In this document: positions 1 to 40,906 of the stretch, in pieces | Position numbering within the stretch: position 1 is the first letter of the stretch | How the letters are laid out: each line of letters starts with the position of its first letter | DNA from: a virus | Virus record (IMG/VR): IMGVR_UViG_3300045988_118152 | Location: 1-40,906 of that record | Reading direction: 5' to 3' (one strand) | DNA: 40,906 bases | The notes under the pieces: model-generated | What the model was told of the DNA's origin: nothing | The model's input: only the letters and a program-made list of their open reading frames with translations | The model's database searches: none | Translations under genes and position numbers: made by a program

Positions 1-371
1 CACAGATGAAACCCGACTTAGACAAGCTCCAACGCGCCGTCGGCGACGCCCTGGCCCCCTACAAGCGGCCCGGTGTCCTGCGTGATGACTCCCGGATCGT
101 CGGCTGGTCCGCCGTCAAGCGCTACGCCGACGACACCCACCCCGCCGGCGTCATGGTCCGCATCTCGAAGGCGCAGGACCACCTCACCGGCCAGTTCCTC
201 ACCAGTGTCGCCGACGTCGGTGGCACACCTGCCGGGGCGGCCATCCTCGACGCCTACGACACAGTGTTCACTCGCGGGTACGGCGATTGGGTCACGCCAG
301 CGAACGAGTACGGGTACGCGGACCACGAGCTCGACCTACCCGCACGCCTCGCAGTCGTGGATGGGATCTGA
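1..371 (+). CDS. rusA: RusA-family Holliday junction resolvase, 3' part. The gene starts at 40596 and crosses the circular junction; positions 1-55 duplicate 40852-40906.
   Basis: ORF 6..371 is in frame with the ORF opening at ATG 40596. The joined product is about 208 aa and carries the RusA-type motif KPDLDKLQRAVGDAL...LRDDSRIVG. Confidence 0.7.
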   Translation, partial: QMKPDLDKLQRAVGDALAPYKRPGVLRDDSRIVGWSAVKRYADDTHPAGVMVRISKAQDHLTGQFLTSVADVGGTPAGAAILDAYDTVFTRGYGDWVTPANEYGYADHELDLPARLAVVDGI

Positions 372-376
372 TCGCC

Positions 377-829
377 ATGACTGAGGTGATTCACGAGAGG
401 TCTCCCCGGTCGCGGGGGCGTGTCCGGTGCGATGACTGCGGTCGCCGCATCCCCAGGGGCGAGCAGCACATCTGGCTGATGGAGTTCGACGACGGGACGG
501 TCCGGGAGTGGCGGAGGTGCCAGCCCTGCGAGGCCGCATCCTGGCATGTCATGAGATGGAAGGGCTCCTACAGCGAAGACTGTTACCCCGACGACTTCCG
601 CAAGTGGGCGCACGAGGCCATGGGCGGCTGCTACTACACCCCCTACGGCCTGTTCCTCTACGACGGGGCGCCTGACGGCTGGGAGTGGCGCTTGCGAGCC
701 CTCTCCGCCGAGGCCAAGAAGGCCGCCGAGGCCGATGCCGACCCTGCGCGGGCGTGGGACGACGAAGCATGGGCGGCCTTCACCTGGCGCATGCAAACCA
801 GTCCCGTAATAAATCCCAGGAGGAAATGA
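377..829 (+). CDS. Hypothetical Cys-rich protein (CxxC...CxxC, zinc-ribbon-like), 150 aa
   Basis: ATG 377 lies 6 nt after the rusA stop and is in frame with track ORF 287..829. Motifs CDDCGRRI and CQPC are present. Confidence 0.55.
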   Translation: MTEVIHERSPRSRGRVRCDDCGRRIPRGEQHIWLMEFDDGTVREWRRCQPCEAASWHVMRWKGSYSEDCYPDDFRKWAHEAMGGCYYTPYGLFLYDGAPDGWEWRLRALSAEAKKAAEADADPARAWDDEAWAAFTWRMQTSPVINPRRK

Positions 830-1023
830 TGATTGAGATGACTGCCAGGATCCCGCTCGACGGTGAGGTGATCGCCAGGGCCGACCTGCTGGTGTTCGCC
901 GAGCAGGTGCGCGCCCATGAGGACTCGCGGGTCGAACTGGACTACGACGAGGACTCCTTGTGCCCGGTGGCCCTGGAAGCGTTCTGGACGACGGGTGGGG
1001 GCGGCGATGACTCGCAGCAGTGA
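826..1023 (+). CDS. Hypothetical protein, about 65 aa
   Basis: AGGAGGA at 818-824 is followed by in-frame ATGs at 826, 829 and 838; 829 has the better spacing. This is the in-frame tail of track ORF 685..1023. Confidence 0.5.
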   Translation: MMIEMTARIPLDGEVIARADLLVFAEQVRAHEDSRVELDYDEDSLCPVALEAFWTTGGGGDDSQQ

Positions 1024-1918
1024 CCGCCGTATCTGGGCGCGGATGACGGTGGACTTCGCGGACTCCCCGAAGGTCGTGGTCTTGTCGGACGCGGCGTTCC
1101 GGGCGCTAGTGGAGATGATCCTCTGGTGCCGGCGCGGCGAGACCGACGGGGTGATCCCTCGGGCGTACGCGGACCGACGTTGGGGATACGACTCGTATAC
1201 GACTCGTACTACGAACCCGGATACGAGTCGTAGTACGGACCCTATTACGGAGTTGCGTACGAACCACCCCGATAGGCCCTCTTTGGAGGTGAACGAGGCC
1301 GGCGACTACGTGCTGCGCGACTTCCTTGAGCACCAGGACTCCAAGGAGCAGTCGGATGCCCGTAGGGCGCGGAATTCCGCCAATGTTCGCCGCCGCTGGG
1401 AGCAACGCGATACGAGTCGTACTACCACTCGTACTACGAACCCGGATACGAGTCGTAGTACCAGTGGATATACAGAGAAAGAGAAAGAGAAAGAAGAAGT
1501 ACTACGTACTTCTAAACTCTCTCCGACTACGTCGGAGAGAGGATGCGCGCACGACGACGAGGACACCCCCGAGCCGACCCCGATCGCCGAGCACCGACCC
1601 GACGTCGACGCCGTCTGCGACGCCATGGCCGCGAGCGTCCAGCGCCGCACCGGCCGAGCCCCACGCGTCACCGCAGCCTGGCGCACACAGGCCCGCCTCA
1701 TGCTCGACCGCGACGGCAGGTCGGTCGAGGAGATCACCCGCGTCATCGACTGGGCCGAGGGCAACGACTTCTGGCGCGCCAACGTCCTCAGCGTCCCCAA
1801 GCTCCGCCAGAAGTTCGACACCCTCCGCCTCCAAGCCCAGCGGCCCCAGCGCGGGCAACCCCAGGGCGGCCAGGTGTTCTACGACCTGGCCGAGCAGTTC
1901 GCGAAGGAGGGCCTGTGA
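1007..1918 (+). CDS. Putative replication initiator / replisome organizer (DnaD-like C-terminal domain), 303 aa
   Basis: ATG 1007 overlaps the upstream gene end. There are N- and C-terminal globular parts (the latter ...VIDWAEGNDFWRANVLSVPKLRQKFDTL...). They are joined by a low-complexity linker (TRTTNPDTSRST x2, EKEKEKEE) encoded by the iteron/AT-rich DNA element. Confidence 0.5.
   Translation: MTRSSDRRIWARMTVDFADSPKVVVLSDAAFRALVEMILWCRRGETDGVIPRAYADRRWGYDSYTTRTTNPDTSRSTDPITELRTNHPDRPSLEVNEAGDYVLRDFLEHQDSKEQSDARRARNSANVRRRWEQRDTSRTTTRTTNPDTSRSTSGYTEKEKEKEEVLRTSKLSPTTSERGCAHDDEDTPEPTPIAEHRPDVDAVCDAMAASVQRRTGRAPRVTAAWRTQARLMLDRDGRSVEEITRVIDWAEGNDFWRANVLSVPKLRQKFDTLRLQAQRPQRGQPQGGQVFYDLAEQFAKEGL
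1187..1541. other. Candidate origin of replication inside the initiator gene
   Basis: Five copies of the palindromic 11-mer TACGA(C/G)TCGTA at 1187, 1198, 1222, 1411 and 1447. A perfect 35-bp direct repeat at 1202-1236 and 1427-1461. A 26-nt all-purine (GAGAAA)n tract at 1474-1499 in a locally AT-rich patch. Two hairpins with TAC loops at 1497-1511 and 1517-1541. Confidence 0.55.
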
Positions 1919-2598
1919 TGGCTACAGCGACCGGAGTGAGTCTGGCGATCGGCATCCTCGTGGACGCCGGGATGCTGCCCGGCATCGTCGACGCCGAGGG
2001 CGGCAAGCGGCGCATCCGCGCCTGGATGACGCTCCTGGACCAGGACATGACCGACGAAGTGCTTGCTGAGGCCGTGCGTCGCGTCGCATCCGGCGACGTC
2101 GAGACCTACGGGGCGGCGAAACCGCAGCACGTGAACCGGGCCGCGAAGGCGGTCCGTGGTGAGCGCATCCGGGCCTGGCGCGAGCGCCACAGCCTGCCAA
2201 CGGAGGGCCGCAGCGGCTTCGAGCAGTCGGCGTACCTGCGGGGCTTCCTGCGGGCGATTGGCAACGGCGTCGACGACGTCGAGGCGGATCGGCATGGGCG
2301 CGCTTCGCTGGCTCAGGCGGTGCAGGTGGCCGAGTTGGAGCCGTCGACGCCGCTGCCGGAGGTGCTGGCCCGGATGGATCACGCCCTGGGCGCTGGGCGT
2401 GTGCCGTGGGCTGGCGCGCTTCCTCCGGCCCGCCCGGTGGCTGAGTTGACGGCTGCGCCGTCGCCTGAGTCGTCGGGTGATGGGGCGGCTCGGGCTCGTG
2501 AGGTCCTGGCCTCCCTGGCGCGTTCGTCGCACCCTGGGGGTGACGGCGGGGGCGGGAGTGCCCCAAATCGGACGCGTAAGCCCCCTAGAGCAGCCTAG
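1918..2598 (+). CDS. Hypothetical protein, 226 aa
   Basis: ATG 1918 overlaps the TGA of the initiator gene (GTGATG). It is the in-frame tail of track ORF 1543..2598. Confidence 0.55.
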   Translation: MATATGVSLAIGILVDAGMLPGIVDAEGGKRRIRAWMTLLDQDMTDEVLAEAVRRVASGDVETYGAAKPQHVNRAAKAVRGERIRAWRERHSLPTEGRSGFEQSAYLRGFLRAIGNGVDDVEADRHGRASLAQAVQVAELEPSTPLPEVLARMDHALGAGRVPWAGALPPARPVAELTAAPSPESSGDGAARAREVLASLARSSHPGGDGGGGSAPNRTRKPPRAA

Positions 2599-2723
2599 CG
2601 TGCGTCGACTGTGTGCTGATGTGGGTCGCGTGTTTATGGAGCGAATTCACGCGCGTTAACGCGTTGTGCGATCGCCCCGTCGATCACCACCCATCACGAA
2701 CGAGTAACGACCACCGTCCCGCC

Positions 2724-2768
2724 TTGACGGTGCCCATTTGGGCACCTAAGGTTGTCCACGTGGGCAAC
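2724..2768 (+). promoter_or_regulatory. Early promoter with operator; near-copy of the cro-side promoter at 36296-36325
   Basis: TTGACG (2724-2729), 17-nt spacer, TAAGGT (2747-2752). The spacer is the perfect palindrome GGTGCCCAttTGGGCACC (2729-2746). A second near-palindrome GTTGTCCACGTGGGCAAC lies at 2751-2768. Confidence 0.6.
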
Positions 2769-2821
2769 ACGGGCACCCCAAACCCAACCCACCCAATCCC
2801 CAGAACAAAGGACCGTAAAAA

Positions 2822-3412
2822 ATGAGGATCGAAAACCTCTACCCCAGACCGGTGCGCAGCGACTTCGCCACCACCAACCAAGTCCGCGACGACGCGGCCA
2901 CCGCCTACGACGGCAAAGCCCGCGCCCTCCTCGAACGCAGCGGCGGAGACGCCATCGGAGCCATCAGCCTCCTCATGCTCGCCGCCGACCAGCGCAAGGC
3001 CACCACAGAGCAGGCCCTCGCCGCCACCGTCCGCGAACAGCGCGACACCATCGACACCCTCAAGGAGCAGGTGAACCTCTACCGCGACCAGTGGAAGACG
3101 GCCGCCAATAGCGCCGCCGGCATCCACGCCGACCTCTGCCAGAAGGAGGTCGACGCCGAGCGGATCACCCAACTCCAGTCCATCCTCCGTGCCGTCACCG
3201 CCTCAGATGGAGTCTTCGCCCGCCTGTACACCGACGACCTTCGAGCCCTCCCAAACGGCACCGTCGTCCGCGACGAGTACGGCCGAGCCTGGACTCGCAT
3301 CGATGACGAGGACGGTGGAGTCTGGGCTACCCCCAGCGAGGACACCACCATGCCGTCCTCCTACCTCACAGCCAAGTCCGCCGTCTACCTCGCATGGGTG
3401 GTAGGCCGATGA
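2822..3412 (+). CDS. Hypothetical protein, 196 aa, with a coiled-coil-like central part
   Basis: Track ORF; first gene downstream of the 2724 promoter. Confidence 0.6.
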   Translation: MRIENLYPRPVRSDFATTNQVRDDAATAYDGKARALLERSGGDAIGAISLLMLAADQRKATTEQALAATVREQRDTIDTLKEQVNLYRDQWKTAANSAAGIHADLCQKEVDAERITQLQSILRAVTASDGVFARLYTDDLRALPNGTVVRDEYGRAWTRIDDEDGGVWATPSEDTTMPSSYLTAKSAVYLAWVVGR

Positions 3413-3669
3413 CCCGCCTCGACCACGTGGGCGGCGACGGCGTCGACGTCACTGCCGCCGCTGAGTTCCTGTGCGCCGCCGCTGACTACCAGGACAGTGA
3501 GACCGCAGCCCTCGACGAGCGGGACCGGCAGCGGCGAGGGGCCGGCCGAATCGACGCCAACACCCCCTGGGGTGCGCTCGGCCGGCACGCCACCAACCGG
3601 GCACGTCTCCTCGACTCGCTCGCCAACCTCCTCTACGTCGACTCCGACACACTCGTCGACGGCATCTAA
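3409..3669 (+). CDS. Hypothetical protein, 86 aa
   Basis: ATG 3409 overlaps the upstream TGA (ATGA). In frame with track ORF 3394..3669. Confidence 0.5.
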   Translation: MTRLDHVGGDGVDVTAAAEFLCAAADYQDSETAALDERDRQRRGAGRIDANTPWGALGRHATNRARLLDSLANLLYVDSDTLVDGI

Positions 3670-3699
3670 CCCCACCCACCTCCCCGGAAGGAACCCCCC

Positions 3700-3927
3700 A
3701 TGTACCCCAGCATTGACCCGATCACCTACAGTCGGGAGGACGCCCAGAAGATGCGTCGCCTCCGCCTCTATGACGTGCGATGGCTCGCCACCTGGGGGCC
3801 GATCGGCCGCCGCAAGGTCCGCAAGCTCCAGCGCGACGGGTGGGAGCACGTTGGCTCCCTCCACGCCGGCCTCATCCGCCGAGAGCACTGCCTCCTCCGC
3901 ATCAACACTGAGAGGGGCGACCGGTGA
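3700..3927 (+). CDS. Hypothetical protein, 75 aa
   Basis: Track ORF, with GGAAGGAA upstream of the ATG. Confidence 0.5.
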   Translation: MYPSIDPITYSREDAQKMRRLRLYDVRWLATWGPIGRRKVRKLQRDGWEHVGSLHAGLIRREHCLLRINTERGDR

Positions 3928-4406
3928 GCGACCACTACCAGCCAAAGCCTGGCGACGTCGTCGCCTACGAGGACCCTCACGGTGTCTGGCACACGGAGCG
4001 GGCCACTGAGGACACGGCAGAGGCCATCGCCTACAACCCCCGCGTGATCCTCCTGGAAGCCGCCCCCGAGCCTCCCGCGCCATGGCCCACCGCCCCCATG
4101 ATCCTCGTCATCGACGGGGAGCGTCACGCCACCGGCAAGCCCGGCGACCAGACCGCGAAGCCCATCGTCGGGCAGGTGCTCCTCCGCACCCCCGAGGGCC
4201 ACTACCGGGGCGTCACGTCCCGGCTCGTCAAGCAGTCCCGCGGCGACCAGATCCGCAAGTGGGTCAACCTTGTGGCCGTCGAAGACCTGGCACTCCGGGA
4301 CCTCGCAGAGATCGCCGTCAACGGCCCCCTCGCCGCCCTCGACGGCGCTATCAGCGACGTCCTCACCAGCGCCGAGATGGTCAAGGACGGGAGGTACCTC
4401 CAGTGA
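3924..4406 (+). CDS. Hypothetical protein, 160 aa
   Basis: GTG start overlapping the upstream TGA (GTGA). Confidence 0.55.
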   Translation: MSDHYQPKPGDVVAYEDPHGVWHTERATEDTAEAIAYNPRVILLEAAPEPPAPWPTAPMILVIDGERHATGKPGDQTAKPIVGQVLLRTPEGHYRGVTSRLVKQSRGDQIRKWVNLVAVEDLALRDLAEIAVNGPLAALDGAISDVLTSAEMVKDGRYLQ

Positions 4407-4699
4407 GCATCATGCGTGACTGGTCGAAACCCCACTACTGCGAGGAATGCGGTCGCCGCATGAGGTCATCGCGGATGAAGGTCGAGGACTACCCGGGCAC
4501 CGTCATCTTCGCCGGGAAGGGGGTCTGCACGGCCTGCCGTGACGCCGCTAAGCGCGCCGACCGCCGCAAGGGTGACTGCGTGCGCGCCAAGCCCCAGCGG
4601 CGCGGCGGAAACCCCACCGTCGCCGAACTCGCCGCGCAGGGTCACCCCTGCATCGAGCCTGCACCCATGCCCAGCCGCGTAAGGACCTACCCGCTATGA
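4403..4699 (+). CDS. Hypothetical zinc-ribbon protein (CEEC-x27-CTAC), about 98 aa
   Basis: GTG 4403 overlaps the upstream stop; ATG 4412 is an alternative. In-frame tail of track ORF 4082..4699. Confidence 0.5.
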   Translation: MSIMRDWSKPHYCEECGRRMRSSRMKVEDYPGTVIFAGKGVCTACRDAAKRADRRKGDCVRAKPQRRGGNPTVAELAAQGHPCIEPAPMPSRVRTYPL

Positions 4700-5553
4700 A
4701 CCTCATCATCGACAAGCCCGGCATCTACCACGGCCTCGACGAGCAGTGGTACCACTCCAACCCCACCCCCCACCGCTCCCTGTCATCAACCGAAGCCAAG
4801 ATGATCCTGGACGCTCCCGCGACCCTCCACCACTACAGGAACAGTCCGCGAGCGCCCCGCCCGGAGTTCGACTTCGGTAGCGCCGTCCACTCGCTCGTGC
4901 TCGGTGTGGGCGCGCACCTGGAGTGCTACCCGGAGGACGTGCTGTCCGCGTCCGGGTCGACGGGGACGAAGGCGGCCCGAGAATGGGCCGCTGACGTTCG
5001 CGCCGACGGCGGAATCCCCCTGAAGGAGGACGTCTACGACGCCATCCACGACTGTGCCGCCGCCGTCACCGAGCACCCCCTGTGCCGTCGCATCTTCGCC
5101 GACGGAGACCCCGAGGTCAGCGTCGTCAGCGAGGACCCCGACACCGGCGTGTGGATGCGTGGCCGCCTGGACTGGATCATGCCCCCCGCCGGCGGGAATG
5201 GCGCGCACGTCCTGGTGGACCTGAAAACCACGGACGACGCCCAGCCCGTCGCCTTCACGAGGACGGCCGCCCGCTACGGGTACGACGTACAGCGAGCCTG
5301 GTACCGGCACATCTGGCGTGACCTCACCAGCGAGGACGCCCGCTTCCTCCACGTCGTCGTCTCCAAGCGCCCCCCATACCTCGTGTCCGTCTGCGAGATG
5401 GATTGGAGCTTCGACGACCTCGGGAAGGTGAAGGTGGAGAAGGCGCTGCGCCTGTACCGGGACTGCCTCGAATCGGGGGACTGGCCTGGTATTCCCGCCG
5501 AAGTCCACCAAATCTCTGCCCCCGCTTACTACCTCGACTCAGACAAGGACTGA
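4696..5553 (+). CDS. PD-(D/E)XK exonuclease (RecE/Cas4-like recombination nuclease), 285 aa
   Basis: Motifs GRLDW, VDLKTT and YDVQRAWY (the D...D/ExK...QxxxY pattern of RecB-family nucleases). ATGA overlap with the upstream gene. Confidence 0.65.
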   Translation: MNLIIDKPGIYHGLDEQWYHSNPTPHRSLSSTEAKMILDAPATLHHYRNSPRAPRPEFDFGSAVHSLVLGVGAHLECYPEDVLSASGSTGTKAAREWAADVRADGGIPLKEDVYDAIHDCAAAVTEHPLCRRIFADGDPEVSVVSEDPDTGVWMRGRLDWIMPPAGGNGAHVLVDLKTTDDAQPVAFTRTAARYGYDVQRAWYRHIWRDLTSEDARFLHVVVSKRPPYLVSVCEMDWSFDDLGKVKVEKALRLYRDCLESGDWPGIPAEVHQISAPAYYLDSDKD

Positions 5554-5555
5554 CC

Positions 5556-6338
5556 ATGGCTCTCAAAACACGCAAGCCGACCGGGCAGGTGTCCTGGCCG
5601 TTCCTCCTCCTCGCCGGGGCTGAGAAGTCCGGCAAGTCCTACGCCGCCGCGGCGTTCTCCGCGAGCGACCTCATCGGCCGCACGTTCTGGATCGAGGTCG
5701 GCGAATCCGACGCCGACATGTACGGCAGCCTGCCGGGCGCACGCTACGAGATCGTCGAGCACGACGGCACCATGGCATCCATCCTCCAAGCCATCCGAGA
5801 CGCCAGCGCCGAACCCACCCGGGCCGGGAAGCCGAACTGCATCGTCGTCGACTCCATCACCAACATCTGGGACATGCTCATCGGAGAGCAGGAAGCCGTC
5901 ACCATCCGCCGCGGCAAGACCTCCATGACCATCGACCAGTGGAACACGGCGAAACGCCAGTGGCGCAAGCTCGTGACCGCCCTCAACTCGCACCCCGGCC
6001 CCGTGCTCGTGACCGCCCGCCTGGAGCAGGTGACGGTGATGGCGAACGGCCGGCCGACGACGGACAAGACGTGGAAGGTGCGCGCGGAGAAGTCCCTCCC
6101 GTTCGAGGTGACGGGGACCGTGGAGATGCGGGCGCCCGGGGAGACGTACCTGACGGGGCTGCGGTCCTTGAAGGTGAAGGCGGCTCAGGGGCAGCATCTC
6201 CCGATTCAGGGGTTCACGGTGGACGGGCTCATGCGCGACCTAGGCGTGGACGGCGGTGGTCGCCGCCTGACACCGGCCGTCGAGCAGCCCCAGCAGTACC
6301 CCGACCCGGCCGACCTCTTCCAGGACGAGGGCCAGTGA
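5556..6338 (+). CDS. RecA-fold ATPase, Sak4/AAA_24-like recombination protein, 260 aa
   Basis: Walker A LLLAGAEKSGKS and Walker B-like CIVVDS. Sits directly downstream of the exonuclease. Confidence 0.6.
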   Translation: MALKTRKPTGQVSWPFLLLAGAEKSGKSYAAAAFSASDLIGRTFWIEVGESDADMYGSLPGARYEIVEHDGTMASILQAIRDASAEPTRAGKPNCIVVDSITNIWDMLIGEQEAVTIRRGKTSMTIDQWNTAKRQWRKLVTALNSHPGPVLVTARLEQVTVMANGRPTTDKTWKVRAEKSLPFEVTGTVEMRAPGETYLTGLRSLKVKAAQGQHLPIQGFTVDGLMRDLGVDGGGRRLTPAVEQPQQYPDPADLFQDEGQ

Positions 6339-6339
6339 G

Positions 6340-6603
6340 ATGGGCGTCCGTGGCTTCCTGCGGCTGTGCCTATGGACCTTCGTCGTCGTGTGCGTGATCG
6401 GCGTGTTCATGGTTCTCGCATTGCTGGTGCGTGCACTGGCGGTCGCTATGTGGGTGAAGTTGCTGGCCGCTCTCGGTCTCTCCTTCGTCTGCGCGGTCTC
6501 GCTCCTGGGCCTCGCGGCGGTCGCTATTGAGCGGCGCGACTGGAACATCGACGACGACGAAGACCAGTTCGTCTGCCCCAACCACCCGCGGGAGTCGGCA
6601 TGA
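6340..6603 (+). CDS. Small membrane protein, 87 aa (2-3 TM)
   Basis: Track ORF with long hydrophobic stretches. Confidence 0.55.
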   Translation: MGVRGFLRLCLWTFVVVCVIGVFMVLALLVRALAVAMWVKLLAALGLSFVCAVSLLGLAAVAIERRDWNIDDDEDQFVCPNHPRESA

Positions 6604-6662
6604 CCGTCCTCCTCATCACCCTCATTCTCACCACCTACACCTACCGGAAGGAACCATCATGA
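6600..6662 (+). CDS. Possible 20-aa hydrophobic micro-ORF (MTVLLITLILTTYTYRKEPS)
   Basis: Its ATG overlaps the TGA of the upstream gene, and its TGA overlaps the ATG of the downstream gene (ATGA at both ends). Confidence 0.25.
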   Translation: MTVLLITLILTTYTYRKEPS

Positions 6663-7165
6663 CCACCCCAAAGAAGATCGCTGACCTGGCCGGTTGGGTC
6701 GTCGAGCAAAGCGGTGACCTGTCGTGCCCACTCCTGAAGGCTATCGGCTACTGGCACGAGGACCTCGGCACGGTCGCCCGGGCGATCGACATCCTCGAAG
6801 ACCTCGCCCCTGGGAGCCCCCGGCGCCCGATCGCCGAGGGACGCCTCGCTACCCGCCTCATGGCTATTGCAGCCCAGGCGGATGCGATGCTCCGGTCCCT
6901 TGGCGTCGAGGATCCGGCTGCCTTGTTCGTCGCCGAGTGGGAGCGGGCCGCCGCCAAGCATCCGGGCATGACCCTGGACGCGGACGGTCACACGGACGAG
7001 TCGCGCTTCTACGCCCTGGCCGAGGAGGTGGGTGAGGTCGCCGCCGCCCTCACCTACGACAACGCCCAGGACACGGGCCACAACGTAGACCTCATCTCGG
7101 AGGTCACCCAGGTCGGGGCACTCGCCCTCGCCTGGCTCACCCGCTACCAGGACGGAGAAAACTAA
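6659..7165 (+). CDS. MazG-like nucleotide pyrophosphohydrolase, 168 aa
   Basis: LAEEVGEVAAAL...DLISEVTQVGALAL resembles the MazG EExxE / ExxD helices. GGAAGGAA RBS upstream. Confidence 0.5.
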   Translation: MTTPKKIADLAGWVVEQSGDLSCPLLKAIGYWHEDLGTVARAIDILEDLAPGSPRRPIAEGRLATRLMAIAAQADAMLRSLGVEDPAALFVAEWERAAAKHPGMTLDADGHTDESRFYALAEEVGEVAAALTYDNAQDTGHNVDLISEVTQVGALALAWLTRYQDGEN

Positions 7166-7524
7166 TGAACAAGGAAGACATCGAAGCTACCGTCTGGCGG
7201 CTACAGCACTTTATCAACGACGGGGTTGGGTACGACGTGCCGAAAGACATCCGCGCCCTCCTCGCGCACATCGCCGACCTGGAGGAGGAGATCGACCAGA
7301 TCAAGGCTTCTGCGGGGATCAACGACGGCAGGGGCGCCTCCCGTGGTGCTTCGGACGATGTTATCGCCGTGGATATTCTGGGGCGCTCCTGGGTGGCCAA
7401 GGAGGGTGGATGGTGGCGACTGATGAAGGATGTCGTTGCTGGGAAAAGGCCCGAACTGCCCCAACAGTATGCCCCCTACACCATCGTCCATGTTCCGGCG
7501 TACACCCCCAAGGAGGAGTCGTGA
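7165..7524 (+). CDS. Hypothetical protein, 119 aa
   Basis: Track ORF; TAATG overlap with the upstream gene. Confidence 0.55.
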   Translation: MNKEDIEATVWRLQHFINDGVGYDVPKDIRALLAHIADLEEEIDQIKASAGINDGRGASRGASDDVIAVDILGRSWVAKEGGWWRLMKDVVAGKRPELPQQYAPYTIVHVPAYTPKEES

Positions 7525-7913
7525 CCTCTGCAACCCTCGGCCCAGGGGACGTACCCGCCCCGCGGCCGGTGTTGGACTTCCCTGAGAATCGGCGGCACTT
7601 GCTCTTCCTGCTCGGGCGCGTGGGCCAGGCCATGGACGTGTCTCCGAAGATGGCCCGTACCTGCTGGCGTGACCTCGGCCGCCACGCTCACGGCCTCCTG
7701 GTGACGGCCTGTGTGGGCACCAGGCGCACCCCGTCGTGGTGGTTGGAGGAGGCGGCCCGCCTGGACGCCCAGTTCCCGGGCCGGCACCTCCGCCGGCCGT
7801 TGCCTTACGTCACTCACCGTGTCGCAGACGTCTTGTCCGTCGACTCACTCCGATCCGACTGGCTCTCAGAGATCACCCTCACCGCCTACACGCAGTCAGG
7901 GGACCTGAAATGA
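7521..7913 (+). CDS. Hypothetical protein, 130 aa
   Basis: GTG 7521 overlaps the upstream TGA and is preceded by AAGGAGGAG. Confidence 0.5.
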   Translation: MTSATLGPGDVPAPRPVLDFPENRRHLLFLLGRVGQAMDVSPKMARTCWRDLGRHAHGLLVTACVGTRRTPSWWLEEAARLDAQFPGRHLRRPLPYVTHRVADVLSVDSLRSDWLSEITLTAYTQSGDLK

Positions 7914-8023
7914 CCCCGTGGGAGAGGTTTGTGTCCGGCGATGACGAAATCATTCCGATTCGTCTGATTGATTTCGATGCGGATTTGATCGCGGAATATC
8001 TCGCCCCGGCGTGTCCCGATTAG
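7910..8023 (+). CDS. Possible small ORF, 37 aa
   Basis: ATGA overlap with the upstream gene. Lies in a locally AT-richer patch. Confidence 0.3.
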   Translation: MTPWERFVSGDDEIIPIRLIDFDADLIAEYLAPACPD

Positions 8024-8076
8024 ACAATCTAGGTCGGAAACGCGACAATATGACCACTCCCCAGAAAGGAAAAGCA

Positions 8077-8535
8077 ATGGCTGCAAGGCCCCAACTTGAA
8101 ATGACGGTCACCGGGTACGCGGCCGCCGACCCCGAAATGCGATTCACCCAATCCGGGAAACCCGTCGCAAACGTCAGCGTCCCCTACACGCCCCGCCGAT
8201 ACGACCAGCAGACAGGGCAGTGGGTCGACGCCGGAGACACCATATGGGTGCGGGCCAGCGTGTGGGGAGACCAGGCGGAGACGTTCTGTGAGCACGTCCA
8301 GAAAGGCCAGCTCCTCACCCTCACCGGTCGCCCGAGCGTGCGAGCCTGGGCCGGGAACGACGGCCAGCCGGCCGCGGCCCTGAACCTGAACGTCGACGCG
8401 TGGGGGCTGCACCCGAAGCCCGCCAAGCACGGTCAGCCCGCGCAGCCTGCGGCGTTCGGTTCGGGGAACGTCCCCAACGCCGCCCAGGACCCGTGGGGCA
8501 CCGGGGGCGCCCGGCCCGGCGAACCCCCCTTCTAA
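8077..8535 (+). CDS. ssb: Single-stranded DNA-binding protein
   Basis: OB-fold SSB-like N-terminus (LEMTVTGYAAADPEMRFTQSGKPVANVSV...), a Gly/Pro/Gln-rich tail, and a C-terminal ...GEPPF tip. GAAAGGAAAAG RBS upstream. ATG 8050 is an alternative start. Confidence 0.85.
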   Translation: MAARPQLEMTVTGYAAADPEMRFTQSGKPVANVSVPYTPRRYDQQTGQWVDAGDTIWVRASVWGDQAETFCEHVQKGQLLTLTGRPSVRAWAGNDGQPAAALNLNVDAWGLHPKPAKHGQPAQPAAFGSGNVPNAAQDPWGTGGARPGEPPF

Positions 8536-8619
8536 TGACCTGGTGGCTGGCCCCGATTGTTGGGCCGGGGCCAGCCACCACCCCACCTACCCTAATCCCG
8601 CTCAACCCTAGGAGAACCC

Positions 8620-8757
8620 ATGAAACCCACCCCCACGTTCAGTCAGCGTCTCGGGTACGCCGTCGGCCTCACCCTCGCCCTCACCGCCTGCTTCGCCGTC
8701 ATCAGCGTCATCATCTGGATCATCGTCGCCACCTGGCGCGCAATCATCGGAGGCTGA
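8620..8757 (+). CDS. Small membrane protein, 45 aa; not in the ORF track
   Basis: AGGAGAA RBS, then ATG 8620. Product: MKPTPTFSQRLGYAVGLTLALTACFAVISVIIWIIVATWRAIIGG. Confidence 0.5.
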   Translation: MKPTPTFSQRLGYAVGLTLALTACFAVISVIIWIIVATWRAIIGG

Positions 8758-8758
8758 C

Positions 8759-8965
8759 ATGGCGGTATACGACCCCGACCAGCATCGAATCCGGTGCGGT
8801 GACCACTACCTAGAACCGGAAGTGACAGTCGAATTCCGCGCGGTTGGGAACAGTGACCGGCCGCATCACGTCACCCGAGTCCAATGGGGGCAACTCGCCG
8901 TCATACGCTGCCGAAAATGCGGCCACGAAGCAGACACAGAAAACTTCACAATCCGAACCCGGTAA
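8759..8965 (+). CDS. Hypothetical protein, 68 aa
   Basis: Track ORF, with GGAGG upstream of the ATG. Confidence 0.5.
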   Translation: MAVYDPDQHRIRCGDHYLEPEVTVEFRAVGNSDRPHHVTRVQWGQLAVIRCRKCGHEADTENFTIRTR

Positions 8966-8982
8966 CCCCCAGGAGAATTGAA

Positions 8983-9666
8983 ATGACCGACTGGCCCGAC
9001 AAGCCCCTAATCCGAATCATCCGTGGCGAGATGAGCGGGAAACCTATCACCAATAAGATAGCCGCAAGAACAGAAAATGGGAACTTCGCCATCGCGAACC
9101 GTCTCTGCGTGAATAACTACGACGGCGACAGCATCGACGCCTGGGAGGAGGTGACCCCCGTCCCCACCGCCACGCTCAAGCACCTACGGGATGTGTTCCT
9201 TGGCGTTGAGTTGCCACTCATGCAGTTCGCCGCCATCCAGCAGGTCGTCTCCCACCTGCCCGCCGACAAGCCCAGCGCCCTCGACCAGGCCGCCACCAGG
9301 GTCAAGGACGTCGCGGACACCCCCATGGTCGACGCTGAGACCCTGCCGGCGGAGTGCCTCTCGCTCCTCTTAGACGCCCTCGCCAGCGTCCAGAGCGCAA
9401 CCCGCAAGGCCGCCCCGCTCGCCATGGTCGCCCGCATCTGCGTCGACTGGGCCGACCTGGAGAACCCGCGCCGCGACTCCCTGGAGGCCGCACGAGAGAG
9501 GACCAAGGTGCTTTCCGACCCAGGAAGCTTCATCGTCCTCTCCGCCCTCGTAGGGGACGTGACTACCGCCCTGTGCGACAACTTCTCGCCGCGTCATAAC
9601 CTCATCGACGCCGGTGCCTACGCCCTCGCCTGGGCCGCCCAGACCATCGAGGAGGAGGACAAGTGA
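8983..9666 (+). CDS. Hypothetical protein, 227 aa
   Basis: AGGAGAA RBS, then ATG 8983. In frame with track ORF 8884..9666. Confidence 0.55.
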   Translation: MTDWPDKPLIRIIRGEMSGKPITNKIAARTENGNFAIANRLCVNNYDGDSIDAWEEVTPVPTATLKHLRDVFLGVELPLMQFAAIQQVVSHLPADKPSALDQAATRVKDVADTPMVDAETLPAECLSLLLDALASVQSATRKAAPLAMVARICVDWADLENPRRDSLEAARERTKVLSDPGSFIVLSALVGDVTTALCDNFSPRHNLIDAGAYALAWAAQTIEEEDK

Positions 9667-9794
9667 ACTGGCTTGATTGGCTCCAGGTGTTCTTCCTATA
9701 TGTCGCACTCGCGTTCGCCTACGCAGAGATCCGCAGGCTCCGGGGGCGCGTCGACGCACTTGAAGGCGCCAGGAAGGACCAGGACGGTGACTGA
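9663..9794 (+). CDS. Possible small membrane protein, 43 aa; not in the ORF track
   Basis: GTGA overlap at its start and GTGACTGA overlap at its end. Product begins VNWLDWLQVFFLYVALAFAYAEI... Confidence 0.35.
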   Translation: MNWLDWLQVFFLYVALAFAYAEIRRLRGRVDALEGARKDQDGD

Positions 9795-10554
9795 GACCCG
9801 CTCGTGCCCGGTGACGGGGGAGCCGCTGCGTGGTGACCGGTACGTGAGCGTGACGGCCTGCCGGCGGCTCGCAGGGGCCACCCAGGGTATCTCGGCGCTC
9901 ATGGGCGCCCTCGACGTTGCCAAGGCTGGGCTGAGGCGCGGCCAGGGCGGCGGGGCCAGCGTCACCCCGTGCAGTCGGCCCCCGGTGCGGCTCGGAATCA
10001 TCCAGGCCGCGAGCGCCCACGAGCGCACGCTACTGAAGTGGGGGAAGTGGGCGGCGCATGACCTGCTCGGGATCGGCACGCCGCAGACGTGGACAGAGGT
10101 CTCATGGGCGCTCAGGGGCGCGTCCGCGCACCCCGGCCGCCCCGAGCTAGCGACCCTCATCCCCGAGGTCCTGGCCGCCATCCGGGCCATCACGGCGCTC
10201 GTGGACGTCCCCGAGGACGCGCGGTTCTACGGCAGGTGCCTCACCGACCTGGGGGATCGGGGCGTCTGCGACCAGCCCATCTACGCCACGGCGGGATCCT
10301 CGTGGGCCAGGTGCCCGGCCTGCGACACCCAGTGGGAACTCCAACCGCTCCTCGCGAGCCACCTGGAGGCAGCCGCCGACTGGCTCGTCACCCCCGACGA
10401 AGGCGCCCGCCTCCTCACCCAGGCGGGCTACCCCACGAGGCCCGGCACCATCCGACTCTGGAAACACCGAGGCCACCTCACCGACCACGAAGGCAGATAC
10501 CACGTCGGCGACCTCCTCGCCGCCGCAGCACGCAGAAAGGACAAGGCCGCATGA
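9787..10554 (+). CDS. Putative DNA-binding protein (Cys cluster plus C-terminal HTH), 255 aa
   Basis: GTG 9787 in frame with track ORF 9673..10554. Contains ...RCPACDTQW... and a C-terminal VTPDEGARLLTQAGYPTRPGTIRLWKHRGHL (MerR/excisionase-type HTH appearance). Confidence 0.45.
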   Translation: MTETRSCPVTGEPLRGDRYVSVTACRRLAGATQGISALMGALDVAKAGLRRGQGGGASVTPCSRPPVRLGIIQAASAHERTLLKWGKWAAHDLLGIGTPQTWTEVSWALRGASAHPGRPELATLIPEVLAAIRAITALVDVPEDARFYGRCLTDLGDRGVCDQPIYATAGSSWARCPACDTQWELQPLLASHLEAAADWLVTPDEGARLLTQAGYPTRPGTIRLWKHRGHLTDHEGRYHVGDLLAAAARRKDKAA

Positions 10555-10766
10555 CGCCAGAGATGATCCAGACGGCGATCACCGCCGTCGCCGAGGAAGC
10601 CGTCAAGGCATCCATGAAGGGAAGCCTCGCCGCCGCCATGATGGGACACGCCGCCGCCATCGGAGGCCTCGCAGCCGGCCTACCAACCGCCGACGCCACC
10701 GAGGCCATAGGCCAGGTGATCGACATGCTCACCGAAGCCCGAGACGCCATCGGAGACATGAAATGA
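10551..10766 (+). CDS. Hypothetical protein, 71 aa
   Basis: ATGA overlap with the upstream gene. In-frame tail of track ORF 10089..10766. Confidence 0.45.
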   Translation: MTPEMIQTAITAVAEEAVKASMKGSLAAAMMGHAAAIGGLAAGLPTADATEAIGQVIDMLTEARDAIGDMK

Positions 10767-10915
10767 GCGACGTCGAGCCTGAGGAAGAGGTGAAAGGCAA
10801 CCTAGAAGAGGCGCTAGAAACACTCGACTATGCCCTCAGGAAGGCCATATGGGGGACTCTCGCGATTGTCCTACGCCTGCCCTACCTTGACCCAGACCAG
10901 GACCGCCGAACATGA
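10763..10915 (+). CDS. Hypothetical protein, 50 aa; not in the ORF track
   Basis: ATGA overlap with the upstream gene. Ends 3 nt before the 10919 hairpin. Confidence 0.35.
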   Translation: MSDVEPEEEVKGNLEEALETLDYALRKAIWGTLAIVLRLPYLDPDQDRRT

Positions 10916-10918
10916 CGA

Positions 10919-10947
10919 AGGCGCCCCACCATCCAGGTGGGGCGCCT
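10919..10947. terminator. Bidirectional GC-rich hairpin between convergent operons
   Basis: AGGCGCCCCACC (10919-10930), loop ATCCA, GGTGGGGCGCCT (10936-10947): a 12-bp perfect stem. Confidence 0.6.
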
Positions 10948-10958
10948 CCCGTGTTCTC

Positions 10959-11186
10959 CTAGCGCTTGCGCGTCCAGTCTCCCAGCCACTTATCCAACGT
11001 CTGCCGAGTCACCCCAGCAGCCGCAGCCACCGCCGTCTTCGCCGCGCCGCCACGCACCGCAGCCACCGCCGCAGCACGACGCCGACCCTCAACCTCAGTC
11101 AGAACCTTCTGCGCCACCTCAACCTCACAACGCAGACGATCCAACTCCAACAAGCTCAGCCGCTCCGTCGTCGCCTCGACACTCAT
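10959..11186 (-). CDS. HTH DNA-binding protein, 75 aa; last gene of the minus-strand cassette
   Basis: Track ORF. GGAAGGAGAA RBS. C-terminal KTAVAAAAGVTRQTLDKWL helix-turn-helix. Confidence 0.6.
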   Translation of the reverse strand: MSVEATTERLSLLELDRLRCEVEVAQKVLTEVEGRRRAAAVAAVRGGAAKTAVAAAAGVTRQTLDKWLGDWTRKR

Positions 11187-11246
11187 CGCTTCTCCTTCCA
11201 GGTCAGGCCCAGCCCCCGCGATGAGGGCCGGGCATGTGGGTTACGT

Positions 11247-11543
11247 TCAGGCGCGCGCCGTGCGCCGTGCGGCAATCTGACGGTCGCAGGACCGCGCCAG
11301 GCGGCGGGCCTCGGCGATACTGGCCCGCAGGGCCTCGACCTGGGTGCTGTCCGGGAATCGGAGGACGTTCGGACCGTACTCAGTGATGGCCTCGATGATC
11401 GCACCCCTGCGGCGAGCGGCGACACTGACGCCGCCGCACTCGGCATCCCACCACGCGCCGTTGCGGGTGACAGTGATGCTCTCAACTGGGACTCCGATCT
11501 CTTCTGACAGTGCAATGGCGACACGCTCAGGAATGGTGCTCAT
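11247..11543 (-). CDS. Hypothetical protein, 98 aa
   Basis: Within track ORF 11247..11570. ATG at 11543 is preceded by GAAAGGAAA; 11570 is an alternative start. Confidence 0.5.
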   Translation of the reverse strand: MSTIPERVAIALSEEIGVPVESITVTRNGAWWDAECGGVSVAARRRGAIIEAITEYGPNVLRFPDSTQVEALRASIAEARRLARSCDRQIAARRTARA

Positions 11544-11577
11544 TTTGGGTTTCCTTTCTGGGGTGGGCATTGGGTGG

Positions 11578-11913
11578 TCAGTCGTCCAGGGCGTCCAGGA
11601 TCATCCGGCGGTAGGCGGCGACCGCCTCCGTCACGGCCGGGTCAGGGTGACGCTCCGTCGGCCCGTGCTGGCCGACCTGCATCTCCTCGGGCCACTCCGA
11701 GCGGGGCAGGTAGCGCTCCACCGCAGGCCAACACTCCGTGTCCTCGGTGGTGATGAACCGGCCGGGCTCGGTCTCGATCACGAAGGCGGCCTGCACTTCG
11801 TCGTCGAAGGCGTCCAGGTGGAGGCGGATCACCGCGCCGTCGTCGGCGGTAGCGACCAGGACAGCGCCCGGGTAGTCGGAGGCGGTGGCGGGGTTCCAGT
11901 TGTAGCGGGCCAT
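11578..11913 (-). CDS. Hypothetical acidic protein, 111 aa
   Basis: Track ORF. GGAAAGGAA RBS. Confidence 0.55.
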   Translation of the reverse strand: MARYNWNPATASDYPGAVLVATADDGAVIRLHLDAFDDEVQAAFVIETEPGRFITTEDTECWPAVERYLPRSEWPEEMQVGQHGPTERHPDPAVTEAVAAYRRMILDALDD

Positions 11914-11934
11914 GGGGGAGTTCCTTTCCAGGGG

Positions 11935-11959
11935 CGCCCGCCCCAGAACGGGGCGGGCG
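11935..11959 (-). terminator. Intercistronic GC hairpin (attenuator or processing site?)
   Basis: CGCCCGCCCC / GGGGCGGGCG: 10-bp perfect stem with a 5-nt loop, between the 59-aa and 111-aa genes. Confidence 0.3.
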
Positions 11960-11970
11960 ATGGGGGATGG

Positions 11971-12150
11971 TCAGTGGTTCTGTCGGGTGATGACGACGAC
12001 GCCGGCCAGAGCGAGGGTGAGGCTCGCGCCCCACACGCCCCAGCTGAAGGCGTCAGCGTCGAGGCTGGCGAGGATGCCGCCGAGGGCGAGGTTGGCGCTT
12101 GCGACGGCGGCCATGAAGGCGAGGCGGCGACGGCGGTCGGTGGTGGTCAT
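11971..12150 (-). CDS. Small membrane protein, 59 aa (two TM); not in the ORF track
   Basis: AGGAAGGAA RBS. Product: MTTTDRRRRLAFMAAVASANLALGGILASLDADAFSWGVWGASLTLALAGVVVITRQNH. Confidence 0.55.
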   Translation of the reverse strand: MTTTDRRRRLAFMAAVASANLALGGILASLDADAFSWGVWGASLTLALAGVVVITRQNH

Positions 12151-12241
12151 GTGGTGTTCCTTCCTGGGAGGGGGAGCGGTATCCTTGCCGGATGGGCGGG
12201 GATTGAAGGCACTGCGATTGCTTTCAACCCCCGCCGCTTAC

Positions 12242-12346
12242 TCAGTCATCCTTGCGGTGGCGGCCGTGGCCGCGACGCGGGATGGCGAGCCAGATCGAGA
12301 CCATCGTTCCGATGAGGCTCGCTACCGAGATGATCCGGTCGATCAC
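12242..12346 (-). CDS. Small membrane peptide, 34 aa (one TM plus basic tail); not in the ORF track
   Basis: GGAGGAACC then GTG. Product: VIDRIISVASLIGTMVSIWLAIPRRGHGRHRKDD. Confidence 0.4.
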   Translation of the reverse strand: MIDRIISVASLIGTMVSIWLAIPRRGHGRHRKDD

Positions 12347-12395
12347 GGTTCCTCCTCTCTGTGTAGTTGGGGTATCGGGCGTTCCCGATGGCTTA

Positions 12396-12425
12396 AGTGT
12401 ATGTCTACATACCCAATGAGGTCAA
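12396..12425 (-). promoter_or_regulatory. Candidate promoter of the minus-strand cassette, with an overlapping palindrome
   Basis: On the minus strand: TTGACC (12425-12420), 18 nt, TACACT (12401-12396). Palindrome GTATGTctACATAC at 12399-12412. 5'-UTR hairpin ATCGGGcgttCCCGAT at 12374-12389. Confidence 0.45.
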
Positions 12426-12429
12426 ACCC

Positions 12430-12610
12430 GGGGGGTGCACGCAAACAGTGGGGTAGGCCACAGTAAAGGGGGCGGGGCTACAGCAAGGGGGCACCCATCA
12501 TGGACACCCACCCCCTCTCACAGCAGGGGCACCCCCATCAAGCAGGGGGCAGGGGTATCGATAGGCGGGGGAGGGGTGACAGCAATAGGGGTACCCCACA
12601 ACAGACACGC
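12430..12610 (+). repeat. Phased G-tract repeat array (CAGCA(A)GGGG-type motif, 20-bp register)
   Basis: Motif copies begin near 12446, 12461, 12481, 12521, 12541, 12581 and 12601. There are 11 runs of 4 or more G on the + strand between 12430 and 12591. Composition turns C/A-rich after about 12600. Confidence 0.6.
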
Positions 12611-12843
12611 CCCACCCCGTGACCAAACCGCAACACGCCAGCGTGCACCACCACTTGCACGCCCACACTGAAACGCGCATCATACGAACATAGGCAAAGT
12701 GTCAGAGCCCAGCCGTCCACGAGACTGCTGGGCTCCGCTGTTGCCTACCCTTCTGGGGAGAAGGGAATGGGGAGAAGCGACGCGGGCCGCACGTGCACAG
12801 CAGCACGACGCGGCCCGCGTGCGCACACGCGCGAGGAGGACCG

Positions 12844-13164
12844 ATGACCACCTCACGCACCGGCACAACACGCTGGCTCCACAACGCAGCCACAGCTAAG
12901 CGCTCAGCGCGCGCGGCAGGACTAGAGCACTGTCCACTCTGCCACGTCCGCCTCACCTGGGACGCTGGCCTACTGCCTAGTAGCCCTGAGGCCGACCACA
13001 TCGTGCCTCACAGTCGAGGTGGAAACGACTCATTAGAGAATATTCAAATCATCTGCCGCAAATGCAACCAACGCAAAGGAAACGGCAGAAAACCACGGCC
13101 ACCGAAACGCAAACGTCACACAGTGGCCCGAATTCAACAGACAACCGACACAGAAACCTGGTAG
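12844..13164 (+). CDS. HNH endonuclease (packaging-associated), 106 aa
   Basis: GAGGAGGA RBS, then ATG 12844. Contains CPLCH...DHIVPHSRGGNDSLENIQIICRKCNQRKG. Sits directly upstream of the terminase genes. Confidence 0.85.
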   Translation: MTTSRTGTTRWLHNAATAKRSARAAGLEHCPLCHVRLTWDAGLLPSSPEADHIVPHSRGGNDSLENIQIICRKCNQRKGNGRKPRPPKRKRHTVARIQQTTDTETW

Positions 13165-13276
13165 AGTAGCCACCAGAAACGAGGGACAGGGGGGCAATAC
13201 CCTCCCGTCCCCCATTCTCGCCCCCCCGTGGGTATAGCGGCATCTCTCCCCACTGTTTTTTCCCAAGGGGGTGCTC

Positions 13277-13585
13277 ATGAGTGCCGCGAGGAAACTCCAC
13301 GCCGTGAAGGACGGCGAGACAGCCCCCATGGCCCCTACGGCACCCGCGAGCGTCCTGGATGCGACGGAGCATGGGGACCGTAGGGATGTGCTGGCCGCGA
13401 TCCGTCGTCGTCTTGCGGATGCGGTGGGCACCTCTGAGACGCCCCCGCGTGACCTGGCTGCCCTGACGCGTCGCCTCATTGAGGTTGACAGGGAGATCCG
13501 GGAGATTGACCTGGCTCGCGAGGAGCGTGAGCGGCAGACGGCGACGGAGGCGACGGAGGATGAGGATGGGCTCGGCGACATCTGA
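13277..13585 (+). CDS. Terminase small subunit (putative), 102 aa
   Basis: Position between HNH and TerL. AAGGGGG RBS upstream. Small charged protein with a C-terminal coiled segment. GTG 13271 is an alternative start. Confidence 0.55.
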   Translation: MSAARKLHAVKDGETAPMAPTAPASVLDATEHGDRRDVLAAIRRRLADAVGTSETPPRDLAALTRRLIEVDREIREIDLAREERERQTATEATEDEDGLGDI

Positions 13586-15041
13586 GCCCCGCCTGTCCGA
13601 CATCGCGAAGCACCTGATCCTGCCTGAGGGCATCACGTCCACGGGCTGGCCGGCGGTCCGTGACCGTGCGAAGCGCTTCGGCCTGGGCTTCGACCGTTGG
13701 CAGGATGGGCTGGGGCGCGCGATCCTGGCGAAACGCAAGGATGGCATGTACGCGGCCGGCATCGACGGCGTGCAGATTTGCTTCCCGCGTCAGGTGGGCA
13801 AGACGTACACGATCGGGTCGATGATCTTCGCCCTGTGCACGCTGCATGATGGATTCTTCGTCCTCTGGACGGCGCACCGCACGAGGACGGCGGATGAGAC
13901 GTTCAGGGCGATGCTGGGTCTCTCGCAGAGGCCGGAGATCGCCCCGTATATCGATGGGCGCCCGAGGCAGGCGAACGGCCAGCAGGAAGTGCGCTTCATG
14001 AACGGATCTCGCATCCTGTTCGGTGCCCGCGAGGGCGGCTTCGGTCGCGGCTTCGCCGGAGTTGACAGCATCATCTTCGATGAGGCGCAGATTCTCGGCC
14101 AGCGGGCACTAGAGGATATGGTGCCAGCAGTCAACACGTCGCCGAACCCGCTCATCATTCGCCTAGGGACACCACCGAGGCCGATCGATCCTTCCGAGGC
14201 GTTCACGTCGTTCAGGAAGCAGGCGCTCAAGGGCGAACTGGTCAATGGCCTGTATATCGAGATGGGCGCTGACGAGGACGCGGACCCGGAGGACCGCCGC
14301 CAGTGGCGGAAGGCGAACCCGAGCTTCCCGCACCGGACACCTGAGTCCGCGATGCTGAGAATGAAGAGCCAGATGGGTCCTGAGTCGTTCAGGCGTGAGG
14401 GTCTGGGGATCTGGGACCCGGAGGTCGCCAGTCAGGCGATTGGTCGTGAAGCGTGGAACGCTTTGACGGTGGATGAGCCGCCGTCTGGGCTGCGCTGGTG
14501 CGCCGCCGTGAGGTTCAGCGTGGACGGCTCCACGGTGGCGCTGGCCCGTGCCGGCCGGAAGCCCGAGCGTAAGAGCGAGGCGGTCTACGGCCAGTTGTGC
14601 ACCTCGCAGGGGGTGCGGAACATGGGTGAGGGCGTCCACTGGATCATCGACTACCTGCTAGAGCACCGGGACCGGTGGGCGCAGATCGTCGTCGACGGCA
14701 AGAGCGGGGCCGGCGACCTTGTCGACCGGCTCCGTGCCGCAGGGTTCAGCCCGAAAGTCATCTGGACGCCGACGACGGACCAGGTCATCAGCGCTCACGC
14801 GATGATGGACGCCGCGATCCGAGACCGCACCCTGTCGCACCCGGACGACGCCGAGCTGGAGGCTGAGGCCGCCGTCATCAGTCGCCGGAAGATCGGCGCG
14901 GCTGGTGGTTTCGGCTGGACCGCCCCGGAGGGGATGACGTCGGCGGGCATGGACGCACTGACACTGGCCCATTGGGCCACGAAGACAACCAAGAGACGGC
15001 CGCGAGAACTCTCCGGCGCCCGCGTGGGGGTGGTGATGTGA
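13560..15041 (+). CDS. Terminase large subunit
   Basis: Walker A-like CFPRQVGKTY and Walker B IIFDEAQ, with a C-terminal nuclease-sized domain. ATG 13566 is an alternative start. Overlaps the TerS end. Confidence 0.9.
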   Translation: MRMGSATSEPRLSDIAKHLILPEGITSTGWPAVRDRAKRFGLGFDRWQDGLGRAILAKRKDGMYAAGIDGVQICFPRQVGKTYTIGSMIFALCTLHDGFFVLWTAHRTRTADETFRAMLGLSQRPEIAPYIDGRPRQANGQQEVRFMNGSRILFGAREGGFGRGFAGVDSIIFDEAQILGQRALEDMVPAVNTSPNPLIIRLGTPPRPIDPSEAFTSFRKQALKGELVNGLYIEMGADEDADPEDRRQWRKANPSFPHRTPESAMLRMKSQMGPESFRREGLGIWDPEVASQAIGREAWNALTVDEPPSGLRWCAAVRFSVDGSTVALARAGRKPERKSEAVYGQLCTSQGVRNMGEGVHWIIDYLLEHRDRWAQIVVDGKSGAGDLVDRLRAAGFSPKVIWTPTTDQVISAHAMMDAAIRDRTLSHPDDAELEAEAAVISRRKIGAAGGFGWTAPEGMTSAGMDALTLAHWATKTTKRRPRELSGARVGVVM

Positions 15042-16522
15042 TGGACCTGATGGCCTACTACTCCCCGGTCCCGACCGACGTCCGCGGGCTCGCCGAGGAT
15101 GACGCCGCCCTCATGGTGCGGCTCATCAAGCAGTGGCAGGCCAAGCGCTCACGGAATGCGCTGCGCCGCCAGTACCGGGACATGCAGGTGAACGTGGCGT
15201 TCCTGGGCGCCTCGGTGCCCCCCTACATGCGGGACCAGTTGGATATCGTCTGTGGCTGGCCTGACAAGGCCGTCACCTCCCTGGCGTCCCGCTGCATGTG
15301 GGATGGGGTCACGTCGCCGTCGGGCGAGGAGGACCCCCTGGGGGCCATGTCGCTGCTGCACGCGAACCGCTTCGACCTGCTCGTGCCCGAGCTTGTGGAC
15401 GCGACCCTGACCTACTGCTGCTCGTTCGTCGTCGCCTTGCCGGGTGATCCGGTTGCGGGTGACCCGGACGTGGTTGTGACGGGTGCTGACGCCTTGTGGG
15501 CGACGGGCCTGTGGGACGTGCGCCGTAGGGGCCTGGAGGCTGGCCTGCTGGTTGACTCCGCTGACGACAACGGCAAGCCGACCGCCGTGCTGCTGCTGAC
15601 GGCCGAGCATGTGACTCGCCTGGCCCTAGGTGACCGGGGTTGGGTCGCTGTCGCCCGCATGGATCACTCCCTGGGGCGTGTACCGATGGAGCCGCTGCCG
15701 TACCGGCCGGCCCTGGGTCGCCCGTTTGGGCGGTCGCGTATCAGCCGCGAGGTCATGTCCATCACGGACCGCGTCGTCCGTGCCGGCTTCCGCACGGAGG
15801 TCTCATCGGACCTGTACGCGGCCCCTGCGCTGCTGCTGCTGGGCGCTGACGAGACCATGTTCCAGAACGCCCAGGGCGACAAGGTTCCGCTCTGGTCCTG
15901 GTACATGGGGCGCCTCAAGTCACTGCCGAAGGACGAGGACGGGGACAAGCCCGACCTGCAGGTGATCCCGCAGCAGTCGATGGAGCCGTTCCTGGCGATG
16001 AAGCGCGCGTTGGCGGCGGAGTTCGCTTCGGCGACGTCGCTGCCGATCTCCGCCCTGGGGATCGTCCAGGACAACCCTTCCTCGGCTGAGGCGATCTACG
16101 CCGCTAAGGAGGACCTGGTCATCGAGGCGCAGAACACTACCCGGTCGATCGGCTACGGCCTGAACAGGATCGTCCAGGATGCGATCTGCCTCCGCGACGG
16201 CATCCCGGTGACGGAGATGGACGACGAGGTGCGCAACCTCGCCACCCGCTGGCGTAACCCGGCCATGCCGAGTGTCGTCAGCCAGAGCGACGCGGTGGTC
16301 AAGCAGATCAGCGCGATCCCGGAGCTCGCTCAGACTGACGTGGCCCTGGAGGAACTGGGCTACTCGGCTGAGCAGATCGTCAGGATTCGGTCGCAGATCA
16401 AGCGGGCGCAGGCTGGTGGGGTGCTGGATCGTCTGCTGGCGTCCACGCCCACCCCGGCCGCACCCGCGCCGCAGGAGCCCGCTGAGCCTACTGGGGTGAC
16501 CACTGGTGGCGACGCGGGCTGA
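15041..16522 (+). CDS. Portal protein (SPP1 gp6-like), 493 aa
   Basis: ATG overlaps the TerL TGA. Size and position fit, and the sequence resembles portals of actinophages. Confidence 0.8.
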   Translation: MDLMAYYSPVPTDVRGLAEDDAALMVRLIKQWQAKRSRNALRRQYRDMQVNVAFLGASVPPYMRDQLDIVCGWPDKAVTSLASRCMWDGVTSPSGEEDPLGAMSLLHANRFDLLVPELVDATLTYCCSFVVALPGDPVAGDPDVVVTGADALWATGLWDVRRRGLEAGLLVDSADDNGKPTAVLLLTAEHVTRLALGDRGWVAVARMDHSLGRVPMEPLPYRPALGRPFGRSRISREVMSITDRVVRAGFRTEVSSDLYAAPALLLLGADETMFQNAQGDKVPLWSWYMGRLKSLPKDEDGDKPDLQVIPQQSMEPFLAMKRALAAEFASATSLPISALGIVQDNPSSAEAIYAAKEDLVIEAQNTTRSIGYGLNRIVQDAICLRDGIPVTEMDDEVRNLATRWRNPAMPSVVSQSDAVVKQISAIPELAQTDVALEELGYSAEQIVRIRSQIKRAQAGGVLDRLLASTPTPAAPAPQEPAEPTGVTTGGDAG

Positions 16523-17255
16523 CCTGGAGCGTCTGTCCCGTGGCCTGGATGAGGCTACCCGGATGGCGCTGGCGGCCCTGTCGTCGGCGTTCGCCCGCCT
16601 GGACCTGTCGTCTCCTGAGGCTGCGCGTGACGCTCTCCTGGCGGTGATGCCGGCCATCGCCGCCCAGTATGGGGACCTGGCCGCGTCCAGTGCTGCGGAG
16701 TGGTATGAGCGGCTGCGTGCTGACGCCGTCGGCGGCCCCTACTCAGCCATCCTGGCTGACGGTCCGTCGGATGAGCAGGTGGCGCAGGCGACCCGGTGGG
16801 CTGTCGGCGGCCTGTGGGGCACGGACCCGGCCGGGGCGCAGACCACCCTGGGGAACGTGCTGGCCCGCTTCGTCGGGCAGCAGGGGAAAGACACGGTGCA
16901 CCGCAACGTCGCCATGGACCCGGCCAAGCCGAGGTGGGCGCGCGTGCCCGGCCCTGGCGGCTGCTGCGCCTGGTGCAGCATGCTCGCCAGCCGGGGGTTC
17001 GTCTACGCCAGTGCTGCGACGGCCGGCAAGGGGCACGCCTACCACGATCACTGCTCGTGCGTCCCGACGCCGCTGTGGAAGGGCCAGGTGCCCCGCATCG
17101 ACGGCTATGACCCGAAGGGCCTGCGCGCCGCCTACGACAAGGCCAGGACGGCCGTGAAGGCGTCCGGTGCCACCGTCGACGACAAGGCGATCGCTGCCGA
17201 GATGCGCCGCATCGCCCCTGAGTCTTTCACTGACGGGATCAAGCCCGCCGAGTGA
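16506..17255 (+). CDS. MuF-like minor capsid / head morphogenesis protein, 249 aa
   Basis: GTG start overlapping the portal end. Position is immediately after the portal. Contains the motif ...CCAWCSMLASRGFVY...HDHCSCVP. Confidence 0.55.
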   Translation: MATRADLERLSRGLDEATRMALAALSSAFARLDLSSPEAARDALLAVMPAIAAQYGDLAASSAAEWYERLRADAVGGPYSAILADGPSDEQVAQATRWAVGGLWGTDPAGAQTTLGNVLARFVGQQGKDTVHRNVAMDPAKPRWARVPGPGGCCAWCSMLASRGFVYASAATAGKGHAYHDHCSCVPTPLWKGQVPRIDGYDPKGLRAAYDKARTAVKASGATVDDKAIAAEMRRIAPESFTDGIKPAE

Positions 17256-17336
17256 CCCACCATACCTATGAGCCCCTGCCGCGATGGTGGGGGCTTTGTC
17301 GTGCCGCGATGGCACCTATCACCGAGGGAGAACCCA

Positions 17337-17891
17337 ATGGACAAGACCGCCAAGGCCGCTGAGGCCACGGAGCCGACCGAGCCCGCCGAGACCACGGGGG
17401 AGGCGCCCGCGACGGGCGACGCCGCCGACGCGCTCGGAGACGCCGGCAAGAAGGCCCTGGCCGCCGAGCGTGCCGCACGCCGAGAGGCCGAGAAGCGCGC
17501 CGCTGACCTCGCAGCCCAGATCAAGGCCGCTGAGGACGCAGGCAAGACCGAGGCCCAGAAGCAGGCCGACACGCTCGCCGCTCTCCAGGCCGACCTGGCC
17601 GCGATGAGGGCCGAGAAGGAGCGCGCCGAGGTCGCCGCCAAGACCGGCGTCCCCGTCGACATCCTCGCAGGCCCCGGCGACGACCCCGCCGCATGGGCCG
17701 AGCAGGTCAAGGCATGGGCCACCGAGCAGGCCAAGCCCGCCGAGGCCCCCACCCAGCCGGTCGTCCGCCACCACGGTAACCCGCCCGGAGCGGGGGCCGC
17801 ATCCCTCGATGAGCAGATCGCCGCAGCCGAAGCGGCCGGGGACCGGACACTCACGGCCTCCCTGAAGGCCCTGAAGCTCGGCTCCCGATAA
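17337..17891 (+). CDS. Scaffolding protein, 184 aa
   Basis: GAGGGAGAA RBS. Ala/Glu/Lys-rich helical protein immediately upstream of the major capsid gene. Confidence 0.65.
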   Translation: MDKTAKAAEATEPTEPAETTGEAPATGDAADALGDAGKKALAAERAARREAEKRAADLAAQIKAAEDAGKTEAQKQADTLAALQADLAAMRAEKERAEVAAKTGVPVDILAGPGDDPAAWAEQVKAWATEQAKPAEAPTQPVVRHHGNPPGAGAASLDEQIAAAEAAGDRTLTASLKALKLGSR

Positions 17892-17918
17892 GAGCCATCA
17901 CGAACGAAAGGAATGACC

Positions 17919-18890
17919 ATGGCCGGCATCACTGGCATGGCAACCACCTACAACTGCCCGAACTACACGGGCGAACTCTTCGCCGCCAGCCCTGAGGACA
18001 CGCCGCTGCTGTCCTCGATCGGTGGCCTGACCGGCGGCGTCTCCGCTGGCAGCACCATCTTCTCCTGGTCCGGCTACGACCTGCGGGACGCAGACGACGG
18101 CCGCCAGCGCACTGAGGGCGCTACCGCCCCTGCCGCCGAGGGCCGCCAGCGCTTCGCCGACTACAACGTCGTCGAGATTCACCAGGAGAAGGTCAGCGTC
18201 TCCTACACCAAGCAGGGCGCAACCAAGCAGGTCACCCCGGCGACTGGTGCGAAGACCGTCACCATCGGTGACACTGTCCTGCCCGCCGACGAACTGGCCT
18301 GGCAGATCGACACCGCCATGAAGCAGATCGCCCGCGATGTCGAGAAGGGCTTCATCACTGGGACGTTCGCCAACCCGACGGACAACCAGACCGCCCGCAA
18401 GACCAAGGGCCTGATCGAGGCAATCAAGACCAACGTCGCTACCACCACCCACAAGGCTGGTGAACTCACTGAGGCTGACGTCCTCGACCTCATCGAGAAG
18501 GTGTGGGCGAACGGGGGTCTCCAGGAGGGTGAGACGCGGACGATCATCGTCAACTCGAAGATCAAGCGCGCCCTCACTCGCGTCTTCATCAAGGATGCGA
18601 AGTACCAGGAGGGCACCCGCAACGTCGGTGGCGTCAACCTGAAGACCCTGGAGACCGACTTCGGGACGATGAACATCATGCTCAGCCGCTACGTGCCGGC
18701 TACGAAGCTGATTGTGGCTTCTCTGGAGCAGTTGGCTCCGGTGTTCCTGGAGGTGCCCGGCAAGGGGCATTTCTTCGCGGAGCCGCTGGCGAAGACCGGC
18801 GCGTCAGATGACGTGCAGATCTACGGGGAGATCGGCCTGCGCTTCGGCAACGAGAAGGCTCACGGCGTCCTGACGGTGGCTGCTGGCTGA
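17919..18890 (+). CDS. Major capsid protein (HK97 fold expected)
   Basis: GAAAGGA RBS 6 nt upstream; ATG 17913 is an alternative. About 323 aa, positioned after the scaffold and followed by a strong hairpin. Confidence 0.8.
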   Translation: MAGITGMATTYNCPNYTGELFAASPEDTPLLSSIGGLTGGVSAGSTIFSWSGYDLRDADDGRQRTEGATAPAAEGRQRFADYNVVEIHQEKVSVSYTKQGATKQVTPATGAKTVTIGDTVLPADELAWQIDTAMKQIARDVEKGFITGTFANPTDNQTARKTKGLIEAIKTNVATTTHKAGELTEADVLDLIEKVWANGGLQEGETRTIIVNSKIKRALTRVFIKDAKYQEGTRNVGGVNLKTLETDFGTMNIMLSRYVPATKLIVASLEQLAPVFLEVPGKGHFFAEPLAKTGASDDVQIYGEIGLRFGNEKAHGVLTVAAG

Positions 18891-18899
18891 CGCGGCATG

Positions 18900-18928
18900 G
18901 GGGCACCCCGCGCACTGCGGGGTGCCCC
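18900..18928 (+). terminator. Hairpin after the major capsid gene
   Basis: GGGGCACCCCGC (18900-18911), loop GCACT, GCGGGGTGCCCC (18917-18928): 12-bp perfect stem. Confidence 0.55.
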
Positions 18929-18953
18929 TGCTGGCCCTGAGAGAGAGGGAATC

Positions 18954-19217
18954 ATGAGGATCACTTGCCATAAGCACCCGAGCCTGTTGGTGACTACCCC
19001 GCACGTCGAGTTCGTGGATGGGGTGGCCGACGTCGACGAGGAGACGCTCACCGCTCTGACGCCGCTCCTGGAGGAGTGGGGGATTGACGCCGCCGATATT
19101 GGTGGCGAGCATGCCGAGACCAGCCCTGAGGCCCCCGAGGATGCCACGGAGCCTGAGGCCCCCGAGGACGCCACCCCGCCTGAGGAGGAGTCCCCGAAGC
19201 GGGGCAAGAATGGCTGA
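18954..19217 (+). CDS. Hypothetical acidic protein, 87 aa, with a PEAPEDAT tandem repeat
   Basis: GAGAGGGAA RBS. In frame with track ORF 18897..19217. Confidence 0.5.
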   Translation: MRITCHKHPSLLVTTPHVEFVDGVADVDEETLTALTPLLEEWGIDAADIGGEHAETSPEAPEDATEPEAPEDATPPEEESPKRGKNG

Positions 19218-19611
19218 CACCTTCGCCACCGTCGAGGACCTGGAGGCGCGTTGGCGTGGCCTGTCCGAGCAGGAGCATAGGCGGGCTGCGGTGCTGCTGG
19301 AGGATGCGACGGACCTCATCAAGTCGTCCGCCCCGAGGTGGCAGCACGCTTCCCTGGGGACGCTGAAGCGCATCGCCTGCGCGGTCGTGAAGCGTGCACT
19401 CCAGGCCGAGCAGGGGGCTGCTGATGGGCTCCCCGAGCCCAGGGGCCTCCTGGCCAGTGAGATGCACACGACGGGGCCTTTCACCGACCAGTACGCCTAC
19501 AGCAACCCGGAGGGCGACCTGTTCCTCAGGGCGGCTGAACTGAAGCAGCTGGGCGGCCGCAGGTCGGCCGCGTTCGAGGTGGACCTGCTGGCTCCGGCGG
19601 TGGCCCCGTGA
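19210..19611 (+). CDS. Head-to-tail adaptor (gp6-like connector), 133 aa
   Basis: N-terminus ATVEDLEARWRGLSEQEHRRAAVLLEDATDLI is typical of head-tail connector proteins. Position after the capsid gene. Confidence 0.65.
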   Translation: MADTFATVEDLEARWRGLSEQEHRRAAVLLEDATDLIKSSAPRWQHASLGTLKRIACAVVKRALQAEQGAADGLPEPRGLLASEMHTTGPFTDQYAYSNPEGDLFLRAAELKQLGGRRSAAFEVDLLAPAVAP

Positions 19612-19949
19612 TCGCCGCCGGGCTGGTCGCCGTGACGAGACTCAGGGCGGGTGACGGTGGGCGCGACCAGTACGGTGAGGCTGTCCCCGGGCCGGTCGTG
19701 GAGACGTCCCTGCCACCCGCCCTGTTCAACCCTGGCGGCACGAGCGAGCCGGTCTCAGCGGGCTCTCTGCCGGTCGTCAGCCAGCCCACCCTGTACTGGC
19801 GCGGCAAGCACCCGGACATCAGGTCCTCGGACCTCCTGCGCGTCGCTGGCATCACGTACCGCGTCGAGGGCGCCCCGGCTCGCTGGCCCAAAGGATCCGT
19901 GGTCACGCTCCACGCCGCCACCGACCCAAGACAGACGGGGGGTGCCTGA
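19608..19949 (+). CDS. Head closure / head-tail joining protein, 113 aa
   Basis: GTGA overlap with the upstream gene. Call based on position and size. Confidence 0.45.
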   Translation: MIAAGLVAVTRLRAGDGGRDQYGEAVPGPVVETSLPPALFNPGGTSEPVSAGSLPVVSQPTLYWRGKHPDIRSSDLLRVAGITYRVEGAPARWPKGSVVTLHAATDPRQTGGA

Positions 19950-20200
19950 TGGGCGTCGTGAGATTCAAGCTCGACCGCAAGGGCATCCAGGCTCTCGTGT
20001 CCTCAGATGAGGCCCAGGGCGTCGTCACCGAGGCCGCCGAGGAACTGCGTGCCCGCGCGGGGGACGGCTTCAAGGTGCACTCCTCCAACAAGGGGAAGCG
20101 CGCTAGGGCCTACGTCCACGCCGGAACGAGGGAGGCGGGCATGGAGCAGATCAAGCACCACACCCTGGAGAGGGTGCTGGGCAGCATCGGGGGCGGCTGA
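19949..20200 (+). CDS. Neck/tail-completion protein (HK97 gp10-like), 83 aa
   Basis: ATGA-type overlap with the upstream gene. Call based on position. Confidence 0.4.
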   Translation: MGVVRFKLDRKGIQALVSSDEAQGVVTEAAEELRARAGDGFKVHSSNKGKRARAYVHAGTREAGMEQIKHHTLERVLGSIGGG

Positions 20201-20586
20201 TGGTTGGCACGTCTCGGGACACGAAGGCCCTGGTGATGGCTGCCCTGAAGGCGGCCCTGACCGATGTGCAGGTCGTGTCCACCGTCCCCTACGCGAACGG
20301 TGACCCGCCGGGGCCTCTGGTCCTGGTGATCGCCACGGGCGGTCAGGGCCAGCACCAGCGGGTGCTCTCCACGGGGCAGGTCACCATCGACAGTTTCGCT
20401 CCCACTACGGGCCAGGCAATGAGCCTGGCCCTTCGTGTTGATGCAGCGATCAACGCCCTCGTAGCCGGTCACGACTGGCCGGTCACGAAGGTCACGGGGA
20501 ACGCCCCAGCAGAGTCGCCCGACCCGACTATCACGGCCGCCCGCGCGACGGCCACCTACCAGATCACCACACGGAACCAACCGTAA
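20200..20586 (+). CDS. Tail terminator protein (putative), 128 aa
   Basis: Position immediately upstream of the major tail protein gene. Confidence 0.4.
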   Translation: MVGTSRDTKALVMAALKAALTDVQVVSTVPYANGDPPGPLVLVIATGGQGQHQRVLSTGQVTIDSFAPTTGQAMSLALRVDAAINALVAGHDWPVTKVTGNAPAESPDPTITAARATATYQITTRNQP

Positions 20587-20597
20587 GGAGAACACCA

Positions 20598-21200
20598 ATG
20601 GCAGTGAATGCCGACAACGTCTTGGGCTTTGGGTCGGACGACGACAGTCTCTACCTCGGCCCCTATGACGCCGCCCTCGCCACCAAGATCCAGGGCCTCA
20701 CCACCGCCGTCCCCACCGCACTGAAGGACTGCGGGTGGATCTCGGACGACGGTATCAAGCTCACGATGGACGACTCTGTCACCAAGATCAAAGGCCACCA
20801 AGGCCATGGCGTGGTTCGCACGTTCATGGACTCTTCGGAGACTGGCCTGGAGGCTGCCCTCCTGGAGTCGCAGTTGGATATCGTGACCCGCTTCCTGAAC
20901 GCTAAGGCGGAGAAGATTCAGGAGCAGATCGGTGCCGGCCCCGCGAAGACAGATGTCGCGAAACTGACGGCGAAGGCCCAGCGCACTGTCACCATCCTGT
21001 CTGGCGTGCTCGATGTCTTCGACACCGCCTCCACCGGCGACGACCGCACCCGGATGAGGATTGTCTTCCCCCGCCTCGAACTTGGTGAGCGCGGCGAGGT
21101 CGCTTTCAAGGTGGGCGAACTGACGGCTTGGTCCTACAAGCTCTCGGTCCTGGGCGACTACGTGATCTACAGCAACGCGAAGTCGCTGATCCCGGCCTGA
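20598..21200 (+). CDS. Major tail protein, 200 aa
   Basis: AAGGAGAA RBS. Positioned before the chaperone pair and tape measure, and followed by a hairpin. Confidence 0.65.
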   Translation: MAVNADNVLGFGSDDDSLYLGPYDAALATKIQGLTTAVPTALKDCGWISDDGIKLTMDDSVTKIKGHQGHGVVRTFMDSSETGLEAALLESQLDIVTRFLNAKAEKIQEQIGAGPAKTDVAKLTAKAQRTVTILSGVLDVFDTASTGDDRTRMRIVFPRLELGERGEVAFKVGELTAWSYKLSVLGDYVIYSNAKSLIPA

Positions 21201-21221
21201 TAGGGCCGCTCTAGCCCCCTG

Positions 21222-21254
21222 CCCCGGCGCGGATGGTCGGTCCCTGCGCCGGGG
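21222..21254 (+). terminator. Hairpin after the major tail gene
   Basis: CCCCGGCGC (21222-21230) pairs with GCGCCGGGG (21246-21254). Confidence 0.4.
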
Positions 21255-21300
21255 TGGGGTCACCACTATCTGGGACCGCCAACCACCGAAAGGGACCGAC

Positions 21301-21660
21301 ATGACTAGCAAGAAGACGAGCAAGACGGCCGAGCACGCCCGCGAGATCGGGGCTGCGACGCCGAAGGACTTCCAGGAGGCTGAGGCCAAGGGTGGCGGCA
21401 TCGTGGAGGTGACCGTCGACGGCCTGACCGTCGCCGTTGACCCGACGGCCTTCCAGTCCGACTGGGAGGTGATCGAGGCGCTGGCCGCCATGGAGGACGG
21501 TAGTGCCTCCCCGGCCGCGATGATGCGCGTGACTCGCGCTGTCCTGGGTGACGCCTACGATGAGGTGAAGGCCCACGTCCGCAAGGACGGGAAGGTCAGC
21601 GCCGACGCCATGGGTGCCTTCCTCCAGAAGGTGTTCGAGGTCCTGAACGCGGGAAACTGA
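21301..21660 (+). CDS. Tail assembly chaperone (gpG-like), 119 aa
   Basis: Position upstream of the tape measure. Ends at the slippery site. Confidence 0.65.
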   Translation: MTSKKTSKTAEHAREIGAATPKDFQEAEAKGGGIVEVTVDGLTVAVDPTAFQSDWEVIEALAAMEDGSASPAAMMRVTRAVLGDAYDEVKAHVRKDGKVSADAMGAFLQKVFEVLNAGN

Positions 21661-22061
21661 TGGCCCTCCCCGCGCTCCTGCGGGAGCATGGGGAGGAGAT
21701 CGAAGCCGACCTGCTGCGGGTCTATGGGGTGGACCTGCTGGACCTCTACCGTGGCCGGCTGACGCCTAGGCGGCTGCTGGTCCTCATCCGTGGCCTCCCG
21801 CCCGGCTCAGCCCTGGGCCGGGCTATGGGTGGGGACGTCGCCCTCTCCGATGAGGTAACCGCTGTCAGGATGGCTGCCTGGCAGATCTGCTGCTACATCG
21901 CCTCCGCCGTCGGAGCCAAGCAGAGTGACCTGCCGAAGCCGCCGCAGCCGCCCGAACCGGGCTGGCAGGCGAAGGCCAGGGAGGCTCAGGAGAGGCAGGA
22001 CGCCAAGGCGCGCCGCTGGCTCGCCAGGCACCCAGAACTGGCCGCCCAGGCCAGCACATAA
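21301..22061 (+). CDS. Tail assembly chaperone G-T fusion, made by -1 frameshift at 21651-21657
   Basis: In the 0 frame the heptamer reads G_GGA_AAC, immediately before TGA. The -1 frame continues CTG ATG GCC..., in frame with track ORF 21660..22061. Confidence 0.6.
21651..21697 (+). promoter_or_regulatory. Programmed -1 ribosomal frameshift signal
   Basis: GGGAAAC heptamer, 7-nt spacer, then a GC-rich stem (CCTCCCC 21665-21671 pairing with GGGGAGG 21690-21696). Confidence 0.6.
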
Positions 22062-22126
22062 CCACACGAGGGGAGGCCCTGCAGCACGCCGCTGTGGGGC
22101 CTCCCAGCATATAGAGGAGGGCCTGA

Positions 22127-25100
22127 ATGGCTGGCAGCAAGCCCACGGGACACACCATCGGCACAGCCTGGATCCAGGTGGCCCTCTCCACCAAGGCGAT
22201 CTCCCAGCAGCTCAAGGAGGCCCTGGGGGACGTTGACACTCGGCCGGCTGAGCGCAGCATCGTCTCCGGTCTGGGCGGGGCGTTCCGTAAGGTCGGGAAG
22301 ATCGCCGCCGGGGCGCTCGCCGTCGCCGGCACTGTTGGCCTCGCTGCGGGCTTCTCGGACATCGCGAAGCAAGCCATCGACGCCAGTGACGCGACCAACA
22401 AATTCAAGAACACCCTCGGGTTCGCGGGCAAGTCCGCGGCCGACGTCGACCGGCTCACCAAGTCCACGAAGGAATACGCGGACAAGACCGTCTACGGCCT
22501 GAGCGATATTCAGTCGATCACCGCCCAACTCGCGTCCAACAACGTCCAGGGCTACGACAAACTCGCCGAGGCTGCCGGCAACCTGAACGCCGTCGCCGGC
22601 GGAAACGCCGAAACATTCAAGAGCGTCGGCATGGTGCTCACCCAGACCGCCGGTCAGGGAAAACTCACCACCGAGAACTGGAACCAGCTCGCCGACGCCA
22701 TCCCCGGCGCGTCCGGGAAACTCCAGCAGGCCCTCCTTGAGGCCGGAGCCTACACGGGGAATTTCCGTGAGGCGATGGAGAAGGGCGAGATCACCGCCGA
22801 GGAATTCAATGCCGCGGTGATGGACCTGGGAATGACGGACGTCGCCAAGGAAGCGGCGACGTCAACCCAGACGATTGAGGGCGCCTGGGGCAACCTAGAG
22901 GCCGCCCTCGTGTCTGGGGCGATGGGTATCGTCGACCAGATCAAGCCCGCACTGACCGACTTCATGGGGAATGTCGCCACCGGAGCAGAAGCGGCTTTCG
23001 GATGGATCAACAACAACCTCATTCCCGGCCTTAAAGGCGTCTGGGACATTCTCTCCAAGGGCCAGTTCGACGGCTCCTCCAAGGTCTTCGGACTCGAAGA
23101 GGACTCCGGGATCGTTGACTTCCTCTTCAAGATCGGGGAGTCCGCACGGGCCGCCGGGGCCTGGATTACTGGTACCCTCGCGCCGGCCATTCAGAGTATC
23201 GGGACCCTCCTGTTCACGGGGAAATATGATGGCAATCTCTTTGGCCTCTCCGCGGACAGCGGCCTGGTTGCCTTCCTCTTCAGTGTCCGTGATGCTGCTA
23301 TCGACGCGGGCACGTGGATCAATGACACGCTGATCCCGTCGGTGCAGGGTCTCGCGGAGATCATCTTCACCGGGGAGACGGACAAGCCCTTGTTCGGGCT
23401 CGACCCGAATTCCCCGATCACTGGCTTCCTTGAGGGCCTGCGCGCCGCCGTCGTCAAGGTCGGTGAGGCGCTGCTCAGCGTGACGGCCTGGGGTGTCGAG
23501 CACAAGGGGATGCTCTCTACCCTGGCCGTCACGGTTGGGACCGTCGTTGTTGCGTTCACGGCGCTAAACGCCGTCACGAAGACAATGGCGGCAATCCAGG
23601 CCGCTGGGAGCATCGTAGCGTGGGTGACTGGCCTCCAGTCCATGAAGGTTGCAGTGGATGCCGCGAAGGCTGCGCAGGCGGCTTTCAACGTGGTCATGAA
23701 TGCGAACCCGATCTTCCTGATCGTGACCGCTATTGCTGCCCTCGTAGCGGGCCTGGTGTGGTTCTTCACCCAGACGGAGATGGGTAAGCAGGCGTGGGCG
23801 AGTATCACGGCCGCATTCCAGTCGTTCCTCGACTGGATTGCCCCCTACTGGAATGCGACCCTGAGTGCGCTCAGTACCGCCTGGAATGCGGTGTGGAGCG
23901 CCGTCAGTGGGTTCTTCACCTCCTATGTTGTCCCGGCTATCACGGCCTCTGTGGGCGTTCTGGGGAGCATCTGGAGTGGCCTCGTATGGATTGTGTCCGG
24001 CGTCTGGTACGGAATTCAGGCGGCGGTCCAGGCGGTCGTGGGCTGGTTCACCGGCTTTGTCGTCCCGGTACTCGAGGCCGTATGGACAGCGATCAAGGTC
24101 GGGGTCTGGCTCATGTCGATCCCATTCGTCGTCGTCTGGACGCTGATCCAGGTCGCGGTCCAGGCGGTCGTGGACTGGTTCATGGCCTACGTCGCCCCGA
24201 CACTGTCCACTGTCTGGTCGTGGGTCATGGCCGGGGCACAGTACCTTTGGATCGGTATTCAGGCCGTGTGGGCCGGTATTCAGGCCGCTGTCCTTGTGGT
24301 GGTGGACTGGTTCAACGCCTACGTGGCCCCAGTGATTTCCGCTGTCTGGTCTGCTATTCAGGCTGGGGCGCAGTATCTCTGGGCTGGTATCGTCATTGTC
24401 TGGAATGGGATCAAGGCGGCCGTCCAGCTTGTCGCGGATTTCTTCACCGCCTATGTGCTGCCGGTCATTTCCGCAGTGTGGACCGGGATCCAGGTCGGTG
24501 CCCAGTATCTCTGGACCGGGATCACGGCGATCTGGAACGGCATCAAGTCGTCGGTCCTCACGGTCGTCTCGTGGTTCCAGACCTACGTGCAGCCCGTCAT
24601 TTCCGCGGTATGGAATGGCATCAAGGCTGGCGCTGACCTCCTATGGAATGGCCTGAGCGCCGTATGGAACGGGATCAAGTCGACGATCAACACGGTCGTG
24701 TCTTGGTTCCAGGGTACGGTGAAGCCGATCTTCGACACGGTCACCACGAATATCAAGCGGGCTTTCGAGAACATGAAGTCCGGTATTCAGACCGTGTGGG
24801 ACGGCGTCAAGTCGGTCGCCGCCAAGCCGATCAATTTTGTGATCAACACCGTCTACATGAACGGTATCAAGAAGACCGCTGACGCTATTGCGGAGAAACT
24901 GGGGCTGTCGCTGAGGCTCCCGTCGGTCTCCGGGATCCCCGGGTACGCCTCCGGTGGTGTCCTGCCAGGCTACAGCCCAGGGAAGGACATCTACCACTTC
25001 TACAGCCCCGACGGTGGTGGGGCGCTGGCTCTGTCCGGCGGTGAGGCGATCATGCGGCCGGAGTGGGTGAAGGCGGTCGGCGGCCCCGCCGCGGTGCACC

Positions 25101-26023
25101 GCATGAACGCGGCAGCCAAGGGGAGCAGTGGGGCGCACATCCCCGGCGGGGACACGGGCGCGAAGTTCGCGGCCTTCGCCGACGGCGGTATCTGGGACAA
25201 GATCAAGGGCACCGTCGGGGCTGGGCTCCAGACGGCAAGTAAGTGGGTCTCGAGCGCAGCGGACGCGGTCTCCTCGATCGTCTCCGACCCGATGGGTGCG
25301 GTAGAGAACCTGCTGCGCATCCCGATGAAGACAGCCTTGGCTGGTCTGCCGGGGGCTGGGCTCTTCAAGGACGTGGCGGGCGCCCTGCCTGGGAAGTGGG
25401 TTGACGGCTTCGGGGAGTGGCTGAAGGGCCACGCGTCCTCGATGCCCGTGACCGGGTCCGCTACCGACATCGTGAACGCCGCGCGCATGGCGATTGGCGC
25501 GACCTACGTGTGGGGTGGATCGTCGATCCCGCCCGGCGTCGACTGCTCGGGCCTGGTCTACTGGGCGGCCCACCAGATGGGGAGCAAGATCCCCCGCCTG
25601 ACGGCCGCCGGCTACCAGGCTGGTTCCACGCCCGGCGGGTCACTGAATACTCCCGGAACCCTGCTGTTCTGGGGGTATCCCGCCCACCACATCGCCATCG
25701 CATCCGGTAATGGGCGGATGGTTGAGTCCCCGACTTTCGGGATCCCTGTGCGGGAAACCTCGATCTACGGGTCCCCGTCGACCGGCCTCTACAAGTTCGA
25801 CAGTGGTGGCCTGCTTCAGCCTGGCCTGACGACGGTCCTCAACGCAACTGGTCGGCCCGAGCCGGTTTTCACGGGCGGCCAGTGGTCGAAGATCGACGAC
25901 CTCCTGGGCAAGGGCGGCAACACGCCGAGCGTGCTGGAGGTGCGCGACGTCGACGGCGAACTGGTCGGCCGGATGCGCGTCGAGGCTGAGCGGGTCGCCG
26001 TCGAGGTCTCACGCAACGACTGA
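22127..26023 (+). CDS. Tape measure protein with C-terminal NlpC/P60 peptidase domain, 1298 aa
   Basis: Largest ORF, positioned after the chaperones. TM-like Trp-rich repeats are present. C-terminal ...YVWGGSSIPPGVDCSGLVYWAAHQ...HHIAIASGNGRMVESP (Cys-His peptidase). Confidence 0.9.
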   Translation: MAGSKPTGHTIGTAWIQVALSTKAISQQLKEALGDVDTRPAERSIVSGLGGAFRKVGKIAAGALAVAGTVGLAAGFSDIAKQAIDASDATNKFKNTLGFAGKSAADVDRLTKSTKEYADKTVYGLSDIQSITAQLASNNVQGYDKLAEAAGNLNAVAGGNAETFKSVGMVLTQTAGQGKLTTENWNQLADAIPGASGKLQQALLEAGAYTGNFREAMEKGEITAEEFNAAVMDLGMTDVAKEAATSTQTIEGAWGNLEAALVSGAMGIVDQIKPALTDFMGNVATGAEAAFGWINNNLIPGLKGVWDILSKGQFDGSSKVFGLEEDSGIVDFLFKIGESARAAGAWITGTLAPAIQSIGTLLFTGKYDGNLFGLSADSGLVAFLFSVRDAAIDAGTWINDTLIPSVQGLAEIIFTGETDKPLFGLDPNSPITGFLEGLRAAVVKVGEALLSVTAWGVEHKGMLSTLAVTVGTVVVAFTALNAVTKTMAAIQAAGSIVAWVTGLQSMKVAVDAAKAAQAAFNVVMNANPIFLIVTAIAALVAGLVWFFTQTEMGKQAWASITAAFQSFLDWIAPYWNATLSALSTAWNAVWSAVSGFFTSYVVPAITASVGVLGSIWSGLVWIVSGVWYGIQAAVQAVVGWFTGFVVPVLEAVWTAIKVGVWLMSIPFVVVWTLIQVAVQAVVDWFMAYVAPTLSTVWSWVMAGAQYLWIGIQAVWAGIQAAVLVVVDWFNAYVAPVISAVWSAIQAGAQYLWAGIVIVWNGIKAAVQLVADFFTAYVLPVISAVWTGIQVGAQYLWTGITAIWNGIKSSVLTVVSWFQTYVQPVISAVWNGIKAGADLLWNGLSAVWNGIKSTINTVVSWFQGTVKPIFDTVTTNIKRAFENMKSGIQTVWDGVKSVAAKPINFVINTVYMNGIKKTADAIAEKLGLSLRLPSVSGIPGYASGGVLPGYSPGKDIYHFYSPDGGGALALSGGEAIMRPEWVKAVGGPAAVHRMNAAAKGSSGAHIPGGDTGAKFAAFADGGIWDKIKGTVGAGLQTASKWVSSAADAVSSIVSDPMGAVENLLRIPMKTALAGLPGAGLFKDVAGALPGKWVDGFGEWLKGHASSMPVTGSATDIVNAARMAIGATYVWGGSSIPPGVDCSGLVYWAAHQMGSKIPRLTAAGYQAGSTPGGSLNTPGTLLFWGYPAHHIAIASGNGRMVESPTFGIPVRETSIYGSPSTGLYKFDSGGLLQPGLTTVLNATGRPEPVFTGGQWSKIDDLLGKGGNTPSVLEVRDVDGELVGRMRVEAERVAVEVSRND
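23906..24829 (+). repeat. Seven in-frame 132-bp (44-aa) tandem repeats within the tape measure gene
   Basis: The unit anchor (GTGGACTGGTTC and variants) recurs at 23906, 24038, 24170, 24302, 24434, 24566 and 24698. Protein unit: VDWFxAYVxPVISAVWxxIQxGAQYLWxGIxxVWNGIKxxV. Confidence 0.8.
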
Positions 26024-26034
26024 GAGGAGCCAGG

Positions 26035-26733
26035 ATGGCATTCAAGGGGTGGATCGGTTCGACGTCGGGCCTGCCGTCTCTGCTGGTGGACGGGCCGGTC
26101 ACGGTGACTGCTGGTGACCGCGTGCTAGCTCGCCTAGGGGAGGGCCAGCACCTCATCGCGGATGGCCTGGCCGCGCCCGGCGTCGAGACCACCTACAGGG
26201 CGGGGGGCGACAGCGTGTCGCTCACCCGCCCCGTCGGGGACTGGTACGGCGTCTACGTGGCCGGCCGGGACGGGCGCAGCGCACCCGGCCTCATCTACGT
26301 CAGCAATGAGGATCCCGTGGAGTGGTCCTCGAAAGCAAGTCGCGTCGGCGGGGTCACCCGGTGGGCGCTCCGGGATGAGCCCGAGACGGGGAGCGGTGTC
26401 ATCGCCTGCCACCCCGACGCCGAGGCATACGTCTGGTGGGTGCTCCAAGGCCATCACCCGATCATGCTCATCCCGGCCGCCCCGACGGCGGGGGTGCCGC
26501 CGAGGATGGTCATCGTCACCGGCGTCTCCCGGAAGCGCCTCATCGATGATCTGATCGAGCTGACGGTGAAGTGGACGGCGCACGAGCCCCGCACCGGGGA
26601 CTCCCCGATGGGGGCTGTCCCGGTGACCACGTGGGGTGAGTGGCAGGACTACGGTGAGGCGCACCCGGACACTCCGGGCTGGCAGGCGTGGTCGGCTATC
26701 GAGGTCGCCCGTCGCGTGCAGGGGATGCCATGA
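26035..26733 (+). CDS. Minor tail protein (distal tail protein by position), 232 aa
   Basis: First gene after the tape measure. Confidence 0.45.
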   Translation: MAFKGWIGSTSGLPSLLVDGPVTVTAGDRVLARLGEGQHLIADGLAAPGVETTYRAGGDSVSLTRPVGDWYGVYVAGRDGRSAPGLIYVSNEDPVEWSSKASRVGGVTRWALRDEPETGSGVIACHPDAEAYVWWVLQGHHPIMLIPAAPTAGVPPRMVIVTGVSRKRLIDDLIELTVKWTAHEPRTGDSPMGAVPVTTWGEWQDYGEAHPDTPGWQAWSAIEVARRVQGMP

Positions 26734-27791
26734 GGCCGGGGCCGTCTACTGAGGCGCTGGCCGGGCCTGTCGCCGTCGGCGCGCGGATCGACGTCCACCT
26801 GGGGTGGACCGTGGTCGCCCTGGACGTCCCATGCGAGGACGTGCAGATCGACTGGGCGTCCGACAGGGTGGTCCCCGGCAAACTGTCCTTCACCTGCCCG
26901 TCAGGGTGGGTGCCAGAATCGCCAGCCGCCCCGCTCGCGAACTACGGGCAGCGGTCGCACGTCGTCGCCATCCTGGAGACGCCGGCCGGCCGGGATGAGG
27001 TTGACCTGGGGTGGTGGCAGCACCAGTCCTGGGAGGAGGACGCCTCCGGGAAGGTGAAGGTGGAGTGCCTGGACCTGATGCAGTTGCTCGAACAGGACCC
27101 GATGGCGTGGCCGTCCTCGCCGCCTCGTGGGGCGACCGTCCTGTCTGAGGCGCAGCGGCTCGCCGGGACGCTCCCGGTGGTCCTGGACCCGGGGACCCCG
27201 AACCCGCTGGTGCCCGCGTCCACGCAGTGGGGGCACAGTCGGACTGAGGCCATCCGGGACCTGTGCCACCCGAGGGGGATCAACTGGGCGGTCAAGGCTG
27301 ACGGGTGCCTGCACCTGTGGGCGCAGACGACAGCCCGTGCCCAGGTGGCCCGGTACACGGGCCGTGACCTGCTCGTCGAGGCGCCCCGCAAGAGCGTGGA
27401 GCGCCGCCCGAACCGGTGGGTCGTCGTCGGCAGCCCACAGCAGTCGGACGACAAGAAACCCGCCGTGAAGTGGACCGGGACCGCCACGGCGGCCTCCTGG
27501 CCCTACGAGCCCAGCGTGTACGGCTGGGTGACTGAGCGCAAGGAATTCAACGCCGCCGCCAGCCGTGCCGCCGTCCACAAGGCGGCTTTGACGAACATGG
27601 AGACGGCCCTGTCGGCGGTGGCGAAGCGCTCCGTGGAGATCGCCCCTGACCCGCGCCTGGAGGCCGGTGACGTGATCGCCGTCCATACCGACGCCGGTGA
27701 GGTCATCGTCGGCAAGGTGACCGCCTACAGCCTGCCGGTGGACAAGCCCAGCGGGCAGATGAGAGTCGACGTTGAGGAGCTCGCATGGTGA
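26730..27791 (+). CDS. Minor tail protein (tail tip/hub by position), 353 aa
   Basis: ATGA overlap with the upstream gene. In frame with track ORF 26688..27791. Confidence 0.45.
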   Translation: MRPGPSTEALAGPVAVGARIDVHLGWTVVALDVPCEDVQIDWASDRVVPGKLSFTCPSGWVPESPAAPLANYGQRSHVVAILETPAGRDEVDLGWWQHQSWEEDASGKVKVECLDLMQLLEQDPMAWPSSPPRGATVLSEAQRLAGTLPVVLDPGTPNPLVPASTQWGHSRTEAIRDLCHPRGINWAVKADGCLHLWAQTTARAQVARYTGRDLLVEAPRKSVERRPNRWVVVGSPQQSDDKKPAVKWTGTATAASWPYEPSVYGWVTERKEFNAAASRAAVHKAALTNMETALSAVAKRSVEIAPDPRLEAGDVIAVHTDAGEVIVGKVTAYSLPVDKPSGQMRVDVEELAW

Positions 27792-29830
27792 AGCCGAACT
27801 TGTGGATCGACCGCAAGCCCAGCCCGCGCACCGCCGTCGCGTCGCAGCAGGCGTCCTACGGCAGCGGCTCACAGGCGGGCACGTGGGCCACTGGCCGCGT
27901 CCTCGACATTGAGGACGGCGGCATGGTCCGCGTGGAACTCCCGGCTGATGACCCGGTGAGTGAGGTTGTGGCCCCGGCCGACGGCGGCGTGACCGCCATC
28001 GGCGCTGAGTGCGTCTGTCTCCAGGACGGCACCGGCCGCGTCTACCAGGTGGTCTCACCGGCCGCGCTCCCCGAGGGGGGCCAGGTGCGCGCTACGGGTG
28101 CGACGGGCCGGATCGCCCTGGAGGCGGCCGGCACCAAGGCTGAGTTGGACGCCGCCAAGGCTGAGATCGACGCGGCGCAGAAGCGCCTGTCCGAGGAGGT
28201 CAAGGCCGCGAAGGACGCTGCAGCGACGTCGGGGGAGGCGGCCGCGAACGCCCTGAAGCGGGCTATCGGCCGCGTGACGGTCGCCGGAACCGCCCCGGCC
28301 GAGCCGGCAGACGGGGACCTGTGGGTGGTGACCGGCGTGGGCCAGCAGGCCACCGGCGTCAAGGTGTGGTCCGCCGCCGCGAAGGCGTGGCAGGACTACA
28401 TGCTGGTCGCCGGCAAGGTCCTCGTCCCCGGCTCGGTGGGCGCGGTCCAACTGGCTGACGGCGCTGTCACCGCCCCCAAGATCACCGCCTCGGATGAACT
28501 CTGGGCGAAGGTGGGCACCTTCGCGAAGGTCACGACGCAGATGCTCCAGGCCGGATCCGCGAAGATCACGGGCGAGCTCCTGGCTGACACGATTCGCCTG
28601 TCGACGCGGATCGTGGCTGGTGACCCGTCTGGGGACGCGGCGATCATGGATTCCACGGGCTTGCACGTGGTGAAGGCCGTTGGTGGCCAGCCGAGCGAGG
28701 TCGTCACCCTCGGCACGGCCGGGCAGGACTTCCTGTCCATCACCGGCACCGACGGGCTCGCCAAGGCGACGATCACCGGCGATGGGCTCATGTCCGCACA
28801 GTCTCTCGCTGTAGCCGACCGAATCACCTGGCGCGGCACCGACCTGGCCGACACCCTGGCCGCCCTACCCAGGGGCGTGATCGCCTGGGGCGACTGCTGG
28901 TCGTGGGGTGCGAACGCCAAGCATTCCGTGCGCACGGTGGACTCTATGTACGAGATCGTCGTGGACTTGGAGGCTGGCCGGCTCTACCAGTCGGCCACGA
29001 TGCTGACGTGGTACGCCCAGAAGGCGAACGCGATGCTGGAGGCCCGGCTCCAGGTGGCTCCAGCGGGGAACGGGGCGAAGGACAACTTCGAGTTCCGGGT
29101 GCGCCTGGCGTCGGAGAACCGGAACCAGTTGCAGACCAGCCACGCGGTCTTCCAGCCGTTCACGGTGGAGGCGTCGGGCACGTATCGATTGCTTTTCCTG
29201 GCCGCGTCAACCTACGGATCCGACGGCGTGATGCTGACGAAGGAGGATGCCTCCCTCCCGACCCCCTGGGCACTGGTGCAGGACCTCGGCCTGGCACCGG
29301 AGAAGACCGTCCAGCCGAATCACACGGTGTCGCTGGGCGCCCCCGCCCCGCAGGCACAGCCCACACCGAGGAAGAATTACCACAAGAATTACAAGTCGAA
29401 TTGGTGGCGTGCGTATTCGAATGGCACCCCGGATTCGGCGTGGCCGAATTCTTTGCCTCAGGGCACATATGGTGGCCGCACCTACAATTCTATTGTCGGT
29501 TTCCCGGATATGACCGCGGATCTGCGTGGCGCGACAATCACCGCAATGGCCCTGTACGTGTACGCCCAGCACTGGTATGGGCAGACCGGTGTCGCCAGTA
29601 TTGGTGCGCACGGGTGGGGGTCCGCGCCGGGGCAGTTCGCGTCGAATGGCCGCTGGCTCGAAACCGGGGGTTGGGGGCGCGGCGAGGGCCGATGGGTGCC
29701 CATCCCGAAGACCCTGTGGCCGAATTTCCAGCGCGGCGTGTACCGGGGAATCACATTCGAGACGCAGGGATCCGCGTCATACGGCTACTGGTCCCATGAC
29801 TGCGTGATCGCGGTCGACTACACCAAGTGA
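27785..29830 (+). CDS. Minor tail protein / tail fibre (receptor-binding candidate), 681 aa
   Basis: Coiled-coil segment (AELDAAKAEIDAAQKRLSEEVKAAKDAAA) followed by a large Trp/Gly-rich C-terminal domain. Confidence 0.5.
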   Translation: MVKPNLWIDRKPSPRTAVASQQASYGSGSQAGTWATGRVLDIEDGGMVRVELPADDPVSEVVAPADGGVTAIGAECVCLQDGTGRVYQVVSPAALPEGGQVRATGATGRIALEAAGTKAELDAAKAEIDAAQKRLSEEVKAAKDAAATSGEAAANALKRAIGRVTVAGTAPAEPADGDLWVVTGVGQQATGVKVWSAAAKAWQDYMLVAGKVLVPGSVGAVQLADGAVTAPKITASDELWAKVGTFAKVTTQMLQAGSAKITGELLADTIRLSTRIVAGDPSGDAAIMDSTGLHVVKAVGGQPSEVVTLGTAGQDFLSITGTDGLAKATITGDGLMSAQSLAVADRITWRGTDLADTLAALPRGVIAWGDCWSWGANAKHSVRTVDSMYEIVVDLEAGRLYQSATMLTWYAQKANAMLEARLQVAPAGNGAKDNFEFRVRLASENRNQLQTSHAVFQPFTVEASGTYRLLFLAASTYGSDGVMLTKEDASLPTPWALVQDLGLAPEKTVQPNHTVSLGAPAPQAQPTPRKNYHKNYKSNWWRAYSNGTPDSAWPNSLPQGTYGGRTYNSIVGFPDMTADLRGATITAMALYVYAQHWYGQTGVASIGAHGWGSAPGQFASNGRWLETGGWGRGEGRWVPIPKTLWPNFQRGVYRGITFETQGSASYGYWSHDCVIAVDYTK

Positions 29831-29843
29831 AAGGCGAAATGGA

Positions 29844-30494
29844 ATGCCTGAGACCCATTGGAAGGGCGTCACGATCCCGGCGGCCGGGGATGACCTACTG
29901 TCCGCCTGGACGAACGCTTTCGACACGGCGGGGATCGTTTTCCCGGCGCAGTCTGTGGCGGCTGCCCGCGAGACCCTGAGCAGGGCGGAGGCTATCGGCC
30001 ACGCACCGACGGCCGCACACCCCGCCTACCTGGACGTCGGCGGGATCCTGTACCGCTCCGACGGCTCCAAGAACGGGGCCACCTGGATCCTGCGCCCCGT
30101 CAACGAGGTGCAGGCCGTGGAGGCCAGCGTGGTCCTCGCGAATACCCTGAAGCTCGGCAACAACCAGTATTCCGGGGCAGCGCAGGTCGACCTGGGCGTG
30201 CGTCCCTATGACCGGATTGTCCAGGTCTCATTCACGGTGTGGGGGCGCGTGATCGCCGGCGATATTGACGCCACCGTTCTTCTCCTGGACCGCCCCTACA
30301 GGGCTCGCTTCCCCAATGATTCCACTGGCGCGTCCGTGACCGTCACCGGGATTCGCGTGGTCCCGGCCGGCCAGGACCCCAAGATTCGCTGCGGATTCAC
30401 CGGAGCGTACGGAACAGGCGGCACATTCTCCATCACCGGAGACTCCGCCTACTCCACCCTTTTCGCAATCGCCAACCCAAGGAGCATGGCATAA
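29844..30494 (+). CDS. Minor tail protein (putative), 216 aa
   Basis: Track ORF; call based on position. Confidence 0.4.
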   Translation: MPETHWKGVTIPAAGDDLLSAWTNAFDTAGIVFPAQSVAAARETLSRAEAIGHAPTAAHPAYLDVGGILYRSDGSKNGATWILRPVNEVQAVEASVVLANTLKLGNNQYSGAAQVDLGVRPYDRIVQVSFTVWGRVIAGDIDATVLLLDRPYRARFPNDSTGASVTVTGIRVVPAGQDPKIRCGFTGAYGTGGTFSITGDSAYSTLFAIANPRSMA

Positions 30495-30841
30495 TGCCCG
30501 GAGGATACCAAGATACAACCGAGCGCGGCCTACGATTCATGGCCGACGCCGAATTCAACAGCCTGGCCGAACGAGTCTCTGTCGAATTCACCCGCCGCGA
30601 CACCCTGCGTAACTGCAAAGAGGAGGTCGACAAGCGGATCGACGTCTACATGCAGTCCGTCTCCCCCGAGGCGAAGGACATCAAGTCACTCCAGCCGGAC
30701 GCGATGATCGGCCCCGGCGAGCTGCTCTCCGTCACCGGCAAGACCTACAAGAACGTCTCCCGCACCTGGCTCAACCCGTTCAAGGCCGGCCCGGTCAACT
30801 TCGCCCTCGGTTGGGAGCAGCAGCAGGGAGGCGTCCTGTGA
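30494..30841 (+). CDS. Hypothetical protein, 115 aa
   Basis: TAATG overlap with the upstream gene. Confidence 0.45.
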   Translation: MPGGYQDTTERGLRFMADAEFNSLAERVSVEFTRRDTLRNCKEEVDKRIDVYMQSVSPEAKDIKSLQPDAMIGPGELLSVTGKTYKNVSRTWLNPFKAGPVNFALGWEQQQGGVL

Positions 30842-32559
30842 GCGTCGGATCCGTCACCGCGCAGATCGCGCGCCGAATCTGCGACAGCGAGAACGTCGGC
30901 TACTCGCAGCCTGACCGCCGCACCTGGTACGCCAACGCCGACTGGGAGGGGCACGTCAAGTCCCCCCAGAACGCGGACTGCTCCAGCCTCGCCGCCGGCG
31001 CGGTCTGCTACGGGCTCCACGACACCTACGGCGTCCCGTGGGGGCACGCCGCCCTCCTGGAGATCAACGACTACTGGACCGGGAACCTCAGGCAGGGCCT
31101 TGAGGCCCGCGGCTTCGATGAGGTCAACTGGCCGGATGAGAACCTGACGCCGGACGGCGGATTCCAGGTCGGAGATATCGTCCTGTCGGCCGCGAATGAG
31201 GGCGGCGTCGGCCACGTCATCGTGATCGTCGAGAACGGCTACGACCCGCTGGAGTCGGAGGCGTGGATCGCCGAGGATAACTCCATCGACGGCTACCTTG
31301 GCGATCAGACCGGCCAGGAGACCCGCACCGCACGCTACTCCACGCACCCGCACACTCAGGCTGGCCGGTGGACGTCCTGCCATCGTTTCAACGAGGCGAA
31401 GTTCTTCCAGCAGTGGCCGCAGTTCGCGAAGGGCAGGGCGACGGCCTCCTCACCCGCCCCCGCGCGCCCGGCCTCCTCGGCCCCGGCGCACGCTCACGGG
31501 ATCGACATCTCCAGCCACCAGGGCGGGCTCAATATCGCCGCGATCTGGGCGGATTTCGTCATCGTCAAGGTGACGGAGGGTACCGGCTACGAGAACCCGT
31601 TCTGGCGACAGCAGGCGGAGGCGACGCTGGCCGCTGGGAAGCGCCTCGGCCTCTACCACTTCGCCAACGACGAGGACGCGGGCGAGCAGGCCCGGTTCTT
31701 CCTCGACCGAGCCAAGGGCTACGCGGGCCGCGCCACGTTCTGGCTGGACTGGGAGGCTGACGCCCTCAACCTGGCCCCCTCGGATGCCCTCGTGATCCTC
31801 AACCAGATGGCAGCCGAGACCCGCAGCACTCCGGGCATCTACCTGAACGGGGCGGGCCTGGGGAGCGGCAACTGGTCCGCCGTCGCCACCCGGTTCCCGC
31901 TGTGGTACGCCGGCGGTCCCAACTACGCCTCCTACGGGCAGGCCTACAGTGACCCGCCGACGCCGACCGTCCCCTACTGGGGCGGCAACGTCCTGATTCA
32001 CCAGTACACCGAGGACGGGTACTTGCCCGGCTACAACGCTCACCTGGACCTGGATCGCCTGCGCGACCGGGCAGCCTGGGACGCGATGAAGGGTGGCGGC
32101 CAGGTCGCCGCAGCCGCCCCGGCAGCGTCCGCGGCGCAGGTGAGCCCGTACACGGGCAAGATGAACCGGTCTGACGGCCAGGCCGAGCTTGTCTGCAACG
32201 GCAACTTCGGGATGGCCACGATCGGGCGCCTCCAGCAGGTCATGGGAACCACGATCGACGGCATCCTGGACGACGACGGCTCCCCCGCCATCGAGCGGCT
32301 CCAGCGGTTCCTGAACGCTGCTGTCCCAGCAGACACGCAGACCGCCCTGAATGACTCGCCCCGCCTAGACGAAGACGGCGTGCTCGGCCCGGACACGTGG
32401 CGCACACTCCAGTACCTCATCATCGCCTGGCACAAGGAGTACCTGCCTGCGGGGTGGGGCTACGAGGACTGGGTAGACGGCGAGCCGGGGCCGGCCACTA
32501 TCGGCGCTCTCCAGCGCGCACTCAACAACTCTCGCACGAACAGCGGTCGCCTCTGGTGA
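30838..32559 (+). CDS. Endolysin: N-terminal Cys/His peptidase, GH25 muramidase, C-terminal peptidoglycan-binding repeats; 573 aa
   Basis: GTGA overlap at the start. NADCSSL...GVGHVIVIV for the peptidase. HGIDISSHQG...VIVKVTEGTGYENP...GLYHFA...WLDWE for GH25. DGVLGPDTWRTLQ and GPATIGALQRAL for PG_binding-like repeats. Confidence 0.85.
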   Translation: MSVGSVTAQIARRICDSENVGYSQPDRRTWYANADWEGHVKSPQNADCSSLAAGAVCYGLHDTYGVPWGHAALLEINDYWTGNLRQGLEARGFDEVNWPDENLTPDGGFQVGDIVLSAANEGGVGHVIVIVENGYDPLESEAWIAEDNSIDGYLGDQTGQETRTARYSTHPHTQAGRWTSCHRFNEAKFFQQWPQFAKGRATASSPAPARPASSAPAHAHGIDISSHQGGLNIAAIWADFVIVKVTEGTGYENPFWRQQAEATLAAGKRLGLYHFANDEDAGEQARFFLDRAKGYAGRATFWLDWEADALNLAPSDALVILNQMAAETRSTPGIYLNGAGLGSGNWSAVATRFPLWYAGGPNYASYGQAYSDPPTPTVPYWGGNVLIHQYTEDGYLPGYNAHLDLDRLRDRAAWDAMKGGGQVAAAAPAASAAQVSPYTGKMNRSDGQAELVCNGNFGMATIGRLQQVMGTTIDGILDDDGSPAIERLQRFLNAAVPADTQTALNDSPRLDEDGVLGPDTWRTLQYLIIAWHKEYLPAGWGYEDWVDGEPGPATIGALQRALNNSRTNSGRLW

Positions 32560-32581
32560 CCACCTACCGAAAGGAACACAC

Positions 32582-32932
32582 ATGAAGGCACTCATCTCTG
32601 ACCCCTTCGTCACCACCGTCATCCTGGGCACCCTGTGGCCCCTCATCCAGGCGGCCCTGGACCGCCCCTACTGGACGCGCGGGCGTCGCGTCGCCCTCGT
32701 GGTCGCCGCCGCCGTCGTCCTGACCGTGGGGGCTTGGGCGCTGTCCGCCTACCCCATGCAGGCTGACGTCCTGGCCGCCCAGGCCGCGAAGTTCCTCGGG
32801 TTCGCCTGGGCGGGCTATCAGGTCCTCTCCCACGTCAAGATCGGCGGCGTGAGCGTCCTCTCCTGGGCCGGCATCGTCACCCCCGGTGGTGAGACCCGGG
32901 AGGCCTACCAGCCGCGTCACGAGGCCGCCTGA
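32582..32932 (+). CDS. Holin candidate, 116 aa (about 3 TM)
   Basis: GAAAGGAA RBS. Hydrophobic helices. Sits directly after the endolysin. Confidence 0.55.
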   Translation: MKALISDPFVTTVILGTLWPLIQAALDRPYWTRGRRVALVVAAAVVLTVGAWALSAYPMQADVLAAQAAKFLGFAWAGYQVLSHVKIGGVSVLSWAGIVTPGGETREAYQPRHEAA

Positions 32933-33444
32933 TGGGCCTGGGCTGCCGACTGTGGTCGACGCTCCATGAGCCGCGGGCGATCTCAGCGATGATGGCGGCG
33001 ACCTACGTGCTTCTAGCTGTGGCCGTCGCCCTCATCCTGGGCGCCCCGCGTATCCAGCCGTGGGACGTGACCGTGGGCTGCCTGACCACCCTCTCCGGGT
33101 GTGCCATCGGCGCGCCGTCGGCGTGGCGGGGCTGGTGGGGAGTGGAAGGCCCGTCGGCGGCCCTGGTCGCCCTCGGGCTCGCCGTCGTCGCCGTCGAGGA
33201 CGCCGCACGCGCCCTCACGTCCGACCACTGGCCCGCATGGCCGCTGTTCGTCATCCTCGCCCTCCTCCTCATGATCGGTCAGCGGATCGCCCACGTCTGG
33301 GGCCACACCTGGGAGCCCGGCTGTGAGCCGAACACCGCTCTCCGGCAGGCCGAGACCAGCGCGACCACAGCGAAGGTCATAGAAGCCGACGCCGCCGCAA
33401 GGGCCGCCGAGAGGGAGGACAACGGATGCAGAGAATCGAGCTGA
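32932..33444 (+). CDS. Membrane protein, 170 aa (about 4 TM); second holin-like or lysis-accessory protein
   Basis: ATGA-type overlap with the upstream gene. Hydrophobic segments. Confidence 0.45.
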   Translation: MGLGCRLWSTLHEPRAISAMMAATYVLLAVAVALILGAPRIQPWDVTVGCLTTLSGCAIGAPSAWRGWWGVEGPSAALVALGLAVVAVEDAARALTSDHWPAWPLFVILALLLMIGQRIAHVWGHTWEPGCEPNTALRQAETSATTAKVIEADAAARAAEREDNGCRESS

Positions 33445-33689
33445 TCGGCGCGATCATCACCAGCGGCCTCGGATCCATCCTGGTGACCCAGGTCGGGGCC
33501 GCGATCCGGGCCATGTGGCACGCCCGGCAGGGCCGCGAGTCGGACCTACAGGTGGCGCGCAGGGAGGCTGCCCAGTGGGAGTGCGTGGCGCGCAGGACGC
33601 GCGCTATCGCTCTCGACCGGGGTGCGCCCTTGGGGGATCTGCCGCGCGGCCCGGGGGAGACCCCGATCGGGGACCTCGCCGACGACTGA
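33426..33689 (+). CDS. Small protein with N-terminal TM, 87 aa
   Basis: Track ORF; last gene before attP. Confidence 0.45.
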   Translation: MQRIELIGAIITSGLGSILVTQVGAAIRAMWHARQGRESDLQVARREAAQWECVARRTRAIALDRGAPLGDLPRGPGETPIGDLADD

Positions 33690-33807
33690 GATGGCCATTT
33701 TGAATGGCTATGCGCCCCTCTCACCTGACTGGGTGGGAGGGGCGCCTTTCGTCGTCTCTGGGGTCTGTTTGTGGCGTGATTCCGGGGTTTTCTCGGCGTC
33801 TCAGAAA

Positions 33808-33829
33808 GATGGCTAGTTGATGGCTAGTT
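33808..33829 (+). repeat. Arm-type integrase binding sites (left arm): GATGGCTAGTT x2 in tandem
   Basis: Identical 11-mers at 33808-33818 and 33819-33829. Confidence 0.55.
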
Positions 33830-33864
33830 TGGCGTTGGCTGGTCGGTGGTTTGGTGAGTGTTTT

Positions 33865-33937
33865 CGGGGGGTCACCCTTGGGGTGCCACCTGCTTTGGGA
33901 GCAGGGGGCCGCGGGTTCAAATCCCGCCAGCCCGACC
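33865..33937 (+). other. attP core: tRNA-Pro(TGG)-derived 3' fragment
   Basis: Anticodon stem-loop CCTGC-TTTGGGA-GCAGG (33889-33905), T-arm GCGGG-TTCAAAT-CCCGC (33911-33927), and acceptor 3' strand CAGCCCG plus discriminator A (33928-35). The 5' half has only a 3-nt D-loop and 5 of 7 acceptor pairs. Confidence 0.65.
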
Positions 33938-34006
33938 GAAATTCCCCGGAATCAAGCCAAATCATGGGGTACCTGCTTAGTTCCTCATATGCTAGCCTAG
34001 GCCATA

Positions 34007-34028
34007 GATGGCTAGCGAGATGGCTAGC
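34007..34028 (+). repeat. Arm-type integrase binding sites (right arm): GATGGCTAGC x2
   Basis: Copies at 34007-34016 and 34019-34028, with a related GGCTAGTCGATGG at 34042-34054 overlapping the int start codon. Confidence 0.55.
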
Positions 34029-34051
34029 CGCCAACCAGGAAGGGCTAGTCG

Positions 34052-35302
34052 ATGGCGTACGGGGAAGGTACCGTCTACCAGCGCAAAGACGGGAAGTGGG
34101 TCGCATCGGTGGAGGCCGGCTACACGGCTAGCGGCGGTCGACGCCGCATCACCAGGGCGCGAGCCACCGAGGCCGAGGCCAAGCGCGCCCTGCGCGCCAT
34201 CCGCCGCGAGGTCCTCGCCGAACAGCAGTCCACCGTCGTCAACCCCCGCACCACCCTCAAGGCGTGGATCGACACCTGGGCGCCCGGCTACAAGCGCACC
34301 GCACGCCCCCGCACCTACAGCAACGACCTCTCCCTCCTCGGCAAGTGGGTGACCCCCACCATCGGGCACCGCCGCCTCACCGACCTCACCGTCACCGACC
34401 TCCGCAAGATGGAAGCCGGGATGAGGCAGGCCGGCCGGTCGACGACGTCGATCCGCTACGTCCGACTCATCCTCCATCGGGTCCTCAAGGCGGCAATCGT
34501 CGAGGGGCACCGGATCCCCGACTCCGTGATGCTCGCCCCCAAACCCAAGGCCGCCGCCTCCACGCGCGAGGCCATCCCCGCCGCCGACGCCGCCGCCCTC
34601 CTCAAGGCCGCCACCGAGAAGGACACATGGCTGCCCCTCCCAGACTCCACCAGCCTCCCCACCCAGCGTGCGCGCCGCCTCGCCACCGAGCAGGACGCCA
34701 GCCGGTGGGTCGCCGCCCTCCTCCAAGGGATGAGGCAGGGGGAGTGCCTCGGCCTCACCTGGGACCGGATCGACCTCGACGCCGGCACCCTCACCGTAGA
34801 CCGCCAGCTCGTCGAGATGACCGCCGCCGAGGACGTCGACGGCACCGACGGCGTGGTCTACGAGCACCTGGTGGACGGCTACTACCTGGGGCCGACCAAG
34901 ACGAAGGCCGGCGCGCGCGTCCTGCCCCTGGTACCGTGGATGTCGGCCGCGCTGGCGGCCTGGCGCGACCAGTGCCCGACCTCCCCCTACGGGCTCGTGT
35001 GGCCCCGACCCGACGGCGGTCCCTGGTCGAAGAAGGATGACCGCCTGGCGTGGCGCGCCCTCCAGGACGTCGCCGGCGTCCACAAGGACGATGGGGGGTA
35101 CTATCTCGTCCACGAGGCCCGCCACTCGACGGCGACACTCCTCATGGCCGCCGGGGTCCCCGCCACCGTCGTCATCGCCATCATGGGCCACACCGCCATC
35201 ACCACGTCGATGGGCTACCAGCACGCCGACCTGGACCAGGCCCGCCAAGCCTTAGAGGCCGTCGCACCCCGCCTCGGCCTCACCTCCACCCCAACCCCCT
35301 GA
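34052..35302 (+). CDS. int: Tyrosine integrase, 416 aa
   Basis: Catalytic signature: ...LLQGMRQGECLGL..., HEARHSTATLL, IMGHTAITTSMGYQH (R...HxxR...H...Y). Adjacent to attP. Confidence 0.9.
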   Translation: MAYGEGTVYQRKDGKWVASVEAGYTASGGRRRITRARATEAEAKRALRAIRREVLAEQQSTVVNPRTTLKAWIDTWAPGYKRTARPRTYSNDLSLLGKWVTPTIGHRRLTDLTVTDLRKMEAGMRQAGRSTTSIRYVRLILHRVLKAAIVEGHRIPDSVMLAPKPKAAASTREAIPAADAAALLKAATEKDTWLPLPDSTSLPTQRARRLATEQDASRWVAALLQGMRQGECLGLTWDRIDLDAGTLTVDRQLVEMTAAEDVDGTDGVVYEHLVDGYYLGPTKTKAGARVLPLVPWMSAALAAWRDQCPTSPYGLVWPRPDGGPWSKKDDRLAWRALQDVAGVHKDDGGYYLVHEARHSTATLLMAAGVPATVVIAIMGHTAITTSMGYQHADLDQARQALEAVAPRLGLTSTPTP

Positions 35303-35316
35303 AAGGAAACCCACCC

Positions 35317-35817
35317 ATGTCACTCCTCGACGCCGCCTGCATCAAGACCGACGACGGCACTATCCACGTCACCCCGAACGGAGTCATTGGCCTTCCTGGC
35401 CTCCTCACCCCAGACATCCCCGCCACCGACGTCGTCGACATCGCCGTCGAGGACGGGAAGGAAGCCAGCAAGCGGGTCACCGCCGCCCGCGTCGCCGCCG
35501 TCGGCATCTTCGCCCTCGCCATCAAGAAGAAGGTCGACGCCACCAAGTTCATCATCATCGAGACCACCGACAATATGCACGTCTTCGAGATCAACGCGAA
35601 GCGGCACCGCGAGGCGCTGGCTTTCGTGAAGCGCGCCAAGGTCGCTGTCGCCCGCGGCCAGGAGTACGCCGCACGAGAGGTCGAGGCGCCCGCCGTCGAG
35701 CCGGCCGAGGACGCCGCACCAGAGCCGAAGCGGTGGTGGCAGAAGACGACTGGTGACCTCATCAACGAGCGCCGTGCCCGCAAGGGGAAGGAACCGCTGC
35801 GTTTCGGTGCTGCGTGA
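35317..35817 (+). CDS. Hypothetical protein, 166 aa, between the integrase and repressor genes
   Basis: GAAAGGAAA RBS. In frame with track ORF 35050..35817. Has a central hydrophobic stretch AARVAAVGIFALAI. Confidence 0.55.
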   Translation: MSLLDAACIKTDDGTIHVTPNGVIGLPGLLTPDIPATDVVDIAVEDGKEASKRVTAARVAAVGIFALAIKKKVDATKFIIIETTDNMHVFEINAKRHREALAFVKRAKVAVARGQEYAAREVEAPAVEPAEDAAPEPKRWWQKTTGDLINERRARKGKEPLRFGAA

Positions 35818-35889
35818 CCGATTCTTGACGGAACCGTTACTGTCCGACCTACTGCCGCCACCGACAATCGTCGGTGAGGTCAGATGACT

Positions 35890-35922
35890 AGAGCCCCGCC
35901 CAGTGAATCTGGGTGGGGCTCT
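35890..35922. terminator. Bidirectional hairpin between the 35317 gene and the repressor gene
   Basis: AGAGCCCCGCCCA / TGGGTGGGGCTCT: 13-bp stem with one G-T pair and a 7-nt loop. A second 7-bp hairpin lies at 35859-35876. Confidence 0.5.
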
Positions 35923-35942
35923 TCGTCGTCTATGGGGCGCGG

Positions 35943-36224
35943 TCAGCAGGAGAACTGCGGGACCCGCTGCTCCTCCCATAGGCGATCCTCGGCGCGGGAG
36001 ATGATCGTGGAGACGCTGACTCCGAGGGCGTCAGCGAGCGCGCACAGGGGCTCGAAGGTGATGGGGCGCTCCCCCTGAAGGAGGCGCATGAGGGTGCGTA
36101 GGGGGACGCCCGAGGCTGCGGAGAGTCCGCGCACAGTCATCCCCTTCTCCTCCCTGAGGTCGCGCAGTTCGGCGGCCGCGGCGGCGTTGAGTCCGGTTTC
36201 CGGGTTAGTTGCTCGCGTGCTCAT
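35943..36224 (-). CDS. XRE-family HTH repressor (CI-like), 93 aa
   Basis: ATG at 36224 within track ORF 35943..36599. Contains LREEKGMTVRGLSAASGVPLRTLMRLLQGERPITFEPLCALADALGVS. Divergent from the Cro-like gene. Confidence 0.75.
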   Translation of the reverse strand: MSTRATNPETGLNAAAAAELRDLREEKGMTVRGLSAASGVPLRTLMRLLQGERPITFEPLCALADALGVSVSTIISRAEDRLWEEQRVPQFSC

Positions 36225-36232
36225 GTCTCCAC

Positions 36233-36325
36233 TGTGCCACATTGGGCACCAAGGTGACGGATGGGTAACGGATTTCGGAGGACTTTCCCAGGGACTTGCA
36301 AGGTGCCCATATGGGCACCTACAGT
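36233..36325. promoter_or_regulatory. Immunity switch: divergent promoters and operators
   Basis: Rightward TTGCAA (36296-36301), 18 nt, TACAGT (36320-36325), with the perfect palindrome GGTGCCCAtaTGGGCACC (36302-36319) as spacer. Degenerate copy TGTGCCACATTGGGCACC at 36233-36250, next to the repressor start. ACGGAT direct repeat at 36257 and 36268. Confidence 0.6.
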
Positions 36326-36332
36326 TGCCCAC

Positions 36333-36560
36333 ATGGACACCACAAGCCAGCCGCCCCCCATCATCCGGGCCATCGAAGCCCAGATGGCGGCCACCGACAC
36401 CACCATCCTCCAACTCAGCAAAGAGGCTGACATCCCCCGCTCCACCCTCCAACGCAGGCTCCGAACCGGACGCGGCCTCCAGCTCGACGAGATCAACCGC
36501 ATCGCCGCCGCCCTCGGAACCACCGCCAGCCAGATCATCACCCAGGCAGAAGCCGCCTAA
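36333..36560 (+). CDS. Cro-like HTH regulator, 75 aa
   Basis: ATG 36333 lies about 7 nt after the -10, so the transcript is leaderless-like. Contains TILQLSKEADIPRSTLQRRLRTGRGLQLDEINRIAAALG. Confidence 0.65.
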   Translation: MDTTSQPPPIIRAIEAQMAATDTTILQLSKEADIPRSTLQRRLRTGRGLQLDEINRIAAALGTTASQIITQAEAA

Positions 36561-36578
36561 CCCCCTAAGGAAACCCCC

Positions 36579-36890
36579 ATGTGCAACCCCGCCACCCAAC
36601 GCCCCATCTCAGAGGCCATGCCCCTCGTGACCGCCCTCATCGCCGAAGCCGAGCGCAACTGCATCGATATCAATAGCGTCAACGTCTTCGCCCACGCCGG
36701 AGGCCGCTTCAACATCGACTTCATCGCCTACGACGGCGGAGCCCAGGCCCTCGCCGACCTCCTCGACCTCACCCCAGACGTCATCTTCACCTCCCACGGG
36801 GCGACCTTCCAGGGCGTCAGCCGCACCGTCGGCCGCTGGACCATCCAGTCGCACTACCCCCTCCCTGACGTCGAGGAGGAGGCGGCATGA
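36579..36890 (+). CDS. Hypothetical protein, 103 aa
   Basis: Track ORF, with AAGGAAA upstream. Confidence 0.5.
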   Translation: MCNPATQRPISEAMPLVTALIAEAERNCIDINSVNVFAHAGGRFNIDFIAYDGGAQALADLLDLTPDVIFTSHGATFQGVSRTVGRWTIQSHYPLPDVEEEAA

Positions 36891-37048
36891 CCACTCACAC
36901 GCTCGGAGCCCTAGCGTCCGCCGCCATCCTCACCGAGCTTGCCCTCACCGTCGTGCTCGGCCACCACACGGGCGTCCTACTCCTCGCAGTCGCCCTCACC
37001 GCCGCCACCGTCACCCACGCCATCCGCACCGAGAAAGAGGATCACTGA
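36887..37048 (+). CDS. Small membrane protein, 53 aa; not in the ORF track
   Basis: ATGA overlaps at both ends. Product begins MTTHTLGALASAAILTELALTVVLGHHTGVLLLAVALTAATVTHAIR... Confidence 0.45.
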   Translation: MTTHTLGALASAAILTELALTVVLGHHTGVLLLAVALTAATVTHAIRTEKEDH

Positions 37049-37284
37049 TGGATCAGCACATCAACGCCATCGCGATGCAGGTCGCAGCCCGCGTCGTCGA
37101 CACCGCCTCCGACGACATCGGCGACTTGTGGGAGGAGTACCCCGACCTGAATCAGGAGCAGGTCGAGGCCGTCTCCGCGCGCTTGCAGCAGTTCGCCCGC
37201 TCCATCACCCCGTCCCCCGACGCCGTCGACGCCGCCGTGGCCGCGCTCGGCTCGATCGCCGCCACCGAGGAGCCTCAGCCGTGA
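37048..37284 (+). CDS. Hypothetical acidic protein, 78 aa
   Basis: Track ORF. Confidence 0.5.
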   Translation: MDQHINAIAMQVAARVVDTASDDIGDLWEEYPDLNQEQVEAVSARLQQFARSITPSPDAVDAAVAALGSIAATEEPQP

Positions 37285-37469
37285 CCGTCGTCCTCACCTA
37301 CACGCTCGCCGGGGCCGCCGCAGTCACCGGCCTGTCTGTCGACTACATCCGCAAGGCCGTCAAGGCCACCGACCCGGACTTCCACCTCCCCGCACGGATG
37401 GCCGGCACCAAGTACCTCATCCGCCGAGACGACCTGGAGGCCTGGATCGACCGCCTCCCCGAAGCCTGA
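37281..37469 (+). CDS. Excisionase-family (HTH_17/MerR-like) DNA-binding protein, 62 aa; Xis candidate
   Basis: GTGA overlap at the start. Contains YTLAGAAAVTGLSVDYIRKAV...GTKYLIRRDDLEAWIDRL. Confidence 0.5.
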   Translation: MTVVLTYTLAGAAAVTGLSVDYIRKAVKATDPDFHLPARMAGTKYLIRRDDLEAWIDRLPEA

Positions 37470-37499
37470 CCCCCCCCGACTCCCCAGAAAGGACCCCTC

Positions 37500-37796
37500 G
37501 TGAAAACCCCTCTCACCATGCTCACGCCCCTCGGGCGAGGTGAGTACGTCTTCCGCTGGCAGATGCTCGCCGCCGTCCCCGTCGTCCACCAGAAGCACGA
37601 GGCCATCGCCGACCTCATGGACCTCCTCCGCACCCTCGGCATGGTCCTCGCCAGCGAGCCCAGAGCCACCGTCAAGCACGGCATCATGCCCGTCCTCGCG
37701 CTGGAGTTCCGCGCCCGCTACGCCGACGACACCGAAGCCCGCCAGCTCCAACAGCCCCAGCACCCCCACCACAACGACCAGGAGATCGCAGCATGA
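37500..37796 (+). CDS. Hypothetical protein, 98 aa
   Basis: GTG start preceded by AGAAAGGA. Confidence 0.45.
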   Translation: MKTPLTMLTPLGRGEYVFRWQMLAAVPVVHQKHEAIADLMDLLRTLGMVLASEPRATVKHGIMPVLALEFRARYADDTEARQLQQPQHPHHNDQEIAA

Positions 37797-38131
37797 CTAC
37801 TGCCAGCACCATTCACCCCAAGGAGCGCGGTTCCGTGCGCGCCAACGACCCCGTCACCAGCCAGTGGGCCGCCGACAGCATCCAGGATGCCACCACATCG
37901 CAGGACTTCGTTCTCATGGTCCTCCGCGACTTCACCCGCCCCTCCCCCTTCACGCTCGCCTCCGTCGTCGCCTCCACCGCAGGCGTCCTCTCCCCGTCCC
38001 GTGCCCGCACCGCCGTGCGCGAGCTTCAGGACAAGGGCCTCATCGAGGAGACCGGCGAGTACGCGACCACCGCCTCCGGCCGGCGTGCCCGCCTCCTCAC
38101 CCTCACCAAGCAGGGGAGGGCCGCCGCATGA
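37793..38131 (+). CDS. Winged-helix (MarR/ArsR-like) DNA-binding protein, 112 aa
   Basis: Contains FVLMVLRDF...FTLASVVASTAGVLSPSRARTAVRELQDKGLIEETG...RRARLLTLTKQG. Confidence 0.5.
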   Translation: MTTASTIHPKERGSVRANDPVTSQWAADSIQDATTSQDFVLMVLRDFTRPSPFTLASVVASTAGVLSPSRARTAVRELQDKGLIEETGEYATTASGRRARLLTLTKQGRAAA

Positions 38132-38652
38132 CCACCCTGACCATGGAACAGCGCCGTGCCGACTTCGAGGCCATGCTCGCGCACGCCGATCGGGCGCGGC
38201 TAGCAGTCAGCAAGTTCTGGACGACGGAAGAGGACACGCCAGGGAAGCCCCTCGCCAGCCTCGCCCGCGACGTCGCCGAACTGTGCGCCTCCTGGGCGGC
38301 CGCCGCCAAACGCGCCAAGGAGGGCCACCCACCCAGCGACCAGGTGAAGAACCTCGCTACCATCGTCGCCGCACGCTGCCTCCAGGGCCTCAGCGAACGG
38401 GACCCCGAGGGCTATCTCGCACCCATCCTGAAGATGGTCGACTACAAGCTTGACGATCGAGACCTGGGCATGGACCCTGCCGAGCGAATCGCCTGGATCC
38501 TCAGCGCCCTCGGAGACGCCGCATGCTGCCACCACCGGGGCTACGACCCCAGCAGGGTGATCATCGTCTACCGTCTCCGCAGCCTAGCCTTCGAGGCCAT
38601 CTGTGCGGCTCTGGCTGCCGAGCGCGGCCTCTGGCAGGAGGAGGAATCATGA
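38128..38652 (+). CDS. Hypothetical protein, 174 aa
   Basis: ATGA overlap with the upstream gene. In frame with track ORF 37540..38652. Confidence 0.5.
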   Translation: MTTLTMEQRRADFEAMLAHADRARLAVSKFWTTEEDTPGKPLASLARDVAELCASWAAAAKRAKEGHPPSDQVKNLATIVAARCLQGLSERDPEGYLAPILKMVDYKLDDRDLGMDPAERIAWILSALGDAACCHHRGYDPSRVIIVYRLRSLAFEAICAALAAERGLWQEEES

Positions 38653-39215
38653 GACTGGCGATCGCTGATCCGCCGTACCTGGGACGCGCCGCACTGTGGT
38701 ACGGCGGCAAGCAACACCCCCACTATGGCACGCCCGGACGAGCCAAAGGACGCTCCCGCCTGAGCGCCGAGTTCCATCATGATGCCAGCGCGTGGGACAA
38801 CCCTGACCAGCACAAGGCACTCATGACCGACCTCGATCTCCAATGGGATGGGTGGGCTATGGCGGCATCAGCAAAGACTGTCGCCGAGATACTGCCGCAC
38901 GCAGCCAGCTTAGGGGGGCGGCTCGCCGTCTGGCATGTCACCAACGCTATTCCTGACGGCGCCCGCGTCCGCTCCGTTTGGGAGGCACTCATCTACAAAG
39001 TGCCCGAATCACGGCGCGCCGCCGGTACCGGGATGAGTGTCCCTGACGTGCTCAGTGCGCCCCACCCCGTAACCGGATTCGTTGGGGCGAAGCCTGACCG
39101 ATGGACCACATGGGTGCTAGATCTCCTGGGATTTGACCCCGCGCAGGATACCGTGAGCGACCTTTTCCCGGGCTCCGGAGCGGTCTCCAGAGTGGTTGCT
39201 GGGAGGCTGATATGA
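38649..39215 (+). CDS. Compact N6-adenine/N4-cytosine DNA methyltransferase (permuted order: DPPY first, FxGxG last), 188 aa
   Basis: N-terminal LAIADPPYLG (motif IV) and C-terminal DLFPGSGAV (motif I). Confidence 0.55.
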   Translation: MRLAIADPPYLGRAALWYGGKQHPHYGTPGRAKGRSRLSAEFHHDASAWDNPDQHKALMTDLDLQWDGWAMAASAKTVAEILPHAASLGGRLAVWHVTNAIPDGARVRSVWEALIYKVPESRRAAGTGMSVPDVLSAPHPVTGFVGAKPDRWTTWVLDLLGFDPAQDTVSDLFPGSGAVSRVVAGRLI

Positions 39216-39246
39216 GCATCCCTGTGATGTCTACTGAGGAGGCCGC

Positions 39247-39522
39247 ATGACCCGCATCCTCCTGCCGGGGCGCCTAGTGCGACACCTCGCCGACGTCGCC
39301 GACTCTGAGCGCTACCAGGGCGGCACCTGGTACCCGCTGGTCCGACTCTGCGACCGCAGCATGAGGCTAGCCGGAGACCTGTTCATCGCCCAGAACTGCG
39401 AGGACGTCAAGAGCGCGGACCTCACCGACCCGCTCGTCTGCCCGGCCTGCCTCGCCGCCCACCAGCCCACCGACGACGTCGACGAGACCATGGGGACCAT
39501 CCCCCTCTTCGACCTGCCATGA
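39247..39522 (+). CDS. Hypothetical protein, 91 aa
   Basis: GAGGAGG RBS. Track ORF. Confidence 0.5.
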   Translation: MTRILLPGRLVRHLADVADSERYQGGTWYPLVRLCDRSMRLAGDLFIAQNCEDVKSADLTDPLVCPACLAAHQPTDDVDETMGTIPLFDLP

Positions 39523-40211
39523 CGCTCAAGCTCGGAGAAATCTGTGCGGGCTATGGCGGCCTCGGACTCGGACTCGGACTCCTGACCGACGTCGACACCA
39601 GGTGGGTCGCAGACATCGACACCGGCCCATCCAGGATCCTCGCCCGCCACTGGCCCGACGCCCCCAACTTGGGGGACATCACCCGCATCGACTGGGCAAC
39701 CATTGAGCCTGTCGACGTCATCGCAGGGGGCACCCCCTGCCAGGACCTATCCAACGCCGGTCACCGCGCCGGAATGAGGCCAGGCACCCGCTCAGGAATC
39801 TGGGAGGCCATGGCCCACGCCATCGAGGAGATCAAACCCCATGTTGTCGTCTGGGAGAACGTCAGTGGCGCCCGCTCAGCGGCCGCCTATAGCCGTCTGG
39901 AATCCGGTGCGGGACGTCTGGGAGGCGGGCCAGACCGACCTGTTCTCCGGGCTCTCGGACGTGTGGTCGGAGACCTGGCCGGCCTCGGGTATGACGCGGC
40001 GTGGGAGTCTCTACGGGCTTCCGACGTCGGGGCTCCGCACCGCAGGGAGCGGGTCTTCGTCCTCGCGTGGCGTCCCGACGCTGCCGACACCCTCCGCATC
40101 CTGTGCGACAGGCCCAGGGGAGCACGGGGACGGCGGCATGAACCTACAGACTGCCGTCGCGTCACTCCTGACGTGACCCACCCCCTCGACTCCTCCCTAC
40201 ACCAGCGGTGA
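39519..40211 (+). CDS. DNA cytosine-5 methyltransferase, N-terminal segment (motifs I-VIII)
   Basis: EICAGYGG (motif I), GGTPCQDLS (motif IV, PCQ at 39735-39743), ENV (39855-39863), GAPHRRERVFVLA (motif VIII, 40032-40067). No motif IX or X in this frame. Confidence 0.75.
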   Translation: MTLKLGEICAGYGGLGLGLGLLTDVDTRWVADIDTGPSRILARHWPDAPNLGDITRIDWATIEPVDVIAGGTPCQDLSNAGHRAGMRPGTRSGIWEAMAHAIEEIKPHVVVWENVSGARSAAAYSRLESGAGRLGGGPDRPVLRALGRVVGDLAGLGYDAAWESLRASDVGAPHRRERVFVLAWRPDAADTLRILCDRPRGARGRRHEPTDCRRVTPDVTHPLDSSLHQR

Positions 40212-40609
40212 ACGATATGGGAACAAGCTACAGCCCCGAGTCATGGGATGCCTGGACGACGCTGATGAAGGATCGTCACGGCGGGAACGGGCATGGCAAG
40301 TCTCTGAGTATCGAGGCACGCCGCAGCAGCGGCTACTGGGCGCAGTACGCGCCTGCGATCCGCCGGTGGGAGGAGGTGACGGGGCGTGAGGCCCCGCCGC
40401 CGACGGAGACCGGCCAACGCGGCGGGGACGTCCTCTCCCCGCGGTTCGTCGAGTGGATGATGGGCCTCCCCGCCGGGCACGTCACGGACACGCCTGGGCT
40501 CTCACGGTCGCAGGCACTCAAAGCCCTGGGGAACGGCGTCGTCCCCCAGCAGGCAGCACACGCAGTCAACCACCTAGCAGAAACGGCACTCAACCATGGA
40601 TTCGTTTAG
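40208..40609 (+). CDS. DNA cytosine-5 methyltransferase, C-terminal segment (TRD remainder plus motif X), in a different frame
   Basis: GTG 40208 overlaps the TGA of the N-terminal segment. Contains FVEWMMGLPAGHVT and LKALGNGVVPQQA (GNGV at 40529-40540). This frame is open from 40172 and reads LLPTPAV just upstream of the GTG. Confidence 0.6.
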   Translation: MNDMGTSYSPESWDAWTTLMKDRHGGNGHGKSLSIEARRSSGYWAQYAPAIRRWEEVTGREAPPPTETGQRGGDVLSPRFVEWMMGLPAGHVTDTPGLSRSQALKALGNGVVPQQAAHAVNHLAETALNHGFV

Positions 40610-40906
40610 TTTCTTCGTCCCCGGTGAGCCGATCACCGAGGGCTCCACCAAGGCGTTCACGTCCGGTCAGCGCATCGTCATCACCCACGACCGGGGACGC
40701 GAGTTGGACGCGTGGCGCATCAAGGTAGCGCACGCCGCCGAAGCCGCCGCACAGGCCGCCTACTGGGAACCCCGCTACGACGGGCCAGTCGAGGTGTGGG
40801 CAGAGTTCCGACTCCCCCGCCCCAAGAGCGCCCCCAAGTCCCGCAAGCACGCACAGATGAAACCCGACTTAGACAAGCTCCAACGCGCCGTCGGCGACGC
40901 CCTGGC
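40596..40906 (+). CDS. rusA: RusA-family resolvase, 5' part (continues at window position 56)
   Basis: ATG 40596. Same frame as the ATG at 40857, which equals position 6 of the window. Confidence 0.7.
   Translation, partial: MDSFSFFVPGEPITEGSTKAFTSGQRIVITHDRGRELDAWRIKVAHAAEAAAQAAYWEPRYDGPVEVWAEFRLPRPKSAPKSRKHAQMKPDLDKLQRAVGDAL
40852..40906. repeat. 55-bp terminal duplication of window positions 1-55 (circular closure overlap)
   Basis: CACAGATGAAACCCGACTTAGACAAGCTCCAACGCGCCGTCGGCGACGCCCTGGC is present at both ends. Confidence 0.9.

Follow-up and report, generated by a model that had tools for sequence, protein, structure and literature searches.

An accessory operon with exchangeable genes around a conserved regulator and operator in a temperate phage of oral Actinomyces

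Introduction

The closest described counterparts of the locus reported here are the acr-aca operons (Aca1-Aca14), in which a strong promoter drives small, diverse and often acidic genes followed by a small, conserved HTH gene, with an inverted repeat in the core promoter and with fusions between effector and HTH proteins (PMC9410906; PMC13551039). Regulation by Aca proteins reaches adjacent downstream operons, and RNA hairpins are found between the genes (PMC13551039). Loci anchored by a regulator, through their association with Aca, have been the most productive route to anti-CRISPR and anti-defence proteins.

Morons are autonomous promoter-gene-terminator insertions, of which the exclusion protein gp15 of HK97 is an example, and small inner-membrane exclusion proteins such as HK97 gp15 and T4 Imm exist. 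In phage P22, the immI region consists of arc, ant and mnt. Little work has been done on oral Actinomyces or their phages; members of the genus carry CRISPR-Cas systems, as illustrated by the Cas9 of A. naeslundii, and we know of no characterised acr loci in oral Actinomyces.

The window analysed here is a stretch of 40,906 nucleotides (positions 1 to 40,906 of IMG/VR record IMGVR_UViG_3300045988_118152) from a temperate phage that infects oral Actinomyces. It contains a cassette that, judging from its sequence, is probably a small minus-strand operon whose own DNA-binding protein, E75, shuts off the promoter.

Results

Organization of the cassette

The flanking operons are convergent with the cassette on one side and divergent from it on the other; the convergent one is a plus-strand early operon whose last open reading frame spans positions 10763-10915. 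Five minus-strand open reading frames (A34, B59, C111, D98 and E75) had been described in the initial annotation, and their coordinates, lengths and start codons were all verified, together with a ribosome-binding site of the GGAGG, GAAAGG or GGAAGG type for every one of them. Their GC3 was 0.72-0.93. The promoter, palindrome, 5'-UTR hairpin and terminal hairpin were likewise all found as claimed, and the cassette forms an autonomous unit, equipped with a promoter of its own, a genuine operator, a terminator and an HTH regulator, E75. Not borne out was the statement that, the repressor apart, the genome has no other minus-strand genes, as a further minus-strand open reading frame of 219 amino acids is located at 35320-35979, downstream of the CI-like repressor (which lies inside 35943-36599). 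Similarly, A34 and B59 had been regarded as unannotated, and both are called as hypothetical proteins on the same contig by JGI. The G+C content was 0.68 at 11-12 kb and 0.64-0.71 genome-wide; because the cassette matches the rest of the genome in this respect, there is no sign of foreign origin.

Searches with Pfam, PHROGs, PADLOC and NCBIfam profiles agreed with the earlier view that the five products belong to no described family: Pfam, PHROGs and NCBIfam gave nothing above threshold for any of them, and the defence-system models of PADLOC-DB gave no match at E-values up to 1. No match to the region was found by megablast in 50,697 GenBank phages, and none to E75, D98 or B59 by tblastn in the same set, while Rfam held no credible match for the cassette. 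Integrated copies were not found in 185,579 species-representative genomes scanned with E75 and C111, the broad C111 alignment (A4) being too divergent for genome scanning. The comparisons below are based on 47 related loci from oral metagenomes, the close relatives all having been retrieved through cassette genes.

Promoter and operator module

The promoter/operator module (12381-12437, minus strand) comprises a -35 element, a spacer of 18 nt, a -10 element and a conserved initial transcribed stretch (TAAGCCATCGGGAAC). The -35 element TTGACC is located at 12425-12420 and the -10 element TACACT at 12401-12396, and this combination is the sole sigma-70-like site within 10500-13400. An exact palindrome of the form GTATG-N4-CATAC (GTATGTctACATAC, 12399-12412), which occurs once in the genome, sits in the spacer and overlaps the -10 element. 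From the single genome alone, promoter and palindrome are not beyond chance, since a whole-genome scan found two promoter-like sites with about three expected and 23 of 100 shuffled sequences contained the palindrome pattern one or more times; the comparative data settle the matter. The module is genuine because it is kept in 60 copies (51 distinct) across 45 loci and lies upstream of E75 in all 39 loci with enough upstream sequence; the terminal hairpin is kept in 35 loci.

The consensus in relatives is TTG-N10-GTATG-N4-CATACACT, in which TTG, GTATG, CATAC and ACT carry about 2 bits of information each (60 modules). Both half-sites are invariant in 60/60 modules, around 21 different central 4-mers, and the left half-site lies inside the promoter spacer, where promoter function alone needs no conservation. 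In promoter biology, a binding site between -35 and -10 implies repression, which would be the action expected of E75 here. The palindrome was also considered as a shared immunity operator and rejected, being unique in the genome. Since the operator is not common to the CI/Cro region, the immunity repressor would not silence this promoter, and expression in a lysogen would be possible. In 16 of 43 relatives, a second module follows directly after E75 at a fixed offset and drives extra small genes; it is absent from the window itself.

The regulator E75

E75 (10959-11186, minus strand) is a protein of 75 amino acids with a long helix and a C-terminal HTH, and it is the conserved anchor of the cassette and its putative autorepressor. 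The HTH proposed earlier was recovered with Pfam HTH_23 (E 5e-4, below the gathering score), and several family members carry a precomputed PF13384 match; Pfam and NCBIfam revealed generic HTH_23 / IS630-type similarity only, below their cutoffs. The family comprises at least 177 clusters. Its recognition-helix region (G58-L68) is invariant except for L64 and K66, the N-terminus is the most variable part, and the pN/pS of the gene is 0.43. E75 always co-occurs with the operator, and this co-occurrence, together with the near-invariant recognition helix, suggests that an E75 dimer binds the palindrome. Two loci (L053 and L054) were left out of the family, as they encode longer TerS-like or other HTH proteins with only the GVTRQT helix in common. 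Identification of E75 as the small terminase was rejected, TerS having been identified separately at 13277-13585, and so was an excisionase, the integrase being 22 kb away and the operator overlapping the promoter of E75 itself.

Exchange of genes between related cassettes

The five genes had been presented as a fixed system, and the related loci revealed instead a regulator-anchored slot with cargo that is exchangeable between phages. The constant anchor is E75 with the promoter/operator module, and the remaining genes are interchangeable. Nineteen cargo families were counted in the 35 complete cassettes, in which E75 follows the cargo (in the window it is the last gene), and the minimal form is P-A34-B59-E75-T. 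The shuffled cargo includes C111, D98 and some 12 further proteins, small and for the most part acidic, and the gene directly upstream of E75 is D98, f05, C111 or B59, depending on the phage. The 3' end of E75 holds a recombination junction, the allele of the tail tracking the second module (Fisher p = 6e-9). A pI of 4.1-5.4 was calculated for 9 of 13 soluble cargo proteins, acidity being weak evidence in a high-G+C actinobacterial setting. Fifteen cargo families had no match in Pfam, PHROGs or NCBIfam, and a weak GNAT signal was the only result for ten accessory proteins of relatives in curated libraries. The locus is absent from phage G4, the nearest cultured relative by TerL. A 203-aa open reading frame called in L013 was discarded as spurious, as it reads across G+C-rich repeats.

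The membrane peptides A34 and B59

A34 (12242-12346, minus strand) is a predicted peptide of 34 amino acids with a GTG start, one transmembrane helix and a basic GHGRHRK tail, while B59 (11971-12150, minus strand) has 59 amino acids, two transmembrane segments, an N-terminal RRRR and a W-x-x-W motif. Hydropathy analysis agreed with the topology first proposed, one hydrophobic segment plus a basic tail in A34 and two hydrophobic segments in B59, and by this prediction both are small phage-encoded integral membrane proteins, as are superinfection-exclusion proteins of the Imm, Sp and gp15 kind. No sequence similarity to any described family was detected in Pfam or PHROGs. On the sequence evidence, A34 is a real gene. 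Its diverged homologue of 38 amino acids retains the architecture, the ribosome-binding site and the downstream hairpin stem, and the within-clade pN/pS is 0.17 and 0.35. The two clades of B59 (59 and 60 amino acids) have a common layout, and the frame is open in 21/21 copies, with 20-44 stops in the other frames; constraint on this peptide is weak (pN/pS 0.46-0.70). A34 and B59 occurred together in 22/22 loci, A34 always first, and both are missing from 13 of the 35 complete cassettes, where soluble acidic proteins take their place.

The soluble proteins C111 and D98

C111 (11578-11913, minus strand) is a soluble protein of 111 amino acids, acidic as reported initially (pI 4.3, net charge -14), and a frequent yet dispensable cargo, present in 27 of the 35 complete cassettes and missing from L009, L023, L028 and L031. 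Its invariance in L001-L007 was discounted, because an identical C111 was the basis on which those loci had been selected. The relatives of C111 comprise 27 close clusters and 71 remote representatives, among them tandem duplications and HTH fusions. A C-terminal HTH-like segment is fused to C111 in five remote relatives, the HTH matches each being below the Pfam threshold, and the fusions with known context (2/2) adjoin integrases in prophages. These C-termini were rejected as E75 homologues (best score 7.7 bits versus 11.9 bits for shuffled controls). The gene order GNAT-like ... C111 ... HTH is common to cassette L014 and prophage L021. Among the GenBank phages, tblastn revealed a distant C111 homologue, co-oriented in the early recombination module of LC001, a lytic phage (PMC11032452). 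The AF2 model of C111 was of moderate confidence (pLDDT 77.6) and showed a beta-meander plus helices; Foldseek found no PDB neighbour, and in BFVD only uncharacterised metagenomic siphovirus proteins.

D98 (11247-11543, minus strand) is a basic protein of 98 amino acids and an alternative cargo in the slot before E75, found in 8 of the 35 cassettes, the acidic f05 taking its place in 19. The pN/pS was 0.23. Its AF2 model was of high confidence (pLDDT 94), with an alpha helix, five beta strands and a long alpha helix, and Foldseek gave no significant neighbour in the PDB and no RelE/BrnT match. Profile searches of PDB sequences also gave nothing for C111 or D98.

Hairpins and terminator

The 5'-UTR hairpin (12374-12389, minus strand; 6 bp, -8.5 kcal/mol, z -2.4) is a weak feature, retained with a variable loop only where a cassette begins with A34 and absent from second-copy promoters and from L013/L017. 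Strong minus-strand stem-loops of about -27 kcal/mol each, overlooked in the initial annotation, follow A34 (12195-12235; 13-bp stem, -27.1 kcal/mol, z -5.9), B59 (11935-11959; 10-bp G+C stem, -27.4 kcal/mol, z -4.3) and D98 (11207-11233; -27.0 kcal/mol, z -2.9). In L015, the stem downstream of A34 is retained with a replaced loop and with a G.U pair changed to A-U, and the A34-B59 intergenic region varies at 1 of 91 positions among close relatives; the allelic version of the D98-downstream stem-loop in relatives also retains pairing. The bidirectional terminator hairpin (10917-10949; -32.9 kcal/mol, z -6.4) is shared with the convergent plus-strand early operon, and GGCGCCCCACC-loop-GGTGGGGCGCC ends the 35 complete cassettes.

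Discussion

The reading placed first here, with evenly balanced confidence, is an accessory operon autorepressed by E75, with Aca-like logic and an exchangeable cargo of conflict genes. Like the acr-aca loci (PMC9410906; PMC13551039), the cassette runs from a strong promoter through small, diverse and often acidic genes to a small conserved HTH gene, and has a conserved inverted repeat within the core promoter, here GTATG-N4-CATAC. In both, conservation and spread are far greater for the regulator family than for any cargo gene, the next operon downstream, of small unknown genes, carries the same binding site, hairpins are found between the genes, and effector-HTH fusion proteins occur. However, E75 could not be linked by homology to any described Aca family or solved Aca structure in PDB sequences, Pfam or NCBIfam, its profile giving no Aca match against all PDB sequences, solved Aca proteins included. 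No cargo gene matched a known Acr or anti-defence protein in Pfam, PHROGs or NCBIfam, and the commonest cargo is a membrane peptide pair, which is atypical of acr operons.

The sequences show the layout of the cassette, its conservation and modularity, a single operator and products that lack known homologues, whereas the binding and repression by E75, the timing of expression and every cargo function in the following scheme are inferred. Host RNA polymerase would start at the sigma-A-type promoter TTGACC-18-TACACT and produce a transcript covering A34, B59, C111, D98 and E75 up to the shared terminator, the stem-loops after A34, B59 and D98 probably grading or stabilising the message. E75, the last gene product, with its dimerising helix and HTH, would bind the operator over the spacer and -10 element and throttle its own operon, so that a burst of expression on entry of the DNA into the cell may be followed by a low, self-limited level. 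This control would be independent of the CI/Cro switch 24 kb away, and in relatives the same operator right after E75 would place a second small-gene operon under it. The remaining genes may be a payload swapped between phages by recombination and are taken as conflict genes, of which C111 and the soluble, largely acidic proteins that replace it most likely counter host defences or aid host takeover, and the obligate pair A34/B59 may act at the cell membrane, possibly excluding other phages. Against this explanation, A34/B59 and E75 suffice for a minimal cassette, which fits an exclusion moron better, and the integrase-adjacent slot of the C111-HTH fusions is typical of lysogeny-expressed genes.

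A further proposal, put forward tentatively, is that E75 founds a new family of Aca-like autorepressors marking a counter-defence/exclusion island in oral Actinomyces phages. The cargo would then include C111 as an anti-defence effector domain of a new kind (with about 70 remote families in Actinomycetota and HTH-fused prophage versions), D98, and A34/B59 as a new obligate two-peptide membrane module.

The alternative that survives best, still unlikely in our judgement, is a moron expressed from the prophage and guarding the lysogen, in which A34/B59 block DNA entry or cause abortive infection of superinfecting phages, E75 keeps expression tolerable, and C111 and D98 are accessory. As in a moron, the unit has its own promoter and terminator, opposed to the operons between which it sits, encodes small membrane proteins, and varies in gene content among otherwise collinear relatives. 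The obligate and always leading A34/B59, which form the minimal cassette with E75, an operator that the immunity repressor would not silence, and C111-HTH fusions in integrase-proximal prophage slots are also consistent with this alternative. In contrast, 13 of the 35 cassettes lack A34/B59 and have soluble acidic proteins in their place, the cargo is mostly small, acidic and shuffled, and an HTH gene and inverted repeat with a second regulated operon downstream are the Aca-type arrangement (PMC9410906; PMC13551039). The C111 homologue of LC001 lies in the early operon of a lytic phage, PADLOC gave no match, no integrated copy was found in the 185,579 species-representative genomes, and the slot of the 219-aa frame downstream of the repressor is more typical of lysogeny expression in this phage. 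The cassette further differs from a moron in comprising several genes under a putative autoregulator of their own with a conserved operator, and in a base composition like that of the rest of the genome, a distinct composition being common yet not obligatory in morons. Morons are expressed from the prophage, as the cassette might be too.

Quite improbable is a second immunity region such as immI of P22, in which C111 or D98 would act as an antirepressor against the CI-like repressor and be limited by an Arc/Mnt-like E75, the cassette thereby affecting the lysis-lysogeny decision or induction. The cassette resembles immI as an autonomous operon under a putative small repressor, among or next to late genes and far from the primary immunity region; fusion and synteny tie C111 to HTH regulators, and C111 relatives adjoin integrases. 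Yet no similarity to Ant, Arc or Mnt domains was found in Pfam or PHROGs, and neither a divergent second repressor nor a lysogeny-specific one that would hold the promoter fully off is evident. Moreover, the cargo is variable, C111 and D98 each being dispensable in relatives with the same backbone, and LC001 is lytic yet retains C111 (PMC11032452).

A toxin-antitoxin-like system had been suggested initially and is disfavoured; in the form of a type II pair of the RelS-RelI kind, with E75 as an HTH antitoxin able to neutralise and co-repress the toxin of the preceding gene (here D98), it is very unlikely. By hmmsearch, the E75 profile gave a borderline match to the RelI antitoxin of Mycobacterium tuberculosis (PDB 9sdc; E 0.0028, 21 bits), aligning 41 positions that cover the long helix and the beginning of the HTH; this is the only link to toxin-antitoxin systems. 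RelI, whose gene lies downstream of that of its toxin, is an actinomycete-specific protein of 85 amino acids made up of a coiled coil and short helices (PMC13284704); it shares with E75 an actinobacterial origin, a size of about 80 amino acids, a long dimerising helix ahead of short HTH-like ones and the downstream gene position, and the cassette promoter would likewise be autoregulated through the palindrome. However, the gene before E75 changes from cassette to cassette (8 have D98, 19 have f05 and others C111 or B59), and neither the high-confidence D98 model nor the moderate-confidence C111 model has a RelE/BrnT/ParE-like neighbour. The strong acidity of C111 and f05 is not that of RNase toxins, and the most variable part of E75 is its N-terminus, the region with which RelI wraps its toxin.

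That A34 and B59 are not genes and the 5' part is a long structured leader or RNA element is barely credible: the DNA of A34 and of the A34-B59 spacer is nearly invariant among close relatives and constraint on B59 is weak, but both frames persist in a second clade of heavily diverged DNA with the same protein architecture and ribosome-binding sites, most distinct DNA sequences of the 38-aa clade (7 listed) encode the same peptide, the other reading frames are full of stops, and Rfam gave no match.

The E75 family and its 14-bp operator provide an easily searchable anchor over about 19 families of unknown small proteins in a lineage of uncultured but abundant human oral Actinomyces phages. If the Aca-like reading is true, the operator GTATG-N4-CATAC would be a search handle for many more such effectors. 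If the cargo acts in phage-host conflict, its members are testable candidates for new inhibitors or exclusion factors, and the compact autoregulated promoter-operator pair would be of use in Actinomyces genetics. If the cargo consists of ordinary early genes, the locus would still be a well-defined case of modular gene exchange around a fixed regulator.

Genome Setting of the Cassette

The window is the complete genome of a temperate siphovirus of approximately 40.85 kb with 67% G+C. Positions 1-55 are repeated at 40852-40906, and since this 55-nt terminal repeat is a circular assembly overlap, the whole genome is represented and its start is arbitrary. The identical sequence was also found as a JGI contig (40,906 bp) and in a human oral metagenome assembly. 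No close relative is among the deposited phages, where megablast gave no match. The nearest TerL proteins were those of Propionibacterium freudenreichii phages (about 55% identity). Actinomyces massiliensis carries an annotated homologue of E75 (78% identity), the C-terminal HTH protein of the cassette, and this sequence relationship makes an oral Actinomyces the probable host.

The cassette, a minus-strand operon of five genes named after the lengths of their products (A34, B59, C111, D98, and E75), occupies 10959-12346, following the plus-strand early/replication block, which ends at 10915. On its other side, a 410-bp non-coding repeat region (12430-12843) separates the cassette promoter from an HNH gene (12844-13164), located directly upstream of TerS (13277-13585) and TerL. 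Head, tail, and lysis genes come next, then the integrase (34052-35302). The CI-like repressor is encoded inside a minus-strand ORF at 35943-36599 (HTH encoded at about 36011-36175), divergent from a Cro-like gene (36261-36560). At 9787-10554 on the plus strand, the final large gene in the early block encodes a 255-aa protein whose sole match was PHROG 908, of unknown function (E 5e-24); in phage G4, the equivalent position is occupied by a sigma-70-family sigma factor.

The sequence features listed in the initial annotation were all present at the positions given. Its description of repressor and cassette as the only minus-strand genes needs amendment, since downstream of the repressor there is another minus-strand ORF, of 219 aa (35320-35979), and A34 and B59, reported there as unannotated, are both called as hypothetical proteins by JGI. 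Three strong intergenic stem-loops, located after A34, B59, and D98 (about -27 kcal/mol each), had been overlooked. The 219-aa ORF adjoins the integrase downstream of the CI-like repressor, has no family match and shows a GC3 of 0.65, below that of most window genes; it probably shares a transcript with the repressor and, among the genes of this phage, is thus the more conventional candidate for expression in lysogeny.

Within the non-coding region, G-rich repeats with the form GGGGnnGGGGnnACAGCAAnGGGG, partly kept in relatives, occur in four to six copies at 12448-12590, and a hairpin was observed at 12705-12735 (13-bp arms, -22.5 kcal/mol, z -3.4). The whole of 12430-12843 could be a late-operon control region, with promoter and leader terminator, or a set of packaging-protein binding sites. 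In phage G4, HNH is the final gene before the right end of the linear genome, and by analogy the cos site of the window would probably lie at about 13165-13276, and the distance of the cassette from the right end would then be 0.8-2.3 kb. In lambda, the right end enters the cell first; if the same held here, the cassette would be among the first transcribable genes. Five related loci (L001, L004, L015, L018, and L019) had no HNH gene called at the HNH position.

A Conserved Promoter/Operator Module

Within this genome alone, the promoter and the palindrome were statistically unremarkable: scans of approximately 40 kb found two promoter-like sites where about three were expected, and 23 of 100 shuffles contained the palindrome pattern one or more times. 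The reality of both elements is therefore argued from comparative data and not from single-genome statistics. Related loci were gathered by exact protein look-up, by homologue search, and from IMG/VR. An E75-like match was obtained in 47 loci, and two (L053 and L054) were dropped, their products being unrelated, longer HTH proteins.

The related loci contained 60 copies of the module (51 distinct sequences), with the consensus TTG-N10-GTATG-N4-CATACACT-t.AGcCATCGG, in which TTG, both half-sites and ACT were essentially invariant, while the central four bases took 21 different values. Each of the 39 loci whose sequence extended far enough upstream carried the module, 500-1400 nt ahead of E75. 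A second copy, predicted to drive further small genes, stood 5 nt past the E75 stop in 16 of 43 loci, and two loci had three copies. The left half-site lies within the promoter spacer, where promoter function sets no sequence constraint, and the combination of invariant half-sites, free centre and dyad symmetry has the look of an operator for a dimeric HTH protein. The recognition-helix region of E75 (G58-L68) was invariant across the family except for L64 and K66. The operator is unique in the window and hence not part of the CI/Cro switch.

Modular Organization of the Cassette

The 35 complete cassettes, delimited by the promoter and the conserved terminal hairpin, contained 19 protein families, with E75 as their constant element. 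The membrane peptides A34 and B59 occurred together in 22 of 22 loci, always as genes one and two, and the minimal cassette (about 715 bp; L028 and L031) consists of the promoter/operator module, A34, B59, E75, and the terminal hairpin. C111 was present in 27 of the 35 cassettes and absent from L009 and L023, which in other respects match the window, and the slot preceding E75 was occupied by D98 in 8 cassettes and by the acidic family f05 (78-82 aa) in 19. Alternative leader genes encode either a GNAT-like protein (109 aa) paired with a protein of 85 aa or an acidic protein of 98 aa, and the second transcription unit holds four to six other families. The GNAT-like protein (109-111 aa), first gene of some cassettes, matched Acetyltransf_7 just below the cutoff (E 1.6e-5); copies were located in L014 (2-313), L010 (4919-5104), L021 (4600-4935), and, as family f13, in L041, L047, L051, and L052.

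The 3′ end of E75 marks a recombination junction, and its tail varied with the second module: of the 19 loci with the ending ...VWQRTS, 16 carried a second module, against none of the 23 with the ending ...DW(T/K)RKR (Fisher p = 6e-9, uncorrected for shared ancestry). In L017-L019 (about 5220-5320), the second promoter is deleted and the E75 3′ end abuts the hairpin region normally inside the second unit, so that the downstream cargo is presumably expressed by read-through.

Coding Status and Structure Prediction

Estimates of pN/pS were 0.23 for D98 and 0.43 for E75, and both genes are under purifying selection. The first set of loci was retrieved via exact C111 identity, and part of the invariance of C111 among them follows from that retrieval; the wider C111 family retains 33 invariant columns. 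A34 forms two clades, of 34 and 38 aa, with strongly diverged DNA, which share one TM helix, a basic G-x-HRK tail, a GGAGG RBS, and a 13-bp stem after the gene; between the clades, a G.U pair of this stem is changed to A-U and the loop is replaced. Within-clade pN/pS was 0.17 and 0.35, and the identical 38-aa peptide is encoded by several distinct DNA sequences. Constraint on B59 was weak (pN/pS 0.46-0.70); its frame was open in 21 of 21 copies, with the two hydrophobic segments and a W-x-x-W motif kept.

In agreement with the initial annotation, which recognized no known family among the five products, none had an above-threshold match in Pfam, PHROGs, PADLOC, or NCBIfam; E75 gave sub-threshold matches of the HTH_23 type. 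The C111 model (pLDDT 77.6) has a beta-meander of four strands and then helices, and the D98 model (pLDDT 94) has the order alpha, five beta strands, and a long alpha helix. Comparison with the PDB revealed no significant neighbour for either model (best E 0.5 and 0.4, respectively).

The Wider C111 Family

Exhaustive profile search yielded 71 remote C111 representatives, some with tandem duplications; two C111 domains in tandem were seen in P0151 and P0161. In five remote relatives, a C-terminal segment gave HTH matches below threshold, most of them to HTH_23, which was also the best family, again below threshold, for E75. The E75-family HMM did not recognize these C-termini above shuffled controls, and the claim is thus limited to a C111 domain fused to an HTH, not to E75. 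Another fusion recurs in P0149, P0150, P0163, and P0170, where the C111 domain is followed by an acidic C-terminal region with the conserved final motif ...EPYE(E/Q)AEDRLL(A/E)(K/R)xGL...W, and P0163 and P0170 carry an N-terminal extension besides. P0148 (5994 aa) gave 28 separate matches, all to profile positions 11-44 (the beta-hairpin part), and is probably a repeat protein with similar hairpins, not a true C111 relative.

Gene order on CP065521.1, a chromosome of 2.56 Mb, runs tmRNA, integrase, tRNA-Thr, GNAT-like protein (81% identity to the L014 leader gene), C111-HTH fusion, and Ros/MucR protein, and the C111-HTH gene group faces prophage lysis and tail genes. The second fusion with recovered context likewise follows an integrase. 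In the lytic Schaalia phage LC001 (PMC11032452), a C111 homologue lies co-oriented within the early region, with a homologue of the DUF3799 exonuclease encoded by the window immediately downstream. In the unannotated LC001 record (L008, ON920540.1), an ORF with an FxGSGTT motif (3019-3663) lies just upstream of the C111 homologue. This motif is typical of DNA methyltransferases.

Regulation and Possible Function

The regulatory architecture of the cassette is well supported, comprising a sigma-A-type promoter overlapped by a dyad operator, together with a small, conserved HTH gene that closes the operon. Protein binding between -35 and -10 is repressive, and the natural reading of this arrangement is autorepression; judged from sequence, E75 would quite probably repress its own operon. 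This layout follows the logic described for Aca proteins, where an HTH gene lies downstream of small effector genes and an inverted repeat lies inside the core promoter, where the HTH protein represses its own and adjacent downstream operons, and where hairpins between genes and occasional effector-HTH fusions are found (PMC9410906, PMC13551039). However, in a profile search of PDB sequences, solved Aca proteins among them, E75 showed no detectable relation to described Aca proteins, and the cargo includes no known anti-defence protein, so membership of an Aca family is not claimed.

As to the payload, the small, acidic, and shuffled cargo proteins together with the C111 copy of LC001 point to counter-defence or host takeover, and a mainly anti-defence role is tentatively proposed. 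The obligate membrane pair A34/B59, the minimal unit A34-B59-E75, and the C111-HTH fusions next to integrases argue instead for exclusion or lysogeny-expressed functions, and a defence or exclusion payload seems only somewhat less likely. That the cassette is an immI-like antirepressor region is improbable. A toxin-antitoxin module is very improbable: the E75 family profile matched RelI, which is the antitoxin in the RelS-RelI system of Mycobacterium tuberculosis (PMC13284704), at a borderline E of 0.0028, but the C111 and D98 models showed no likeness to RelE, ParE, or BrnT toxins in the PDB comparison.

The cassette first noticed in the initial annotation is real, and its interest lies more in the whole system than in the five single genes. 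In this uncultured lineage of oral phages, it represents a slot, anchored by a regulator and prone to recombination, for small genes that are probably of the conflict type, a variation on a known regulatory layout rather than a wholly new type of system.
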